A stretch of DNA of 64,000 bases from Hypanus sabinus (lineage: Eukaryota): the NCBI RefSeq assembly GCF_030144855.1, contig NC_082706.1:150412001-150476000 (forward strand). The letters run 5' to 3'. Below the pieces are notes generated by a model that saw only the letters and a list, made by a program, of their open reading frames with translations, made no database searches and had not been told where the DNA came from. A program made the translations under genes and the position numbers. Below are positions 1-64,000 of the stretch, piece after piece; position 1 is the first letter of the stretch; the number at the start of each line of letters is the position of its first letter.

Positions 1-1188
1 AATGGCAGCTTCAAGCATTTTCTTGACTACAGATAGCCTATAGTTGCCTGTCTTTTGCCTACATCCTTTCTAAAAAGTGGCATGATATTTGATGACTTCC
101 AATCCGTCGAGTCCTGCCCAGAGTCTAGAGAATTTTATTAAATGATTACCAATGAATCTACTATAACCTCCGCGAATTCCCTCAGCGCCTTCGGATGCAT
201 CCCACCAGGACCAGGGGACTTATCTACTTTCAGGCCCTCTAGTTTGCTTGTCACTATCTCTTTAGTGACAGTGATTTTATCAGGGTTCTCACCTCCCAGT
301 TCATCCATAACATCATTCTTTGGCATATTAGACATGTCCTCCACTGAGAAGACCAACACAAAATAGTTGTTCAATGCTTCATCATTTCCTTATCACCCAA
401 TATCAATTTCCCCTTATTGTCTTCCAAGGGACCTACATTGACTCTAGCCACCCTCTTCCGCTTTATGTATTTATAAAAACTTTTGCTTTCTGTTTTTCTA
501 TTTTGTGCTAATTTACCTTCATACTCTATCTTCCCTTTCCATATTTCTTGTTTATTTGTCTTTTTGTTGCATTTTAATGTTCTCCCAACCCTCCAGTCTC
601 CCACTACTCTTTGCGACTTTGTAGACATGAGCTTTTAAATTGATACTATCTTTTATTTCCTTAGTTATCCAAGGCTGGGTCTCCCCACACTTGTCCTTTC
701 TTTTGATTGGAATATACTTTTGTTGAGCATTGTGAAAAATCTCTCTGAAAGTATTCCACTGCTCCTCAACTGTCCTACCAAATAGCCTGTGCTCCCAATC
801 CACATTAGCCAACTCCTCGCTCATCCTGTTGTAGTCTCCCTTGTTCAAGCATAATACACTAGCTTTAGATCTAACTATTTCATCCTCCATCTGTATGAGA
901 AATTCAATCATACTATGATCACTCTTTCCAAGAAGATCCCTGACTACAAGATCATTAATCTTACCAGTCTCATTGCACAGGACTAGATCTAAGATAGTAT
1001 TTTCCCTTGTAGGTTCACTAACATGCTGCTCAAGAAAGCCATCACGGATGCATTCTATGAAGTCCTCCTCAAGACTTCCTTGACCAATCAGATTCACCCA
1101 ATCTATGTGCAAATTAAAATCCCCCATGAATCCTGCCGTTTCGTTCTTACAAGCCTCAGTTATTTCTTGGTTAATCACCTCTGCCACT
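1..1188 (-). mobile_element. CR1-clade LINE, degenerate ORF2 (APE endonuclease C-half, linker, start of RT); runs off the window edge
   Basis: Minus ORFs contain MGDFNLHIDW, EPTRENTILDLVLC, LGKSDHSMIEF (endonuclease motifs), SKSFYKYIKRKR and LKVDKSPGPGGMHPKALRE; frameshifted. Confidence 0.93.
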
Positions 1189-1450
1189 GAATCAGAATCA
1201 GAATCCTTTATTATTGCCAAGTATGAGGACACATACAGGGAATTTGATGCTGGTTTCCATGAACTCTCTCTGTACAGAATTAAAAGCAAACAAAAACAAT
1301 AGTGCAAATAATCATAAACTATATACAATGAGGTCCACTTCATTGAATGTACAGGTGGACTTGATTTACAATAGACTAAAATTCAAGTGTTCGTAAGACT
1401 GATAGCATACGGAAAGAAACTGTTCTTGTACTTATTTGTCCTTTTCAAAT
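1189..1450 (-). mobile_element. 3' end of a Rex1/Babar-like LINE with (ATTCTG)n tail
   Basis: Starts with gaatcagaatcagaatc, the reverse complement of the tail on Rex-like copies ending at ~14953, ~29205 and ~45645. Confidence 0.65.
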
Positions 1451-1491
1451 GCATTGTACTCTGCAATTTTAAGGCAGATTCCAGTATAGTG

Positions 1492-2191
1492 AGTTCAAGT
1501 TCGAATTCAGGTTTAATTCTCATTCAACCATACATGAATACCCATGAATATAGCCAAATAAACAACATTTCTCCAGAGCCAAGGCGAAAAACACAGTACT
1601 AACAGTCAAACACGGCACAAGGCACATATAAGATAGCAGTAAACATATAGTCATTCAAAAAAAGATATAACCCAAGTCCCAGAGTCCACGGATGTAGTTG
1701 GCATGAGCAAGCCTGCTGTAGTCTGCAGATGAACATAATCCAGTTGATATTCCATTGAGCAAACCCTGGAGAGCAGCACCAATACCAGCATGGTCACCAC
1801 ACCACACTTGTGTGACCTCTCCAGGGTGGCTTCAACAGGCATAAGGCCTTGTCTGTGCTCCCCTTCCATCAGTCCTGCTAATAAACCAGTGAATCGGACT
1901 TGCAACATTCCACATTAGCAATATCCAACAGGGACAAGAAAAACATCGAAGACAATCACTTGTTGTTAGACTGACCCAGATGCCTTTCTGTAGCAGGCAG
2001 CAACAAGTCCAGCTCCTCCAGCTCCTCCACCAAAGAGCAGTTCACTAATGGGGTAGACCTGCACTACCTCAAGTTCTTAATGTCCAGCAGTGCCTTGTGA
2101 TCATAAAAAAGGTATTTAAGCAAGACAAACACACCTTTGATTGACCCCATGGAGGCCACTGTGACCAAGCACATTGCCATCTTACTGGAAG
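1492..2191 (-). mobile_element. ~700 bp non-coding interspersed retroposon with (TTGAAC)n-type tail
   Basis: Shares cattcaaccaYRcatgaatacccatgaata and following sequence with 39135-39430; minus strand begins CTTCCAGTAAGATGGC. Confidence 0.6.
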
Positions 2192-3319
2192 ATAAGATGG
2201 TTCATTCCAACATTTCTGATTCTTGAAAGAAAATGCATGAAATTAAATCTATATTAATATATTTGACCAGTATCCCCTGTGTCTGACAAATGTTTTTCAA
2301 TTTACTATATTTTTATGACTTAATTAACAATGAAGGTATTCTCTGTAAAAGTATTTATTAAATATATTTCATTGTCTAACAGAGAAATACCATTATATTA
2401 TAAAGTACTACCGAAGGTTGAATAACCTGCATATAATTCAAAGATAATATGGTGTATTCAAGTCAACTACATGATGTTGTTCCTTATTTATTATAGAAAT
2501 TCACTTGGATCTTACACAACACTCAGCCTCCGCGTGCAAGAATTTTGATTTATTTTTCTTCCATGCAAGTATTCTAGAAACATGAAATGATAGCATAAGT
2601 AAGATAAACTTATACATTTCACACAGTTGAAGAACTATATTCAATGGAAGGAAGGAGACTTGTAAACAACAGGCACAAAAATGGAAACAACGGCTTGCTT
2701 TAACTCATTACTGTTTGCTTATCTATTAATTGCTGTCAATGATCAATTTCTACCTGTCTCCCACTATGCATCTTTATTGTTTAACTCTGCCTAAGGTCTT
2801 CTCAACATATATGTAAATTCTTATGGATATATATATTCATTAGGGCACTTATTTCTAAAAGCTGGAAGAGAAAAGTTAAAAGAGCATTGTGCACTACAAC
2901 ATAGGTAGAGATTTCTAAAATACTATACATTGCAGTACCTATACTGTGAAATAGTTCTGTACATATATTGAGAATCAACTGGTACTAAAATGAACACAGT
3001 TATCAAATATTCTATTTTTATTTCAAGAATCAAAATATTAATGCAACTATTTTCTCATTTCACATCAATAAACATATTGCAGTCATCCATGTAATAAAAA
3101 CAAATACAAAGAGGCCATTTGTGCAGAGCAGAGTCCCACAGGCAGTAAGGATATATGACCATGTTATCCTTTATTAGTTAAGCATAAGAAATAAATATTG
3201 GAGAGCATTTGTAGAAATTTATTTACTCACAGAGAGTTCTGATGTTTGCATCAACTTCTTCAAAAATGTTAATTTATAAATTTATCCTCAGTCACTTGTG
3301 CTAACTGCACAGCAAAATA

Positions 3320-3783
3320 CAAGGGGTGATTGATAAGTTCATGGCCTGAGGTAGAAGGAGTCAATTTTAGAAAACCTAGCACATTTATTTTCAACATAGT
3401 CCCCTCCTACATTTACACACTTAGTCCAAAGGTTGTGGAACATACCTCCAGGAATTGTCCACAGCGGGGGTGATTGATAAGTTTGTGACCTTGGGTGGAA
3501 GGCGATGAGTTATTAACTTCAAACTTTCTGCATGATTACTCAAAGAGCTGACCTGCATGTGCATGTGAAGAGAGCTGTATAACTCATCTCCTTCTACCTT
3601 AGACCACAAAATTATCAATCATCCATCTGTGGACACTTTCTGGAGGTCCATGATCAGTATGCTCCACAACAACTGGACTAAGTGTGTAAATATAGGAGGG
3701 GACTATGCTGAAAAATAAATATGCTAGGTTTTCTAAAATTGGCTCCTTCTACCTTAGGCCATGAACATATGAATCACCCCTCG
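3320..3783. mobile_element. Mariner-derived fold-back MITE with TA TSD and ~195-bp inverted arms
   Basis: TA-caaggggtgattgataagttc ... gaacatatgaatcacccctcg-TA; arms 3320-3514 and 3578-3783 are inverted copies; 3671-3718 encodes NWTKCVNIGGDYAEK*, a mariner transposase C-terminus. Confidence 0.92.
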
Positions 3784-4227
3784 TAGCCTGTTTCTAAAAG
3801 TTAATTTTTTTGTTTTTGTTAGACTCAAATTTTGGAAATGGAGTATAATACATGGATATTATACTCTGCTTATGGATCAAAAATGAAATCATTGTTAACT
3901 TAATAATATATTAAACTTATTCATAATTATGTGCTCATCTTTCCAAAGGTGAAATTTAAACTACAGCATCGTTTAATTTTGAGAAAAGAATGTACAGCAA
4001 TTTTTCATATGTTTTCATTCCTTCATTTTCTGCAGGAAAATTCTTTTAAAGAACCCTGTGAAATATTGTATAACATTCTTTCCTCTCATCATACTGCCTG
4101 GAGTTTTCCTTTCTAATGTTGACATTTTGCTTCTTGAATGAAATAAACAATGTTGAATATACTGCACATCAGCAATCTCCAAGTTTGAGGGAGAAATCTG
4201 ACATGATATAGTAGCCTGTGTGTATTC

Positions 4228-4360
4228 TATAAGACCATGAGAAATAGGAACAGAATTAAGCCATTTGCCATTGAGTCTGTTCAGCCATTCAAACCTGGAT
4301 GATTTTCCATCCCAACTCTATTCTCCTGCCTTCTTCTCGTAACCCTTATTAATCAACAGT
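4228..4360 (-). mobile_element. CR1 3'-end fragment
   Basis: aagaccatgagaaataggaacagaattaagccatt resembles the reverse complement of CR1 tails elsewhere in the window. Confidence 0.65.
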
Positions 4361-5282
4361 CTGTTATTGCCACACATAGCTGTGGCCTCTCACTAAAGAA
4401 CAACACCATTGACATCGATGTAACCAAAGCTTGCATACAGAGAATTCCATGTGTATGTGTAACTAGATTTCATGTTTCACTCCGCTTCACTTAGAAAATT
4501 ATTTCATCAAGACAGAACCGTGGTTTTCATTGATCAGTCAGTCTCTTCAGTTATATACCATCTGCAAAACAAATTCATCACACTAAGTACTATGGTCTAG
4601 AATTCTGCCCAGTGATTTGGTTTCTTCTTGTTTGTTTGATTGAATTTAGCTATTTCTGAAATCAAGTTATCTCCAAGTAAAAACATATTTTGAAATGTAT
4701 CTTGTCATGTCTCCCCATCAGTCTCCCCATCAAAGCAAGGGAAGAGTTTTAAAATCAAACCAATTTTCCTCATCTCCTTTGGTGCTGGATGAACACATTA
4801 TCATTCAGTACTGGACAACTGCTCAATATGGTGTTAAAAAAAAATACGTGAAAAATAGCATGGCCTACTTTTGTCCTTGGTACAGGCCTGTTGTCAAAGA
4901 ACTGGATGGGAAAAATAAAGTATTTAGCAGGGCTCAGGGTATGTGGCTTTTTGAGTTTGGTAGTCAGAAGACTTGAAGATCAGTTGCTAACATTAAATCT
5001 TTGATTTTGTTTTAATTATTGGAATCTTTTCTGAAATGCAAATGGACCCAATTTGGTACAAATGGAGTGTTTCATGGGAACCCACATTTCACCTTGAACC
5101 TGGGATATAAGAGTAAAATTGACACGTGGGATTATACCTTCTTGGCATTATAATGTTACTCAGAAAACAAAATGACAGAGATACTGAACAAATCAGAGGA
5201 TGTTTGTGGAAGAAGAAAGTGATCCATTACGAAGATAGCCAACTGGATGACTGCATGGGTAAAAACAGCCTGTTGGGAGTTA

Positions 5283-6497
5283 ACACGAGGAAATCTGCAG
5301 ATGCTGGAAATCCAAACAACACACACAAAATGCTGGTGGAACACAGCAGGCCAGGCAGCATCTACAGGAGAAGCACTGTCGACGTTTCGGGCCGAGACCC
5401 TTCAGCGCGCGCGGCCAAGGTGGCCAAGGCCGCCTCGCATGGCCTCACACGGCCAAGGCCCATGCCACGCACGAGGCGGCAGGCAAGATGGCGGCGACCA
5501 AGATGGCAACCCCCATGCCTTGCATGCGGCGCTGCTCAACTGCGCTCGTGGTTTGGACTTACAGCCCTTGGCAAAGTGGCCCTTCTTTCTGCAGCTGGAG
5601 CAGGTAGCTTCTTGGGCCGGGCAGCATTTTCGGGGGTGCTTTTCGAGTCCGCAGAAGTAACACTGCGCAGACTTGTGACTGGCAGCAGCCATGGTCGACT
5701 CACCAGCAGACTGCGGGGACTTCACGGACTCGCGACTGGCAGCAGCCATGGTCGATTTGCCGGTGGGTTGCGAGGTCTGCAGTGTCCATGAGGCCGGTGG
5801 GAGATCGCACGCCTGGAGAGCGCCAGCGTTGTGCAGTGCAGCCTCCAGCATGTCGGCCAGCTCAATCGCCGACTGTAAGGTAAGATCGGTGTGTTCCAGC
5901 AGCCGCTGGCGCACGTACACTGACCTGATCCCCGTAACGAAGGCGTCTCTCACTATGAGCTCTGCATGCTGTTCCGCCGTCAGTCCCCTGCAGTCTCAGG
6001 CCTGCACGAGTGTCTGTAGGGCCCGGACAAACTCAGTGCTTGTCTCTCCGGCCCGCTACCGCCATGTCGCTAAGCAATGTCTTGCATAGACGGTGTTCAC
6101 CGGCTGCCGGTATTGTCTTTTGGGAGCATCCATTGCACCCTGGTAGTCCGTTTGGTCTCTGATCATGGAGTAGACCCTTGCACTGACCCTGGAGAGGAGA
6201 AGCCTGTGCATCGTGGCAGGGTCGGTCACATGAATTTCCTCCAGGTACGATTCGAAGCATGCTAGCCAGAGTTCGAAAGCGTCGCCGGCTTCCTGAGATT
6301 GTAGGTTGAGATCCAATCTGTCCGGTTGTAAAGTGCTCTCCATGTTTTAAAATTGCTGCTAATACAATTGATGCACCATCAATAACTCTCAGAGACGGGA
6401 AGTCCTTCAGGACGAAGGGTCTCGGCCTGAAACATCGACAGTGCTTCTCCTATAGATGCTGCCTGGCCTGCTGTGTTCCACCAGCATTTTGTGTGTG
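5283..6497. mobile_element. PLE-derived fold-back element (inverted hammerhead-bearing arms) with internal Gypsy fragment; 13-bp TSD
   Basis: Arms 5283-5405 and 6404-6497 are near-perfect inverted repeats; TSD ctgttgggagtta at 5270-5282 and 6498-6510. Confidence 0.9.
5406..6403 (-). pseudogene. gag: Ty3/Gypsy (Mag-like) fragment: last ~30 bp of LTR plus gag pseudogene with double zinc knuckle
   Basis: Single frame from ATG 6343 (MESTLQPDRLDL..) with two in-frame stops; RDAFVTGIRSVYVRQRLLE; CYFCGLEKHPRKCCPAQEATCSSCRKKGHFAKGC; 6369-6397 matches the 3' end of the solo LTR at 53402-53613; 57-bp tandem duplication at 5677/5734. Confidence 0.9.
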
Positions 6498-8389
6498 CTG
6501 TTGGGAGTTATACAGTCTTCAAACAATACCCAGGATATGGGATATAAATTACAATGGAAGAAAGAAAAGGCATGTAAAAAATGCAATCTTATGAGAGTGA
6601 TGGAATGTTTCAATATGCAGGTAGATTGGGAAAATTAAGCAGGTACTGGATCCCAAGAGAGGGACTTTATAGAAAGCGTACAAGATGGCTTTTCAGAGCA
6701 TCTTGTAGTTGAGCCCATGAGGGAACAGGCAATTCTGGATTAGGTGTTGTGTAATGAACCAAATTTGATTAGGGAGCTTAAAGTAAAGGGACCCTTCAGA
6801 GTCAATGATCATAATATTGATAGAATTCACCCTACAGTTTGGGAGGGAGAAGATAAAGTTAGATGTATCAGTATTGGAGCAGCAGAGGCATAAGAGAGGA
6901 GCTGCCCAAAGGTCACTATCAGGGATGATGACAGAACAATAATGTTTGAGTTTCTGGGGCAATTCAGAAGGTGCAGGATAGATACATCCCAAAGGTGAGG
7001 AAGTATTCTGAAGAGAGAATAAAGCAACCGTGGCTGGCAAGGGAAGTCAAAGTCACCATGAAAACAAAAGAGAAGGCATATAATATATCAAAAAAAAGTG
7101 GGAAGTTTGAAGATTGGAAAGCTTTTAAAAACCGAAAGCAACAAAAAAAAGCCAAAAGGAGAAAAAAAAAGATGAAATATAAAGGCAAACCAGCCAATAA
7201 TATATAAGAACATGCCAAAAGCTTTTTCTGATATTGCACTGCTGGAAAATAACACTGGAAAAGTAGAAATAGGGGACAAAGAAATGGCAGACAAACTAAA
7301 TCTGTATTTTGTGTCAACCTTCACTGTGGGAAAAACCAGCAGTATGTTAGAAATTTGAGAGTATGTCAGTGTGAAGCGAGTGTAGTTGCTGTACAAAGGA
7401 TACGGTGCTTGGGAAACTGAAGGTAGATTAATCACCTGGACTGGATGGATTTACTACCCAGGGATCTGAAAGAGTTAGCTGAAGAGATTACAGATATATC
7501 AATAATGATTTTTCTAGAATCACTAAATTCAGGAATGGTTCTGGAATTGCAAATGTTACTAAACTATTTAAGAAGGGAGATAGGCACAAGAGAGGAAATT
7601 ATAGGCCAGTTAGCCTGACTTCAGTGGTTAGGTAGATGTTGGAGTCCATTATTAAGGATGAGGTTTCGGGGTATTTGGAAGCACATGACAAAATAGGCGA
7701 AAGTCAGCATGGTCTCCTAAAGTGGAAATCCTGCCTGACAAATCTGTTCGAAGTCTTCGAATAAATAGCTGGCAGGATAGACAAAGGACATTCAGTAGAT
7801 AAACAAGAGAAGATCTACAGATGCAGGAAATCCAAACAATTTGGTTGATGAAATTGATGATTTTGTGACCACATTTCCAGAGAATACAAAGAGAGGTGGA
7901 GGGGCAGGTAATGCTAAGGAAGTAAAGCATCTGCAGAGAGACTTAGACAGATTGGGAGAATGGATAAAGAAGTAGCAGATGGCATATAGTACAGGGAAGT
8001 GTATGGCCAAATACTTTGGTGGAAGACTATTTTCTAAATGGGGTGAAAATTCAAAATTCAGAGGTGCAAAGGGACATGGGAATTCTTGTGCAAAATTCCC
8101 TAGAGGTTATCTTGCAGATTGAGTCAGTGGTAAAGAAGGCAAATGCAATGTTAGCATTTATTTTCAGAGGTCTAGAATACATATAAGAGCAAGGATGTAA
8201 TGCTGAGGCTTTACAAGACATCTGTCAGACTACATCTGGAATATTGTCAGCAGTTTTGGGCCACTTATCTAAGAAAAGATGTGCAGGCATTGGAGAAGGT
8301 CCAAAAAGGGTTCACAAGAATGATTCTGGAAAATAAAAGAGTTAAAGTATGAGGAGTGTTTGATGGCTCTACGTCTGTACATGCCGGGG

Positions 8390-8965
8390 TCTAGTAGAAC
8401 AATAGGACCTATGGGACAGCAATGATCCTCGTTCCGGTATATTTCACAAATATGGACCACCTACAATAGGTCTCTCAAAGGACTGGAGAAATATAATCCA
8501 TTCTTTTTTCCAAACTCACTGACAAGATGATTAGACCAATGACAAGTTCTCTTCAGGTCAACAATGAGCCTCCATTTACACTCACCAGCTTTACTGGGCA
8601 GGCCATACCATTCACTTTCCTAATATGAGACTCCACTCCAAGTACTGACATTGCAAAGTATTACCAGGAAGGCAGAGGAAATTCTTAAAGGCTATATTCC
8701 CAGCATTCATCAAAATATAAAACACACTCACCAATTCTTGGAAATCCTTGGCCTCGGACCAACTAAAAGAGAAAAAGCATTGCAATACTGCCACAAAGAT
8801 CTGGTCTTCTCTTTGGAAACACAGTGAACTTGATACAAAATGAATATAGTATCAACCTACCCACCAGCTCACACAGACAGACCTCCCCTGCCCCACCTTT
8901 GGCAGATGCACAAAATAGCTACTTCAGAATCCATAGAACTGAACTGAAAGTTATCCTTGACCAAG
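8390..8965 (+). mobile_element. Old RTE-clade LINE 3' fragment
   Basis: Degenerate WAGH..RLP, G.QRK..K, SWKSLASD and CP.FGR-like motifs of the RTE ORF C-terminus. Confidence 0.6.
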
Positions 8966-10153
8966 AACAGCCACCTAAAATATTTATTAACCTACAGTTA
9001 TCCCTCTCCAGCATGGAACTGGCCACTGAGAATGGCGAGGGCGTATTAGGCTGGGTTTTGTTTGAAGCAGCAATGCTACTTGATACTCTTGTAGGGGCCT
9101 TTCACCCTTTACAGGTTTTTGCACAGCAGGGCCTTTTGGCCAGCCAACCAAAACCTGTGTTGTCCGCTACAGGAGAAGTGGGACATATATGAGCAAGGCA
9201 AGTGATCGTTCTTAGCCAATCAGATTGATAAATCGCTGCTAATCAGGGAGTGTGTAAATCATAAAGGATCGATTAGAATGTGAATCAGGTATAGAAAGCA
9301 AATGGAAAAAGAGCAAAGTAAAATTATTTTTTTTAAAAAACCCTGTCTTTAAAAGCTGGAGAAATTTGTCTCAACATGTAATAGTTAATTTTTAGAGCCA
9401 AGGGATTAAGTTTAGTGAATTAAGACCTACATGCCATTAAATGCATGCCCCTACTTTAGAAGAGAATACTTTAACTTTATGGGATGAATTTTGATTATGT
9501 CATGGACCAAATACAACAAATTATACTTATGGTGTAAGTAATTAGTGAGAGAGAGTCTAAGATGCTATTTTATTCTTGCTCTGGGAGAAGCAGGACATCT
9601 TCAGCAGGGAAGTTTCCTGATGTCTATACTTAACTGTGCATTTACAGTCCAATTGCATACCCATAACTAATGATGAGAACTGATACCCAAGTGATTTGTT
9701 AATATTCCACTGAGACTAGCCCAAATTAAAGCCATTTACAAATGTGAAAATATAGACTGGATCAATTAAATAAAAAATATTTTGAGTATGGCCTGTGGCT
9801 ACATTACACTGGTCATTTTGAAGACAAAATTAAATTGTTAAACACTGCTTGGGACGAATTTGTACAAAGAGCTGACACATCATCAGATGGCCAATGGAAA
9901 CCTGCTTAATCAGAAAAAAGCACGTCAAAGCATATCAATTACTAAAGACACTCTGTATATAGCATTACTAAAAATGCACTACATAATTAGCTTTTATTTA
10001 AATTTGTTGTATAAATTTTGTTCTTGACAAGGTGTCAGGAGTGAGGAATATCAGGCTTTCTGCTGCACACATACAAGGACTAAATGCAACAATCCCAGAT
10101 CATTTAAAGCAAGGTTAGGAGCATGAGCACATTTCTGTTTTGCCACAGTTTTA

Positions 10154-10706
10154 CACTCAGTGGCCACTCTATTTAGCTAATAATGTGGCCATTGAGTGTC
10201 TGTTCATGATCTTCTGCTGCTGTAGCCCATCCATCTCAAAGTTTAACGTGTTGTGTGCTCAGAGATGCCATTCTGCACACCACTGTCACAATGCATGGTT
10301 ATTTGAGTTGCCATTGCCTTCCTTACTGTTTGAACCAGAATGGCCATTCTCCTCTGACCTCTCTCATTATCAAGGCAACTTCACCCACAGAACTGCTGCC
10401 CATTGGATGTTTCTTTTGTTTTTCAAACCAGTCTCTGAAAGCTTTAGAAGCTGTTGTGCCTGAAAATCCAAGGAGATCAGCAGTTTCTAAGATACTCCAA
10501 CCACCCATTCTGGCACCAACAGCCATTCCATGGTCAAAGTCACTTAAATCACATTTCTTTCCTACTCTGATGTTTGGTCGGAATAACAACTGAACCTCTT
10601 GACCACGTCTGTGTGCTTTTATGAATTGAGTTGCTGCTACATGATCAGCTGATTAGCTATTTGCATCAATAAGTACAGCTGTTACTAAAAAAGTGGACAC
10701 CGAGTG
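10154..10706 (-). mobile_element. Tc1-like DNA transposon, internal-deletion derivative with TA TSD
   Basis: TA-cactcagtggccactctatt ... aaaaaagtggacaccgagtg-TA inverted termini; ORF 10323-10589 GKKCDLSDFDHGMAVGARMGGWSILETADLLGFSGTTASK is a Tc1 N-terminal HTH. Confidence 0.9.
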
Positions 10707-11027
10707 TAGATCTACAAACTGAACTTTGTAAGTAATATCCCTCCTCAATAAACTCATATTTTTCTGGTGCACCTTTCTAGTCTAAAGCACAGGCTGTCAG
10801 CAGTTAAAAATCAGGGGCAATTCTACCTATGATGTCCAGGACAGATTAAAACAGTTTTCAGGTGGGTGTGTAAATGACTCACTAGTATTGCCAATTATGT
10901 CAAGTAGGCAGCTGAGAACAAGTGGAAAAGCAAGGAATGTTCTGGGTGTAGGCTCATAAATAACTTTCAAACAAAAAAGAGTAGATTATATGCCAATCAT
11001 GCTTTTCTCATTTACATCAGAGTGTGA

Positions 11028-11705
11028 CTTCACTACAACTTCTATTTTTCCCTTAAATTCACTTGGTCCTTCTCCAACACCTCTCGCCTCTTACTTGATC
11101 CATCTGCCTTCACCTCAGGAGACAGATTATCTATTAGTATCTTTTACTAGCCCACTGACTCTCACAGTTACCTCAACTACACCTCTTGTCACCCCGTCAC
11201 TTGTACAAATGCAATTCCCTTCTCTCAGTTCCTCCATTTATTTTCCATCTGTTCACATGTTGAGGCTTTCCATTCTTCTGAGATGTCTCCTTTTGGAGAA
11301 CAGAATCAATTGGTCAAATGGCCTAATCCTGCTCCAATCTTATATGTCTTATGGTTTCAAAACTGTGGCTCCCTCCACCACTGCTATCGATGTAGCCCTT
11401 ATTCATATCACTTCCATTTCCTCATATCTTCCCTCACCCTATACCCTATACATAACACGGATAGAGCTCCCCTTGTCCTCAACTATAACTTCATGAGCCT
11501 CCACATTCAACGGATCTTTATCTGCAATGTCTGCCATTTCCAACATGATCCTACTAAAAGGTATATCTTCCCCTCCCCTCCCCTCTGTGATTTCCAGAGG
11601 AATTGCTCTCCCTGTGACTCCTGTCTCTCCCCATAGATCCCTGCAACCATCCTAAATGTTGCTCCTGCACTTACATCTCCCCTTTCACCACCATTCAGGC
11701 CCTAA
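11028..11705 (+). mobile_element. Dead Penelope-like element fragment (RT C-terminal region) with nested ~60-bp CR1 tail; copy 1
   Basis: Translates as LKFTWSFSNTS..SGDRLSISIFY*PTDSHSYLNYTSCHPVTCTNAIPFSQFL; CR1 tail at ~11295-11358; paralogous to 46787-47465. Confidence 0.85.
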
Positions 11706-11707
11706 CC

Positions 11708-11880
11708 TCAGCAGGTCAAGAAGCATCTACGGAAGAGAGTGAACAGTCGACGTTTCAGGCCAAGACCCTTCATCAGGACTGTTTACCCTTTTCCATAGAT
11801 GTTGCCTGACCTGCTGAGTTCCTCCAGCATTTTCTGTTTGTTGCTTGGATTTCCAGCATCTGCAGACTTCCTCTTGTTTT
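11708..11880. mobile_element. PLE-derived fold-back element with hammerhead at the apex
   Basis: 11708-11748 is an inverted copy of 11778-11820; the right arm runs to the family 3' end (ttccagcatctgcagacttcctcttgttt). Confidence 0.85.
11742..11783 (-). ncRNA. Minimal type I hammerhead ribozyme motif (PLE-type)
   Basis: Minus strand AACAGUC-CUGAUGA-AGGGUCUUGGCCU-GAAAC-GUC/GACUGUU: 7-bp stem I, intact CUGAUGA and GAAA core, GUC cleavage triplet, vestigial palindromic stem III (ACGU). Confidence 0.8.
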
Positions 11881-12313
11881 TGATGTTGTACAGTGGAATG
11901 TTTTTGCACAATTCTGAGAAAAATACTGCAGTCTGACCTAGACATTTCTGCAATAGCTGCTCCCCGTTTACAGATCCTTCTACCATATTGGGCTTGAACT
12001 GCTGGCTATCCCTTTGCACGAGTTTACACTTCAACAGCCATTGAGCTCTGAAGTGCTGCTTGCTACATTTAACTGTTCACCAGACTTGAAAATCATCTCG
12101 ACCTCTCAATTGCAGGAAGACTGTTCTGAAAACATCCTGGTTGTTTCAGCCACAAATCCTGCATCACATCCCAACACCATTTTTCTTTACATTTGTGGGA
12201 TTTGCACAATCCCAGAAGGCCAACATATAATTCCCAAATGTATTGGCTCTTGAGGAGGAGGTTGTAAGATGCATACCTAGACTACAACGGTGCTTTTGCT
12301 AAAGTTATTCCCA

Positions 12314-13109
12314 TGTTATGAAGGTACCACAGCTGTGAGGGGCTGAAGGAGCGGGAGCAGCCCCCTCCTTCCGGAGAATCGCAAGATCGCTATTAATTCG
12401 GGACTTGGAAGTGAGAGACAATGCAACTGTTTTGTCCATTTGTTCTTAGAGGCACCTGTGTCACGTGCATGTCCCGGCTACGTGACAACTACCATGAACC
12501 TGAACACCCTCGGGCCATGTGGGGGTGGAGATTGCATCCCCCTACTTTGATGGACAGCTACAACTCTGCAAGTAAAGATAAAAGCGGACTGCAGGAGGCA
12601 GTACCCTAGCGATGCACCAGAGGAACTTGCTCGCTCAACGCTCCCGTGAGAGCTGGAAGCCACTCAACGCCATGTGTGCTCCTAACTCCTTTGCCTGGGG
12701 AGCGGGTGGCTGATACTACCGAGAAGGACTTCGAACTAACAACGGGGAAAACAACGCTCCCCTGATTTTAATGGAGTGGTCATAAAGACACGGGCAAGTC
12801 TTCTTTTTGTTCTCACCAATCCCTCTAAGACACATGAAACCCAATGATTCCTCGAAAGGCTTCTGAATGACTCTTTATATTTCCAATGGACAAAAATATT
12901 ATCCCCTAGACAACAGCCGAGATTAATGATGATTATGACTATACCCATGCTTTAGATTGTGTATTGGTGATGTGCATTATCTGAATGTTTGCATTAACCT
13001 TACTTTTGTGCCCCTTTATAAATAAAAACGTTTGAAAATAGTGACATCAGACTTCAACGGACCTCTCTATCTTTGCTGGTAATTTCTCCAGTTACGGGAT
13101 TTCGTAACA
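12314..13109 (+). mobile_element. Solo LTR (796 bp) of an ERV or Gypsy element, 4-bp TSD
   Basis: TGTTATGAA...TTCGTAACA inverted termini; CCCA at 12310-12313 and 13110-13113; TATA-like GATAAAA ~12577; AATAAA at 13021; CpG-rich; appears to split an old CR1 RT remnant. Confidence 0.9.
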
Positions 13110-13329
13110 CCCATAGTAGAGCTGATATGGAATTTCAGAATTTTGACCCGAAGACTATAGTGCAGGGTATGTAGAGTACAATACGGGACTATAGAAAACT
13201 CAAAAAGCTATTTCTAGTTTATTCAAAGTTATTCTTAGATGAGCAATTTGCAACCATATTATCAAATACATCATACAGTTTTGTTTAACTTACATGTACT
13301 AAAGAGATGATGAAGTAACCAAGAGCAAG

Positions 13330-13842
13330 TGTAACTCAGAGAGGGTTTGTTCCCATGAACCTGGTGCTCTGTCAAATAATCCTTGCAAAATTGCAACACA
13401 TTTGGTAGATGGTATTGAAAATCAAAATTTCAGACCAAGCACAAAGATCAATACCTATGGGGCAGCAGTGATCTATAAACATATACTGCAGGCATCTTAA
13501 GGCATTGAAAGAAGTCAGATCCTCTATCCTGAACAGTGTTCTGGAAAGAGATTACTATTGGGATAGAGGAAAGGATTCAAGGATTTGCTCAAAGTCTACT
13601 TGAAGGAATGCATTATCACTTTGAACTCCTGCAATATCTGGACCAAAAGTTTTCAAAGTACAGAAGGAACATTCAAGCTGCTGCTGAAAACATCAAGCTA
13701 GAAGTGGAGCACCTCACAATTTACCTACCTGCCCAGAAGCTGAAGAGTTTACATTTCCTTCTCTGGCCACCACAGACCCTATTAAACTGAAGTAGAAGTA
13801 AGGCATCCTCAGTCCTGAGGAAGTGCCTAGGAAGGATGAGGA
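13330..13842 (+). mobile_element. Old RTE-clade LINE 3' fragment
   Basis: Degenerate RPSTKINTYGAAVI, RHLKALK and G.RKGFKDLLK motifs; 3' end resembles 8900-8965. Confidence 0.5.
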
Positions 13843-14086
13843 TAACACATTTAAAACAGGACATATAGAGTGTTGTGCCAAGATGTTAATAAACTTACTA
13901 TTGAACTGAACAGCATGGAAACAAGCCTATCAGCCCATCCTGTCTATGCCTTCTCCTATGCCTATCTTGTAGGAATGTCAACAAAAATTCAACATGAGTG
14001 TAATTACCTGTAACGTACACATTATTCCAACCAATGTCATATATATATATATATACATACACTCTATATATATCTAAATATATGAT

Positions 14087-14210
14087 AATCAGAATCAGAA
14101 TAATGTTTATTATTACCGGCAAGTGTCGTGAAATTTGTTAACTTAACAGCAGCAGTTTAATGCGATACATAATATACAAACATTTGTAGAAGAAGAAAAT
14201 AATATTAATA

Positions 14211-14243
<33 letters not shown>

Positions 14244-14322
14244 TTCATTGAATCTATTTATTACAGTATAGATATAATGGATAGATTAAAATCATGCAAA
14301 AACAGAAATAATATAAAAGAAG
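14087..14322 (-). mobile_element. Rex1/Babar-like 3' end, containing an (AATC)n microsatellite at ~14210-14241
   Basis: aatcagaatcagaa tail; inverted homologue of 14870-14953. Confidence 0.8.
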
Positions 14323-14953
14323 TGTGATCAGGCATAGCTCAAATACCATCTATAAATTTAATAACGATACAACCATTGTTAGTAGAATCTCAGATGGAGA
14401 CAAGAGGGTGTACAGGAGTGCGATATGCCAGCTACTGGAGTGGTGTCGCAGCAACAACCTTGTTCTCAACATCAGTAAGACGAAAGAACTGATTGTAAAT
14501 TTAATCGGCTCCATCTTGGGTATTAGCCTACAAGGTACCCAGGATATCTTCAAGGAGCGGTGTCTCAGAAGGCAGCATCCATTATTAAAGACCTCCAATA
14601 CCCAGGGCATGCCCTTTTCTCACTGTTACCATCAGGTAGGAGGTACAGAAGCCTGAAGGCACACACTCAGCGATTCAGGAACAGCTTCTTCCCCTCTGCC
14701 ATCTGATTCCTAAATGACATTGAACCCTTGGACACTACGTCATTTTTTAAAATATATATTATTTCTGTGTTTTGCACAATTTTTAATCTGTTCAATATAT
14801 GTATCCTGGATAAAGTATAATGAATAAGATTTACTTACTTATTTATTATTATTATTTTTTCTTCTATATTATGTGTTGCATTGAACTGCTGCTACTAAGT
14901 TAAAAAAATTTAACGTCATATGCTGGTGATAATAAGCCTGATTCTGATTCTGA
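14323..14953 (+). mobile_element. Rex1/Babar-like LINE 3' fragment with internal deletion
   Basis: IYKFNNDTTIVSRISDGDKRVYRS..WCRSNNLVLNISKTKELIV; tail cctgattctgattctga; closely related to 28310-29205. Confidence 0.88.
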
Positions 14954-14964
14954 TATAAGAAAAA

Positions 14965-17352
14965 AATGCCCCCAAAACATAATAATGTACAACATAACAC
15001 AAAATATACACAGCAAACTTAATCCTTAATAGTCTGGGTGAATTCTGCCTAATGAAATTAAGAAGTCCCTAACCCACCCCCAGAATTCACCTTAGCAGGA
15101 AAAGTCAAATGAGCAGGGGCCCACAAAACTCAGCCGCACCTACTCCTGCTTTCACAGGCAGGTGCCGGGTAGGAAGAGCAATCAATGTCAGAAGTCTGGA
15201 GGTGGAGGCCTGTCTCTCCACAGGGGCTATGCCACTTCCACTGGAGAGTCCTCGTCCAAATGGGCAGATCCACAGAAACACTGACCAGGATACCTCCAAA
15301 GTCCAGTGTAAAAAAACTTATCCCCCGCTTCCAACACACAGAACAGGCCATCGTAAGGCAGCTGATGTCCAGTATTTCATCTCCTGCAGGCCTGGCACAG
15401 GTGCGATAGCAGCAGGCCATGATGCGTCGTGGGCACCCGAGCAAAAGATTTGGTGCTGTCCATGAAAGGTGGCCTATCCTGCAAAGCGGACCACTGGACC
15501 ATGGATGTTGGGAGAAACGCTCCTGGCACCCACAAGGGTTATCTGAAAATGAGCTCTGCAAAACAGGATTGAAGGTCAAACTTTGGGGCTGTCCTCAGGC
15601 CCAACATGACGCATGGCAGTCTGTCCACCCTACCACCATCACTGAGGCATGAATGGAGAGCGGCTTTCATTGAACGGTGGAACCACTCGCAGACCGTTGG
15701 CCTGTGAGTGATAAGCCTTGGTCCAGTGCAATTTGACCCCCAGTTTACAGGCAACCGCACACCAAAGCATGACCATAAACTGTGTCCCTCGGTCTGAAGA
15801 GATTTCGGACGGGATGCCAAACCAAAAAAAGCTCACCCCACCTCCACAGCTGAAAGGGATGACAGTGGCACTGCCCCTGGCCAATGTATGGTCCCATCAA
15901 CGATGGTGAGGAGGTGAGTAAACCCATGGGACAGAGGCAACAGGCCAACCAATTCATGTAGTCAAAACACCGCTTAAAGACCGTGAAAGAAGTTAAAGGA
16001 GCCTTGGTGTGATGATGCACCCTCGCGCATTGAGAGGCCAAACAAGCACTAGCCCAGTCCCTGGTGTCTTACTTAAGTCTATGCCACACAAACATTTCTG
16101 TCACCTGTTTCTCTGATGCCATCCATCCCAGGTGAGAAAGCCCGGGGACCGCATCGCAAACGTGCTGCTGCCAGCTTGCTGGCACAACCGGCAAGGGTTG
16201 CCCCATTGGCACATCACACAGAATCGAAACGCCGCTCTCACCAAATGCAATGTCCACCAATTTCAACCCCGTGTCTGCTGAAAACAGCACCTGCACGCCC
16301 AAGTCTGAAACCTGGTCTGCCACCATCTGAGCATAATCCACACCCAAATGGACAGCAGCAGTGAAGGACCGGGAAAGGCAGTCAGCCACCAGGTTACGCT
16401 TCCCCGTGACATGCTGTATTTCTGTGGCAAACTCTGAAATAAAAGAAAGATGGTGCTGCAGTCCAGCAGATCAAGGTTCAGAGACATTAGCCATGGTGAA
16501 TGTTAGGGTCTCAAAACCAACAAAAGCTGTAAATGGATGGCCCTCCAGGAGAAAACAAGAATACCATACTGCCAAGTACAGGCCAAGAAGCTCATGGTCG
16601 AACGTGCTGTAATGACCTGCCGATGCAGACAACAGCTAACGGGCACCGGCCATTCTGTTTTCCTGACTCCTTGAACCCACAGGGTGTGCGATGCTTCTTT
16701 GCTCTCGGTCCAAATGCCACGTGGTAGAAACACAGGGTAGGAGACCATCACTGAGCCGCAACAATTTTCTCATGTTCAGGTGGCGGCAAGCTGGCAGAGT
16801 CATCCAGCCACATGGTCACACGGGCCCTCAGTAATGGAAAGCACCTTGTCAGTCTCTCACTAGAGCTCAAGCCAGAGCTGACCGCACCTCGCCTTGTAGT
16901 GGTTTGCAGGAAAAGCTCTCTGAAGATGAAACGTGACTGATATCCATCAAGAAGGGACAACATGTGGGCTATCAACTCTGACAACTTGGAGTCGTCTAAG
17001 CCAGGCAGTGAGAGAAGCTGACTCTGTGCTCAGACTCAGAAAGTTCAGAAGTCTCTAAAGGCAGTTGCTTAAGAGTCTTGTACCTGCCAACTGCCGGGGG
17101 TGGGGGGGGGGGGAGGGTGCTGTAGGATGCTCATCATCACCCTGGTCGCAATAGAGCTGTCAAACGCTATGTAGTAATATTTCATGTTGTCTTGTAAGAT
17201 TCCCTGCTCTGTGAACTGGGCCTCTGCCTGAGCGAACCAAATGGCGGCATGTTCCTGGCAGAATTCAGGGAGCTTGAGAACAACGGTGTTTGCAGTCATG
17301 ATTGTAAAACGAGCAAAATTACTCTGGAATCATCCGGAGGAGCATCGGGGTT
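14965..17352 (-). mobile_element. Degenerate Ty3/Gypsy LTR retrotransposon (gag, RNase H, integrase, PPT); protease-RT deleted
   Basis: gag VLKLPEFCQEHAAIWFAQAEAQF; RNase H STFDHELLGLYLAV and HVTGKRNLVADCLSR; integrase GIPSEISSDRGTQFM, HSQANGL, LPCVMLGLRTAPK; purine tract ~15073-15082. Confidence 0.9.
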
Positions 17353-20300
17353 TGCATTAATTCCACATTCCTCTATGCCTGGCTCTTTCAAGTACCTGTC
17401 AAGATACCTCTTAAATGTTCTTAAACATTGCTTCTTTAAGTATTGGAGCTGCAGTTGAGTGAATAGTATGCTCTTTGACCTCTTTTTATATTACATGAAA
17501 GGTCTTGAAATCTAGATAATTTCCCACATTGTGTCACGTGCACCGATGGTCCCAGCTGGGTGATTGCAGGTATTGGCAAAGACACTGGAGAGGCAAGGAT
17601 GGGAGTACAAATTTTGTCTTCCTGAGAGAGCACAGTATGCTCGTGCATGACAGAGCTGCTGCCAATTCCAATGGTTGATGCTTGGTCCATCACAGTTTTC
17701 TATATATAGAGATCGGATTCAACATTTCAAGTTGATGACCAATATGGTTATTGAAACATGACCTCTGTTGCTTTCTCCACAGCTACTGTATATTTCTAGC
17801 ACTGTAACTTCTAATTCATTTTCTATTACATCTGCTATAGTGTTCCTCTGTATTCAGAGCAATCTGTCGGAGGACAGATTGATGCACTCCTGTGATACAA
17901 TCCAAGATCTTTTCTCACTGTTATCTACAGCTATAACAGAAGTCAGAGCAGTTAGATATTGTGAAATTCATTTCATTAGTTTCAATGTACAGTAATTAAT
18001 TTTAGAGGCAGTGTTGGAGACACTGGAAATATTATGTGGCACATTTAGAATTATCAATCAGGGGTGAGATTCCAAGTGTGCATCATTCAAGTGAGTTAAG
18101 TATTTAAGGTAGATATTCAATGAAACTGGATTCTAGCAGAGATCTATGTGTATTGTAACATTGCAACATTACGACATTGCATACTTAGCACATCCAAGGA
18201 GAATAGATTTCTGTCCTTGGCAATAATAGTGAGGCAACACTCGTGCCAAATCACTTTGCATTTTGTTTAACATCTTAATGCGCATGCTCTGCATACTTTA
18301 AGCCTAAGAAGGTAACATAATTCACCTACTCAATAAGGACGCTGGTAAATTTCATGCAGAAGTATCTTTTTTGTACATCAGATGTATATTGAAAATAAAT
18401 GGGTACCTTTATTTAGTTTTTATGGGCCCTGAAAGTAACTAAATTAGCAGCTATTTCCATGAATGTTCTATCTTTCAGTAAGTTTAAAAGCAAGTGTTCT
18501 TTCTTGGTTACTCTGTGTGTTTTTATTCTGATATTGTGGTTATAAACACATTTATGTTGAAATTCTATATTTCTTTTCATTAAGATCTATTTCTTTTAGA
18601 TAGAAGCTTATAGAAAAATTGTATTTTGCTCAACTCAGAAAGTCCAGCATCCATTGCAACATTTACAAAGTATTACATTATACCTTCTGCAGTCCTTTGT
18701 TGTTAATGGGTGTTCATGGACTATTTCACTCAAAAGTACATTCATTTTTTTTTTCATAATGTGTTTTCACACAAGTTATGGACTGTATACTTCTGTCGGA
18801 TTTTAAATGTCAGGGAATTGATGGGTTCTATTAATGTTCAAGGGTACATATAAACTCTCATAAATTACTCAGTAAACTATGAAACACTCATGCATAAATT
18901 GTACATGGAAACCTTTATGAAGATACAAAAATAATCTGTAATCAATTTACTCGAGAAATGAAATCTGTATTAGTGCATTTGCAAAAAATTGCTCTTTTTT
19001 GTGTACCAGATTACATGTTGAGTCAGATTTAATATATTTGATTAATAGTGCAAGCTGATGCAATCTGCTTGTTGGAGAAACATGTCATTGTGGCAACCAC
19101 AAATAAATATAGTCAATGAACTTCAAATACCTATAAATCAAGTTTAATGTAAATTTCAATTTATACTGAGGACCAGTATGCAGAGGCCAACCTATAACAG
19201 TTGATGTACTGTACTTTCTGTTATTTCATATATATTCCATGAGAGGAGGTTGATAGGTTGAGGATTATTAGTCTGATGGTTAATTGAAACTCCTTGATTT
19301 GCATCCACCACAGGACACATGCGAAAAAAGAAAATAACACAAAGTAACGAGGATTGACTAAGTCAAGTGCTGGCTGTTTGCTTCAGATGAGTCAGTTGTG
19401 AAAGTCCTGATAGCCCTTGGAATTCTCAGATCAGTCTGACAAGCCAGTGAGCCTAAAGTCTTTGCCTGCCATATTGTTCAGACCAAGCCAAATATGTTTG
19501 ATGAATCTATATATTACTGTAAATAGAACACCTTCCCATCCCAATACAACTCTTCCTCTGTGGTAACCACTGTGACTTCCTTTACATTTTGTTTCTCTTT
19601 CACCTAAAGGCACAACTTCAGAGGAGTGATGTAGTCTTTTTTTTAACTTTCAAAGCTCAAATGTGGAAGTTCTGAATCACATACAAATGCTGTCAATTTG
19701 TTTAATGACAAGTTGAACTTCAATACTGTTCAACTTCCTGGGGCTTAGTGGCTAAACTATTAACTTGTGACCTCTGAAAATATCAAATATTGTTCCTTTT
19801 CTGAAGTTGGATGACCTATAGGGCATAACCTTCAATTTTTGTTTTTAAATGATTGGCTCACTTGGCTTTTAAACTCCTACTATATATCCAAACACATAAA
19901 ACCAGCAGTCATCTAAAGAATAAGGTGGTATTTTATTACCATGGACCTTTTATGGTTTTGTTTTTCAGAGCCATATCAAACATTTTGTCTGGAGGAAATA
20001 ACTCAATATGTACAAAAAGATGCAGTGGGACAGAGTCCATGTTTTGTTATTTGATGACCCCCATCCCCCAGAATGAGGGCTAATCACAATATGATCCACT
20101 GTATCACTCCAACATGGTCCAGGCAGTTTTATATGTTCTGTGGCAGTAATTTCATTTCATTATGGGCTGCAGTGAATCTCAAGGAAGTGGATATCAGCAT
20201 CCTGTTCATATTAATAAATATCAAGACTATGCTTTGACTTCTTACACTAAAAGCTTACATCATCTAAGAGGACAATACCTTATAAACATAGTTTGCTGAT

Positions 20301-20999
20301 TGATTTCTCCAGTAGGTTTCACATGAAGATGCAAATATGAAGATTACACATGTTGGGAGTATTAATATACATTGATTCCATTTACTTAACACAACACCAG
20401 GAAGAACACCTGCAATTACAACACTGATAATTTTATTAATAGCCAGATATATTCTGTTGTATTTTGGTGAAGGGCATTCAATGAGTGATGTTGCAATTTG
20501 GTGCGGAATACTGAACTGTTCTATCTACAATACTGCAGATTTGGCCAAAGTCTGATAAATGTAAATTTTGTGCTGCCTTTAAGTGGGTTCCACATGCACA
20601 TTTTTATTGAAGAAGTGGAGAGGAGTTAGCTCAGCCAAAGCTTTGGTTGACTGGAGTCTCCCTGCCCCAACTTACATAACTATTACCATTCTGTCTCTGA
20701 CCTGAATCAGCTACATTAGATTCCAATTTACTAAGCACTAGGAGCAGCTCATAGAATAAGAGAATGGTGTGCCATTTTTGGCTACATCACTCTACGATCA
20801 TGGTTAATTGCCTGTCGTTAAAGGTGAGAAAGTAATAGCAATTCCTGCACAGATTGCCGTACAATGTTTAATCACAAATGTGCGTCTCCATAATGAAGCT
20901 TCCTACATTAATAAAGCTGCACTTTCAGGCTGCCTTTTTGCTCTCTGTCCAAGAAAAAGGAAAGAAATTGTGTTCTACTTGATTGTAAGCCTCACTATC

Positions 21000-21955
21000 A
21001 TTGGTCAAACAAAGTTGGTGACATATCAGCATGTAGGAGAGAGATTGAGTGGTGCCACAACAATAACCTTTTACTCAATGTCAGCAAGACCAAGGAACTG
21101 AGCACAGGGTTCAGGAAGAGGAAACCAGAGGTCCATAAGCCAGTCCTCTTCGGGGGAAATCAGAGGTGGAGAGGTGGAAATTTCTCTGTGTTATCATTTC
21201 AGAGGACTTGTCCTGGGTCCAGCATGTAAGTGCAATTACAAAAAAAGCATGACAGCACCTCTATTTTCTGAGAGGTTTGCAAAGATTCGGCAGGACATCT
21301 AAAACTTTGAAAAACTTCTATAGATGCGAGGTGAATTGACTGGATGCATCACAACCTGGTATTGAAACACACCACAGCCTCACATAGATGCACAAATGTC
21401 CTTGAAAAGAAAATCCTACAAAAGGTAGAGAATGCGATCCAGTCCATCTCAAATAAAGCTGTCCCCACCATTAACACATCTACTGTGCATAGAATGTTGT
21501 CGGAGGAAAGCAGCATCCATCATCAGGGATTCTCACTACTCAGACCATGCTCTCTTCTCACTGCTGCCATCAGGAAGAAGGTACAGCATCCTCAGGAACA
21601 GTTATTACCCCTCAGTCATCAGGCTCTTGAACTAAATGGGATAACTCCACTCAACTTCACTTTCCCCATCATTGAAATATTCCCACAACCTTCTCTTTCA
21701 AGGTCTCTTCATCTCATGTTCTTGATACTTATTGCTTATTTATTTATAATTATTATTATAATTTTTATTTTGTATTTGCAGTTTGTTGTTTTTTGCACAC
21801 TGGTTGTCAGTCTTATTGTGGCCTTTCATTGACTTTATTATGGTTATTATCTGATCATTAATTTTTTGAGTATGCCTGCAAGAAGACAAATCTCAAAGTT
21901 GTATATAATGGCATATATGTACTTTGATAATAAATTTACTTTCAACTTTGAACTC
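21000..21955 (+). mobile_element. Rex1/Babar-like LINE 3' fragment
   Basis: WCHNNNLLLNVSKTKEL, RRKAASIIRDSHYSDHALFSLLPSGRRYS; tail actttcaactttgaact. Confidence 0.85.
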
Positions 21956-22269
21956 TGTCACTTTAGAAATGCAAGGGTATGTGGCAAATTGAGAGATAAG
22001 GCTGATGTCTGTTAGACTGCCATGAAATCATCCACAGACAAAGGAACGGGAGGTCATGGGACCCTGGGACCTCAACCACCATTCTGCCCATCTCAGTAAT
22101 TGGTGATTTGACTGCAGCAAGTGGCACATCTTCATCAATGACCTTTTTTGAAGAAGTGCCGCAGTAGGATACATAGCATTGCTGTTCAATTGGGTTCATG
22201 CATGACCTGTGCTCCCGACAATACCTGCTGACTCAGGTTTTGGGACCTAGGCATCCAAATCCATGGGAA

Positions 22270-22890
22270 AACAGGTTAGTAAGATGTTGAAGAAAGCATA
22301 TTGCACACTTGGATGAGTCTTAGAATATGAGGCCTTTTATTTCAAATTTACAAAAAAGCTGTTTAGGCTGCACTTGGAGAAATGTGTACAGTTCTGGTTA
22401 TTGAACCATATGAAGGATCTAACTGAACTGGAGAAAATGCAAAAGAGATTTACCAAGATGCTACATCATTATAGGGAGAGACTGGATATGTTGAGCTTGT
22501 TTTTGCTGCAGCAAAAGATGCTGAGGGCTGATCTGATGGAAGAATATAAGATTATGAGAGGCATAGATGGGTAGATAGTCAAAATATTTTACTCAAAATT
22601 GTTTTATTAAAAGATATCCAAAGAAGAGGGCATAGGTTTAAGGTGTGATGTAGCAAATTTAAAGAGAATCTAAAGGGTGACTCTTTTAAGGCAGTTGTTA
22701 TTTGGAATGCACTACCAGAGAAAATGATGTTCTTTATCAGGTATTTAGACAGACACTTACATAGTCAAGGTTTAGAAAGATGTGGTCATGGTGCAAGCAA
22801 ATAGAATTAGTGTAGATGAACAAAATGTTGACAAAAGTGTGGTCAGCTGGAGGACCGGTTTATGTATCATACAGTTCTATGACTCTATAG
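22270..22890 (+). mobile_element. CR1 LINE 3' fragment
   Basis: LEKCVQFW..LEKMQKRFTKM..LRADLMEEYKIMRGID; tail ttctatgactctat. Confidence 0.85.
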
Positions 22891-23814
22891 GTTTATGACT
22901 AGGCTCTGCTGATAGGGATAGTCTCTTCCTCCTTCTTTTGTCTCTTCAGCCATGATAATGTTGAAAAATGGGGTAGGCCTGAGGATCTGAGTAACTACTC
23001 TTCTCCTACTTTCCTATGTTCTTATGAATCATAGGCTTGAAGTCACCAGTGCCCATTCCTCTTACATATGGTGCGAGTGTAGAAATATATTGCCAAGTAA
23101 ATCAAGATTGGTAAAGATTCCAAAGTTCTAAAGAATCTTCTGATAAAATCAATACACATAGTGATGAAGGAAAATTTGCAACACGGCTTAATATCATAAC
23201 CTTCATCTTGAACTCTTATTTCATTCACCTTAAGTGTTCATTAGCACCAGAAACATTTCTAGAAAATTGCTCCCTTCTGAATTTTTGTACTTTGTAGAGA
23301 AATTTTTACTGATTTTATTTCAGTAAATGCTCATGCAAAAAAATTGTTAGTTGCTAGAAAATGTAGATTACTTATACAAACTGCATCATAAAGAAGGCAG
23401 TTTGGCTCTTGTTTCTCTCAGACAAACTCTAAATAAAACTGATAACAGATGGCTTGTTACTAGTCTAATCTAACTCTTGCTGTGTTAACATAGTGGCTGT
23501 TATGAGTAAAATTTTCCATCAAGAGAGCAGACTGTGACCTGCTTAACTTTACATCAATTCTACGTATGCTGGGGCTATTTAGAGATCAGGTGTTCATGAT
23601 CAAATTTTACAATCAGAAAGAGCATGGAAAGAATGCAAACTGACACCATTACATTCAGAGTAAATATTGTGAGATTTTAACAGTAGCATAAATTTAGCAT
23701 CTGAAATAAACTGAATAACACATGCAGAGAAGTGCAAAGCACTAGGGTGTCTTGCCAAATTCAAGGTAGAATAGAAACCTTGAAGGCCTGGGTTTGCTGA
23801 CAACACTACACTGA

Positions 23815-24284
23815 TTGACCTAATCTCACATAATAATAAGGCAGCCTACAGAGAAGAATTCATCACCCTGACACAGTGGTGTCAAGAAAACAACCTCTCC
23901 CTCAATTTTTCAAAAATACAGGAGATGGTCGTGGACTACAGGAGGAATGGAGACAGGCTAACCCCTATCAACATCACTGGATCTGCGGTTCAGAGGGTGA
24001 ACAGTTTTAAGTTCCTCAGCATAAACATCACCGAGGATCTCACATAGTCTGTACATACCGGCTGTGTGGTGCAAAAGGCACAACAGTGCCTCTTTCACCT
24101 CAAACAGTTAAAGAAGTTTGAGTATGGATCCCCAAATCCTAAGAACTTTCTACAGCGGCACAATTGAAAGCATCCTGACTGGCTGCATCACTGCCTGGAA
24201 TGGGAACTGTACTTCTGACAATCACAGGACTCTGCAGAGAGTGGAGCGGACAGCCCAGCACATTGGTAGATGTGAACTTCCCAC
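23815..24284 (+). mobile_element. Rex1/Babar-like fragment (resumes at 26149-26190 after a CR1 insertion)
   Basis: WCQENNLSLN, ILRTFYSGTIESILTGCITAWNGNC; continuation aatcaggacatttgcaaagac after the CR1 tail. Confidence 0.85.
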
Positions 24285-26148
24285 GAATATAAAGGAGGAT
24301 AGTAAAAGCTTCTTTAGGTATGTGAATAGCAAAAAAATAGTTAAGACAAAAATTGGGCCATTGAAGACAGAAGCAGGTGAATTTATTATGGGGAACAAGG
24401 AAATGGCAGACAAGTTGAACAGGTACTTTGGATCTGTCTTCACTAGGGAAGACACAAACAATCTGCCAGATGTAATAGTGGCCAAAGGAACTAGGGTAAA
24501 GGATGAACTGAAGGAAATGTATATTAGGCAAGAAACGGTGTTGGATAGACTGTTGAGTCTGAAGGCTGATAAGTCCCCGGGACCTGATGGTCTGCATCCC
24601 AGGGTACTTAAAGAGGTGGCTCTAGAAATTGTGGACACATTGGTAATCATTTTCCAATGTTCTATAGATTCAGGAACAGTTCCTGCTGATTGGAGGGTGG
24701 CTAATGTTGTCCCACTTTTCAAGAAAGGAGGGAGAGAGAAAACGGGGAATTATAGACCGGTTAGCCTGATGTCAGTGGTGGGAAAGATGCTGGAGTCAAT
24801 TATAAAAGAGGAAATTACGACACATTTGGATAGCAGTAGAAGGATCAGTCCGAGTCAGCATGGATATATGAAGGGAAAGTCATGCTTGACTAATCTTCTG
24901 GAGTTTTTTGAGGATGTAACTATGAAAATGGACAAGGGAGATCCAGTGAATGTAGTGTACCTGGACTTGCAGAAAGCTTTTGATAAAGTCCCACATAGGA
25001 AATTAGTGGGCAAAATTAGGGCTCATGGCATTGGGGGCAGAGTACTGACATGGATTGAAAATTGGCTGGCTGACAGGAAACAAAGAGTAGCGATTAATGG
25101 GTCCCTTTCGGAATGGCAGGCTATGACCAGTGGGGTACTGCAAGGTTTGGTGCTGGGACCGCAGCTGTTTACAATAAACATTAATGATTTAGATGAAGGG
25201 ATTAAAAGTAACATTAGCAAATTTGCTGATGACACAAAGCTGGGTGGCAGTGTGAAATGTCAGGAGGATGTTATGAGAATGCAGGGTGACTTGGACAAGT
25301 TGGGTGAGTGGGCAAATGTATGGCAAATGCAGTTTAATGTGGATAAAAGTGCGGTTATCCACTTTGGTGGCAAGAACAGGAAGGCAGATTTGATCTAAAC
25401 GGAGTCAAGTTAGGAAGGGGAAGTACAACGAGATCTAGGTGTTCTTGTACATCAGTCAATGAAAGCAAGCATGCAGGTACAGCAGGTAGTGAAGAAAGCT
25501 AATGGCATGTTGGCTTTCATAACAAGAGGAATTGAGTATAGGAGTAAAGAGGTCCTTCTGCAGTTGTACAGGGCCCTGGTGAGACCCCACCTGGAGTATT
25601 GTGTGCAGTTTTGGTCTCCAAATTTGAGGAAGGACATTCTTGCTATTGAGGGAGTGCAGCGTAGGTTCACAAGGTTAATTCCCGGAATGGCGGGACTGTC
25701 ATATGTTGAAAGATTGGAGCGACTGGGCTTGTACACACTGGAATTTAGAAGGATGAGAGGGGATCTGATTAAAACATATAAGATTATTAAGGGATTGGAC
25801 ATACTGGAGGCAGGAAGCATGTTCCTGCTGATGGGTGAGCCCAGAACTAGAGGCCACAGTTTAAGAATACAGGGTAGGCCATTTAGAACAGAGATGCGGA
25901 AAAACTTTTTCACCCAGAGAGTGGTGGATATGTGGAATGCTCTGCCCCAGAAGGCAGTGGAGGCCAAGTCTCTGGATGCATTCAAGAGAGAGTTAGATAG
26001 AGCTCTTATAGATAGCGAGGTCAAGGGATATGGGGAGAGGGCAGGAACGGGGTACTGATTGTGTATGATCAGCCATGATCACAGTGAATGGTGGTGCTGG
26101 CTAGAAGGGCCAAATGGCCCACACCTGCACCTACTGTCTACTGTCTAT
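24285..26148 (+). mobile_element. Young 5'-truncated CR1 LINE; near-intact RT with small deletions near 25390-25420
   Basis: KSPGPDGLHPRVLKE, NYRPVSLMSVVGK, LDLQKAFDKVPH, SGVLQGLVLGP, KFADDTKL; ORF 25459-26058 completes the C-terminus; tail ctactgtctactgtctatt. Confidence 0.96.
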
Positions 26149-26384
26149 TAATCAGGACATTTGCAAAGACGGGTGTATAAAAAGGACCCTAATGCTTGTC
26201 TTCATCAGCTGAGCTACTGAGTACAAATTACTACTGTATAAAAGTTTTGTTAGGTCACACTTAATGTTGTTTACATTTCTGACCATCATCTCTTTCTCAC
26301 CACCTAATGAAGTTTTCATAAATCTAATTTTTAACTCTCAACATACATGTCTATTGCAATGCATTCTGTGCCCTTTTCACGCTG

Positions 26385-26870
26385 TATAATTGAGGACATT
26401 GAAAACTCTGTTGCCTGTGTCTAATTCACACTATTTCACACACCTATTGCTCCAGTGCTAGTTGACTACATTTAACTCCAAATAAGCAATACTTCAGTTT
26501 TCAAAGTTTCACCTTCCTTTCAAATCGCTTAACACCCTTCATCCCTCATTATCTTCATAGCAACTGCAAGCTCAATAGATTTGCAATGTGTCTGTGGTAT
26601 CCCATTCACATACTTGGATCCTCACAGTCTTACCATTCATCTAATGCTATCTGCAGCCTCTGTTTTCAAGTTCTGAAGCTCTTGTATTCCTTTCTTCCCT
26701 TCTTATTTCCTACTCTCTGCCTCTCTCTGCTCCTTTATGATGTTCATTGAAATCTACCTCTTTTTTTCCAAACATTGGATTTCTACACCAGTATCTACTC
26801 ATGCTGCTCTGTGTAAAATCTTGCTTTATGTGGTAACTGGGAAGAAACTTGAGACATTTTGCCCACATTT
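26385..26870 (+). mobile_element. Ancient L2 LINE 3' fragment
   Basis: Degenerate ENSVACV..PIAPVLVD..H..FKV pattern of the L2 ORF2 C-terminus. Confidence 0.55.
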
Positions 26871-28309
26871 CTGCAAATTGATAGCATTTACAGATAACAA
26901 ATGCATTAGTTGTTAATAAGTGATCTGGTAAGTGCTATGGTGTCTGTAAATAAACAGAAAATTATTGTTGCAGAGAAGTAGAAAATAATGATGCCATCAT
27001 TTATTGTTTGCTATTATAATTATGATGTCTGATGCTGCATATAATGCTCTAAGAATCAGTGGCCTGTAGAACTTGCTTTAGAATGTGCATCCATCATTTT
27101 CATTTGAGAAATTTCAATAAATAACAACAAAAAATAATTATGCCTTTCCAAATGTTACCGCACCCCAAAGGGCAACACTTGTAGTTCTGGGCATTTGTGA
27201 AGATTAAAAATATAATTCGCTAAGGTGAACTCTACCACATTCCACAATGACTAATATATAGTATGCCAATTAGTATGACAATTTATGAAAATATTAGTGT
27301 GAAATGGACAGTGACTGTCTGTGTTGTTACCAAACAACATATAAATGCAAAAGTCAGGAAATAAAAATAGAGAATGGTTAGGGTTAAATTTATATCTGTG
27401 AAGAAATGGAACTTAAAGGGCAAGACACCAAGAAGAATCAAATACAAAATTTTGTATAAAGTCAATAAAATCTAAATAAATTTTCAGATGAATATTAGCA
27501 TAGTTATTATGCTTCAAAATAATTTGTTATTTCTGGATGATGTGAAATATCACAGCTATCTATTTGGAAATAATTTTGTGATTCCCAGTCAAATTTACGA
27601 TATCTATAACATAAACTAATATCATGAAAGTTAAAACAGAAATTACTTGTGCAAACAAAGCTTCTCACCTGAAAGTATATTTGATGTGGCATTTTACCAT
27701 TACAATATTAGATTCATTCCCATCTGTCATTCATACAAAATTGTCTCTGCCCATAATTCCACATGGCATAAATTTTGTTGAAAAAATTAAAGCCAATAGA
27801 ATGAAATGATTTAAAAAATCAAAATATTAAATGTGCATTATACTGCAATTATTTCAATCATGTCTTCATAACTCTTAAGCAATAACTTTGATTTAATAAT
27901 CTTCATTCATGTCAGTATCATTAATCTGGTACTATGCTCAATGACATTTGAAGTGGCATACTCTTTGGCAATCAGATCTTTTTAGTCTTGCACGTTATTA
28001 CTGACCTGGCCACAAGACAGGAAAAATGGTATGAAAGTCACACTGTTATGATAACATTAAACTTGTGTGCTTCTAGAGTTTCAGTAGAGGAAAGAATTTT
28101 CCAAACAAAACATTTTACTGAAATGCGGATTTGAGTAAGAATGACCAGATGACCAGCCTCTGTACTGAATTTCGGATGTTATTGTGTTTGAAGAGAAAAA
28201 TCTGAAACTGTGTTGGCGATTACATTCCATTCATTCCTCTTTGAATAGTTCCTTATTTAAATGTATTAGCATAACAATGTATAAATGTAATTATTTATAT
28301 ATATTGAAA

Positions 28310-29205
28310 TATCTATAAATTTGCAGATGATACAATCATTGTTGGTAGAATCTCAGGTGGTGATGAGAGGGCGTACAGGAGTGAGATATTCCTACTAATG
28401 AAGCAGCAATAACCTGGCACTCATTGTCAGTAAGACGAAAGAGCTGATTGCGGACTTCAGGAAGGGTAAGACAAAGGAGCACATCTCAATCCTCATAGAG
28501 GGATCAGAAGTGGAGAGAGTGAGCAGCTTCAAATTCCTGGGTGTCAAAATCCCTGAGGATCTAACCTGGTTCCAACATATCAATGTAGTTATAAAGAAGG
28601 CAAGATAGTGGCTACTTTATTAGGTGTTTCAAGAGATTGGCATGTCAACAAATACACTCAAAAACATCTATAATTGTACCATGGAGAGCATTCTGACAGG
28701 TTGCATCACTGTCTGGTATGGAGGGGCTACTACACAGGACCGAAAGAAGTTGCAGAAGGTTGTAAATCTGGTCAGCTCCATCTTGGGCACTAGCCTACAA
28801 AGTACCCAGGACATCTTTAGGGAGCGGTGTCTCAGAAAGGCAGCGTCCATTATTAAGGACCTCCAGCACCCAGGGCATGCCTTTTTCTCACTGTTAACAT
28901 CAGGTACGAGATACAGAAGCCTGAAAGCACACACTCAGCAATTCAGGAACAGCTTCTTCCCCTCTGCCATCCAATTCCTAAATGGACATTGAAGCTTTGG
29001 ACACTACCTCACTTTTTTTAACATACAGTATTTCTGCGTTTGCACATTTTTTAAATATATGTAATTGTATTTGAATTACTTGTTTATTTATCATTATGCT
29101 TTTTAAAATTATTTTTTTCTCTCTCTGCTGGATTATGTATTGCATTGAACTGCTGCTGCTAAGTTAATAAATTTCATATCACATGCTGACCGATTCTGAT
29201 TCTGA
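28310..29205 (+). mobile_element. Rex1/Babar-like LINE, 5'-truncated
   Basis: IYKFADDTIIVGRISGGDERAYRSEI, ESILTGCITVWYG, HPGHAFFSLLTSGTRYRSLKAHTQQFRNSFFPSAIQFLN; tail gattctgattctga. Confidence 0.92.
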
Positions 29206-29282
29206 TCTATTTTTTTCCTTCCTCATTTGCTTGGCCAACCTCTCCTTAAATGCATCTATAAGATTGACTCAACTACTCACTA

Positions 29283-32200
29283 TGTTAGTGAGTTACCTGT
29301 TCTCAATACTCTTTGGGTACCAGGGACACAAGAGACTGCAGCCTCTAGAATCTAGAGCAACACCCAAAAAGCTAGAGGAACTCAATCTACACAAGAAGAA
29401 CTCGAGAACACTGAGTCTGGTTCTGCAGTGCAGAAGGGAGGGAGGAAAAAGAGGAGAGCGGTAGTGATAGGCTACTCCATAGTCAGGGATACAAACAGGA
29501 GAGTCTGTGGTCATGACAGAGATTCCCAGATAGTTTGTTGCCTCCTGGATGCCAGGGTCAGGGATGTCTCTGATCATGTGCATAGAATTCTGAGGTGGGA
29601 GGGTGATCAGCCAGGTGTCGTGGTACACATCGGTACCAATGACACAGGTAGAAAGAGTCAGGAGGTCCTGAAGAGTGAGTACAGAGAGCTTGGTAGGAAG
29701 TTGGAAAACAGGACCTCGAGGGTAGTAATCTCCGGATTGCTGCCAGTGAGGGAAAGAGTAGGATGCTCTGGCAGATGAACACATGGCTGAGAAACTGGTG
29801 TACAGGAAAGGGTTTCAGATTTCTAGATCATTGGGACTTCTTCCAGGGCAGGTGGGACCCATACAAGAGAGACGGGTTACACCTGAACTACTGGGGGACC
29901 AATATGCTTGCTGGGAGGTTTGCTAGTGTTTTTGGGGAAGGTTTAAACCAGATTTTCAGGGGGATGGGAACCAGAGTGCCAGAGCAGATAGTGGAACGGG
30001 GGTAAAAATAAATGATGTTAGTAGTTCATGCAAAGTCACAAATAGTAAGGTTGTGTGTGGTGGTAATAATCTTCTGAGGTGTGAATATTTCAATGCGAGG
30101 AGTATTGTGGGAAAGACAGATGAGCTGAGAGCGTGGCTTGACACATGGAATTATGACATCATTGCTATTACTGAAACTGGGCTACAGGAGGGGCAGGACT
30201 GGCAGCTCAATGTTCTGGGGGAGGCAGAGGGATGAAGGGTGGGGGGGTTGGCATTGTTAGTCAGGGAAAATATTACAACAGTGCTTCGGCAGGACAGATT
30301 AGAGGGCTTGTCTACTGAGGCCATATGGGTGGTGTTGAGAAACAGGATAGGTACGTCCACATTAATAGGGTTGTATTATAGACCACCCAATAGTCAGCGA
30401 AAATTGGAGGAACAAATTTGCAGAGAGATAACAGACAACTGCAGGAGACAGAAAGTTGTGATTTTAATTTTTCACACATTGATTGGGACTACCATACTGT
30501 TAAAGGTCTAGTTGGGTTAGAGTTTGTAAAATGTGTTCAGGAAAGTGTTCTAAATCAACATAGAGATGTACCAACTAGGGAGGATGCAATATTAGATCTA
30601 TTAGGAAATGAGTTAGGGCAGATGACAGAAGTGTGTGTAGGGGAACACTTTGGTTCCAGTGATCATAACACCATTAGTTTTAACTTGATCATGGATGAAG
30701 ATAGATCTGGTCCTCGGGTTGAAGTTCTAAACTGGAAAAAGGCCAAATTTGGAGAAGTGAGAAAGGATCTAAAAAGCGCAGATTGGGACAGGTTATTCTC
30801 CGGCAAGGACATGATTAGTAGCGGGAGGCCTTCAAAGCAGAAATTTTGAGAGTGCAGTGTTTGTATGTTCCTGTCAGGGTTAAAGGCAAAATGAATAAGA
30901 ATAAGGAACCTTGGTTCTCGAGGGATATTGGAACTCTGATAAAGAAGAAGAGAGAGATGTATAACATGTATAGGCAACAGGGAGGAAATAAGATGCTTGA
31001 GGAGTATAAAAATAGTAAGAAAATACTTAAGAAAGAAATCAGGAGGGCTATAAAAAGACACGAAGTTGCTTTGGCAGTCAGGGTGAAGGACAATCCTAAG
31101 AGCTTCTACAGGTATGTTAAGAGCAAAAGGATAGTAAGGGATAAAATTGGTCCTCTTGAAGATCAGAGTGGTCGGCAATGTATGGAACCAAAAGAAATGG
31201 GAGAGATATTAAATGGGTTTTTTGCATCTGTATTTACTAAGGAAACTGGAATGGAGTCTATGGAAACAAGGCAAACAAGTAGGGAGGTCATGGAACTTAT
31301 ACAGATTAAAGAGGAGGAGGTGCTTGCTGTCTTGAGGCAAATCAGAGTAGATAAATCCCCAGGACCTGACGGGGTATTCCCTCGGACCTTGAAGGAGACT
31401 AGTGTTGAAATTGCAGGGGCCCTGGGAGAAATAATTAAAATGTCGATATCCATGGGTCAGGTGCCAGTGGATTGGAGGATAGCTCATGTAGTTCCGTTGT
31501 TTAAAAAAGGCTCAAAAAGTAAGTCAAGAAATTATAGGCTGATACGTTTGACATCAGTAGTAGGTAAATTATTGGAAGGAATACTAAGAAATGGGATCTA
31601 CAAGTATTTGGATAGAATAAGTCAGCATGGCTTTGTGCATGGTAGGTCATGTTTAACCAATCTATTAGAGTTTTTCGAGGAAATTACCAGGAAAGTGGAT
31701 GAAGGGAAGGCAGTGGATATTGTATACATGGACTTCAGTAAGACCTTTGACAAGGTCCCACATGGGAGGTTAGTTAGGAAGACTCATTTGCTAGGTGTAC
31801 ATAGAGAGATGGTAAATTGGATTAGACATTGGCTCAATGGGAGAAGTCAGAGAGTGGTGGTGGAGGATTGCTACTCTGAGTGGAGGCCTGTGACTAGTGG
31901 TGTGCCACAGGGATCAGTGCTGGGTCCATTGTTATTTGTCATCTATATCAATGATCTGGATGATAATGTGGCAAATTAGATCAGCAATTTTGCTGATGAT
32001 ACAAAGATTGGAGGTGTAGTGGACAGTGAGGAAGATTTTCAAAGCTTGCAGAGGGATTTGGACCAGTTGGAGGAATGGGTTGAAAAATGGCAGATGAAGT
32101 TTAATGCGGACAAATGTGAGGTATTGCACTTTAGAAGGTCAAACCAAAGTTGAACATACAAGGTAAATGGTAGGACACTGAGGAATGCAGTAGAACAGAG

Positions 32201-32901
32201 GGATCTGGGAGTACAGATACATAATTTCCTAAAAGTGGTGTCACAGGTGGATAGGGTTGTAAAGAGAGCTTTTGGTACATTGGCCTTTATAAATCAAAGT
32301 ATTGAGTATAAGAGTTGGAATATAATGGTGAGGTTGTATAAGACATTGGTGAGACCGAATTTGGAGTATTGTTTGCAGTTTTGGTCACCAAATTACAGGA
32401 AGGATATTAATAAGGTTGAAAGAGTGCAGAGAAGGTTTACAAGGATGTTGCCGGGACTTAAGAAACTGAGTTACAGAGAAAGGTTGAATAGGTTAGGACT
32501 TTATTCCCTGGAGCATAAGAGAATGAGGGGTGATTTGATAGAGGTGTATAAAATTATGATGGGTATAGATAAAGTGAATGTAAGCAGGCTTTTTCCACTG
32601 AGGCGAGGGGAGAAAAAAAACAGAGGTCATGGGTTAAGGGTAAAGGGGGGAAGTTTAAAGGGAACATTGTGGGGGCTTCTTCACGCAGAGAGTGGTGGGA
32701 GTGTGGAATGAGCTGCCAGATGAAGTGGTGAATGCGGGATCACTTTTGACATTTAAGAAAAACTTGGACAGGTATATGGATGAGAGGTGTATGGAGGGAT
32801 ATGGCCCAGGTGCAGGTCAGTGGGACTAGGCAGAAAAATGGTTTGGCGCAGCCTAGAAGGGCCAAGAGGCCTGTTTCTGTGCTGTAATGTTCTATGGTTC
32901 T
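29283..32901 (+). mobile_element. Near full-length CR1 LINE: ORF1 SGNH esterase plus ORF2 EN-RT, several frameshifts/stops
   Basis: RAVVIGYSIVR..VVVHIGTNDTGR..DGLHLN (esterase); YFNARSI..IAITET, GLYYRPPNS, GSSDHN (APE); [28 protein letters not shown]; tail ttctatggttcta. Confidence 0.96.
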
Positions 32902-33073
32902 AACTCAGTCAATCAGGCAGCATCAATGGAGGGAAATGGGCGGTCAACGTTTTGGGTCAAGACCCCTCATCTGGATTGATTTGTTCTAGATGAAGTGCCT
33001 CAATCTGAAGTGTAAACTGCCTATTCCCCTCCATAGTTGCTGACTGGCCTATGAAATCCCTCCAGTTTTGTTT
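32902..33073. mobile_element. Older PLE-derived fold-back unit with degenerate hammerhead motifs
   Basis: gcagcatcaatggagggaaatgg..caacgttttgggtcaagacccctcatctgga is inverted against tctagatgaagtgcctcaatctgaagtg..ttcccctccatagttgctga. Confidence 0.7.
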
Positions 33074-33789
33074 GTGTTATGCTTTAGGCAATAAAGTAAC
33101 TTCTGATTTCCCACTTGGATTTTTAGTGACCACCTTATCTTGATAACCTGTAGTTATTGTTTAAAAATACATGGACACAATCCATTTTGAGCATTAGTTT
33201 CTCCTTTTTGAATTAATTTGTCTTCTATATTTCTTTTCCAATTTTAAATGTCAATATTCATCTCAGCATCCATAGCATGCTCACCTGTCTATAAAAGCTT
33301 AATGTACTGAGACCCAGAGTTTGCTTTGTTCATCGACACAACCTGGGCCAGCACCTTAATAAAACAAATAGCATACTATTTCTCCTGCCAAAGTGTACTA
33401 TCTTGCAATTGTGTGTTCATTAACTTTTTTATTGCTTTCCCTTTTGTTTCTATTAATCTTTTCCTTATAGATACAGTCCTTTTTTCTAAGCTGCCAGTAT
33501 TTTATGCTGAATAGATACTGCCATTCCACCAACCTTCTTTCTCTCACTTTCTTTTTTAAATACTTTGTCCTGAAATTTCTATAGCCATAGCACAATCATT
33601 CTGATTATGTTTCGTTCCTTCAACACAGGATTACCTCCTGCTTCCGTGTTTATTTTGAAAACTCTGTGTATTGATGTGCAGACAGTGCAACCCATTTTTA
33701 TTAGCATTTCGTCACACCATCTTTTTGGTCTCCTGTTCTGTAATGTTATTCACTCCCTTCCCTTCAAACTTGTTCTTGTATTCTAATCC

Positions 33790-36700
33790 TCTTGAAATGA
33801 ATGCTAACATTGCCATTTGCCTTCCTCGCCACTGACTCTGCCTGCAAGATAACATTTAGTGAATACTGCACAAGGACCCTTTGCACCTCTGATTTTTAAA
33901 TTTTCTCCCCATTTAGTCAACTACTTTATTCCTTCTACCAAAGTGCATGATCATATATTCCTCACACTATATTCATTCTGCCACTTCTTTGCCCATTCTA
34001 CCAATAGAAGTCCTACTACAGACTCCCTACTTCCTCAACACTACCGTTCCCTCCTCTTATCTTTGTATCATATGCAAACTTGGTCACAAAGCTATCGATT
34101 CTGTCATCCAAATCATTGATATATAGTGTAAAAAGCAGTCCCAACACAGACCACTGAGGAACACACTAGTCACTGGCAGCTAAACAGAAAAGGCCCCGTG
34201 TATTTGCACTATTTGCCTTCTGCCAGTCAGGCAATCTCCTATCCATGCTAGTATCTAGTACCTTACATGTAATACCTGAGGCTGTCATCTTGTTAAGCAG
34301 CCTCAAGTGTGGAACTTTGTCCAAGACCTACTGAGAATCCAAGTAAACAACATCTACTGACTCTCCTTTGTCTATCATATTTATTATTTTCTCAAAGATT
34401 TCCGAATGATGTGTCAGGCAAATTTCTTCTTAAGGAAACCATGCTGACTTTGGCCTATTTTATCACATACCCCTAAGAACCTAAAACCTTATCCCTAATA
34501 CTGGACTTCAACGTTTTCCAAACCATTGAAGTCAAGCTAACTGGCCTTTCATTTCCTTTCTTCTGTCTGCCCCTACTTCTTAAAGAATGAAGTGCCATCT
34601 ACAATTTAGCAGTCCTCAGGAACCATTCTTTGAAAGATTATTAGTAATGCTTTTACAATCTCTTCAGCAATCTCTTTCATAACCCTGGGGTGTAGTCCAT
34701 CTGGACAGGCTGACTTATCTAAATTTAGAGTTTTCAGCTTCCCATGCACCTTCTCCTTACTACACAACTACACTCACATCTGCCCCTTGACACTCTCAAA
34801 TTTCTGGTATAATGCTAGGGTCATTGAGAGTGAAGACTGACACAAAATACTTATTAAGTTCATCCGGTATTTCTTTGTCTCCCATTGCTGCCTCTTCAGT
34901 GTCATTTTCCAGTGGTCCACTCTCACCTCTCTTTTACTCTTTATACGGCTGAAAAACTTTTGGTACCCTATTTTATATTGTTGGATAGCTTACATTCATA
35001 TTTCATCTTTTCTCTCCTCATGGCTTTTTAGCTGTCTTCTGTTGGTGTTTAAAAGCTTCCCATTCCTCTAATTCCCCACTAGATTTTTCTATATTATCAC
35101 ATTTTGCTTTGTGCTGTCTTTGACTTCTGTTGTCAGCCACAGATGCATAATCCTCCCTTTAGAATACTTCCAATGGCTAGAATAATTCCAGCCATTGCTG
35201 CTCTGACCCTCTCATTTCCCCTTCTGGTCAACTTCGGCCAGCTCCTCTCTCGTGCCTCTGTAATTCCAATTACTCCATTGTAATACATTATAGCTGATTT
35301 TTCATTCTCCCTATCAAACTACCTGGAGAATTCTATCATTTTCTGATTACTGTCTCCTAAGGGTTACTTTACTTTAAACACTCCAATCAAATCTGTTCCT
35401 TACACAACAGCATTGTGAATTGGCTTTCCCCAGTGAGCTCGGCCTCAAGCTACTCGAAAAATGCCATGTCATAGGCATTCTATAAATTCCTCTCTTGGGA
35501 TCCAGCACCATACTGATTATCTCAATCTACCTGCATATTGAAGCCCCCCATCACTTTTGTAACATTGCCCTTTTTTACATGCCTTTTCTCTCTCCTGTTG
35601 TAATTCATATCCCACATTCTGCCTACTATTCAGAGACCAGTCGGGATTTCAGGCCGTGACCATTGAACAGTCCTGCCAAAACGTTTTGACCAGAAACGTC
35701 AACTGTACTCCTTTTCAAAAATACTGGGGCTGGCCTGCTGAGTGCCTCCAGCATTTTGTGTCTGTTGTTTGGATTTCCAGTATCTGCCAATTCTCTGTGG
35801 TTTGTGATTCAGAGGCCAGTATATAACTCCCATTAGGGTTATTTTACCCTTGCAATTTCTTAACTCCACCGACCAGAATTCTATGTCATTCCATTCTATG
35901 TCACCTCTCCCTAAGTGTTTGATTTCATTTTTTACCAACAGAACCACTCACCCTCTCTGCCTATTTGTCTGTCTTTTTAATACAAGATGTATTCTTGGAT
36001 GTTAAGCTCCCAACTATGATCTTCTTTCAGCATGTAATCTCTAACTTCATTACAAGATCATCTACCTTATTCCCTATAGCATGCACATTCAAATATAACA
36101 TCTTCAGCCCTGTATTCATCACCCTTTTTGATTTTGCCCCCATGTTACACTTCAACTCATCTCACTGACTGCAATTTGGCCCTTTCAGCTGCCTGTCCTT
36201 CCTCATAGTCTCACTGCACACTGCATCTACTTGTATACCAACTGACCAACCTTGGACCTATCATACTAGCTCCCATCCCCTCACCAAATTATTTTAAACC
36301 CTTCCTAGTCGCAAGGATTTTGATCCCCTTTGGGTTCTGATGCCAACCTTCTTTTTTGTACAGATCATAACTTACGCAGAAGAGACCGCAAAGATCCAAA
36401 AACCTGAAACCCTGCTCTCTACTCCAATTCTTCAGCCACATATTCATCTGCCAAGTTATCTTATTCTTACCCTCCCTGGCGCATGACACAGACAGCGATC
36501 CAGAGATTACAAGCCTGCTCTTTAGCTTTCTAACTAACTCCCTACATTCTTTCTTCAAGAATGTTTCCCTTTTCTTAGCTATGTTGTTAGTACCAATATG
36601 TATAATGACTTTTGGCTGCTCACCCTCCCCCTTTAGAATGCTGTCAACCCAGTCTGAGAAAACCTTGACCCTTGCACCTAGGAGGCAAAATCCCATCCAC

Positions 36701-37400
36701 TTTTCTTTCTGACATCCATGGAACCTCCTGTGCTCTCCTCTGACTATGGAATCACCTTTCCTACTGCAATCCTCTTCTCTCCCTTCCCTCTGAGGCACAG
36801 AGCCAAACTCAATGCCAGAGACCTGGTCACTGCAGCTTCTTCCATAGATGTTCACCCCCCCACCCCCCCAACAGTATCCAAATTGCAATAGTTATTATTG
36901 AGGGGAGCAACCACAGGGATACCCTGCACTGGCTGACTATTCTCTTTCCCTCTCCTGACAGTCACCCAGGTACGTTCCTTCTGCAATGTAGGGGTGAGTA
37001 ACTCTTTCGAACTCCCTGTAGCTACTATCTATCATCTCACTTTCCCATATGAGGCAAAGTTCATTAAGCTGCCACTCCAATCTCTTAAAACGCTGTCTAA
37101 GCTCCTGCAGCTTGATGCACTTCATGCAGATGTAGTTATCAGGGAGACTGAAAGTCTCCCAGAGTTCCCACATCTCACACCATTCTCAGTGCTCTAGTTT
37201 TGTACTAATAGACTAAGAAAGAGATGCAAAAAGCTAACTATAAACTTACCTGGAACCTCTGTCTGTGCTAGCCCAAGCCTGTTCTCACCATACTATGTTG
37301 AGTTAAAGTCTCCAGTTCTAATGGCCCACTTCAGCACTGGCTGCTCTGCTTACACCTCGCTTCTTTTTATTGGCTCAAATAAAACCCACTCGTGAAATGA
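33790..37400 (-). mobile_element. Degenerate near full-length CR1 LINE (5'UTR, ORF1 zinc finger/coiled coil/esterase, ORF2)
   Basis: MWELWETFSLPDNYICMKCIKLQEL; KGDSIVRG..VIIHIGTNNI; ELRNCKGKITLMGVIYWP; RT remnants 33790-34760. Confidence 0.92.
35642..35806 (+). mobile_element. PLE-derived hammerhead unit inserted in CR1; 14-bp TSD
   Basis: TSD attcagagaccagt (35628-35641) / attcagaggccagt (35807-35820); degenerate cagtcctgccaaa..gaaacgtcaactg; short inverted 5' piece. Confidence 0.82.
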
Positions 37401-38184
37401 CTCATTCTTTTCAAATGGCTCCTACCTTGGAATGATTTCCCCCTCACTCGGATCTATGGAGGGAAATGAAAAACCAACATTGCAGGTCAGACTTTTTATC
37501 AGTATTGGGGAAGCTCTGGAGCAAATGCTTCATTGAAGAGAAGAGGAAAGCATCTTCAAGGTAAACATTCCACAAAGAGAATTCACAGTCGAGCTCGTTG
37601 GAGAGGGAAGCTTCTGTTGTTCAGTTTCAAGATCACAACTACATTTACTCCTTCCTCTGCTGGGTTTTACTTCAGCTTTTCTGAAGTATCCCTTACCCTG
37701 GTACAAGAAAGGCAATACAACATCTTTCCAAGGATTCAAAACTTAGTCACATTGTTCAGGATGGGTTTGATTGCCTGGTCTTACTAATAAAAAATCAACA
37801 GAGAGTACAAGGAAAGACGTGTTTTTCTCATCTATGTTAAAATCTGTCACTTCTCACACCCACTATGTCACAAATCACAGACTTCTTGCTCTCTAAAACC
37901 TAGTTTATTTTCACTCTACAATGAATGGTATATTTTCCTTAGCAGAGAAATACAAGAAAGTATCTCAAAAAAAAAATATGGAATGGCAAACTGCAGTTCT
38001 ATTGAAAAATACAGAAGACAGAAAATAAAAATAAAACAAGCCTGACTGGAAAGAAACTGAATCCAGAGTGAAAGACTGGCAGCTAAGTTGAGGCAGAATC
38101 TGAAGTTTATCCTATTACACTTTTATAACTCTTAACATAACGTACCCATCTCTATAAAATTTCATGTTCTCAATATTAATTGCT

Positions 38185-38460
38185 CACTATTATCGTGTTG
38201 TGGTTAGCACAACACTTTACAGTACTAGCAACCCAGGTTCTATTCCTGCCACAGCCTGTAAGGAGTTTGTATGTTCTCCTTATGACCGCTTGGTTTTCCT
38301 GCGGGTACTCTTGATTCTTCCCTCAGCCCAAAGACATACTGATTGGTTGGGTACTGTAAAATTGTCCCATGATTAGGCTAGGATTAAATCGGGGAATTGC
38401 AGGGCAGTGCAGCTCAAAGGGCCGAAAAGGCTCATTCCATGCTGTATCTCAATAAATAAA
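38185..38460 (+). mobile_element. tRNA-derived V-SINE (HE1-like) with CR1-type tail
   Basis: A-box-like gtggttagc, B-box-like ggttctattcc, V-domain-like ggagtttgtatgttctcc..tggttttcctgcgggtactc; tail aagggccgaaaagg..ctgtatctcaataaataaa. Confidence 0.8.
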
Positions 38461-38504
38461 TGTATGTTCCTCTTTCTTTCAATACAGGAGTGCACAGCTA
38501 GATG

Positions 38505-38960
38505 AGTCTGAGTGGGAGTGGGATGAAGAATTAAAGTGACTGGCTACAGGAAGCTTCTGCAGACTGAATGGAGAAACTCTGCAAACTTATCACCCAATCT
38601 ATAATTGATTTTTTTATTATAGAGGAGACCACATTGTGAGCACTGAATACTGAACCGAACATGGTGCAAGTGAATTGTTGCTCCAACTAGAAAAGTAGTT
38701 TAGATCCTGCACGATGTGAAGGAAAATGTTGAAAGGAGCTGTGTCTCCCTCATTTAGGTGGATAAAGGCTGTAAGATGGGGCACAGCTGGTGTAGATGGA
38801 AGTATCACCAGCAAATTATGAAGAGAAGCATCTCTTTGACATACTTTAAAGGAGTGAATAGAATATATGTTGTTGGGAGTTGACAGAAGCTTTAAAGAAT
38901 GACCTTTAAATGAGTAAGTTAAGGGTGCAGAAATTGAGGACCAAGGGAACTCTGTGCCTG
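38505..38960 (-). mobile_element. Old Penelope-like fragment (GIY-YIG endonuclease region)
   Basis: Minus strand FTCT..QCSQCGLLY..RLGDKFAE..LPVASHFNSSSHSH. Confidence 0.75.
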
Positions 38961-39134
38961 AAAATCAGAATATTTACATTTACTGGTGTTCTGAATTACA
39001 ATAAAATCAGAAACACAGACAAAAAGAAAGCACTCACCAGATAAGACAAAGTCTGTGGAAAGAGAAAGAGATCTTACATTTTAGGTTCAAGACCCTTCTT
39101 CAGAACTGGAAAGAAGAGACTGTTAGTTTTCAGT

Positions 39135-39430
39135 GCAAGTTCAAGTTCAATTACCATTCAACCACGCATGAATACCCATGAATACAGTCAAACTAAGCAG
39201 CATTGCTCCGGGGCCAAAGTGCAAAACACCGTACCAACAGCCACATACTGCACAAGGCACATGTAACATAACGAGCGCATATAAGTCATCAGTAAAATAC
39301 AGTCACACAAAAAAAAGTCCAAAAGCCTAAGTCCATGAATGTTTCAGAAATCCGCAATCAAACATGATATAGCTTTTCTTCAAACATTGGGGAGAGGGTA
39401 GCATCGACTCTAGCTTGTGGCAGAGAAGTT
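39135..39430 (-). mobile_element. Truncated second copy of the retroposon at 1492-2191
   Basis: Direct similarity over ~250 bp including the caagttcaagttcaa tail. Confidence 0.65.
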
Positions 39431-39627
39431 TGGGGACAGATGGTTAGAAGAAATGGAGTATCTTGATACGGTGAGACCAATGCATTAACACTGTAGTTTC
39501 ATGCACTTCATCATCTGCGACAAATAATACGGCTGTGTGACATACCCAGCAGATCAGCAGAACACTTTCCCTGATCTCTCCTGGAGGAGAGAGGGTGAAC
39601 ATAGATGTATGACAAATAGAGGAGATG

Positions 39628-40250
39628 TTCAAAGTTCAAAAGTTCAAAGTACATATATGTCACCATATACAACCTTTAAATTGATTTTCTTGCAGGCATA
39701 CTCAATAAATCCAAAATGGAATAATAACTATATCAGAACCAATGAAAGACTGCACAAACCTAGGTGTTCAACCAGTGAGCAAAGAACAACAAACTGTCAA
39801 AATACAATAAGAAAGAAATCATAATTATAAATAAATCAATAAGCAATTAATATTGAGAACATGAGATGAAGAGTTCTTGAAAGAGAATCCATGGGTTGTA
39901 GGACTATTTCAATGATGTGACAAGTGAAGTTAAGTGTAGTTACCCTCTTTGATTCAAGAGACTGCATGGTTGAGGGGTAAAAACTGTTCCTGATCTTGGT
40001 GGTGCAAGTTCTAAGGCTCCTCTATCTCCTTCCTGATGGCAGCAGCGAGACAAGAGAATGTCCTAGGTGGTGGAGGTCTTTGATAACAGATACTGCTTTC
40101 CTGCAACAATGCTCCATTTGTGGCGATGGCTTTACCCATGATGGACTGGGCCGTATTCTCTACTTTTTGTAGTTCAAGTGCATTTCCATATCAGGCTGTG
40201 ATGCAGACAGTCAATATGCTCTCCAACACACATCCATAGAAATTTGTCAA
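39628..40250 (-). mobile_element. Rex1/Babar-like 3' fragment
   Basis: ttcaaagttcaaaagttcaaag tail; minus strand RKAVSVIKDLHHLGHSLVSLLPSGRR. Confidence 0.82.
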
Positions 40251-40599
40251 TGGCTGAATTTTAAACAGCTCTGTCAATGAATGCATGCATAAAATAAAAG
40301 TAGGAAAGTAATACATATTAAAAATACTCAGTATTTCAGACCACATCAGTGCAAGGGAAATAGATGTAACATTTCAGGTTCACAATCATGCCTCATACTA
40401 AGAAGCTGATCTTTATTTTGCCTATAAAATTAAAATAAGTGTTACCCACCAGTTATAATTCATCTGTTCCAATTTTAATCAGTAGAAATGTATAGAGCCC
40501 TGTTGATGCAAAATGAGTAATTTACTTTATTGTCAATGACAAAATTATTCCTGAGTGTTACTGAAGTGATGCAAAACAGATTGGCAAATCCAAAATAAA

Positions 40600-42735
40600 T
40601 GCACAGAACATGGAACAGTCCAACACAGGAACAGGTCCTTTGGTCCACAATGTTGCTCAGAACCAATTAAATTAGTAATTAAATGCTTATCCTTTTAGTA
40701 AAGAAAATGGAAGTAAGTGGACATCAAAACAATATCCATAACCTTCCATTATCTGTACATTCATGTGCCTATCTAAAACTCTCTTAAAAGTCTCTAATGT
40801 AACTGCCTCTACCACCACTCCATGCAGCACATTACAAGAATCCACCACTTTCTGTGTAAAAGACTTGCTTTGAATTTACTCCCTCTCAACATAAATTTGT
40901 TCTCTCTGGTATTAGACTTTTCAGCCTTGGGAAAAAGATACCAACTGTCTGCTCTATCTATCTCTCTCATAATCTTATAAACATATATCAGATCTCCTCT
41001 CAGCCTCCACCACTCCAAAGAAAACAACCTAAGTTTATCCAACCTTTTGTTATAGCACATGTCCTCTAATTCAGGGAACATCCTGGTAAGCCCATTCTGC
41101 ACTCTCTGCAAAACTTCAACATCCTTCATATAATGTAGCAAGTGGAACTGTATGCAATACTCAAGATGCAGCCTAACTAGAGTTTTATAAAGCTGCGATA
41201 TAATTTTCTGACTTTTGACCTCAATGCCTCAACTGATAAAGCAAGCATACCATATTCCTTCTTAATCACCCTATCAATGTGTGTAGCCACTTTCAGGGAG
41301 TTATGAACTTGGACCCCAAGATCACACTGGTCATCGTCACTGTTAATGTACTTGCCCTGTACAGTGCAGTGTCTATTTACATTTGACCTATTAAGATGCA
41401 ACACTTCACATTTGACTGGGTTGAACTCCATATGCTAGTTCTCCACGTATATCGGCAACAGATCTAAATCCCACTATATTCTTTGCCAGTCTTCTACGCT
41501 ATCTAAAACACTACTGATCTTCATATTGTCTGCAAACTTACTAATATACATATTTATATTTTCATCGAGGTCATTAATATGCATCACGAACAGCAGAGAT
41601 TCTAGTCTCCCTGCAGAACACTCAAATCTCAAATCTCCAGCTGGAATAAGTCTCTTTGACCACTACCCTCTGTGTTCTATGAGCAATTCAGTTCTGCACC
41701 CAAATGGCTAATTCACCATTGTTCCTATGCATCTTAATCTTCTGGAAGAGCCTCCCATGAAGGATCTTATCAAATGCCTTACTAAAATCCATGTAGATAT
41801 CCACAGTTCTTACCTTCGGTAAACACCTTTGTCACCTCATCAAAAAACCCAATCAAGTTAGAAAAAAATTACTTGCCCTGTGCAAAACCATTTTGGCTTT
41901 CCCTGATTAGGCTGTAGTTTTCAAAACGCTCATAAATCCTAAGAATTCTCTCCAGTTAGGTAAGGTTTAGCCTTACCTAATTTTAGATTTTATTACTGGG
42001 CATTTAATATACAATATCTTACATTTTGGCTATATTATATTAATCATGTAGACTGTCCAGTATGGGTATCTTTAGAAGCTAACTCTGTTAATAAATTTTC
42101 TGTTATTTCTCTTCTTGGATCCTCACTTACTTTATTTTGTAAGTCAACTAACTGATAATTTAATAGTTAAACATAATCTGAGGATCTGGATACAATTTAG
42201 AAAACTCTTTGGTTTATTGAGCTGTTCCCCTTCAAGTCCCATTTATTCTAATTTTTTTTAAACCCTCCATGACTGATTTAGTTTTAAAGAATGGGACAGG
42301 TTGAGTATTATATATTTTTGGGATCTGTTTGTTGGAGGAAACCTTTTTTCATTTGAGCAATTGTCAGCTAAATATAGCTTACCCAAAACTCACTTTTTTA
42401 GATATCTACAAATCAGAGACTTTCTAAGATCTCAATTATGCACATTTCCTTTTAGCTCAGGTAAGAACTTACTAGATGTAATTTTTAGTTTTGACACCTT
42501 TTCATAATGGTTCAATATCTAATATTTATGGTATGTTACTGGAGATGAGGAATGTTCCTTTAGACAAAATTAACAATCTCTGGGAACAAGAATTACAGAC
42601 ATCAATATCTGACGAATCCTGGAATGAAATTTTTAAACTGGTTGATAATTCATTGCTATGTGCTCATCATTCCAGTAACTTTCCTATCACTGATGTGAGA
42701 ATCACCAGTCTATAGTTTCCAGGATTATCCTTGTA
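40600..42735 (-). mobile_element. CR1 LINE RT and 3' end, interrupted by an L1 fragment
   Basis: MEFNPVKCEVLHL, RLRGDLIYVYKIMREID; resumes at 42671 with GNYRLVILTSVIGKLLE. Confidence 0.9.
41957..42670 (+). mobile_element. Internal fragment of an L1-clade LINE ORF2 (post-RT region), truncated at both ends
   Basis: LALPNFRFYYWAFNIQYLTFW, LRIWIQFRKLFG, FSFEQLSAKYSLPKTHFFRYLQIRDFL, LWEQELQTSISDESW; tccagt at 41951-41956 and 42671-42676. Confidence 0.88.
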
Positions 42736-42859
42736 ATTTGGCATGGTACTCGTGAATCAGCACTGTGAGCAACAGTCCTGGGTGGCACCATGATGGAGCA
42801 TGAGATCTTGCTGCCAACTTGGATTGACTGGGCTCTTTCCACCTTCAAGTCCAAAATCC

Positions 42860-43997
42860 TATGAGTTCCAATGACCTCACTGCCAGATTCAGCTCAAACC
42901 ATGTAATCCAGTTCACTGATGATACAACAGTGGCTGGCCTCATCAGAAACAATGCTAAGTTGACATACAGGGAGAAGGTAGAGAGGTTTGTCAAATTGTG
43001 TGAAAACAATAACACCATTTGTTTCAATGTGGCTCAACATGGACAAAACAAAAGAGGGTCACATCAATGACCCTGCCATAGAGTAAAGAGCACAAGGTTT
43101 CTTGGTGTGCACATAATGGATGATCTAACCTGGACCCACAACACCTCTTCACTAGTCAGGAAGACACAGCAACATCTACATTTTCTGAAGAGATTGAGGT
43201 GTGCAAGCCTCCGTGCCCCCATTCTAACAACTTTCTACAGGAGCACCGTCGACAGTGTCTTGTCTACCTACAACACTGTGTGGTATGGAAACTACAAGGC
43301 ATCAGACCACAAGACTCCACGGAGGATAGCAAAAACTGACGTGAGTATCATCAAGGTCTCTGTTCGCCATAATCCGACATGTACTGGGAGTATTGCAGAC
43401 AAAGATCCCGAAGCATTGTTGAACATCCCTACCACTTATCCCACAATCTCTCTGACCCACTGCCATCAGGAAGGAGATACACAAACATTAGGATTAGGAT
43501 TGCCAGGCTGTGTAACTGCTTCTTCCCTTAAACTGTGAGACTAACAGATACCCTACCACTAACAAGGTCTCATCACTAGGACAGCAAGCTGTTTACTGGT
43601 TACCTATGCTACACACAACATGCATTTTGAATTATATTTTATTAACTTAGTTATGATAATATTAACTTATTTATGAGTTGACACGAGGAAATCTGCAGAT
43701 GCTGGAAATACAAACAATACACACAAAATGCTGGTGGAACACAGCAGGCCAGGCAGCATCTATAAAGAGAAGCACTGTCGACGAAGGGTCCTGACCCGAA
43801 ACGTCGACAGTGCTTCTCCTTATAGATGCTGCCTGGCCTGCTGTGTTCCACCAGCAATTTGTGTGTGCTGTTTTTATTTATGAGCTGTGTGCGATATTTA
43901 TTTTTTGGGTGCACATTGTCTGAAAGAACATTGTTTCATTTGGTCATATATATGTACAGTCAGATGTTGTACAGTCATGTTCAACAAACTTGAACTA
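42860..43997 (+). mobile_element. Rex1/Babar-like LINE 3' portion
   Basis: ARFSSNHVIQFTDDTTVAGLI, RKTQQHLHFLKRLR, TTFYRSTVDSVLS; tail aaacttgaact. Confidence 0.87.
43681..43873. mobile_element. Young PLE-derived fold-back element; 14-bp TSD
   Basis: Inverted arms meet at ctgtc-gacga-agggtcctgaccc-gaaac-gtc-gacag (43775-43810); TSD ttatttatgagttg (43667-43680) / ttatttatgagctg (43874-43887). Confidence 0.9.
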
Positions 43998-44039
43998 AAT
44001 TCCTAGGAAGGGAGAACTGTTTTGTCACAAGAAGTTATT

Positions 44040-44370
44040 TGGATAGATACTCTTTGAAGTTTAGGATAGGATATGTTCAAAATGTGTAAGAACCTACAAA
44101 GGCGTGAGATTGTACATATTGATGCTTCCAATAGTAGGAGGGTCTTGAGTAAAGAAACTTAGTTACAAGATAAGGGGGCAGTCATTTAAATCTGTATAGA
44201 AATTTCCTCATGCAGGGAATGGTGAATCTCTGAAACTTCCCACTTCAGGTGGTTGTATAGGGTAGATCATTGGAAGTATTTAAAGTGGTAGTTAATATTT
44301 TGAAAGATCTAGCAATCTAGGATTATGGAGAAGAGATAAACCATGGTGCTGATCAGGCACGGTCATAGAC
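44040..44370 (+). mobile_element. Old CR1 3' fragment
   Basis: YSLKFR, YKIRGQSFK and VVNL*N motifs. Confidence 0.6.
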
Positions 44371-44859
44371 ATAATGATGCTCGATGTCTACTGAGAAAGG
44401 GCACAGAGCATAACATTAAAATCACAAATAACAGGTTACGTTAATAAACAAGAATCAGACATCAGAAGGTCAGGCATCACCTGTGACAGTTGCAATGCAA
44501 TCAACCATTTTAGGATTTTTTCCCATCACAAGCACTGAACTAACTTCAAATTCAAGTATGTGTTTCATTGCACAGAAGAGTCAAGGGGGGATAGAAGGGA
44601 GGAAATATTTGAAGGACTAGAGAAAATGAATAATTGCAGATGACCTGCCAGGAAGATGTAAGTAGAAGCAGGTGAATGTAAATAGAGGAGGAGTGAATAA
44701 ACTGTTGTAATTATCCTCTGACTTGGTACATTTAAGATAATCAGCCATTTCTAATCTCAGTATTTCCAACAATTTCTGTTTTTATTTCAATTTTTTTCTC
44801 TCTAATTAACAACATTATTGTTGGGAAATTTCACACCCACAACGTCTGAGTCATTGTAT

Positions 44860-46115
44860 TCAAGTTTGGTTAATATCATTTCCATACACAAGTGTAAAGG
44901 AGAATTAAATAATTGTTACTCCATATCTGATGCAACGTAAAAAAACCCACAATAGGATAAAAGATCATAATAATAAAAAACATGATAAATATAAATACAT
45001 CAGATACTTTATATACAGTGATTGATGGTATGTGGATAAAGTGACTGTACATAAGTTGCTTTCAAAGGAAATAGTAAAAAAGTGGGTGGAGGTGTTGATC
45101 AGCATTTCTGCTTGGGTAAAGTAACTATTTGAGTTTTGTGGTCCTGGTGTGATTGCTAGGTAGCCTCCTCCGATTGGAAGTGGGACAAACAGCCCATGAG
45201 CAGAGTGGGTGGGATTCTTCTTGAAACTGCTGGCCTTTTTCTGACATATTTCTGTATACAATATATGCCCATCAATAATGTCTTCAAAAGACAATGCCTC
45301 AAAAAGGTGGCATCCATCATTAAGGGCCCCATCACCTGGGATATCCCCTTCTTTTCATTGTTGCCATCAAGCAGGGGGTACAGGAGCCTGAAGGCACACA
45401 CTTAACATTTTAGGAACAGTTTCTTCCCCACCACCATCAGATTTCTGAATGGACAATCAATTTTTGTACACCACCTCACTATATCTTTTCGGTCTCTACT
45501 TATTTAATTTGATATATATAGTTCTGATGGTACTTTATAGTTTTTTTTTACTATGTATTGCAATGTACTGCCATCATAAAATAACGTAGTTTACAACATC
45601 TGCCCATGATATTTATTAATTATATTAAACCTGATTCTGATTCTGTTAGCAGGTAGGCTGGAGTTGGTGATGCACTGGGCAGCTTTGTTCACCCATTGTA
45701 GAACCATCCTGTCTGCAACCCTACAGTTTCCGTACCAAGCAGTAAAGCAGCATGTTAGGATGCTCTCTTACTGTGCATCTGTGAAAGGATGTGAGTATTG
45801 ATGTACATAGTCCAGCTCTTTTCAGCCTCCTCAGAAAGCTGAGGATTGTGTAGGATGTGTTCTGGGACCATCTGGGGTTGTGTGAAATATGCATTCCCAG
45901 GAGTGTGAAACTGCTCTCAGTTTCCACAGCTGTTGTGCTGACGTAAAGAGGGGTGTGAGTGTTGTGAATTCTCCTAAAGTTGGTAACCATCTCCTTTGTC
46001 TTGTTGACATCAAGGAAGAAGATAGTTGACTGTCACGGTGCCTTGAGTTCTTTCACCTCCTCTCTGTGGGCCATCTTATGGATGTTGGTGATGAGATCAA
46101 CCACTGTTATGTTGT
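44860..46115. mobile_element. Nested Rex1/Babar-like fragments (minus 44860-45260 and 45646-46115; plus 45265-45645)
   Basis: FLRRLKRAGLCTSILTSFHRC on minus; CLKKVASIIKGP..FFSLLPSSRGYRSLKAHT on plus with cctgattctgattctg tail. Confidence 0.8.
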
Positions 46116-46786
46116 ATTAAAACTGTACACTGAACAGAATGCTGGGCAGACCAGTAAGTCATCCTTCTAAAGATGACATTTCCTGTTATGTCAGCTAGAA
46201 AGGCAAAAGACAAGAAAACATTAAAAAATACAAATGCCAGAAAGCTCAGATTCATGGCTCTGAATAACTTTTTGTTAATTCTGTCAAATTTTGGCTGTCA
46301 TCGATATTCCTTGTAACTGTGAATCAGGTTGAAACACTTCAAAAAAAATCTATATTCCACACCTTAAGAAGCTTGGGTCAACAGTACATGGATATCAAGA
46401 CGAGTGGAGGAAAATAATAGAAGTACTGATGTTTGTACTTGGCATCATCATTTTCTCAGAAGCAGGTGTGTAATAACAACTGCAGGTCTTTCAATGCAAA
46501 CTTAGAACAATGGTGGATCAAGTCTGCGGAACTCCAGTCTTCCTCAGAAAGCAACAATGTGCAAGCTCAACACATTTCACCTTGAATGGATTAACATGTT
46601 AAGCATTTAAATCCCCAAGCTTCGGATGTGGACTGGCAACTTCGAAAGCTTGTTGAACAGCATGTTGAGTTTCAACAATGAAGTAACAGAACAATTACCT
46701 CAGTGCTTCAGCAGTAAGACCATAAGATGTAGGAGCAGAATTAGGTTATTTGGCCCATCAAGTCTGCTCCTAAAGATCATGATCAT

Positions 46787-47465
46787 CTTCACTACAACTT
46801 CCATCTTTCCCTTAAATTCACTTGGTCCTTCTCCAACACCTTTCTCCTCCTACTCGACCTCAGGAGGCAGATTATCTATTAGTATTTTTTACTAACCCAC
46901 TGACTCTCACAGTTACCTCAACTACACCTCTTGCCACCCTGTCACTTGCATGAATGCTATTCCATTCTCTCAGTGTCTCCATCTATTTTCCATCTGTTCT
47001 CATGCTGAGGCTTTCCATTCTTGGACTTTCAACGTACCCTCTTTTGCAGAACAGACTTAATTGATGAAATGACCTAATTCTGCTCCTATCTCATATGTCT
47101 AAGGTCTCAAAACTGTGGCTCCCTCCACCACTGCTATCGATGTAGCCCTTACTCACATCACATCACTTCTATTTTTCTCACATCTTCCCTCACCCCATAC
47201 TCCAATACATAACAAGTAGAGAGTTCCCCTTGTTCTCACCCATAGGCCCCCATTTTCAATGTATTTTTATTTGCAATGTCTGCCATCTTCAACGTGATCC
47301 TATTACATGGAATGTCTTCTTCTCCTCTCCTCTCTATGCCTTCCGCAGGAATATCAATCCCTGTGACTCCTTTGTCTATTTATCTCTCCACACTGATCCC
47401 TGCAATGATCCTAAATGTTGCTTTTACACCTAAGTCTCCTCCTTCACCACCATTCAGGGCCCTAA
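46787..47465 (+). mobile_element. Dead PLE fragment with nested CR1 tail; copy 2
   Basis: Colinear with 11028-11705: same start (cttcactacaactt), same end (ccattcagg(g)ccctaa), same nested insert at ~47046-47108. Confidence 0.85.
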
Positions 47466-48940
47466 ACATTGTAAATGTCTCTCTTCTTTTCAAGAAGGGA
47501 GAGAGGCAGAAGAAAGGAAACTATGGACCAGTTAGTCTGACCTCAGTGGTTAGGAATATATTGGAGTCAATTATTAAAGATAAGGTCTCAGTATACTTGG
47601 AGGCATATGATAAAATAGGCTGTAGTCAACAGATCTTTCCAGACAAATTTGTTGGAATTCTTTGAAGAAATAACAAACAGGATAGACAAACCAGAATGGG
47701 TTGATGTTGTGTACTTGGACCTTCAGAAGGCCTTTGACAAGGTGCCACACATGAGGTTGCTTAACAAACTATGAGCACATGGTATTACAGGAAAGATTCT
47801 AGCATGGTTAAAGCAGTGGCTGATTGGCAGGAGGCAAAGAGTGGGAATAAACAGAGCCTTTTCTGGTTGGTTGCCAGTTACTAGTGATGTTCCATAAGGG
47901 TCTGAGTTGGGACTGATGCTTTTTTTGTTATATGTCAATGACGGAATTGATGGCTTTGTTGCAAAGTTTGCAGATGATATGAAGATAGGTGGACAGGCAG
48001 GTAGTTTTGAAGTAGTATGGAAGACTATAGAAGAAGTAGAAAGGATACAGAAGGGCTTTTGAGGAAGCAGAAAGGATACCAAAGGGCTTAAACAGATTAG
48101 AAGAAATGGCAAAGAAGTGGCAGATGGAATACAGTGTCAGGAAGTGGATGGTCATGCACTTTGGTAGAAGAAATGGAAGAGTTGACTATTTTCTAAGTGT
48201 AGAGAAAATACAAAAAAAATGAGGTGCAAATGGAGTTGGGAGTTCTTGCACAGGATTCCCTAAAAGCTAATCTGCAGGTTGAGTCAGTGGTGAGGATGAA
48301 ATGCCATGTTAGCATTCATTTCATGAGTGCTAGAATATAAAAGCAAGGATGTAATGTTAAGTCTTTACAAAGCACTGATAAGGCCTCACTTGGAGTATTG
48401 TGAACAGTTTTGAGCCCTTTGTCTTAGAAAGGATCTGCTGAAACTGGAAACGGTTCAATGCAGGTTTGCAAAAATTATTCCAGGGTTGAACAGTTTTGAA
48501 GAGTGTTTGATGGTTCTGGGCCTGTATTCATTAGAATTCAGAAGAATGAAGAGTGACCCCATTGAAACCTATTAAATGGTGAAAGGCCTTGAAAGAGTTG
48601 ATGTAGAGAGGATGTTTGCTATGGTCGGAGTGTCCAAGATCAGAAGACACAGCCTCAGAATAGAGGGGCATTCTTTTAGAATGGAGAAGACGAGGATTTT
48701 TTTTAGCCAAAGAGTAGTGTATCTGTGGAATTCTTTGCCACAGCCAGTTGTGGAAGTCAAGTCGTTATGTATATTTAAGGCTGAGGCTGATACATTCTTG
48801 ATGGTTCAGAGCATGAAGGGATACAGGGAGAAGGCAGGAGATTGGAGCTGAGAGGAAACTTGTTTCAGTCATGATGAAATGGTAAAACAGACCCAACAGG
48901 CCAAATGGACAAACTGCTCTTATATCTGATGGTGTTATTA
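47466..48940 (+). mobile_element. CR1 LINE RT and 3' end
   Basis: LFKKGERQKKGNYGPVSLTSVV, LDLQKAFDKVPH, KFADDMK, FFSQRVVYLWNSLP. Confidence 0.92.
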
Positions 48941-49069
48941 TAGTTTAAAAAGTCTTTCCAGATGAGGCAGTCTTTCAGTTGAGAACCAATCTGTATTATT
49001 TGTTGCATCTGGTGAGGCTCATCAGTGAGCTCATTCAAAATGTGGGATTGCTTCATCAAGTTCCTTCAC

Positions 49070-49690
49070 ACCATCCAGCATGACAGCCAGGAGCTCCTGG
49101 TGCCTGACCATTTTAATTCCACTTCTCATTCCCACACTGGCATAATCTATCCACAGCCATCTCTACTGCCAATTTGAGGCCAGATGCAGATGAGAAGATT
49201 AGCACTCAAATTCCATCTTGGTAGTTCCAACCCGATGGCATGAACATCGATTTCTTCTGGTAGGCACCCCCCCCCCTTTGTTTTCTCTTTGTTTTCCCTT
49301 TCCTGTTGGTGCTCATAGCCCTGTTCTTTCTCCTCTCCTGCACTTTTGATCTGTTCTTTACCCACATATTCCTGGTTCTGTTTCCACTCCTCACTTCCTA
49401 CCTTTTATTCCATGGCTCATTGTCCACTACTATCATATGCCATCTTCTTCTATTCATTGTCACTTCCACCCATCAGCTCCTAGCTTCCTACATCATTCCC
49501 ACTCTCCCACTCACCCAGCTTCCTATCTCTCCCTTCCCACATCATTCCCTGCCCCACCTTCTTATAATGGCAATCTCTTCTCTTTCTTCCCAGTTGTAAA
49601 GAAAGGTCTCCTCCCAAAAAGTCAGCTGACAATTTCCCTCCATAGATGCTGCCTGATCCACTAAGTTCCTCTAGCACGCTGCATGTCACT
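49070..49690 (+). mobile_element. Penelope-like 3' fragment (end of GIY-YIG, pyrimidine-rich 3'UTR, decayed hammerhead ~49590-49630)
   Basis: HFNSTSHSHT..QPDGMNIDF followed by family tail ccatagatgctgcctga. Confidence 0.8.
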
Positions 49691-51544
49691 GCAAAGCTTT
49701 TATATCTTTGGTTTGGTTGCCAAAATAAAGCATTATATTGGCACTATATTGCAAAAGAAGCAAAAATTGTTGGAATTACTCAGCAGATCATAAAGCACGT
49801 GTGGAAAGAAAAATAGAGGTAATGATTCAGGTCACTGACTTTTCATCACCATTTGCATCTTTGCTGCATTAACAGCCAGATAATCAAGCAATTTTGATTA
49901 ATGGTTTGTTAGGCTGTTCAGTTACAGCAAGTAAACTAGTTGCAAGCTTACAATCTCCTAATGAAACACTGTCAATTTTGAGCCAAGTTCAAAAAGGAAC
50001 CCATTCTGTACATAGAAGTATGTTAATCTACTTATCCATAAAACCAACCCATCACATAATCCAATGATGTTCAAGGTTAAAAGGGATAACTAGTTTACAA
50101 CTGATAGAACCAAATCTATTTTCTTTGTCCTGCAAATTGTTTTTCCTTGTGCCCTTAAATTTACTAAAACTGAATAGAACTTATATTAAAAAGTCAAGGT
50201 TATTCAATGCATCTTAATCAATTGTTAAGTTGTTCTTTTTTACTGCAGTTCGATATACAAATATCCAAGCTTAGTATAGAAATTCCATTCATGCCTATGA
50301 CAAAGTTTATTTTTAATTATTTTGTAGTGTGATGTGCTAGGTCATTATAGTACAATGCATATTGCTCCATTACAAGGTAATTATACAGAGGACTTCCAAA
50401 ATTACTTATGTGCCACATTTGCAAATACTGCAATGAAACCCGCTCTACAATTGGAATTTGATATTTTTGATTAATATATAATGTGTATGTGAATTATTCA
50501 ATTATATCTGCAATATTTTGAATAGTTTAGAATCCCATTTTCATTGTTAGCACTGACTCTCTGGCAGGTAAACATGCTTAAAGAGTGCAACATAACTGAT
50601 GAGTTTTGAGCTTGAGACCGCATAGAACAGAACCAAGTCCACTATAGTAAATCACCCTGGGAACATATTAAATGTATAAAACCTGTTGTTCGAGATTTAC
50701 TTTCATTGATGGAATAATATTCATAATAGGGTTAACTTATTATGAGGATTATTTGACTGCTGTTAAGAAAGCTAGGCAAAGGTAAAAAAAAGATGAAATG
50801 TATTAATTAATTACTTGAGGATGGAAGGGTTAAGCACACTGGGGAAGAGACTGGACAATTGTCAAATGCAGGAACATTGGCCATGATACGTATTTAAATT
50901 GCAACACTTTCCCCTACCCCCACACACACACAAACACAGGAAGCACACAAGATTTATACAGCTTACTCATTATAATGATTTCAGTCTTCACGGTTTAATA
51001 CACTGTTCACAGACATCTCAACAGGGGGGCTTAATTTGAAAGTTGCAAGCATTAAGAAAATTTAGCCATCGGTTCCGGAGACAAGTATTTAAGTGACACA
51101 CCATTCAACTGTGTCTCTTCCCAACAAATTATACAGATTACTGAGGCAGAAGAGTGACAGTGGCATCATGGACCGTGACTACTCTGATAAGATTCCTGGT
51201 CTCATCCTTGCTATTCTTATTGGGAATATTACTGTTGCTTATTATCCAGAGAGACCAAACTGGTGGTGATCTTAGATTTGTAGACTATAGCAGGACCTTG
51301 AAGATCCCTGAGGTGCTAGAAGTTATTCTCTTAAGATTACCTGCAAAGTACCTCCACTGAAATCAGCAGCAAACCACCAGGTCTCTGCCACAGGTTTGAT
51401 AGTATTTTGAAGCACCAGCGAAGACAAAGTTCACTGAAGTGCCGTATGCAAGAGAAACTTGTTTGATCAGAAGTTTTAACTTCTATAGCAAGTGCTATAC
51501 TGTTCTCCAAAGAACTATCAGCAGATTTAAAAACAACCTCAAGA

Positions 51545-52170
51545 AAAAAGACTGCAATGCTGGAATCTAGAGCAAACACAGAAAACTGGTAAAATTCATG
51601 CATTAAGCACCATCTGTGGATGTAAGAGGAATAGACCCTGTATAAGGATTAAGAGAAAACAGGAAAGGTTTTTGTATATTGTAGTACATAGGCAGTGGGA
51701 TAGAGGCTGGCAGATGAAAGGTGGAAACTGATGGGGAGGAGATGATGCACGGATGGAACCAGGTGAGGCAAGGAGATGGGAGGGGGGTGAACAAAGGGAG
51801 AAGAAAACTAGAGGACAGGTGAATTTGTGTGGGAGGAGAACATGAAGTTGTAGTTTACCTGAAATTGGAAAAGTCAATGTTCGTATCACTGGGTAGTAAA
51901 CTGCTCAAGCAGCAAACGCGATGTTGTTCTCACTGTTTGTGTTTGGCCCTTCCATAGCTATGGAGAAGACCAAGGACAGACTACACCATAGCCCACTCCA
52001 CATATCAGTTACCAGTCTCTGTTGAACTCCCCGGCATACCATTATAATCTGGCAATCTTTCCTGTTCCCTCTTAATCCTGATACAAGGCCTCAATCCAAA
52101 ATTTTGATTTACACCTTTTGCTTCCACAGGTGTTGATTGATCCAGTGAGTTCTTCAGGGTTCTGTTTTTG
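51545..52170. mobile_element. Old Penelope-like element with inverted terminal segment (minus ~51545-51980, plus ~51985-52170)
   Basis: Minus strand EQHRVCCLSSLLPSDTNIDFSNFR; plus-strand tail cttaatcctgatacaagg is inverted to ccctgtataaggattaag. Confidence 0.65.
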
Positions 52171-52951
52171 TAGCAAATTTTAAAAACTGCAAAGGAACAA
52201 AGCCTTTAAACATGGGAGAGTCAATTAGCAGCTAATCCGTAATTATACATTGCTGCTTTGTTCCTACTACTGAGTGCTTGTTAGATAGAGTATTTGTCCA
52301 ATATAGCACAATTTTGTTCAATGCATTTCATCCTGATGGATATCATGATCTGCTTACTAGTGTAACCCACATTTACATGGATGTCAACAACTCTCACACG
52401 ACAAATATTTATGCATACATCAGTTAATATGCTTGAACCTAATTAGCACCTTGGTGTCCATATAATGAGGAATTACAGAGATGAATTTTGAAGCCTATGT
52501 GTCCACCATTTTGTTCTTTTAGAACCCTCCCTTTGCATTTCCTGATAAGGAATCTGTACATATAGATTTTTAAAATTGCTCGGGTAAACGCCCAAGTAAT
52601 AATTGTAAATCTTTCAGTAGCAAAAGCCATATCTAACATGATTAATGTGGCCTGTAAATATCACCTATTTATCTGTACTCCTTCCCTCTGCTATAGTGAC
52701 AGTGCAATTTATGTGCCAGAAGCTGCAAAATTGATGCTTTAGCTCTTTCAATGTCTGTAATGGAAGTGAAAAGCTAGTTATTTGTATCTGTATTTTGTTT
52801 TAAAGCTTATAAAGTTATTTTTGTGAAGAAATGTACTGTACATAATTTGTATGAAATGTAGAACAGTTCTTCTTTCCATGTCAGTGAGAATGTATCATTT
52901 AATGAATCTCTAGACTGACAAAATATTTTTAAACCTGCAGAAATAAAAAAA

Positions 52952-53340
52952 ACATAAGAAAATAGCAGTAGTAGACCCTTCAAACTTTTCCTACCTTCAA
53001 TATCATCATGGTTGATCTATGCCTCAACTACTTTTCTGTGCCAGTTCCCCATCAATGTTTATCTATTTCCACCTCAAATATATCTAATGATCTAAGGTTC
53101 TGGCTTCCACTATTCCCAAGGCCAGAGAATTGCAGAGATTCACTATCCTTTGAGAGAAGAAATTTCCATGCACTTCAGATTTACATGATCATTCCCTATT
53201 TGTAGTAATGCCTCCATTTTTTCTGACTCTCCCACCAGTGCAAACATCTCAACATCCATCCTACCAAGCCCCCTTAGGATCTTAAATATTTGCATAATGT
53301 CAACTCTCTTTTTTCTCAACTCCAAGTGATACAACTTTAA
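52952..53340 (-). mobile_element. Old CR1 3' fragment
   Basis: IMQIFKILRGLGRMDVEMFALVGES on the minus strand. Confidence 0.65.
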
Positions 53341-53401
53341 TATTCTATGCTAAGCATGGAAGGAACAAGTACGTAAACTGTACTCTTTCCTTACTGGTCA
53401 T

Positions 53402-53613
53402 TGTGGTGAACCTATATCTGTCTGGACATGCCCCCCTGCTGACTGCTCCTGTGGCTCCTCCCACAGACCCCTGTATAAAGGTGATTGGAGGCACTGCTCC
53501 CCCCTCAGTCTCCAGGATGTTGTGTGGTGGGCTCTTGCTGCTGACGGCTCAATTCCATTGAATAAAAGCCTATATCTCGCCTCACGTCTCTGAGAGTTAT
53601 TGATGGTGCATCA
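53402..53613 (+). mobile_element. Solo LTR (212 bp) of the Gypsy family seen at 5406-6403
   Basis: TG...CA termini; TATAAA ~53475; AATAAA at 53561; 5-bp TSD gtcat/gttat (1 mismatch); last 29 bp identical to minus-strand 6369-6397. Confidence 0.9.
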
Positions 53614-56429
53614 GTTATAAAGCCATACTTAACTTTTAGTAATCAATTGGATAGATGCAGTGCGAAAATATTGTTGCATTTTAAGGCCCATTGGCATCTC
53701 ACTTGTATAGATCATCTAGCAAGCTGAACATAGGCTTCATTTTTTCTTTGGCTCTTAATAGTTGAGAAAAGCAAAAGAACTTCAATTTTATATACAAAAC
53801 CAGATCTGAATCTGTACCAGTGGGCTTGGGAATAGAAAACGTAGACATTAGTAGTGCTGAGAAATTATAGTGTGGTATAAAACATTCCCTCCTAATCTTC
53901 CCCCACTATTCCCTGAGACAAAGCAATCAATGAGTCAAAGTATCTTACTGAGGCTCAAAGGAATGTGAAAACTATTCCTGTCCTTTATACTCCGTCTTCC
54001 ATGAGGAATATTGTAGCTATCCCATGATCTGTATCATGATGCTTACTTTCTTTACACTTCCCTGTGCTTTAATTTGCAAAGTTGGCTGCCGTACAACACA
54101 GAAACATGTTCTAGATTTCCTGTGTATGAAATTTACTTAGGGCTGTATCCTGCAGTGGAGTGAAATGTCATTCTATAATTTAGAAGAATTGCTGCAAATC
54201 AATGTTTCCCTTTGAAGCTTGGTCAAACTTCCATCACCTGTTTCTTCAATGCCTCCTTTATTGTGCACACCAAGTTATTCACTTCCCCACTTGAAGGTGG
54301 GTGATAAAGATATGTGAAATAGTTATTGATTCATTTGCTTCTCATTAGCTGTTCAAAGCATTTGGCCATTGTCTGATATGACTTCTTCCAGTAGACAATG
54401 ATAGACAAATACAGATTTGGCAAACATGTACCCTACTTCCACCATCTTGAATAACTGTTGATTAATACTATATATATTTTTTATCAGACTTTTGTATTAT
54501 GGTTTCCATAAGTCAGGCATTCATAACCCAGGGATGGCCTATATCCATTTGCTGTGGCAAGAAGAATGTTTTCTTGCTTCTGTAAGGTATATGGTTTCCT
54601 TTCTACATTCATTGAAACTTCTACTTTAAGCAGCCTATGCAAGAAATGAGCTGTAGAATTTAGTTTGGATGCTTTATAATCAGTGTCACAGTTGTGTTGA
54701 TTCTGTAGGATGACCCACTTTTGCATCCCACGTAGGGAATGGTAGACCTCAATGCCAGAATGGTCAAGCTAGCTACAAGTACAAATGCCCTTCCTGAATG
54801 GAACAGGTGAAGCCTTACTGTGCCAGTATCTGGTGGGAATGTTGTATTGGCTCACATCTCTTATGATTTTAACCTATTTTGTAGCTTGGTGTATGAGTGC
54901 AGCTTCATGTGGATATTAGTTTTCAAGTAGAGTTGTTTTTCTTCATCTATATTAAGATCAGCATTATCAGGAGACAGGTCTAGCTTAGTGAAGATCCTTC
55001 ATCTCTGTTGATTCGATTAAATCTTCAGACTTGGGCATACTTCTGACGTTGTGCATCAATTCATACAGGTAATTTAATCTATTTTGGGTTTTTTTGGGCA
55101 AGGAGGGAGTGTATCTTAAATACACACTATTTAAAATGGACTACTTACATTAATCATTCCTTTCTGTGTTTTTCTATTACAATTGTTCTTACACTTTTGC
55201 GATACTGCTTTCCACTTTTTAAAGTTTTGAAAATTCAAAGTATATTTGTTATCAAGTATGTATACATTATACAACCTTGAGATTTGTCTGCTTACAGCCA
55301 CCCACAAAGCCACAATGGTTGCAACAGACTCCCTTAGGGAGGTTATATCCCTTTGATTTCTATCTTAAATGGTTCACTTGTGCCAAATGATTTCCAATGC
55401 AGTAGTTGGAGCGCTTTACATCTGGGCACACATATGATCTGGATTTGAATGTGAACTTCCTGCAACCGTTCCTGACATTGATCCATATTACTTAGGCTAA
55501 GGATCCACTTGGGCTGAAACTTTGCACCCACTAAAATAATTTGTAGTTTCAGAGGCAATGTCCAAAGGGATAATGATTTAAATATCAATTTAAATGTAAA
55601 ATCTAAAGTTTTTAGGACTGGATAGGCTCATGTGTTAATTCACACATAACACCATAATCCACCTATGCCCTGAAGTTGCAATCCCATGCTAGATTTCCTG
55701 GAATGACTATGTAATTACTGATTTTTTTTCTGACCTCTAACTGTGGATTTAAATTGTTTAACTGTTCATGATGTCCGACAGTAAAATGTTTATGCTGCTT
55801 TTCTAATGGGACAAGTCATTTGCCATCAGCAATTTGGCATCTAACTCAATTTTTACGTATAGATTTGTCTTCCTGTGTTCACATGTCCCTTTTTGGTACC
55901 ATCTTCAATCTCCGTCTTTATTTCAACAATGTTATTTGCCCTGAAAAGCTTTTCTATTAATTTGATGTATGAGAGGAAGAGCTCCTGCATTTTAATGTAA
56001 ACATCAAGATCTCCTGTTGCTGATCTGGGAATGGACTGCCACTTCATGCTGTCTTCCACTTCAGCTGTTTCTAAATATGCCTCTTTATTCACAACAAATT
56101 TGTAGCCATGCCATTTGTTTTCCTCATGAACCTCAGCCATCACAATTTATAAAGAGTTTCACAGAGGCAGCCCACTAACAGAATCATTTAATCACTCAGT
56201 GCCCTTGATGATTTCTTTTTGAAAGTGATGATTCCTTGCCAACTCATCCTTTTTCTCACTATAAATGATGAGTGCTTAGTGAATCCTTCATCGTTGACAA
56301 GCACATAGACTCTGCAGAACCTCAGCAATGCATGGTTAATTCAAGGGTCTTCACAAGCTCACTCTAGAATTTGCCGCAATTATTGAAGAACAGCTAGTCA
56401 CATAACGTATTCCTGAAAATTCGGCCTTC

Positions 56430-56740
56430 ATGTAACAACTATCGTTCACAATCAATACTAACTACACACAGGCAGCAGTTTTGGGTGATCTCAGGATGAT
56501 ACACATCAGAATGAGGGTAGCAAGCTAGGATTTGTGTTGGAAATATCAAGGACTGAGGCAGAAAAGACTGAATGAGGGCTTTAACAGCACAAGAGCTGAT
56601 GCAATAGTGAAGTTGGGGTGCTTTGGAGGGGAAATTAATGAGCTTTGTGATTGCACAAATGGTGTTTTGAACAGTAACGTGGCAAGCAGCTTCAAATTCA
56701 GCCAACTGCCAGGGAAAGGGATAGGACTGATAGCTAAGGA
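56430..56740 (-). mobile_element. Ancient L2 LINE fragment
   Basis: Degenerate ICAITKL..F..ISSCAVKALIQSF, resembling the L2 AITKTAYFHL..LSSSAAETLIHAF region. Confidence 0.5.
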
Positions 56741-57284
56741 CAAGGCTTACCATGAAAACCTAAGATGATAACATCAATTTTCCATATATCAAATAGAACA
56801 ATAGAGCATAGGAAAAAGCTATTTGACCCACCAATGATTGTGGCAAGCACGATAATGGCCTAACTAATCCCATCTGTAGATGCTTGAGATTTCTTCTGCT
56901 CTGTTACTAGGTATTGATCAAGTAACCTAATAATTTAGCAATAATGGAAGGGTTAAGAGATGATCTAATGGGGTAGCGTTGGACTTCATCAGTTTACATG
57001 TGGAAATCATGGGATTCTGCTTGGGTAATGTTGAAGAGGAACAGCAAGTAGATGAAAAGGTTGTGATACTTCCTTGGAGGTCTACAGATGAAAATGTGTA
57101 AGTACATAAAGAACTGTTAATCTCTATGAAAAATTAGATCAAAATGAGATAATGTATTTCTGTTGGGCTGCTTAATGACTGTACACTTGGGCAAGCATTA
57201 TTACCAAATTCTGGCTTCCATAATTTCCTTCCATTCTTAATCTAGAGAAACAAGCAAAGATTCCATATTCCTGAAATATGGAAT

Positions 57285-58060
57285 CTTCACAATGTCAAAG
57301 ATCAGCTCCGTTACTTTGCTGATATTGAGGGCAAGGTTGTGCTCATGGCACACTGAGATCTCTATCTCCTTCTTGTACTCTGTCTCACCATTGTTTGAAA
57401 TCCATCCCACTATAGTTGTATTATCTGCAAACTTATACAGGGAGTTGAAGCAGGACCTGGCCACACAGATGTGAGTGTATAGGCTGGATGAATGGGTTGA
57501 AGGTCGAACTTCACATGGCACTAGAGTTGAGGGCAATCATGAAGGATGTGTTGTTACCTTTCTTTACTGATTACAACGGGATGTCAAGGATCCGCTTGGC
57601 AAGGGTGTTGTGTGTAGGGCCAGGAAAATGGCATCTGCCATAGGCCTGTTTCAGTGGTAGGGTAGGCAAATTGCAGTGAGTTGAGGTTTTCTGGGAGGGT
57701 GGAGTTGATGTCTGCTATGACGAACATCTTGAAGCTCTTTGTGATAATGGATATCAAAACCATTGGGCACGTTAATGGCATGTTACTTTATTTTTATTCA
57801 GTACTGGAAAGACTGTGGTCTTGTTAAAGAAATTAAGAGTGTTGGATTGGAGGATGAAGAGGTTAAAGATATTTGTGAATACTTGCATGCATGATTTGAG
57901 GATGTGGCTGGGGACTCTATCCAAGCCAGTTACCTTCCACGGACTCCCCCTCTGGAAGGCCAATATGATGTCTGTAATGGTGACCATGTGTACAAATGCA
58001 TTAAAGTTTGTCAGAGCAGGTGGCTTCATTTCACTGACTTTCTGTTTGAAATGAGCATTG
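57285..58060 (-). mobile_element. Rex1/Babar-like RT fragment
   Basis: KVTGLDRVPSHILKSC..VFTNIFNL, LNSLQFAY, SLYKFADNTTIVG. Confidence 0.85.
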
Positions 58061-58429
58061 AGCTCATTGAGAAGTGATATGTTGCCAATGATGCTGCCAA
58101 CATTGCTTGTTGTCCACAGAAGGATTAAGATAAATGAGTTTTGACAGTGAGTTCAAAGGTTGTTTCAGTGTTGTTTACTATGAGTCTATTTGCTTTCTTA
58201 CCTATTTTGTAGGTACACTACCTGTAGGCTGAAAAATTCAAGGTCACCCATGTTACTCCATCAGAACTCAGGTCCCTAGACCAAGGTTTTGGTCTGTGTT
58301 CCTTTCTGTTCAATGTCACTGATACTTGAATAACTTTTTAAACTCTTACAGTCCAGAATTAGATATAGAAACCAAAGTGCATAAGTTTCAACCCTTTTTG
58401 GTTAATTATGAAGGAAGTAAACTTTTTTC

Positions 58430-59620
58430 AAGTGAGATTCCAAACGCAATGTGTTTTCAGTGTTGATTTTAAAATGAGTCCTGTCCTCATAGCCACACTA
58501 TTTATGTTTGTGGTGCTTTTATGTTTTTGATAAATGGTGAACTCCCAGAATGGTGATGTAGTGATTTATAATGATAATGCCATTGGAGATTAAGAGTAAG
58601 TCTTTCTGTTGTTGGACATGGCCATTCTCTGACATATTTGAGATACAAATGTTACTTGCCATTTAAAGTATCAACCCAAGCATAACTGTTGTTTACGGTC
58701 ATGCTGCATAAAGGCACGAGCAAGTTCATTTGTTGAGTAGTGAATGGAATTATCAGCATAATCCTCATTTATGACCTTATGAAGGAAGTAGTGTCACTGA
58801 TGAAGTAACTGAATATGCTTGGGCCTAACAACTCCTGTAATGATGTCTTGGATGATTGGCCTCTGATGACTATGGTCATCTTCCTTTGAGTAAGATACAA
58901 TCCCAAAAAACACCTGATACCTATCAAAGCCAATATTCTAATGAGGCCTTGATATGACCATTGGTCAAATGATGTAAACGGCAGTCATTCTTACCTGTGG
59001 TATTCGTCTTTTTGGTCCAAGTTTGGATCAAGGCAATGAAGAACTTTAGAGGTGTGGAGCAGAGAAGTCCTGACAATACCTAGGCATCCATAAGTAGGCT
59101 ATTGGTAACATCGTTGGCAACAGTTTTCATTACTTTTTGATGACTGAGAGTAGAATGAGTAGTAATTAGTCAAGTTAGATATCTTCTGCTTTTTTGTGAA
59201 CTGTATGAATTTGGATGAACTTTACCATATTGTGAGTAAATGCCAATATTGCAGCTACACTAGTACAGCTTATTTAGAAGCATTGTTATTGTAGTGTACT
59301 GTAGGTCATCAGAACAGCAGCTGGGGTACTCTTTTGCCCCATAGCTGTTGCAGTATTCAGTGTTGTTACTTATATTTCGGGGAGAATCGAAATGGTTGAA
59401 AACTGGTTTCTGTGATGGTATGATCTCAGGAGGAAGTTATGACAGGTTATCTATTCACTGAACATGGTTTTGTCATATTTTTTGCAGTCTCTTCCTTATG
59501 TTAGCTGTTTAATTGTTCACAATCATTCTAAATTAGCAGTGGTAGGATTACTGACTTTCAAACTAATCCTTGGTTGTGGGATTGCTTAGCTGTGTCTAAG
59601 GTGTGATTTCTTAACGTTCA
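58430..59620 (-). mobile_element. Ancient CR1-group LINE remnant
   Basis: Highly decayed RT-like stretches (KWQVTFVSQICQRMAMS, FDQWSYQGL) on the minus strand. Confidence 0.45.
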
Positions 59621-59799
59621 ATACAGGCAACTCTCATGTTACGGCCAATTGATTTACAAAAATTCATCCTTACAGAATTCATAAATCAATACTCAAAAAA
59701 ATTGTTACAGAGTAACAGTCACTCTCATGGAATTTATGTGAAACAACAAAAAATTAATAAACAATAAATAAAAAAATTTCAGAATGTGTTTCGTGACAT

Positions 59800-62745
59800 A
59801 TGTGCAGACATCTGTGCAGGTAAGCAAGTGTGCATTTAAAAGCAATGCTTCATGGGAGTTTTGGCATTTGAACAGCAGCCAATCAGAGATCAAAAGCAAG
59901 AGAAGAGGTACCTCACGCAGGTTGGTGAATGTGCATTACAAAGCACTGCTTCTCAGGAGTTTTGATGCTTGAACAGCATCCAATCAGAGTTTGGGATTCA
60001 TTAGCAAAGGCAAAAAATATAGGGCAGGGGCAAGTGGAGCTGCCTTTATTTGAGTGACAATTGTTGGAGTGGATAGTGTCAGAATGAGGATTTGAGGCTT
60101 CAGCAAGGAAAGGCTTGAATGACAGAAGGCAAGAAGCTGTAGGTAGATTTTTTTTTCCAGTTTATTTAGTTATTGCTTCCTTTTTTATAATTGCATAGTT
60201 AGTGTAGTAGGAATGCCAGGCAAGATAGTTGAATGCTCTTCTGACAGGATATGGGAAGTCTTGGAGTCCTCCAGTGTCCCTAACAACTTAACCTGCAAAA
60301 AGTGCATCCAGCTACAGCTTTGAGCACTCCGCATTAAGGAGATGGAACTGAAACTGAGCAACATATGGACCATTCAAGAGGCCGGGGGAGGGTGGTGGTG
60401 ACAGGTCATATAGAGAGATAGTTACTCCCACCAGGGAGCAGGACATGGGAAACTGGGTGACTTTCAGAAGGGTGAAAGGGGTTAAGCAGCCAATGCAGAG
60501 TACCCCTGTGGCTATCTCCTCAACAACACGTAAGCCACTTTGGATATTGTTTTAGGGGGAGGTGGGGTAGTGACCTAGCAATGGAAAGTCGCAGCAGTCC
60601 AATCTCTGGCAGTAAGTCTGATTCTGTAGCTCAGAAGGGAAGGGAGAGGGAAGAGGCAAGCTATTGTGACAGGAGATTTTTTAGTTAGAGGACCAGAAAT
60701 TAGGTTCTGTGGATGAGAATGAGATTGCCAGATGATATGTTGCCTCCTGGGTGCCAAGGACCAGGACATTTTGGATCAAGTCCTCAGCATTCTTAAATGG
60801 GAGGGTAAGCAGCCAGAGAACATGGCCCCTATAGGTGCCAATGACATAGGTAGGAAGAGGAACAAAGTGCGGCAAAGTGAGTTCAGTGAGTTTGATGTTA
60901 AGTTAAAGGACAGGACCTCCAGGGTTGTGATCTTAGTATTACTATCCATGCCACATGGTAGTGAGGCTGGTGTGGAAGACACTAGCAGTATCTCTGATGT
61001 TGTAGTGTGTGAAGGGAGAGAAGTGGGTGCAGTTACTATTACAAAAGAGAAGGTGCTCAAAAAGCTGAAAGATCTGAAGGCACGCAAGTCACCCGGACCA
61101 GATGAACGGCACCCTTAGATTCTGAAAGAGGTAGAATTAGAGACTGTGGTGGCATTAGGAATGATCTTTCAAAAATCATTGCTCTCCATGGTAATAGAGG
61201 ACTAAAAAATTGCAAATGTCACTCCACTCTTTAAAAAAAAGAGAAAGGCAGCAGAAAGGAAATTATGAAGCTCAGTGATTGGGAAGATGTTAGAGTCAAT
61301 TGTTAAGGATGAGGTGATGGAGTACTTGGTGACACAGGGCAAGATAGTACAAAGTCAACATGGTTTCTTTCAGAGAAAATCCTGCCTGACAAACCTGTTG
61401 GAATTCTTTGAGGAGATTATAAGTAGGACACATAAAAGGGGAGCAGTGGATGTTATATATTTGGACTTTCAGACAGCCTTTGACAAGGTGCCACACATTA
61501 AGATCCCATGGTATTACAGGAAAGTTACTAACATGTTTAGAGCATTGGCTAAATGGTAGAAGGCAGTAAGTGGGAATAAAAGGATCCTTTTTTGATTGGC
61601 TGCCAGTGACTAGTGGTGTTCTGCAGGCATCGGTGTTGGGACCACTTCTTTTTATGCTGTATATAAATGACTTAGATGTTGGAATAACACACACAAAATG
61701 CTGGTGGAACACAGCAGGCCAGGCAGCATCTACAAGGAGAAGCACTGTCGATGTTTCAATAGTTCTAGAATACAGGATCAAGGATGCCTGGAAGTGATGA
61801 ATAAGAAGGGTGTAACCACATTATAGAGCTATATTATAGTCCACCCAATAGTCTATAGGACTTTGAGGAACAAATCTGTAGAGAGGTCTTGTCCAGATGG
61901 AAAAATGGGCTGAAAAATGCCAGCTGAAATTTAATGCAGACAAGTGTGAGGTGTTGCACTTTGGATGAACCAATCAGTGTAGGTCTTTCACAGTGTGTGG
62001 TAGGGAACTGAGGAACTTAGCAGAAGAAAAGGACCTGGGAATACAGATCTATAATTCATTGAAATTGGCGGCATAGGTAGATAGGATCGTAAAGATAGCT
62101 TTTGGTATATTGGCTTTCACAGATCAAAGTATTGAGTACAGGAATTGAGATGTTATGTTTAAGTTGTATAAGACATTAGTGAAACCTAATTTGGAGTATT
62201 GTGTGCAGTTTTGGTCACCTACCTACAGGAAAGATGCAAGTAAAATTGAAAGAGCACAGTGAAAATTCACAAGGTTGTTGCTGGGACTGGAGGACCTAGT
62301 TTTAAAGACAGATTGAATGAGTTAGAACTTCATTCCCTAGAATGTAAAAGAATGAGGGGTGATTTGACAGAGTATACAAAATTATGAGGGGTATAGATCC
62401 GGTAAATGCATGCAGGCTTTTTCCACTGAGGTTGGGTGGGACTACAACTAGAGGTCATGGGTTAAGGGTGAAAAGTGAAATATTTAAAGAAAACATATGA
62501 GGAAACTTCTTCACTAAATGTTTGGTGAAAGTTTGGAATGACTGCTAGCACAAGTGCAGGATGCAAATTTGATTTCAACATTTAAGAGAAGTTTGGATAG
62601 GTACATGGATGGGATGGGTATGGAGAGCTATGGTCCTGGTGCACGTCAACGGGACTAGGCTCATTAAATAGTTAGTTCAGCATGGTCTAGATGGACTGAA
62701 GGCCCTGTTCTGTGCTGTGGTTTTCTTTGACTCTATGACTCTATA
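59800..62745 (+). mobile_element. Mosaic CR1 LINE: 5'UTR, ORF1 zinc finger/esterase, large deletions, RT, PLE piece (61686-61757), and EN/3' end of a second CR1 type
   Basis: MPGKIVECSSDRIWEV..TCKKCIQLQL; CCLLGAKDQD..IGANDIGRK joined directly to KSPGPD; YINDLDVGI then a PLE arm; tail (ctatgact)n. Confidence 0.9.
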
Positions 62746-62827
62746 ACACGGCTTCTCTGTTGGCTAAAAAAAAAATTAAGAACTGTAAAACAGAAATGGC
62801 ATAGTTGTAGTAAAGAAAGTCTGTGAC

Positions 62828-63013
62828 CTGAAGTAATCTGAGCTCCGTGCTTGGCTGTTTTGGATTGAACTGATCTGATTCAGAGAGGACAAAGAAAGTA
62901 ACATGAGGCACAAGTCTGGTGGAAGGTAATACTGTTTTTAGCCTTGGGCCGATCCCATAAGAAGCTGATACAGATAAGCCTAAGCCAGCAAAATCAGAAC
63001 ACAATTCCTCAAT
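62828..63013 (-). CDS. Candidate internal coding exon (186 nt, phase 0/0) of an unidentified host gene
   Basis: Acceptor tttttatcttctttcttaccag; only one open frame: IEELCSDFAGLGLSVSASYGIGPRLKTVLPSTRLVPHVTFFVLSESDQFNPKQPSTELRLLQ; weak donor CAG/gtcaca; no TE motif recognised. Confidence 0.5.
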
Positions 63014-64000
63014 CTGGTAAGAAAGAAGATAAAAATTGAGAATTTTGGGAGTAGAATCAGTGGAAATTCTGAAGATCAATCATAGTGAAAGCAAACGAAT
63101 TCACGTCAAAAACATGGGGATTCTGTTGTTATCAAGAGGAATGTCTGGTCACTTCAAATTCCCAGGTGTTACCTTTTGTATTTTTTGACTGTTCAGGGAG
63201 TATCAGGGAAATCTAGTAAGTGTGTGCACAGATATTTCAGTTTGTATGACTTGCTTGTTTAGAGTCATAGGAACGTACAGACAGAAAACAATTTGTTTTT
63301 AACTGGACCAGTAATTGTAACTGTTAATTCTCTTTGTGCTTAGTCAATTATTGTTGTTGTAATGTCAGTTTTCTGAAAATTACAATGAAGGCTATTTCTT
63401 TAGGATTGCAATCCCACTCATAATACTGTGATCATCTATATTTATGCAGTCCTGTGTTGCAGCCACATCAGGATGTTACTGTGTCAATTCCAGAAATTTC
63501 CATTTTTGGTTAGAAAAATTGACTTAGAGATGTATGCGCATTGTTTTTATATGTGTCACATGCAGGAGTTACTATATATTTCTGATGGGACTAAGTAAAT
63601 AAATAAAATTCAAGTTGTACATTTCTGTACAGCAATTCCCAAATCAAAAGACATACGTACTGAAGTTTTAAAATGTGAATCTAGATGGGAGTAGAGATGA
63701 TAATTTTCTTCTCATGTCTCTAGTTTTGAAATCAGTCCATCATGATGAGATAAAAGTATGAATGTTTCACAGAGCAACATTACTCAGAATAATTTGGATA
63801 TACTTAGTTTAGTTGCTAATGGTTCAAAGTAAAGATGTCTACTGGTTCTTACTAAACTGATAATATTATTCAGGGAATTTAGAAAATGAATAGTATGAAA
63901 TGTGGAACATTCATAATAAACAGACCATCAATCTCAATCCAATCCTATTTTAATAAATATTTTGGAGCTCAGCTAAATGATTGTATAGCAGATACAGTGA

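Follow-up and report, generated by a model that had tools for sequence, protein, structure and literature searches.

It has previously been reported that Penelope-like elements and their non-autonomous derivatives (pLTR units with a min-hammerhead; 'non-LTR retrozymes') carry inverted, 5'-truncated arms, a tail of 30-40 nt at one end only, target site duplications (TSDs) of variable length, and a type-I hammerhead of minimal form, in which a bulged base precedes helix II and helix III holds a palindromic ACGU (PMC8557442, PMC4209133, PMC11167929, bioRxiv 10.64898/2026.07.22.740005). The one-ended tail was described in two of these sources (PMC8557442, PMC11167929). PAc, a Penelope protein, cuts both DNA strands and extends them, and its two reverse transcription start sites define the tail (PMC11167929). 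In yeast, according to PMC1976456, the filler captured at chromosomal breaks is mainly cDNA of LTR retrotransposons, in pieces from 140 bp to 5.6 kb, and the same article cited Moore & Haber (1996), Teng et al. (1996) and Yu & Gabriel (1999) for Ty1 capture at double-strand breaks. Finally, centre-break revision is known for palindromes (Cunningham et al. 2003, cited in PMC3300023). It yields mostly small deletions at the centre.

The locus studied here had three nested layers, in which a CR1/L2-like LINE was interrupted by a Penelope-type inverted-arm element that in turn held a Ty3/Gypsy piece at its hairpin tip. All positions refer to the window, that is, the whole stretch of 64,000 nucleotides that was analysed. 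The inverted-arm element, about 210 bp long without its insert, was flanked by a perfect 13-bp TSD (CTGTTGGGAGTTA) at 5270-5282 and 6498-6510, the left copy of which belonged to the endonuclease-coding sequence of the LINE. The LINE was truly interrupted, as a second copy (34657-35621, minus strand) aligned over the TSD sequence on both sides and read through the same motif. Its continuation at 6511-7500 (plus strand) comprised the end of the endonuclease domain and then the linker toward the reverse transcriptase (RT); it matched 35621-34657 at 68% and, by tblastx, the ORF at 555-1343, which itself matched PF14529. Inside the TSD, a 37-nt tail at 5283-5319 (plus strand), a Penelope hallmark, was present only at the left arm (5320-5405, minus strand), so that this side matched the right one only from its position 37-38 on. 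The right arm (6411-6497, plus strand) had no tail. Between the arms lay the 998-bp Gypsy fragment (5406-6403, minus strand), bracketed exactly by a 7-bp direct repeat, CCTTCAG, at 5399-5405 and 6404-6410. Each sequence fact of the anatomy proposed in the sequence-only reading (split CR1, 13-bp TSD, Gypsy fragment at the apex, CCTTCAG on both sides) was thus confirmed.

The inverted arms were 94% complementary over 5308-5403 and 6414-6509, and 81 of the 84 positions were identical between 5320-5403 and 6414-6497, all three differences being transitions. When the insert (5406-6403) and one copy of the 7-mer were removed, the hairpin was restored as had been claimed earlier, with an 84-bp stem and the 5-nt loop AGGAC (dG -110 kcal/mol, z = -25.6), and the exact empty apex read CCCTTCAGGACGAAGGG. 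The left CCTTCAG provided five stem bases and two loop bases of this hairpin, and a 7-mer match at both edges of the insert was expected by chance with a probability of about 6e-5. The same family was represented in the window by at least five fold-backs without cargo, compared with a single one carrying Gypsy sequence. The copy at 43681-43867 had the same tail asymmetry and a TSD of about 13 bp with one mismatch (43668/43875), while a TSD of about 8 bp was found at 35630/35800. Thus, inverted 5'-truncated arms, a one-ended tail of 30-40 nt and TSDs of the variable length expected from staggered GIY-YIG cleavage were all observed, as in the Penelope derivatives. In contrast to these, the studied unit was a pure fold-back of about 210 bp with no ORF, no tandem array and an incomplete catalytic box. 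No Penelope ORF was found among the window ORFs of at least 180 aa, and the window held no autonomous Penelope partner. Sequencing runs showed both the fold-back and the Gypsy families to be highly repeated. The left junction of the fold-back was found at the orthologous site in three other organisms, diverged by 1.4-2.7% from the window, and therefore the fold-back itself was present there.

The apex differed between family copies, both in the window (43681-43867) and in four sequencing runs, where many different arm-to-arm joints were seen. The apex was therefore formed anew at each insertion and did not belong to a replicating master. Other copies of the family read GTCAGGAC after ...CCCTTC, as seen in loose contig ends at 5403. 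Since the AG of CCTTCAG was absent from the family consensus of either arm, the apex joint probably predated its duplication.

Both arms kept helix II and GAAAC of a hammerhead (5384-5401 on the minus strand and 6416-6433 on the plus strand) in the form A-GGGUCUCGGCC(C/U)-GAAAC, with the triplet GUC in the left arm and AUC in the right one. The bulged base, a helix II with G10.1-C11.1, GAAA and a palindromic 15.2-16.2 pair with the cleavage triplet were all recognizable. A complete CUGANGA box was absent from both arms: the minus strand of the left arm read CUGA-A-helix II-GAAAC-GUC-GAC, three bases short of the box, and the plus strand of the right arm read GACGA-A-helix II-GAAAC-AUC-GAC, without C3 and U4. 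Within the window, CUGANGA...GAAAC.NTC was matched in full only at 11749-11776 (minus strand). The CUGA-AGG variant was rare, since the family majority read CUGACGA and no other window copy had it. Rfam, run on the region, the whole window and the older copy, gave no hammerhead match at the gathering threshold in the window and none at E<=1 or E<=10 locally, with models that were not built for forms with a 1-bp helix III; the matches obtained were chance miRNA-like hairpins. The earlier description of the element as hammerhead-armed therefore held for helix II and GAAAC and failed for the catalytic box. Judged by its sequence, this copy has a degenerate ribozyme core, and the hammerhead arms are vestigial.

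On the minus strand, the Gypsy fragment consisted of U5 (6403-6369), a leader (6368-6344) and gag, which started with an ATG at 6343, continued in one frame with two in-frame stops (6056-6058 and 5996-5998) through two CCHC knuckles (5662-5561), and passed into a GC-rich variable repeat upstream of the protease. The 5' end corresponded to the last 35 nt of the LTR, matching a solo LTR at about 53404-53613. Pfam returned nothing significant for two gag pieces, and the classification was therefore taken from the relatives P0041, P0053, P0072 and P0129, in which Asp protease, RVT_1, RT_RNaseH and rve followed in this order. The gag-PR-RT-RNaseH-IN order of these relatives bore out the Gypsy identity assigned from the letters. 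An exact-product look-up of the 183-aa ORF ending at the left junction found it not on record, and a word-index protein search gave only ray proteins of 53-79% identity and no near-identical family copy. The fragment carried private substitutions, and in 25-28 contigs per sequencing run the Gypsy family ran on into the LTR past 6403.

The leader segment at 6353-6364, reading TATTAGCAGCAA on the minus strand, was complementary to an LTR segment that overlapped the poly(A) signal and lay just outside the fragment. It could be considered a candidate self-priming site replacing the tRNA primer binding site, and this reading was supported by the loose-end family consensus behind 6403. One end of the fragment coincided with a landmark of the RNA, some 13 nt downstream of AATAAA, and the other (3') end was arbitrary, with an RNA fold around it that was not distinctive (z = -1.9). 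Strong-stop DNAs and an RNase H-cut 5' end were considered as standard or self-primed reverse transcription intermediates, but none of these starts where the fragment starts. The first base of the fragment was in an Inr-like TCACTTC, only 12 nt after AATAAAAG; against a transcription start at this position, the solo LTR offered, about 75 nt further upstream, a TATAAA and a TCAGT that made a better pair.

How the Gypsy piece entered the hairpin was constrained by its edges. The fragment ended 35 nt inside the LTR on one side and in gag-distal sequence on the other, TG...CA termini were lacking, and the duplication was 7 bp as compared with about 5 bp for the solo LTR of the family (a 5-bp TSD as noted before, except for one mismatch, GTCAT/GTTAT). 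With an LTR terminus at neither end, the earlier exclusion of a normal integrase insertion was sound, and on these sequence features the fragment is not an integrase product. A LINE-type retrocopy made by target-primed reverse transcription did not fit, as the 7-bp duplication was accompanied by a sense 3' end, ...GGCCGCGCGCG, without a tail. Two features expected of break capture were seen, namely a truncated piece without integrase signatures and its position at a break-prone palindrome tip. As to the third, junctions with small changes only, the comparison with the family sequence covered the right junction and revealed no microhomology there. Yeast Ty1 capture is similar in that truncated retroelement DNA of similar size is joined with no integrase involvement and no LTR termini. 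In contrast to yeast, the studied insert had a clean 7-bp duplication, and the acceptor was a natural palindrome tip in a vertebrate germ line rather than an induced break.

The locus most likely recorded a single repair-type insertion at a fragile palindrome, rather than a new cargo-carrying mobile element. Specifically, we gave an even chance to a history of two steps, in which a fold-back insertion was followed by the joining of truncated Gypsy cDNA, or of DNA templated by Gypsy RNA, into a staggered break at the palindrome tip. In the first step, a non-autonomous Penelope-type unit would have entered the LINE, with both strands of the DNA used for target-primed reverse transcription. The outcome would have been the 13-bp TSD, a pair of inverted cDNA arms of which one bore the 37-nt tail, and a de novo apex joint inside the vestigial hammerhead, and thereby a near-perfect palindrome of 84 bp with a 5-nt spacer. 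Palindromes with short spacers are fragile. In the second, later step, a break or a pair of nicks with a 7-bp stagger would have arisen in the duplex apex, and truncated Gypsy DNA would have been joined in without integrase, duplicating CCTTCAG. The source may have been an incomplete cDNA of an active Gypsy family or a cDNA copied on Gypsy RNA from an exposed 3' end, and it would have spanned U5 to just beyond the nucleocapsid knuckles.

This order was favoured by the 7-bp repeat that brackets the insert exactly. The duplication held the AG of an already formed apex, as would be given by staggered cleavage of a pre-existing duplex. Also in its favour were the variable apex of other copies, the lack of LTR termini, the precedents from yeast and from PAc, and the presence of the fold-back in three related organisms whose runs lacked the three sampled junction words. 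Some observations did not favour it. Where DNA is captured at a break, its junctions typically have small losses or microhomology instead of a clean 7-bp duplication. The duplicated 7-mer was confined to one side of the symmetry centre, unlike the result of symmetric nicking at a cruciform tip, and the orientation of the Gypsy sense strand was that expected from an extension of the left-arm cDNA along Gypsy RNA. The sequence-only reading had offered two explanations, an RT template switch and a cruciform-tip break that was repaired with Gypsy sequence. The evidence leaned to the latter, or at least to a second, later, non-integrase insertion. Centre-break revision is comparable, in that the tip of a long, very closely spaced inverted repeat was hit and its symmetry destroyed, but here the outcome was an insertion of 1 kb, and its duplication lay off the centre, to one side. 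Expansion of the spacer from 5 bp to about 1 kb should stabilise the locus. CpG decay, with CpG and non-CpG difference classes sorted by substitution with the majority letters, was similar in the arms (2 of 8 ancestral sites lost) and in the fragment (at least 16 of at least 82), and hence did not separate the two events in time. From this single locus we infer, rather than observe, which event came first, that a break occurred and what molecule supplied the insert.

The first of the earlier explanations, a single retrotransposition in which the Penelope RT switched at the hammerhead from its own RNA to Gypsy genomic RNA, copied about 1 kb of it and then switched back, was rated lower and seemed to us rather improbable. 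Chimeric retrocopies from RT template switching exist, for example U6/L1 chimeras, as do templated-sequence insertions. Similar to these, the locus had a foreign RNA-derived segment 5' of the retroelement part in the same sense orientation; unlike them, parts of one and the same element lay on either side of the foreign segment, with 7 nt copied again and no poly(A). In its most explicit form, which we considered unlikely but worth retaining, the RT would have left the left-arm RNA in the hammerhead box during fold-back insertion. With equally little confidence, Gypsy RNA would have been copied from an internal GC-rich site to its 5' end, with a return 7 nt back on the Penelope RNA, and, no more probably, the cDNA would finally have been joined to the second arm via GAC/GTC microhomology. 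In its favour, the variation among copies indicated that two cDNA 3' ends were anyway joined de novo at the apex, the strand corresponding to the left-arm cDNA under this history held the Gypsy sequence in antisense, only the 3' end of the fragment was arbitrary while the other fell at an RNA landmark, and arms and fragment were similarly decayed. Penelope elements have also been reported to retrotranspose host genes in trans (PMC8557442). However, under this history the RT must have jumped twice between templates that share no visible homology, copied exactly 7 nt a second time and used a template RNA with the rare CUGA-AGG box. In addition, the Gypsy 3' breakpoint was unlike a Penelope RT start site, and the junction words were missing from runs that contained the fold-back flank.

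The search for both junctions that had been proposed earlier was carried out with three sampled 60-mer words. None was found in the flank-holding runs (genomes diverged by 1.4-2.7%), which was a weak negative, and one word occurred in two unrelated organisms.

Integration of a complete Gypsy element at the apex by integrase, with later deletions, was very unlikely and close to refuted. Integrase does strike the apex, as in other genomes a Gypsy LTR terminus adjoined it at 5403 (joint 5403 to 6369; six contigs in X1 and one in X7), and if CCTTC were a 5-bp TSD at this place, the target boundary on the right would be the same as observed. However, two independent deletions would be needed, each stopping exactly at the boundary between element and target, the duplication was 7 bp instead of 5, and an LTR terminus was left at neither end. 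An assembly artefact fusing a fold-back with a Gypsy copy was similarly hard to credit. Both families were very abundant, assemblies are known to have difficulty with inverted Penelope structures (PMC8557442), and no contig shown bridged either inner junction, because contigs broke inside the repeats. Against this, both junctions were symmetric and exact, with the 7-bp duplication inside an element that had its own perfect 13-bp TSD, the fragment had its private substitutions, and the window contained no N. Least probable of all was the mobile, ribozyme-bounded composite of arms and Gypsy cargo at several loci that had been suggested, as it had no direct support beyond the thought that copies could hide among two highly repeated families, no sign of a multi-copy or mobile composite was seen in the window or with the three sampled junction words, only one copy stood against at least five cargo-free fold-backs in 64 kb, the hammerhead core was incomplete on both strands, no exact-product ORF was on record, and the best ten flank-holding runs lacked the junction words.

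The event studied here is thus of an ordinary kind in an unusual place. If the two-step history is true, the locus would be a germ-line fossil of a tip break in a fragile palindrome patched with retrotransposon cDNA, a process so far known mainly from yeast and cell culture, and the patch would also have disarmed the palindrome. In this case, ray genomes, which are rich in the fold-back family (very large numbers), would offer natural palindromes for measuring the frequency and mode of break repair. If instead the one-step history is true, the locus would provide direct sequence evidence of in vivo template switching by the Penelope RT, a still undefined step of Penelope mobilisation, and an instance from nature in which a Penelope element transduced foreign RNA into a hairpin derived from a ribozyme. 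Were such events recurrent, they would be a route for Penelope elements to shuffle the sequences of other retroelements. Under either reading, the value would lie in a genome-wide count rather than in the single locus.

Three nested layers were seen when positions 4500-7500 were read together with the repeat scan, as the sequence-only reading had described: a CR1/L2-like LINE, a Penelope-type fold-back element with inverted arms, and a Gypsy fragment at the apex, the tip of its hairpin. The right flank of the LINE, from about 6531, showed a 68% match to a second copy (35621-34657, minus strand) and matched ORF 555-1343 at the protein level; this ORF hit the endonuclease-reverse transcriptase family PF14529. 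Since the second copy, on its own strand, read uninterrupted across the sequence that formed the target site duplication (TSD) at the studied locus, the LINE was truly split by the inverted-arm element, as had been claimed. The left LINE flank was single-copy in the contigs of public runs from other genomes, at 90% likeness. The fold-back occupied 5283-6497, and its reported perfect 13-bp TSD was confirmed by the exact 13-mer CTGTTGGGAGTTA on both sides. Its arms had three differences, all transitions, over the 84 nt common to both, and the left arm was longer by 37 bases at the outer end. The inner layer was the expected 998-bp insert (5406-6403) with CCTTCAG on either side. Removing it with one 7-mer restored the predicted hairpin, which had 84 bp, the loop AGGAC and -110 kcal/mol versus -29 for shuffled sequences.

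The two LINE copies, 68% alike, each carried an inserted fold-back, at 5282/5283 and at 35621-35800 (minus strand). Both insertion points fell within about 24 bp of one position in the endonuclease-coding region (...GGAGTTA and ...GGAGTTATATACTGGCCTCTGAAT). This closeness may be due to chance or to target-site preference on the part of the Penelope endonuclease. Upstream of the second copy, ORF 36292-36888 (minus strand) matched the GDSL-type lipase/esterase family PF13472 with E = 1.5e-6, below the curated cut-off, and may be the esterase-type ORF1 of the LINE. Such an ORF1 is known from CR1/L2-clade LINEs.

The fold-back family in the window showed the features published for Penelope-like insertions (PMC8557442): copies that are inverted and 5'-truncated, a tail of 30-40 nt at one end, and TSDs that vary in length. 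A complete, empty copy at 43681-43867 had an apex different from that of the studied one. The arms of this empty fold-back (43668-43887) joined at a palindromic GTCGAC, the predicted hammerhead cleavage site, and its 13-bp TSD had one mismatch (TATTTATGAG[T/C]TG). Copies at 11709-11877 and 35647-35787 belonged to an older family. A fragment with one arm, at 61683-61758, ended within GAAAC and sat in a LINE reverse-transcriptase region, and a tail fragment was located at 7803-7839. In the anole, the Penelope protein cuts both DNA strands and extends them, and it begins reverse transcription at two adjacent sites whose spacing equals the tail (PMC11167929). In the studied copy, the outer site was the start of the left arm and the inner, AC-rich one that of the right arm, an arrangement that fitted two-strand priming better than simple snap-back. 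In contigs of the four public runs, arm-to-arm joints were at many different positions among family members; thus, the apex was a joint newly made at each insertion. Contig depth summed over the arms (5244-5405 and 6404-6501) was about 10^5 times the depth of the single-copy flank in each of the four runs. This is not a copy number but roughly indicates a very large family, which probably ranks with the most abundant repeats of these ray genomes.

The older copy at 11709-11877 contained a complete minimal hammerhead on the minus strand (11749-11776: CUGAUGA-A-helix II-GAAAC-GUC, with the long arms as helix I), the only full motif match in the window (0.03 expected). The fold-back bearing it belonged to an older, more diverged subfamily. 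Minimal hammerheads of Penelope elements have a bulged base and a palindromic ACGU (PMC4209133), and the older copy had both. The studied copy retained the bulge, helix II and GAAAC in both arms, but its box was incomplete, with CUGA-A on the minus and GACGA-A on the plus strand. Most family members in contigs of the four runs read GTCAGGAC after ...CCCTTC, an intact CUGACGA box. Rfam reported no hammerhead in the region, the whole window or the older copy. Thus, the term "hammerhead-armed" applied to the studied copy by descent and probably not by activity.

Gag in the insert was readable in one minus-strand frame beginning with the ATG at 6343; it encoded a pair of CCHC knuckles (5662-5561) and contained two in-frame stops (6056-6058 and 5996-5998). 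Pfam did not recognise it directly. An exhaustive profile-free search gave 2781 relatives, the long ones with aspartic protease, RVT_1, RT_RNaseH and integrase in Ty3/Gypsy order; the nearest named proteins (53-79% identity) belonged to Hypanus sabinus, Mobula birostris and Hemitrygon akajei, all rays, which placed the window in a batoid. The solo LTR at about 53404-53613 (TG...CA, flanked by GTCAT/GTTAT) showed that the insert began, in the sense direction, with the final 35 nt of an LTR (6403-6369). The Gypsy family extended past 6403 into LTR sequence in 25-28 contigs per run, where AATAAA ended 12 nt before the breakpoint, so the fragment started about at the expected poly(A) site, hence the R/U5 border. 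The sense 3' end was within a GC-rich, repeat-bearing stretch that separates knuckles and protease in relatives. The leader had no obvious tRNA primer-binding site, and its positions 6353-6364 formed a 12-nt complement to an LTR segment overlapping the AATAAA signal in the family consensus behind 6403; this partner fell just beyond the fragment. Together these features suggest Tf1-like self-priming of the Gypsy family.

Two origins predicted the present sequence. In the favoured one, the finished palindrome would have been cut at its tip with a 7-bp stagger, and Gypsy DNA would then have been joined in as a pre-formed incomplete cDNA or, alternatively, as cDNA made on Gypsy RNA from the exposed ...CCTTCAG-3' end. 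In the less favoured one, the left-arm cDNA would have switched to Gypsy RNA during fold-back insertion, returned 7 nt back and joined the other arm via a GAC/GTC overlap. The latter required two homology-free jumps and a rare template variant without three box bases, present in no other copy in the window. Moreover, the AG of the duplicated 7-mer belonged to the family consensus of neither arm, so the apex joint seemed to predate the duplication. Three organisms with 1.4-2.7% divergence from the window had the left fold-back junction at the orthologous site. The sequence-only reading had proposed a search for the inner junctions (5405/5406 and 6403/6404); the three words sampled were absent from the ten runs in which the flanking DNA was best represented, a weak negative. 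At nine listed positions, the letter of the studied copy was in no contig of one run (X1) and almost none of the other three, as expected if the fragment was absent there or young. The 7-mer, the jumps, the junction words and these private positions made the later, repair-type joining more likely. On the other hand, the Gypsy orientation was that required by template switching, CpG decay was comparable in arms (2/8 sites) and fragment (at least 16 of at least 82), and the clean, off-centre duplication was unusual for break capture or cruciform-tip nicking. The structure first described was confirmed and its interpretation supported in part: of the alternatives offered, the break patch was the more likely, and the reading as a cargo-carrying element was unsupported.

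It was also considered that integrase first placed a full-length Gypsy element at the apex, which later decayed. This would need two deletions, both stopping exactly at the border between element and target. However, six contigs of X1 and one of another run (X7) contained a joint from 5403 to 6369, in which a bona fide Gypsy LTR terminus (TGATGCACC...) directly adjoined the apex ...GAGACCCTTC. Thus, integrase does use this spot in other genomes, and a CCTTC duplication at 5403 would have its right-hand target boundary where the studied insert has it. The hairpin tip may be hit by integrase repeatedly.

Insertion of the fragment itself by integrase was excluded, in line with the earlier claim, because neither end was an LTR terminus and the duplication was 7 bp rather than 5, and a LINE-type retrocopy was opposed by the missing tail.

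Nothing suggested that the composite of arms and insert was mobile, as the proposed cargo-capturing element would be: it occurred once in the window versus at least five cargo-free copies, its ribozyme core was degenerate, the sampled junction words were not found in those ten runs and its ORF product had no exact record. The locus adds one more case of known processes, at an unusual acceptor site, and would gain in value if a survey of the whole genome turned up many such insertions at the apex.
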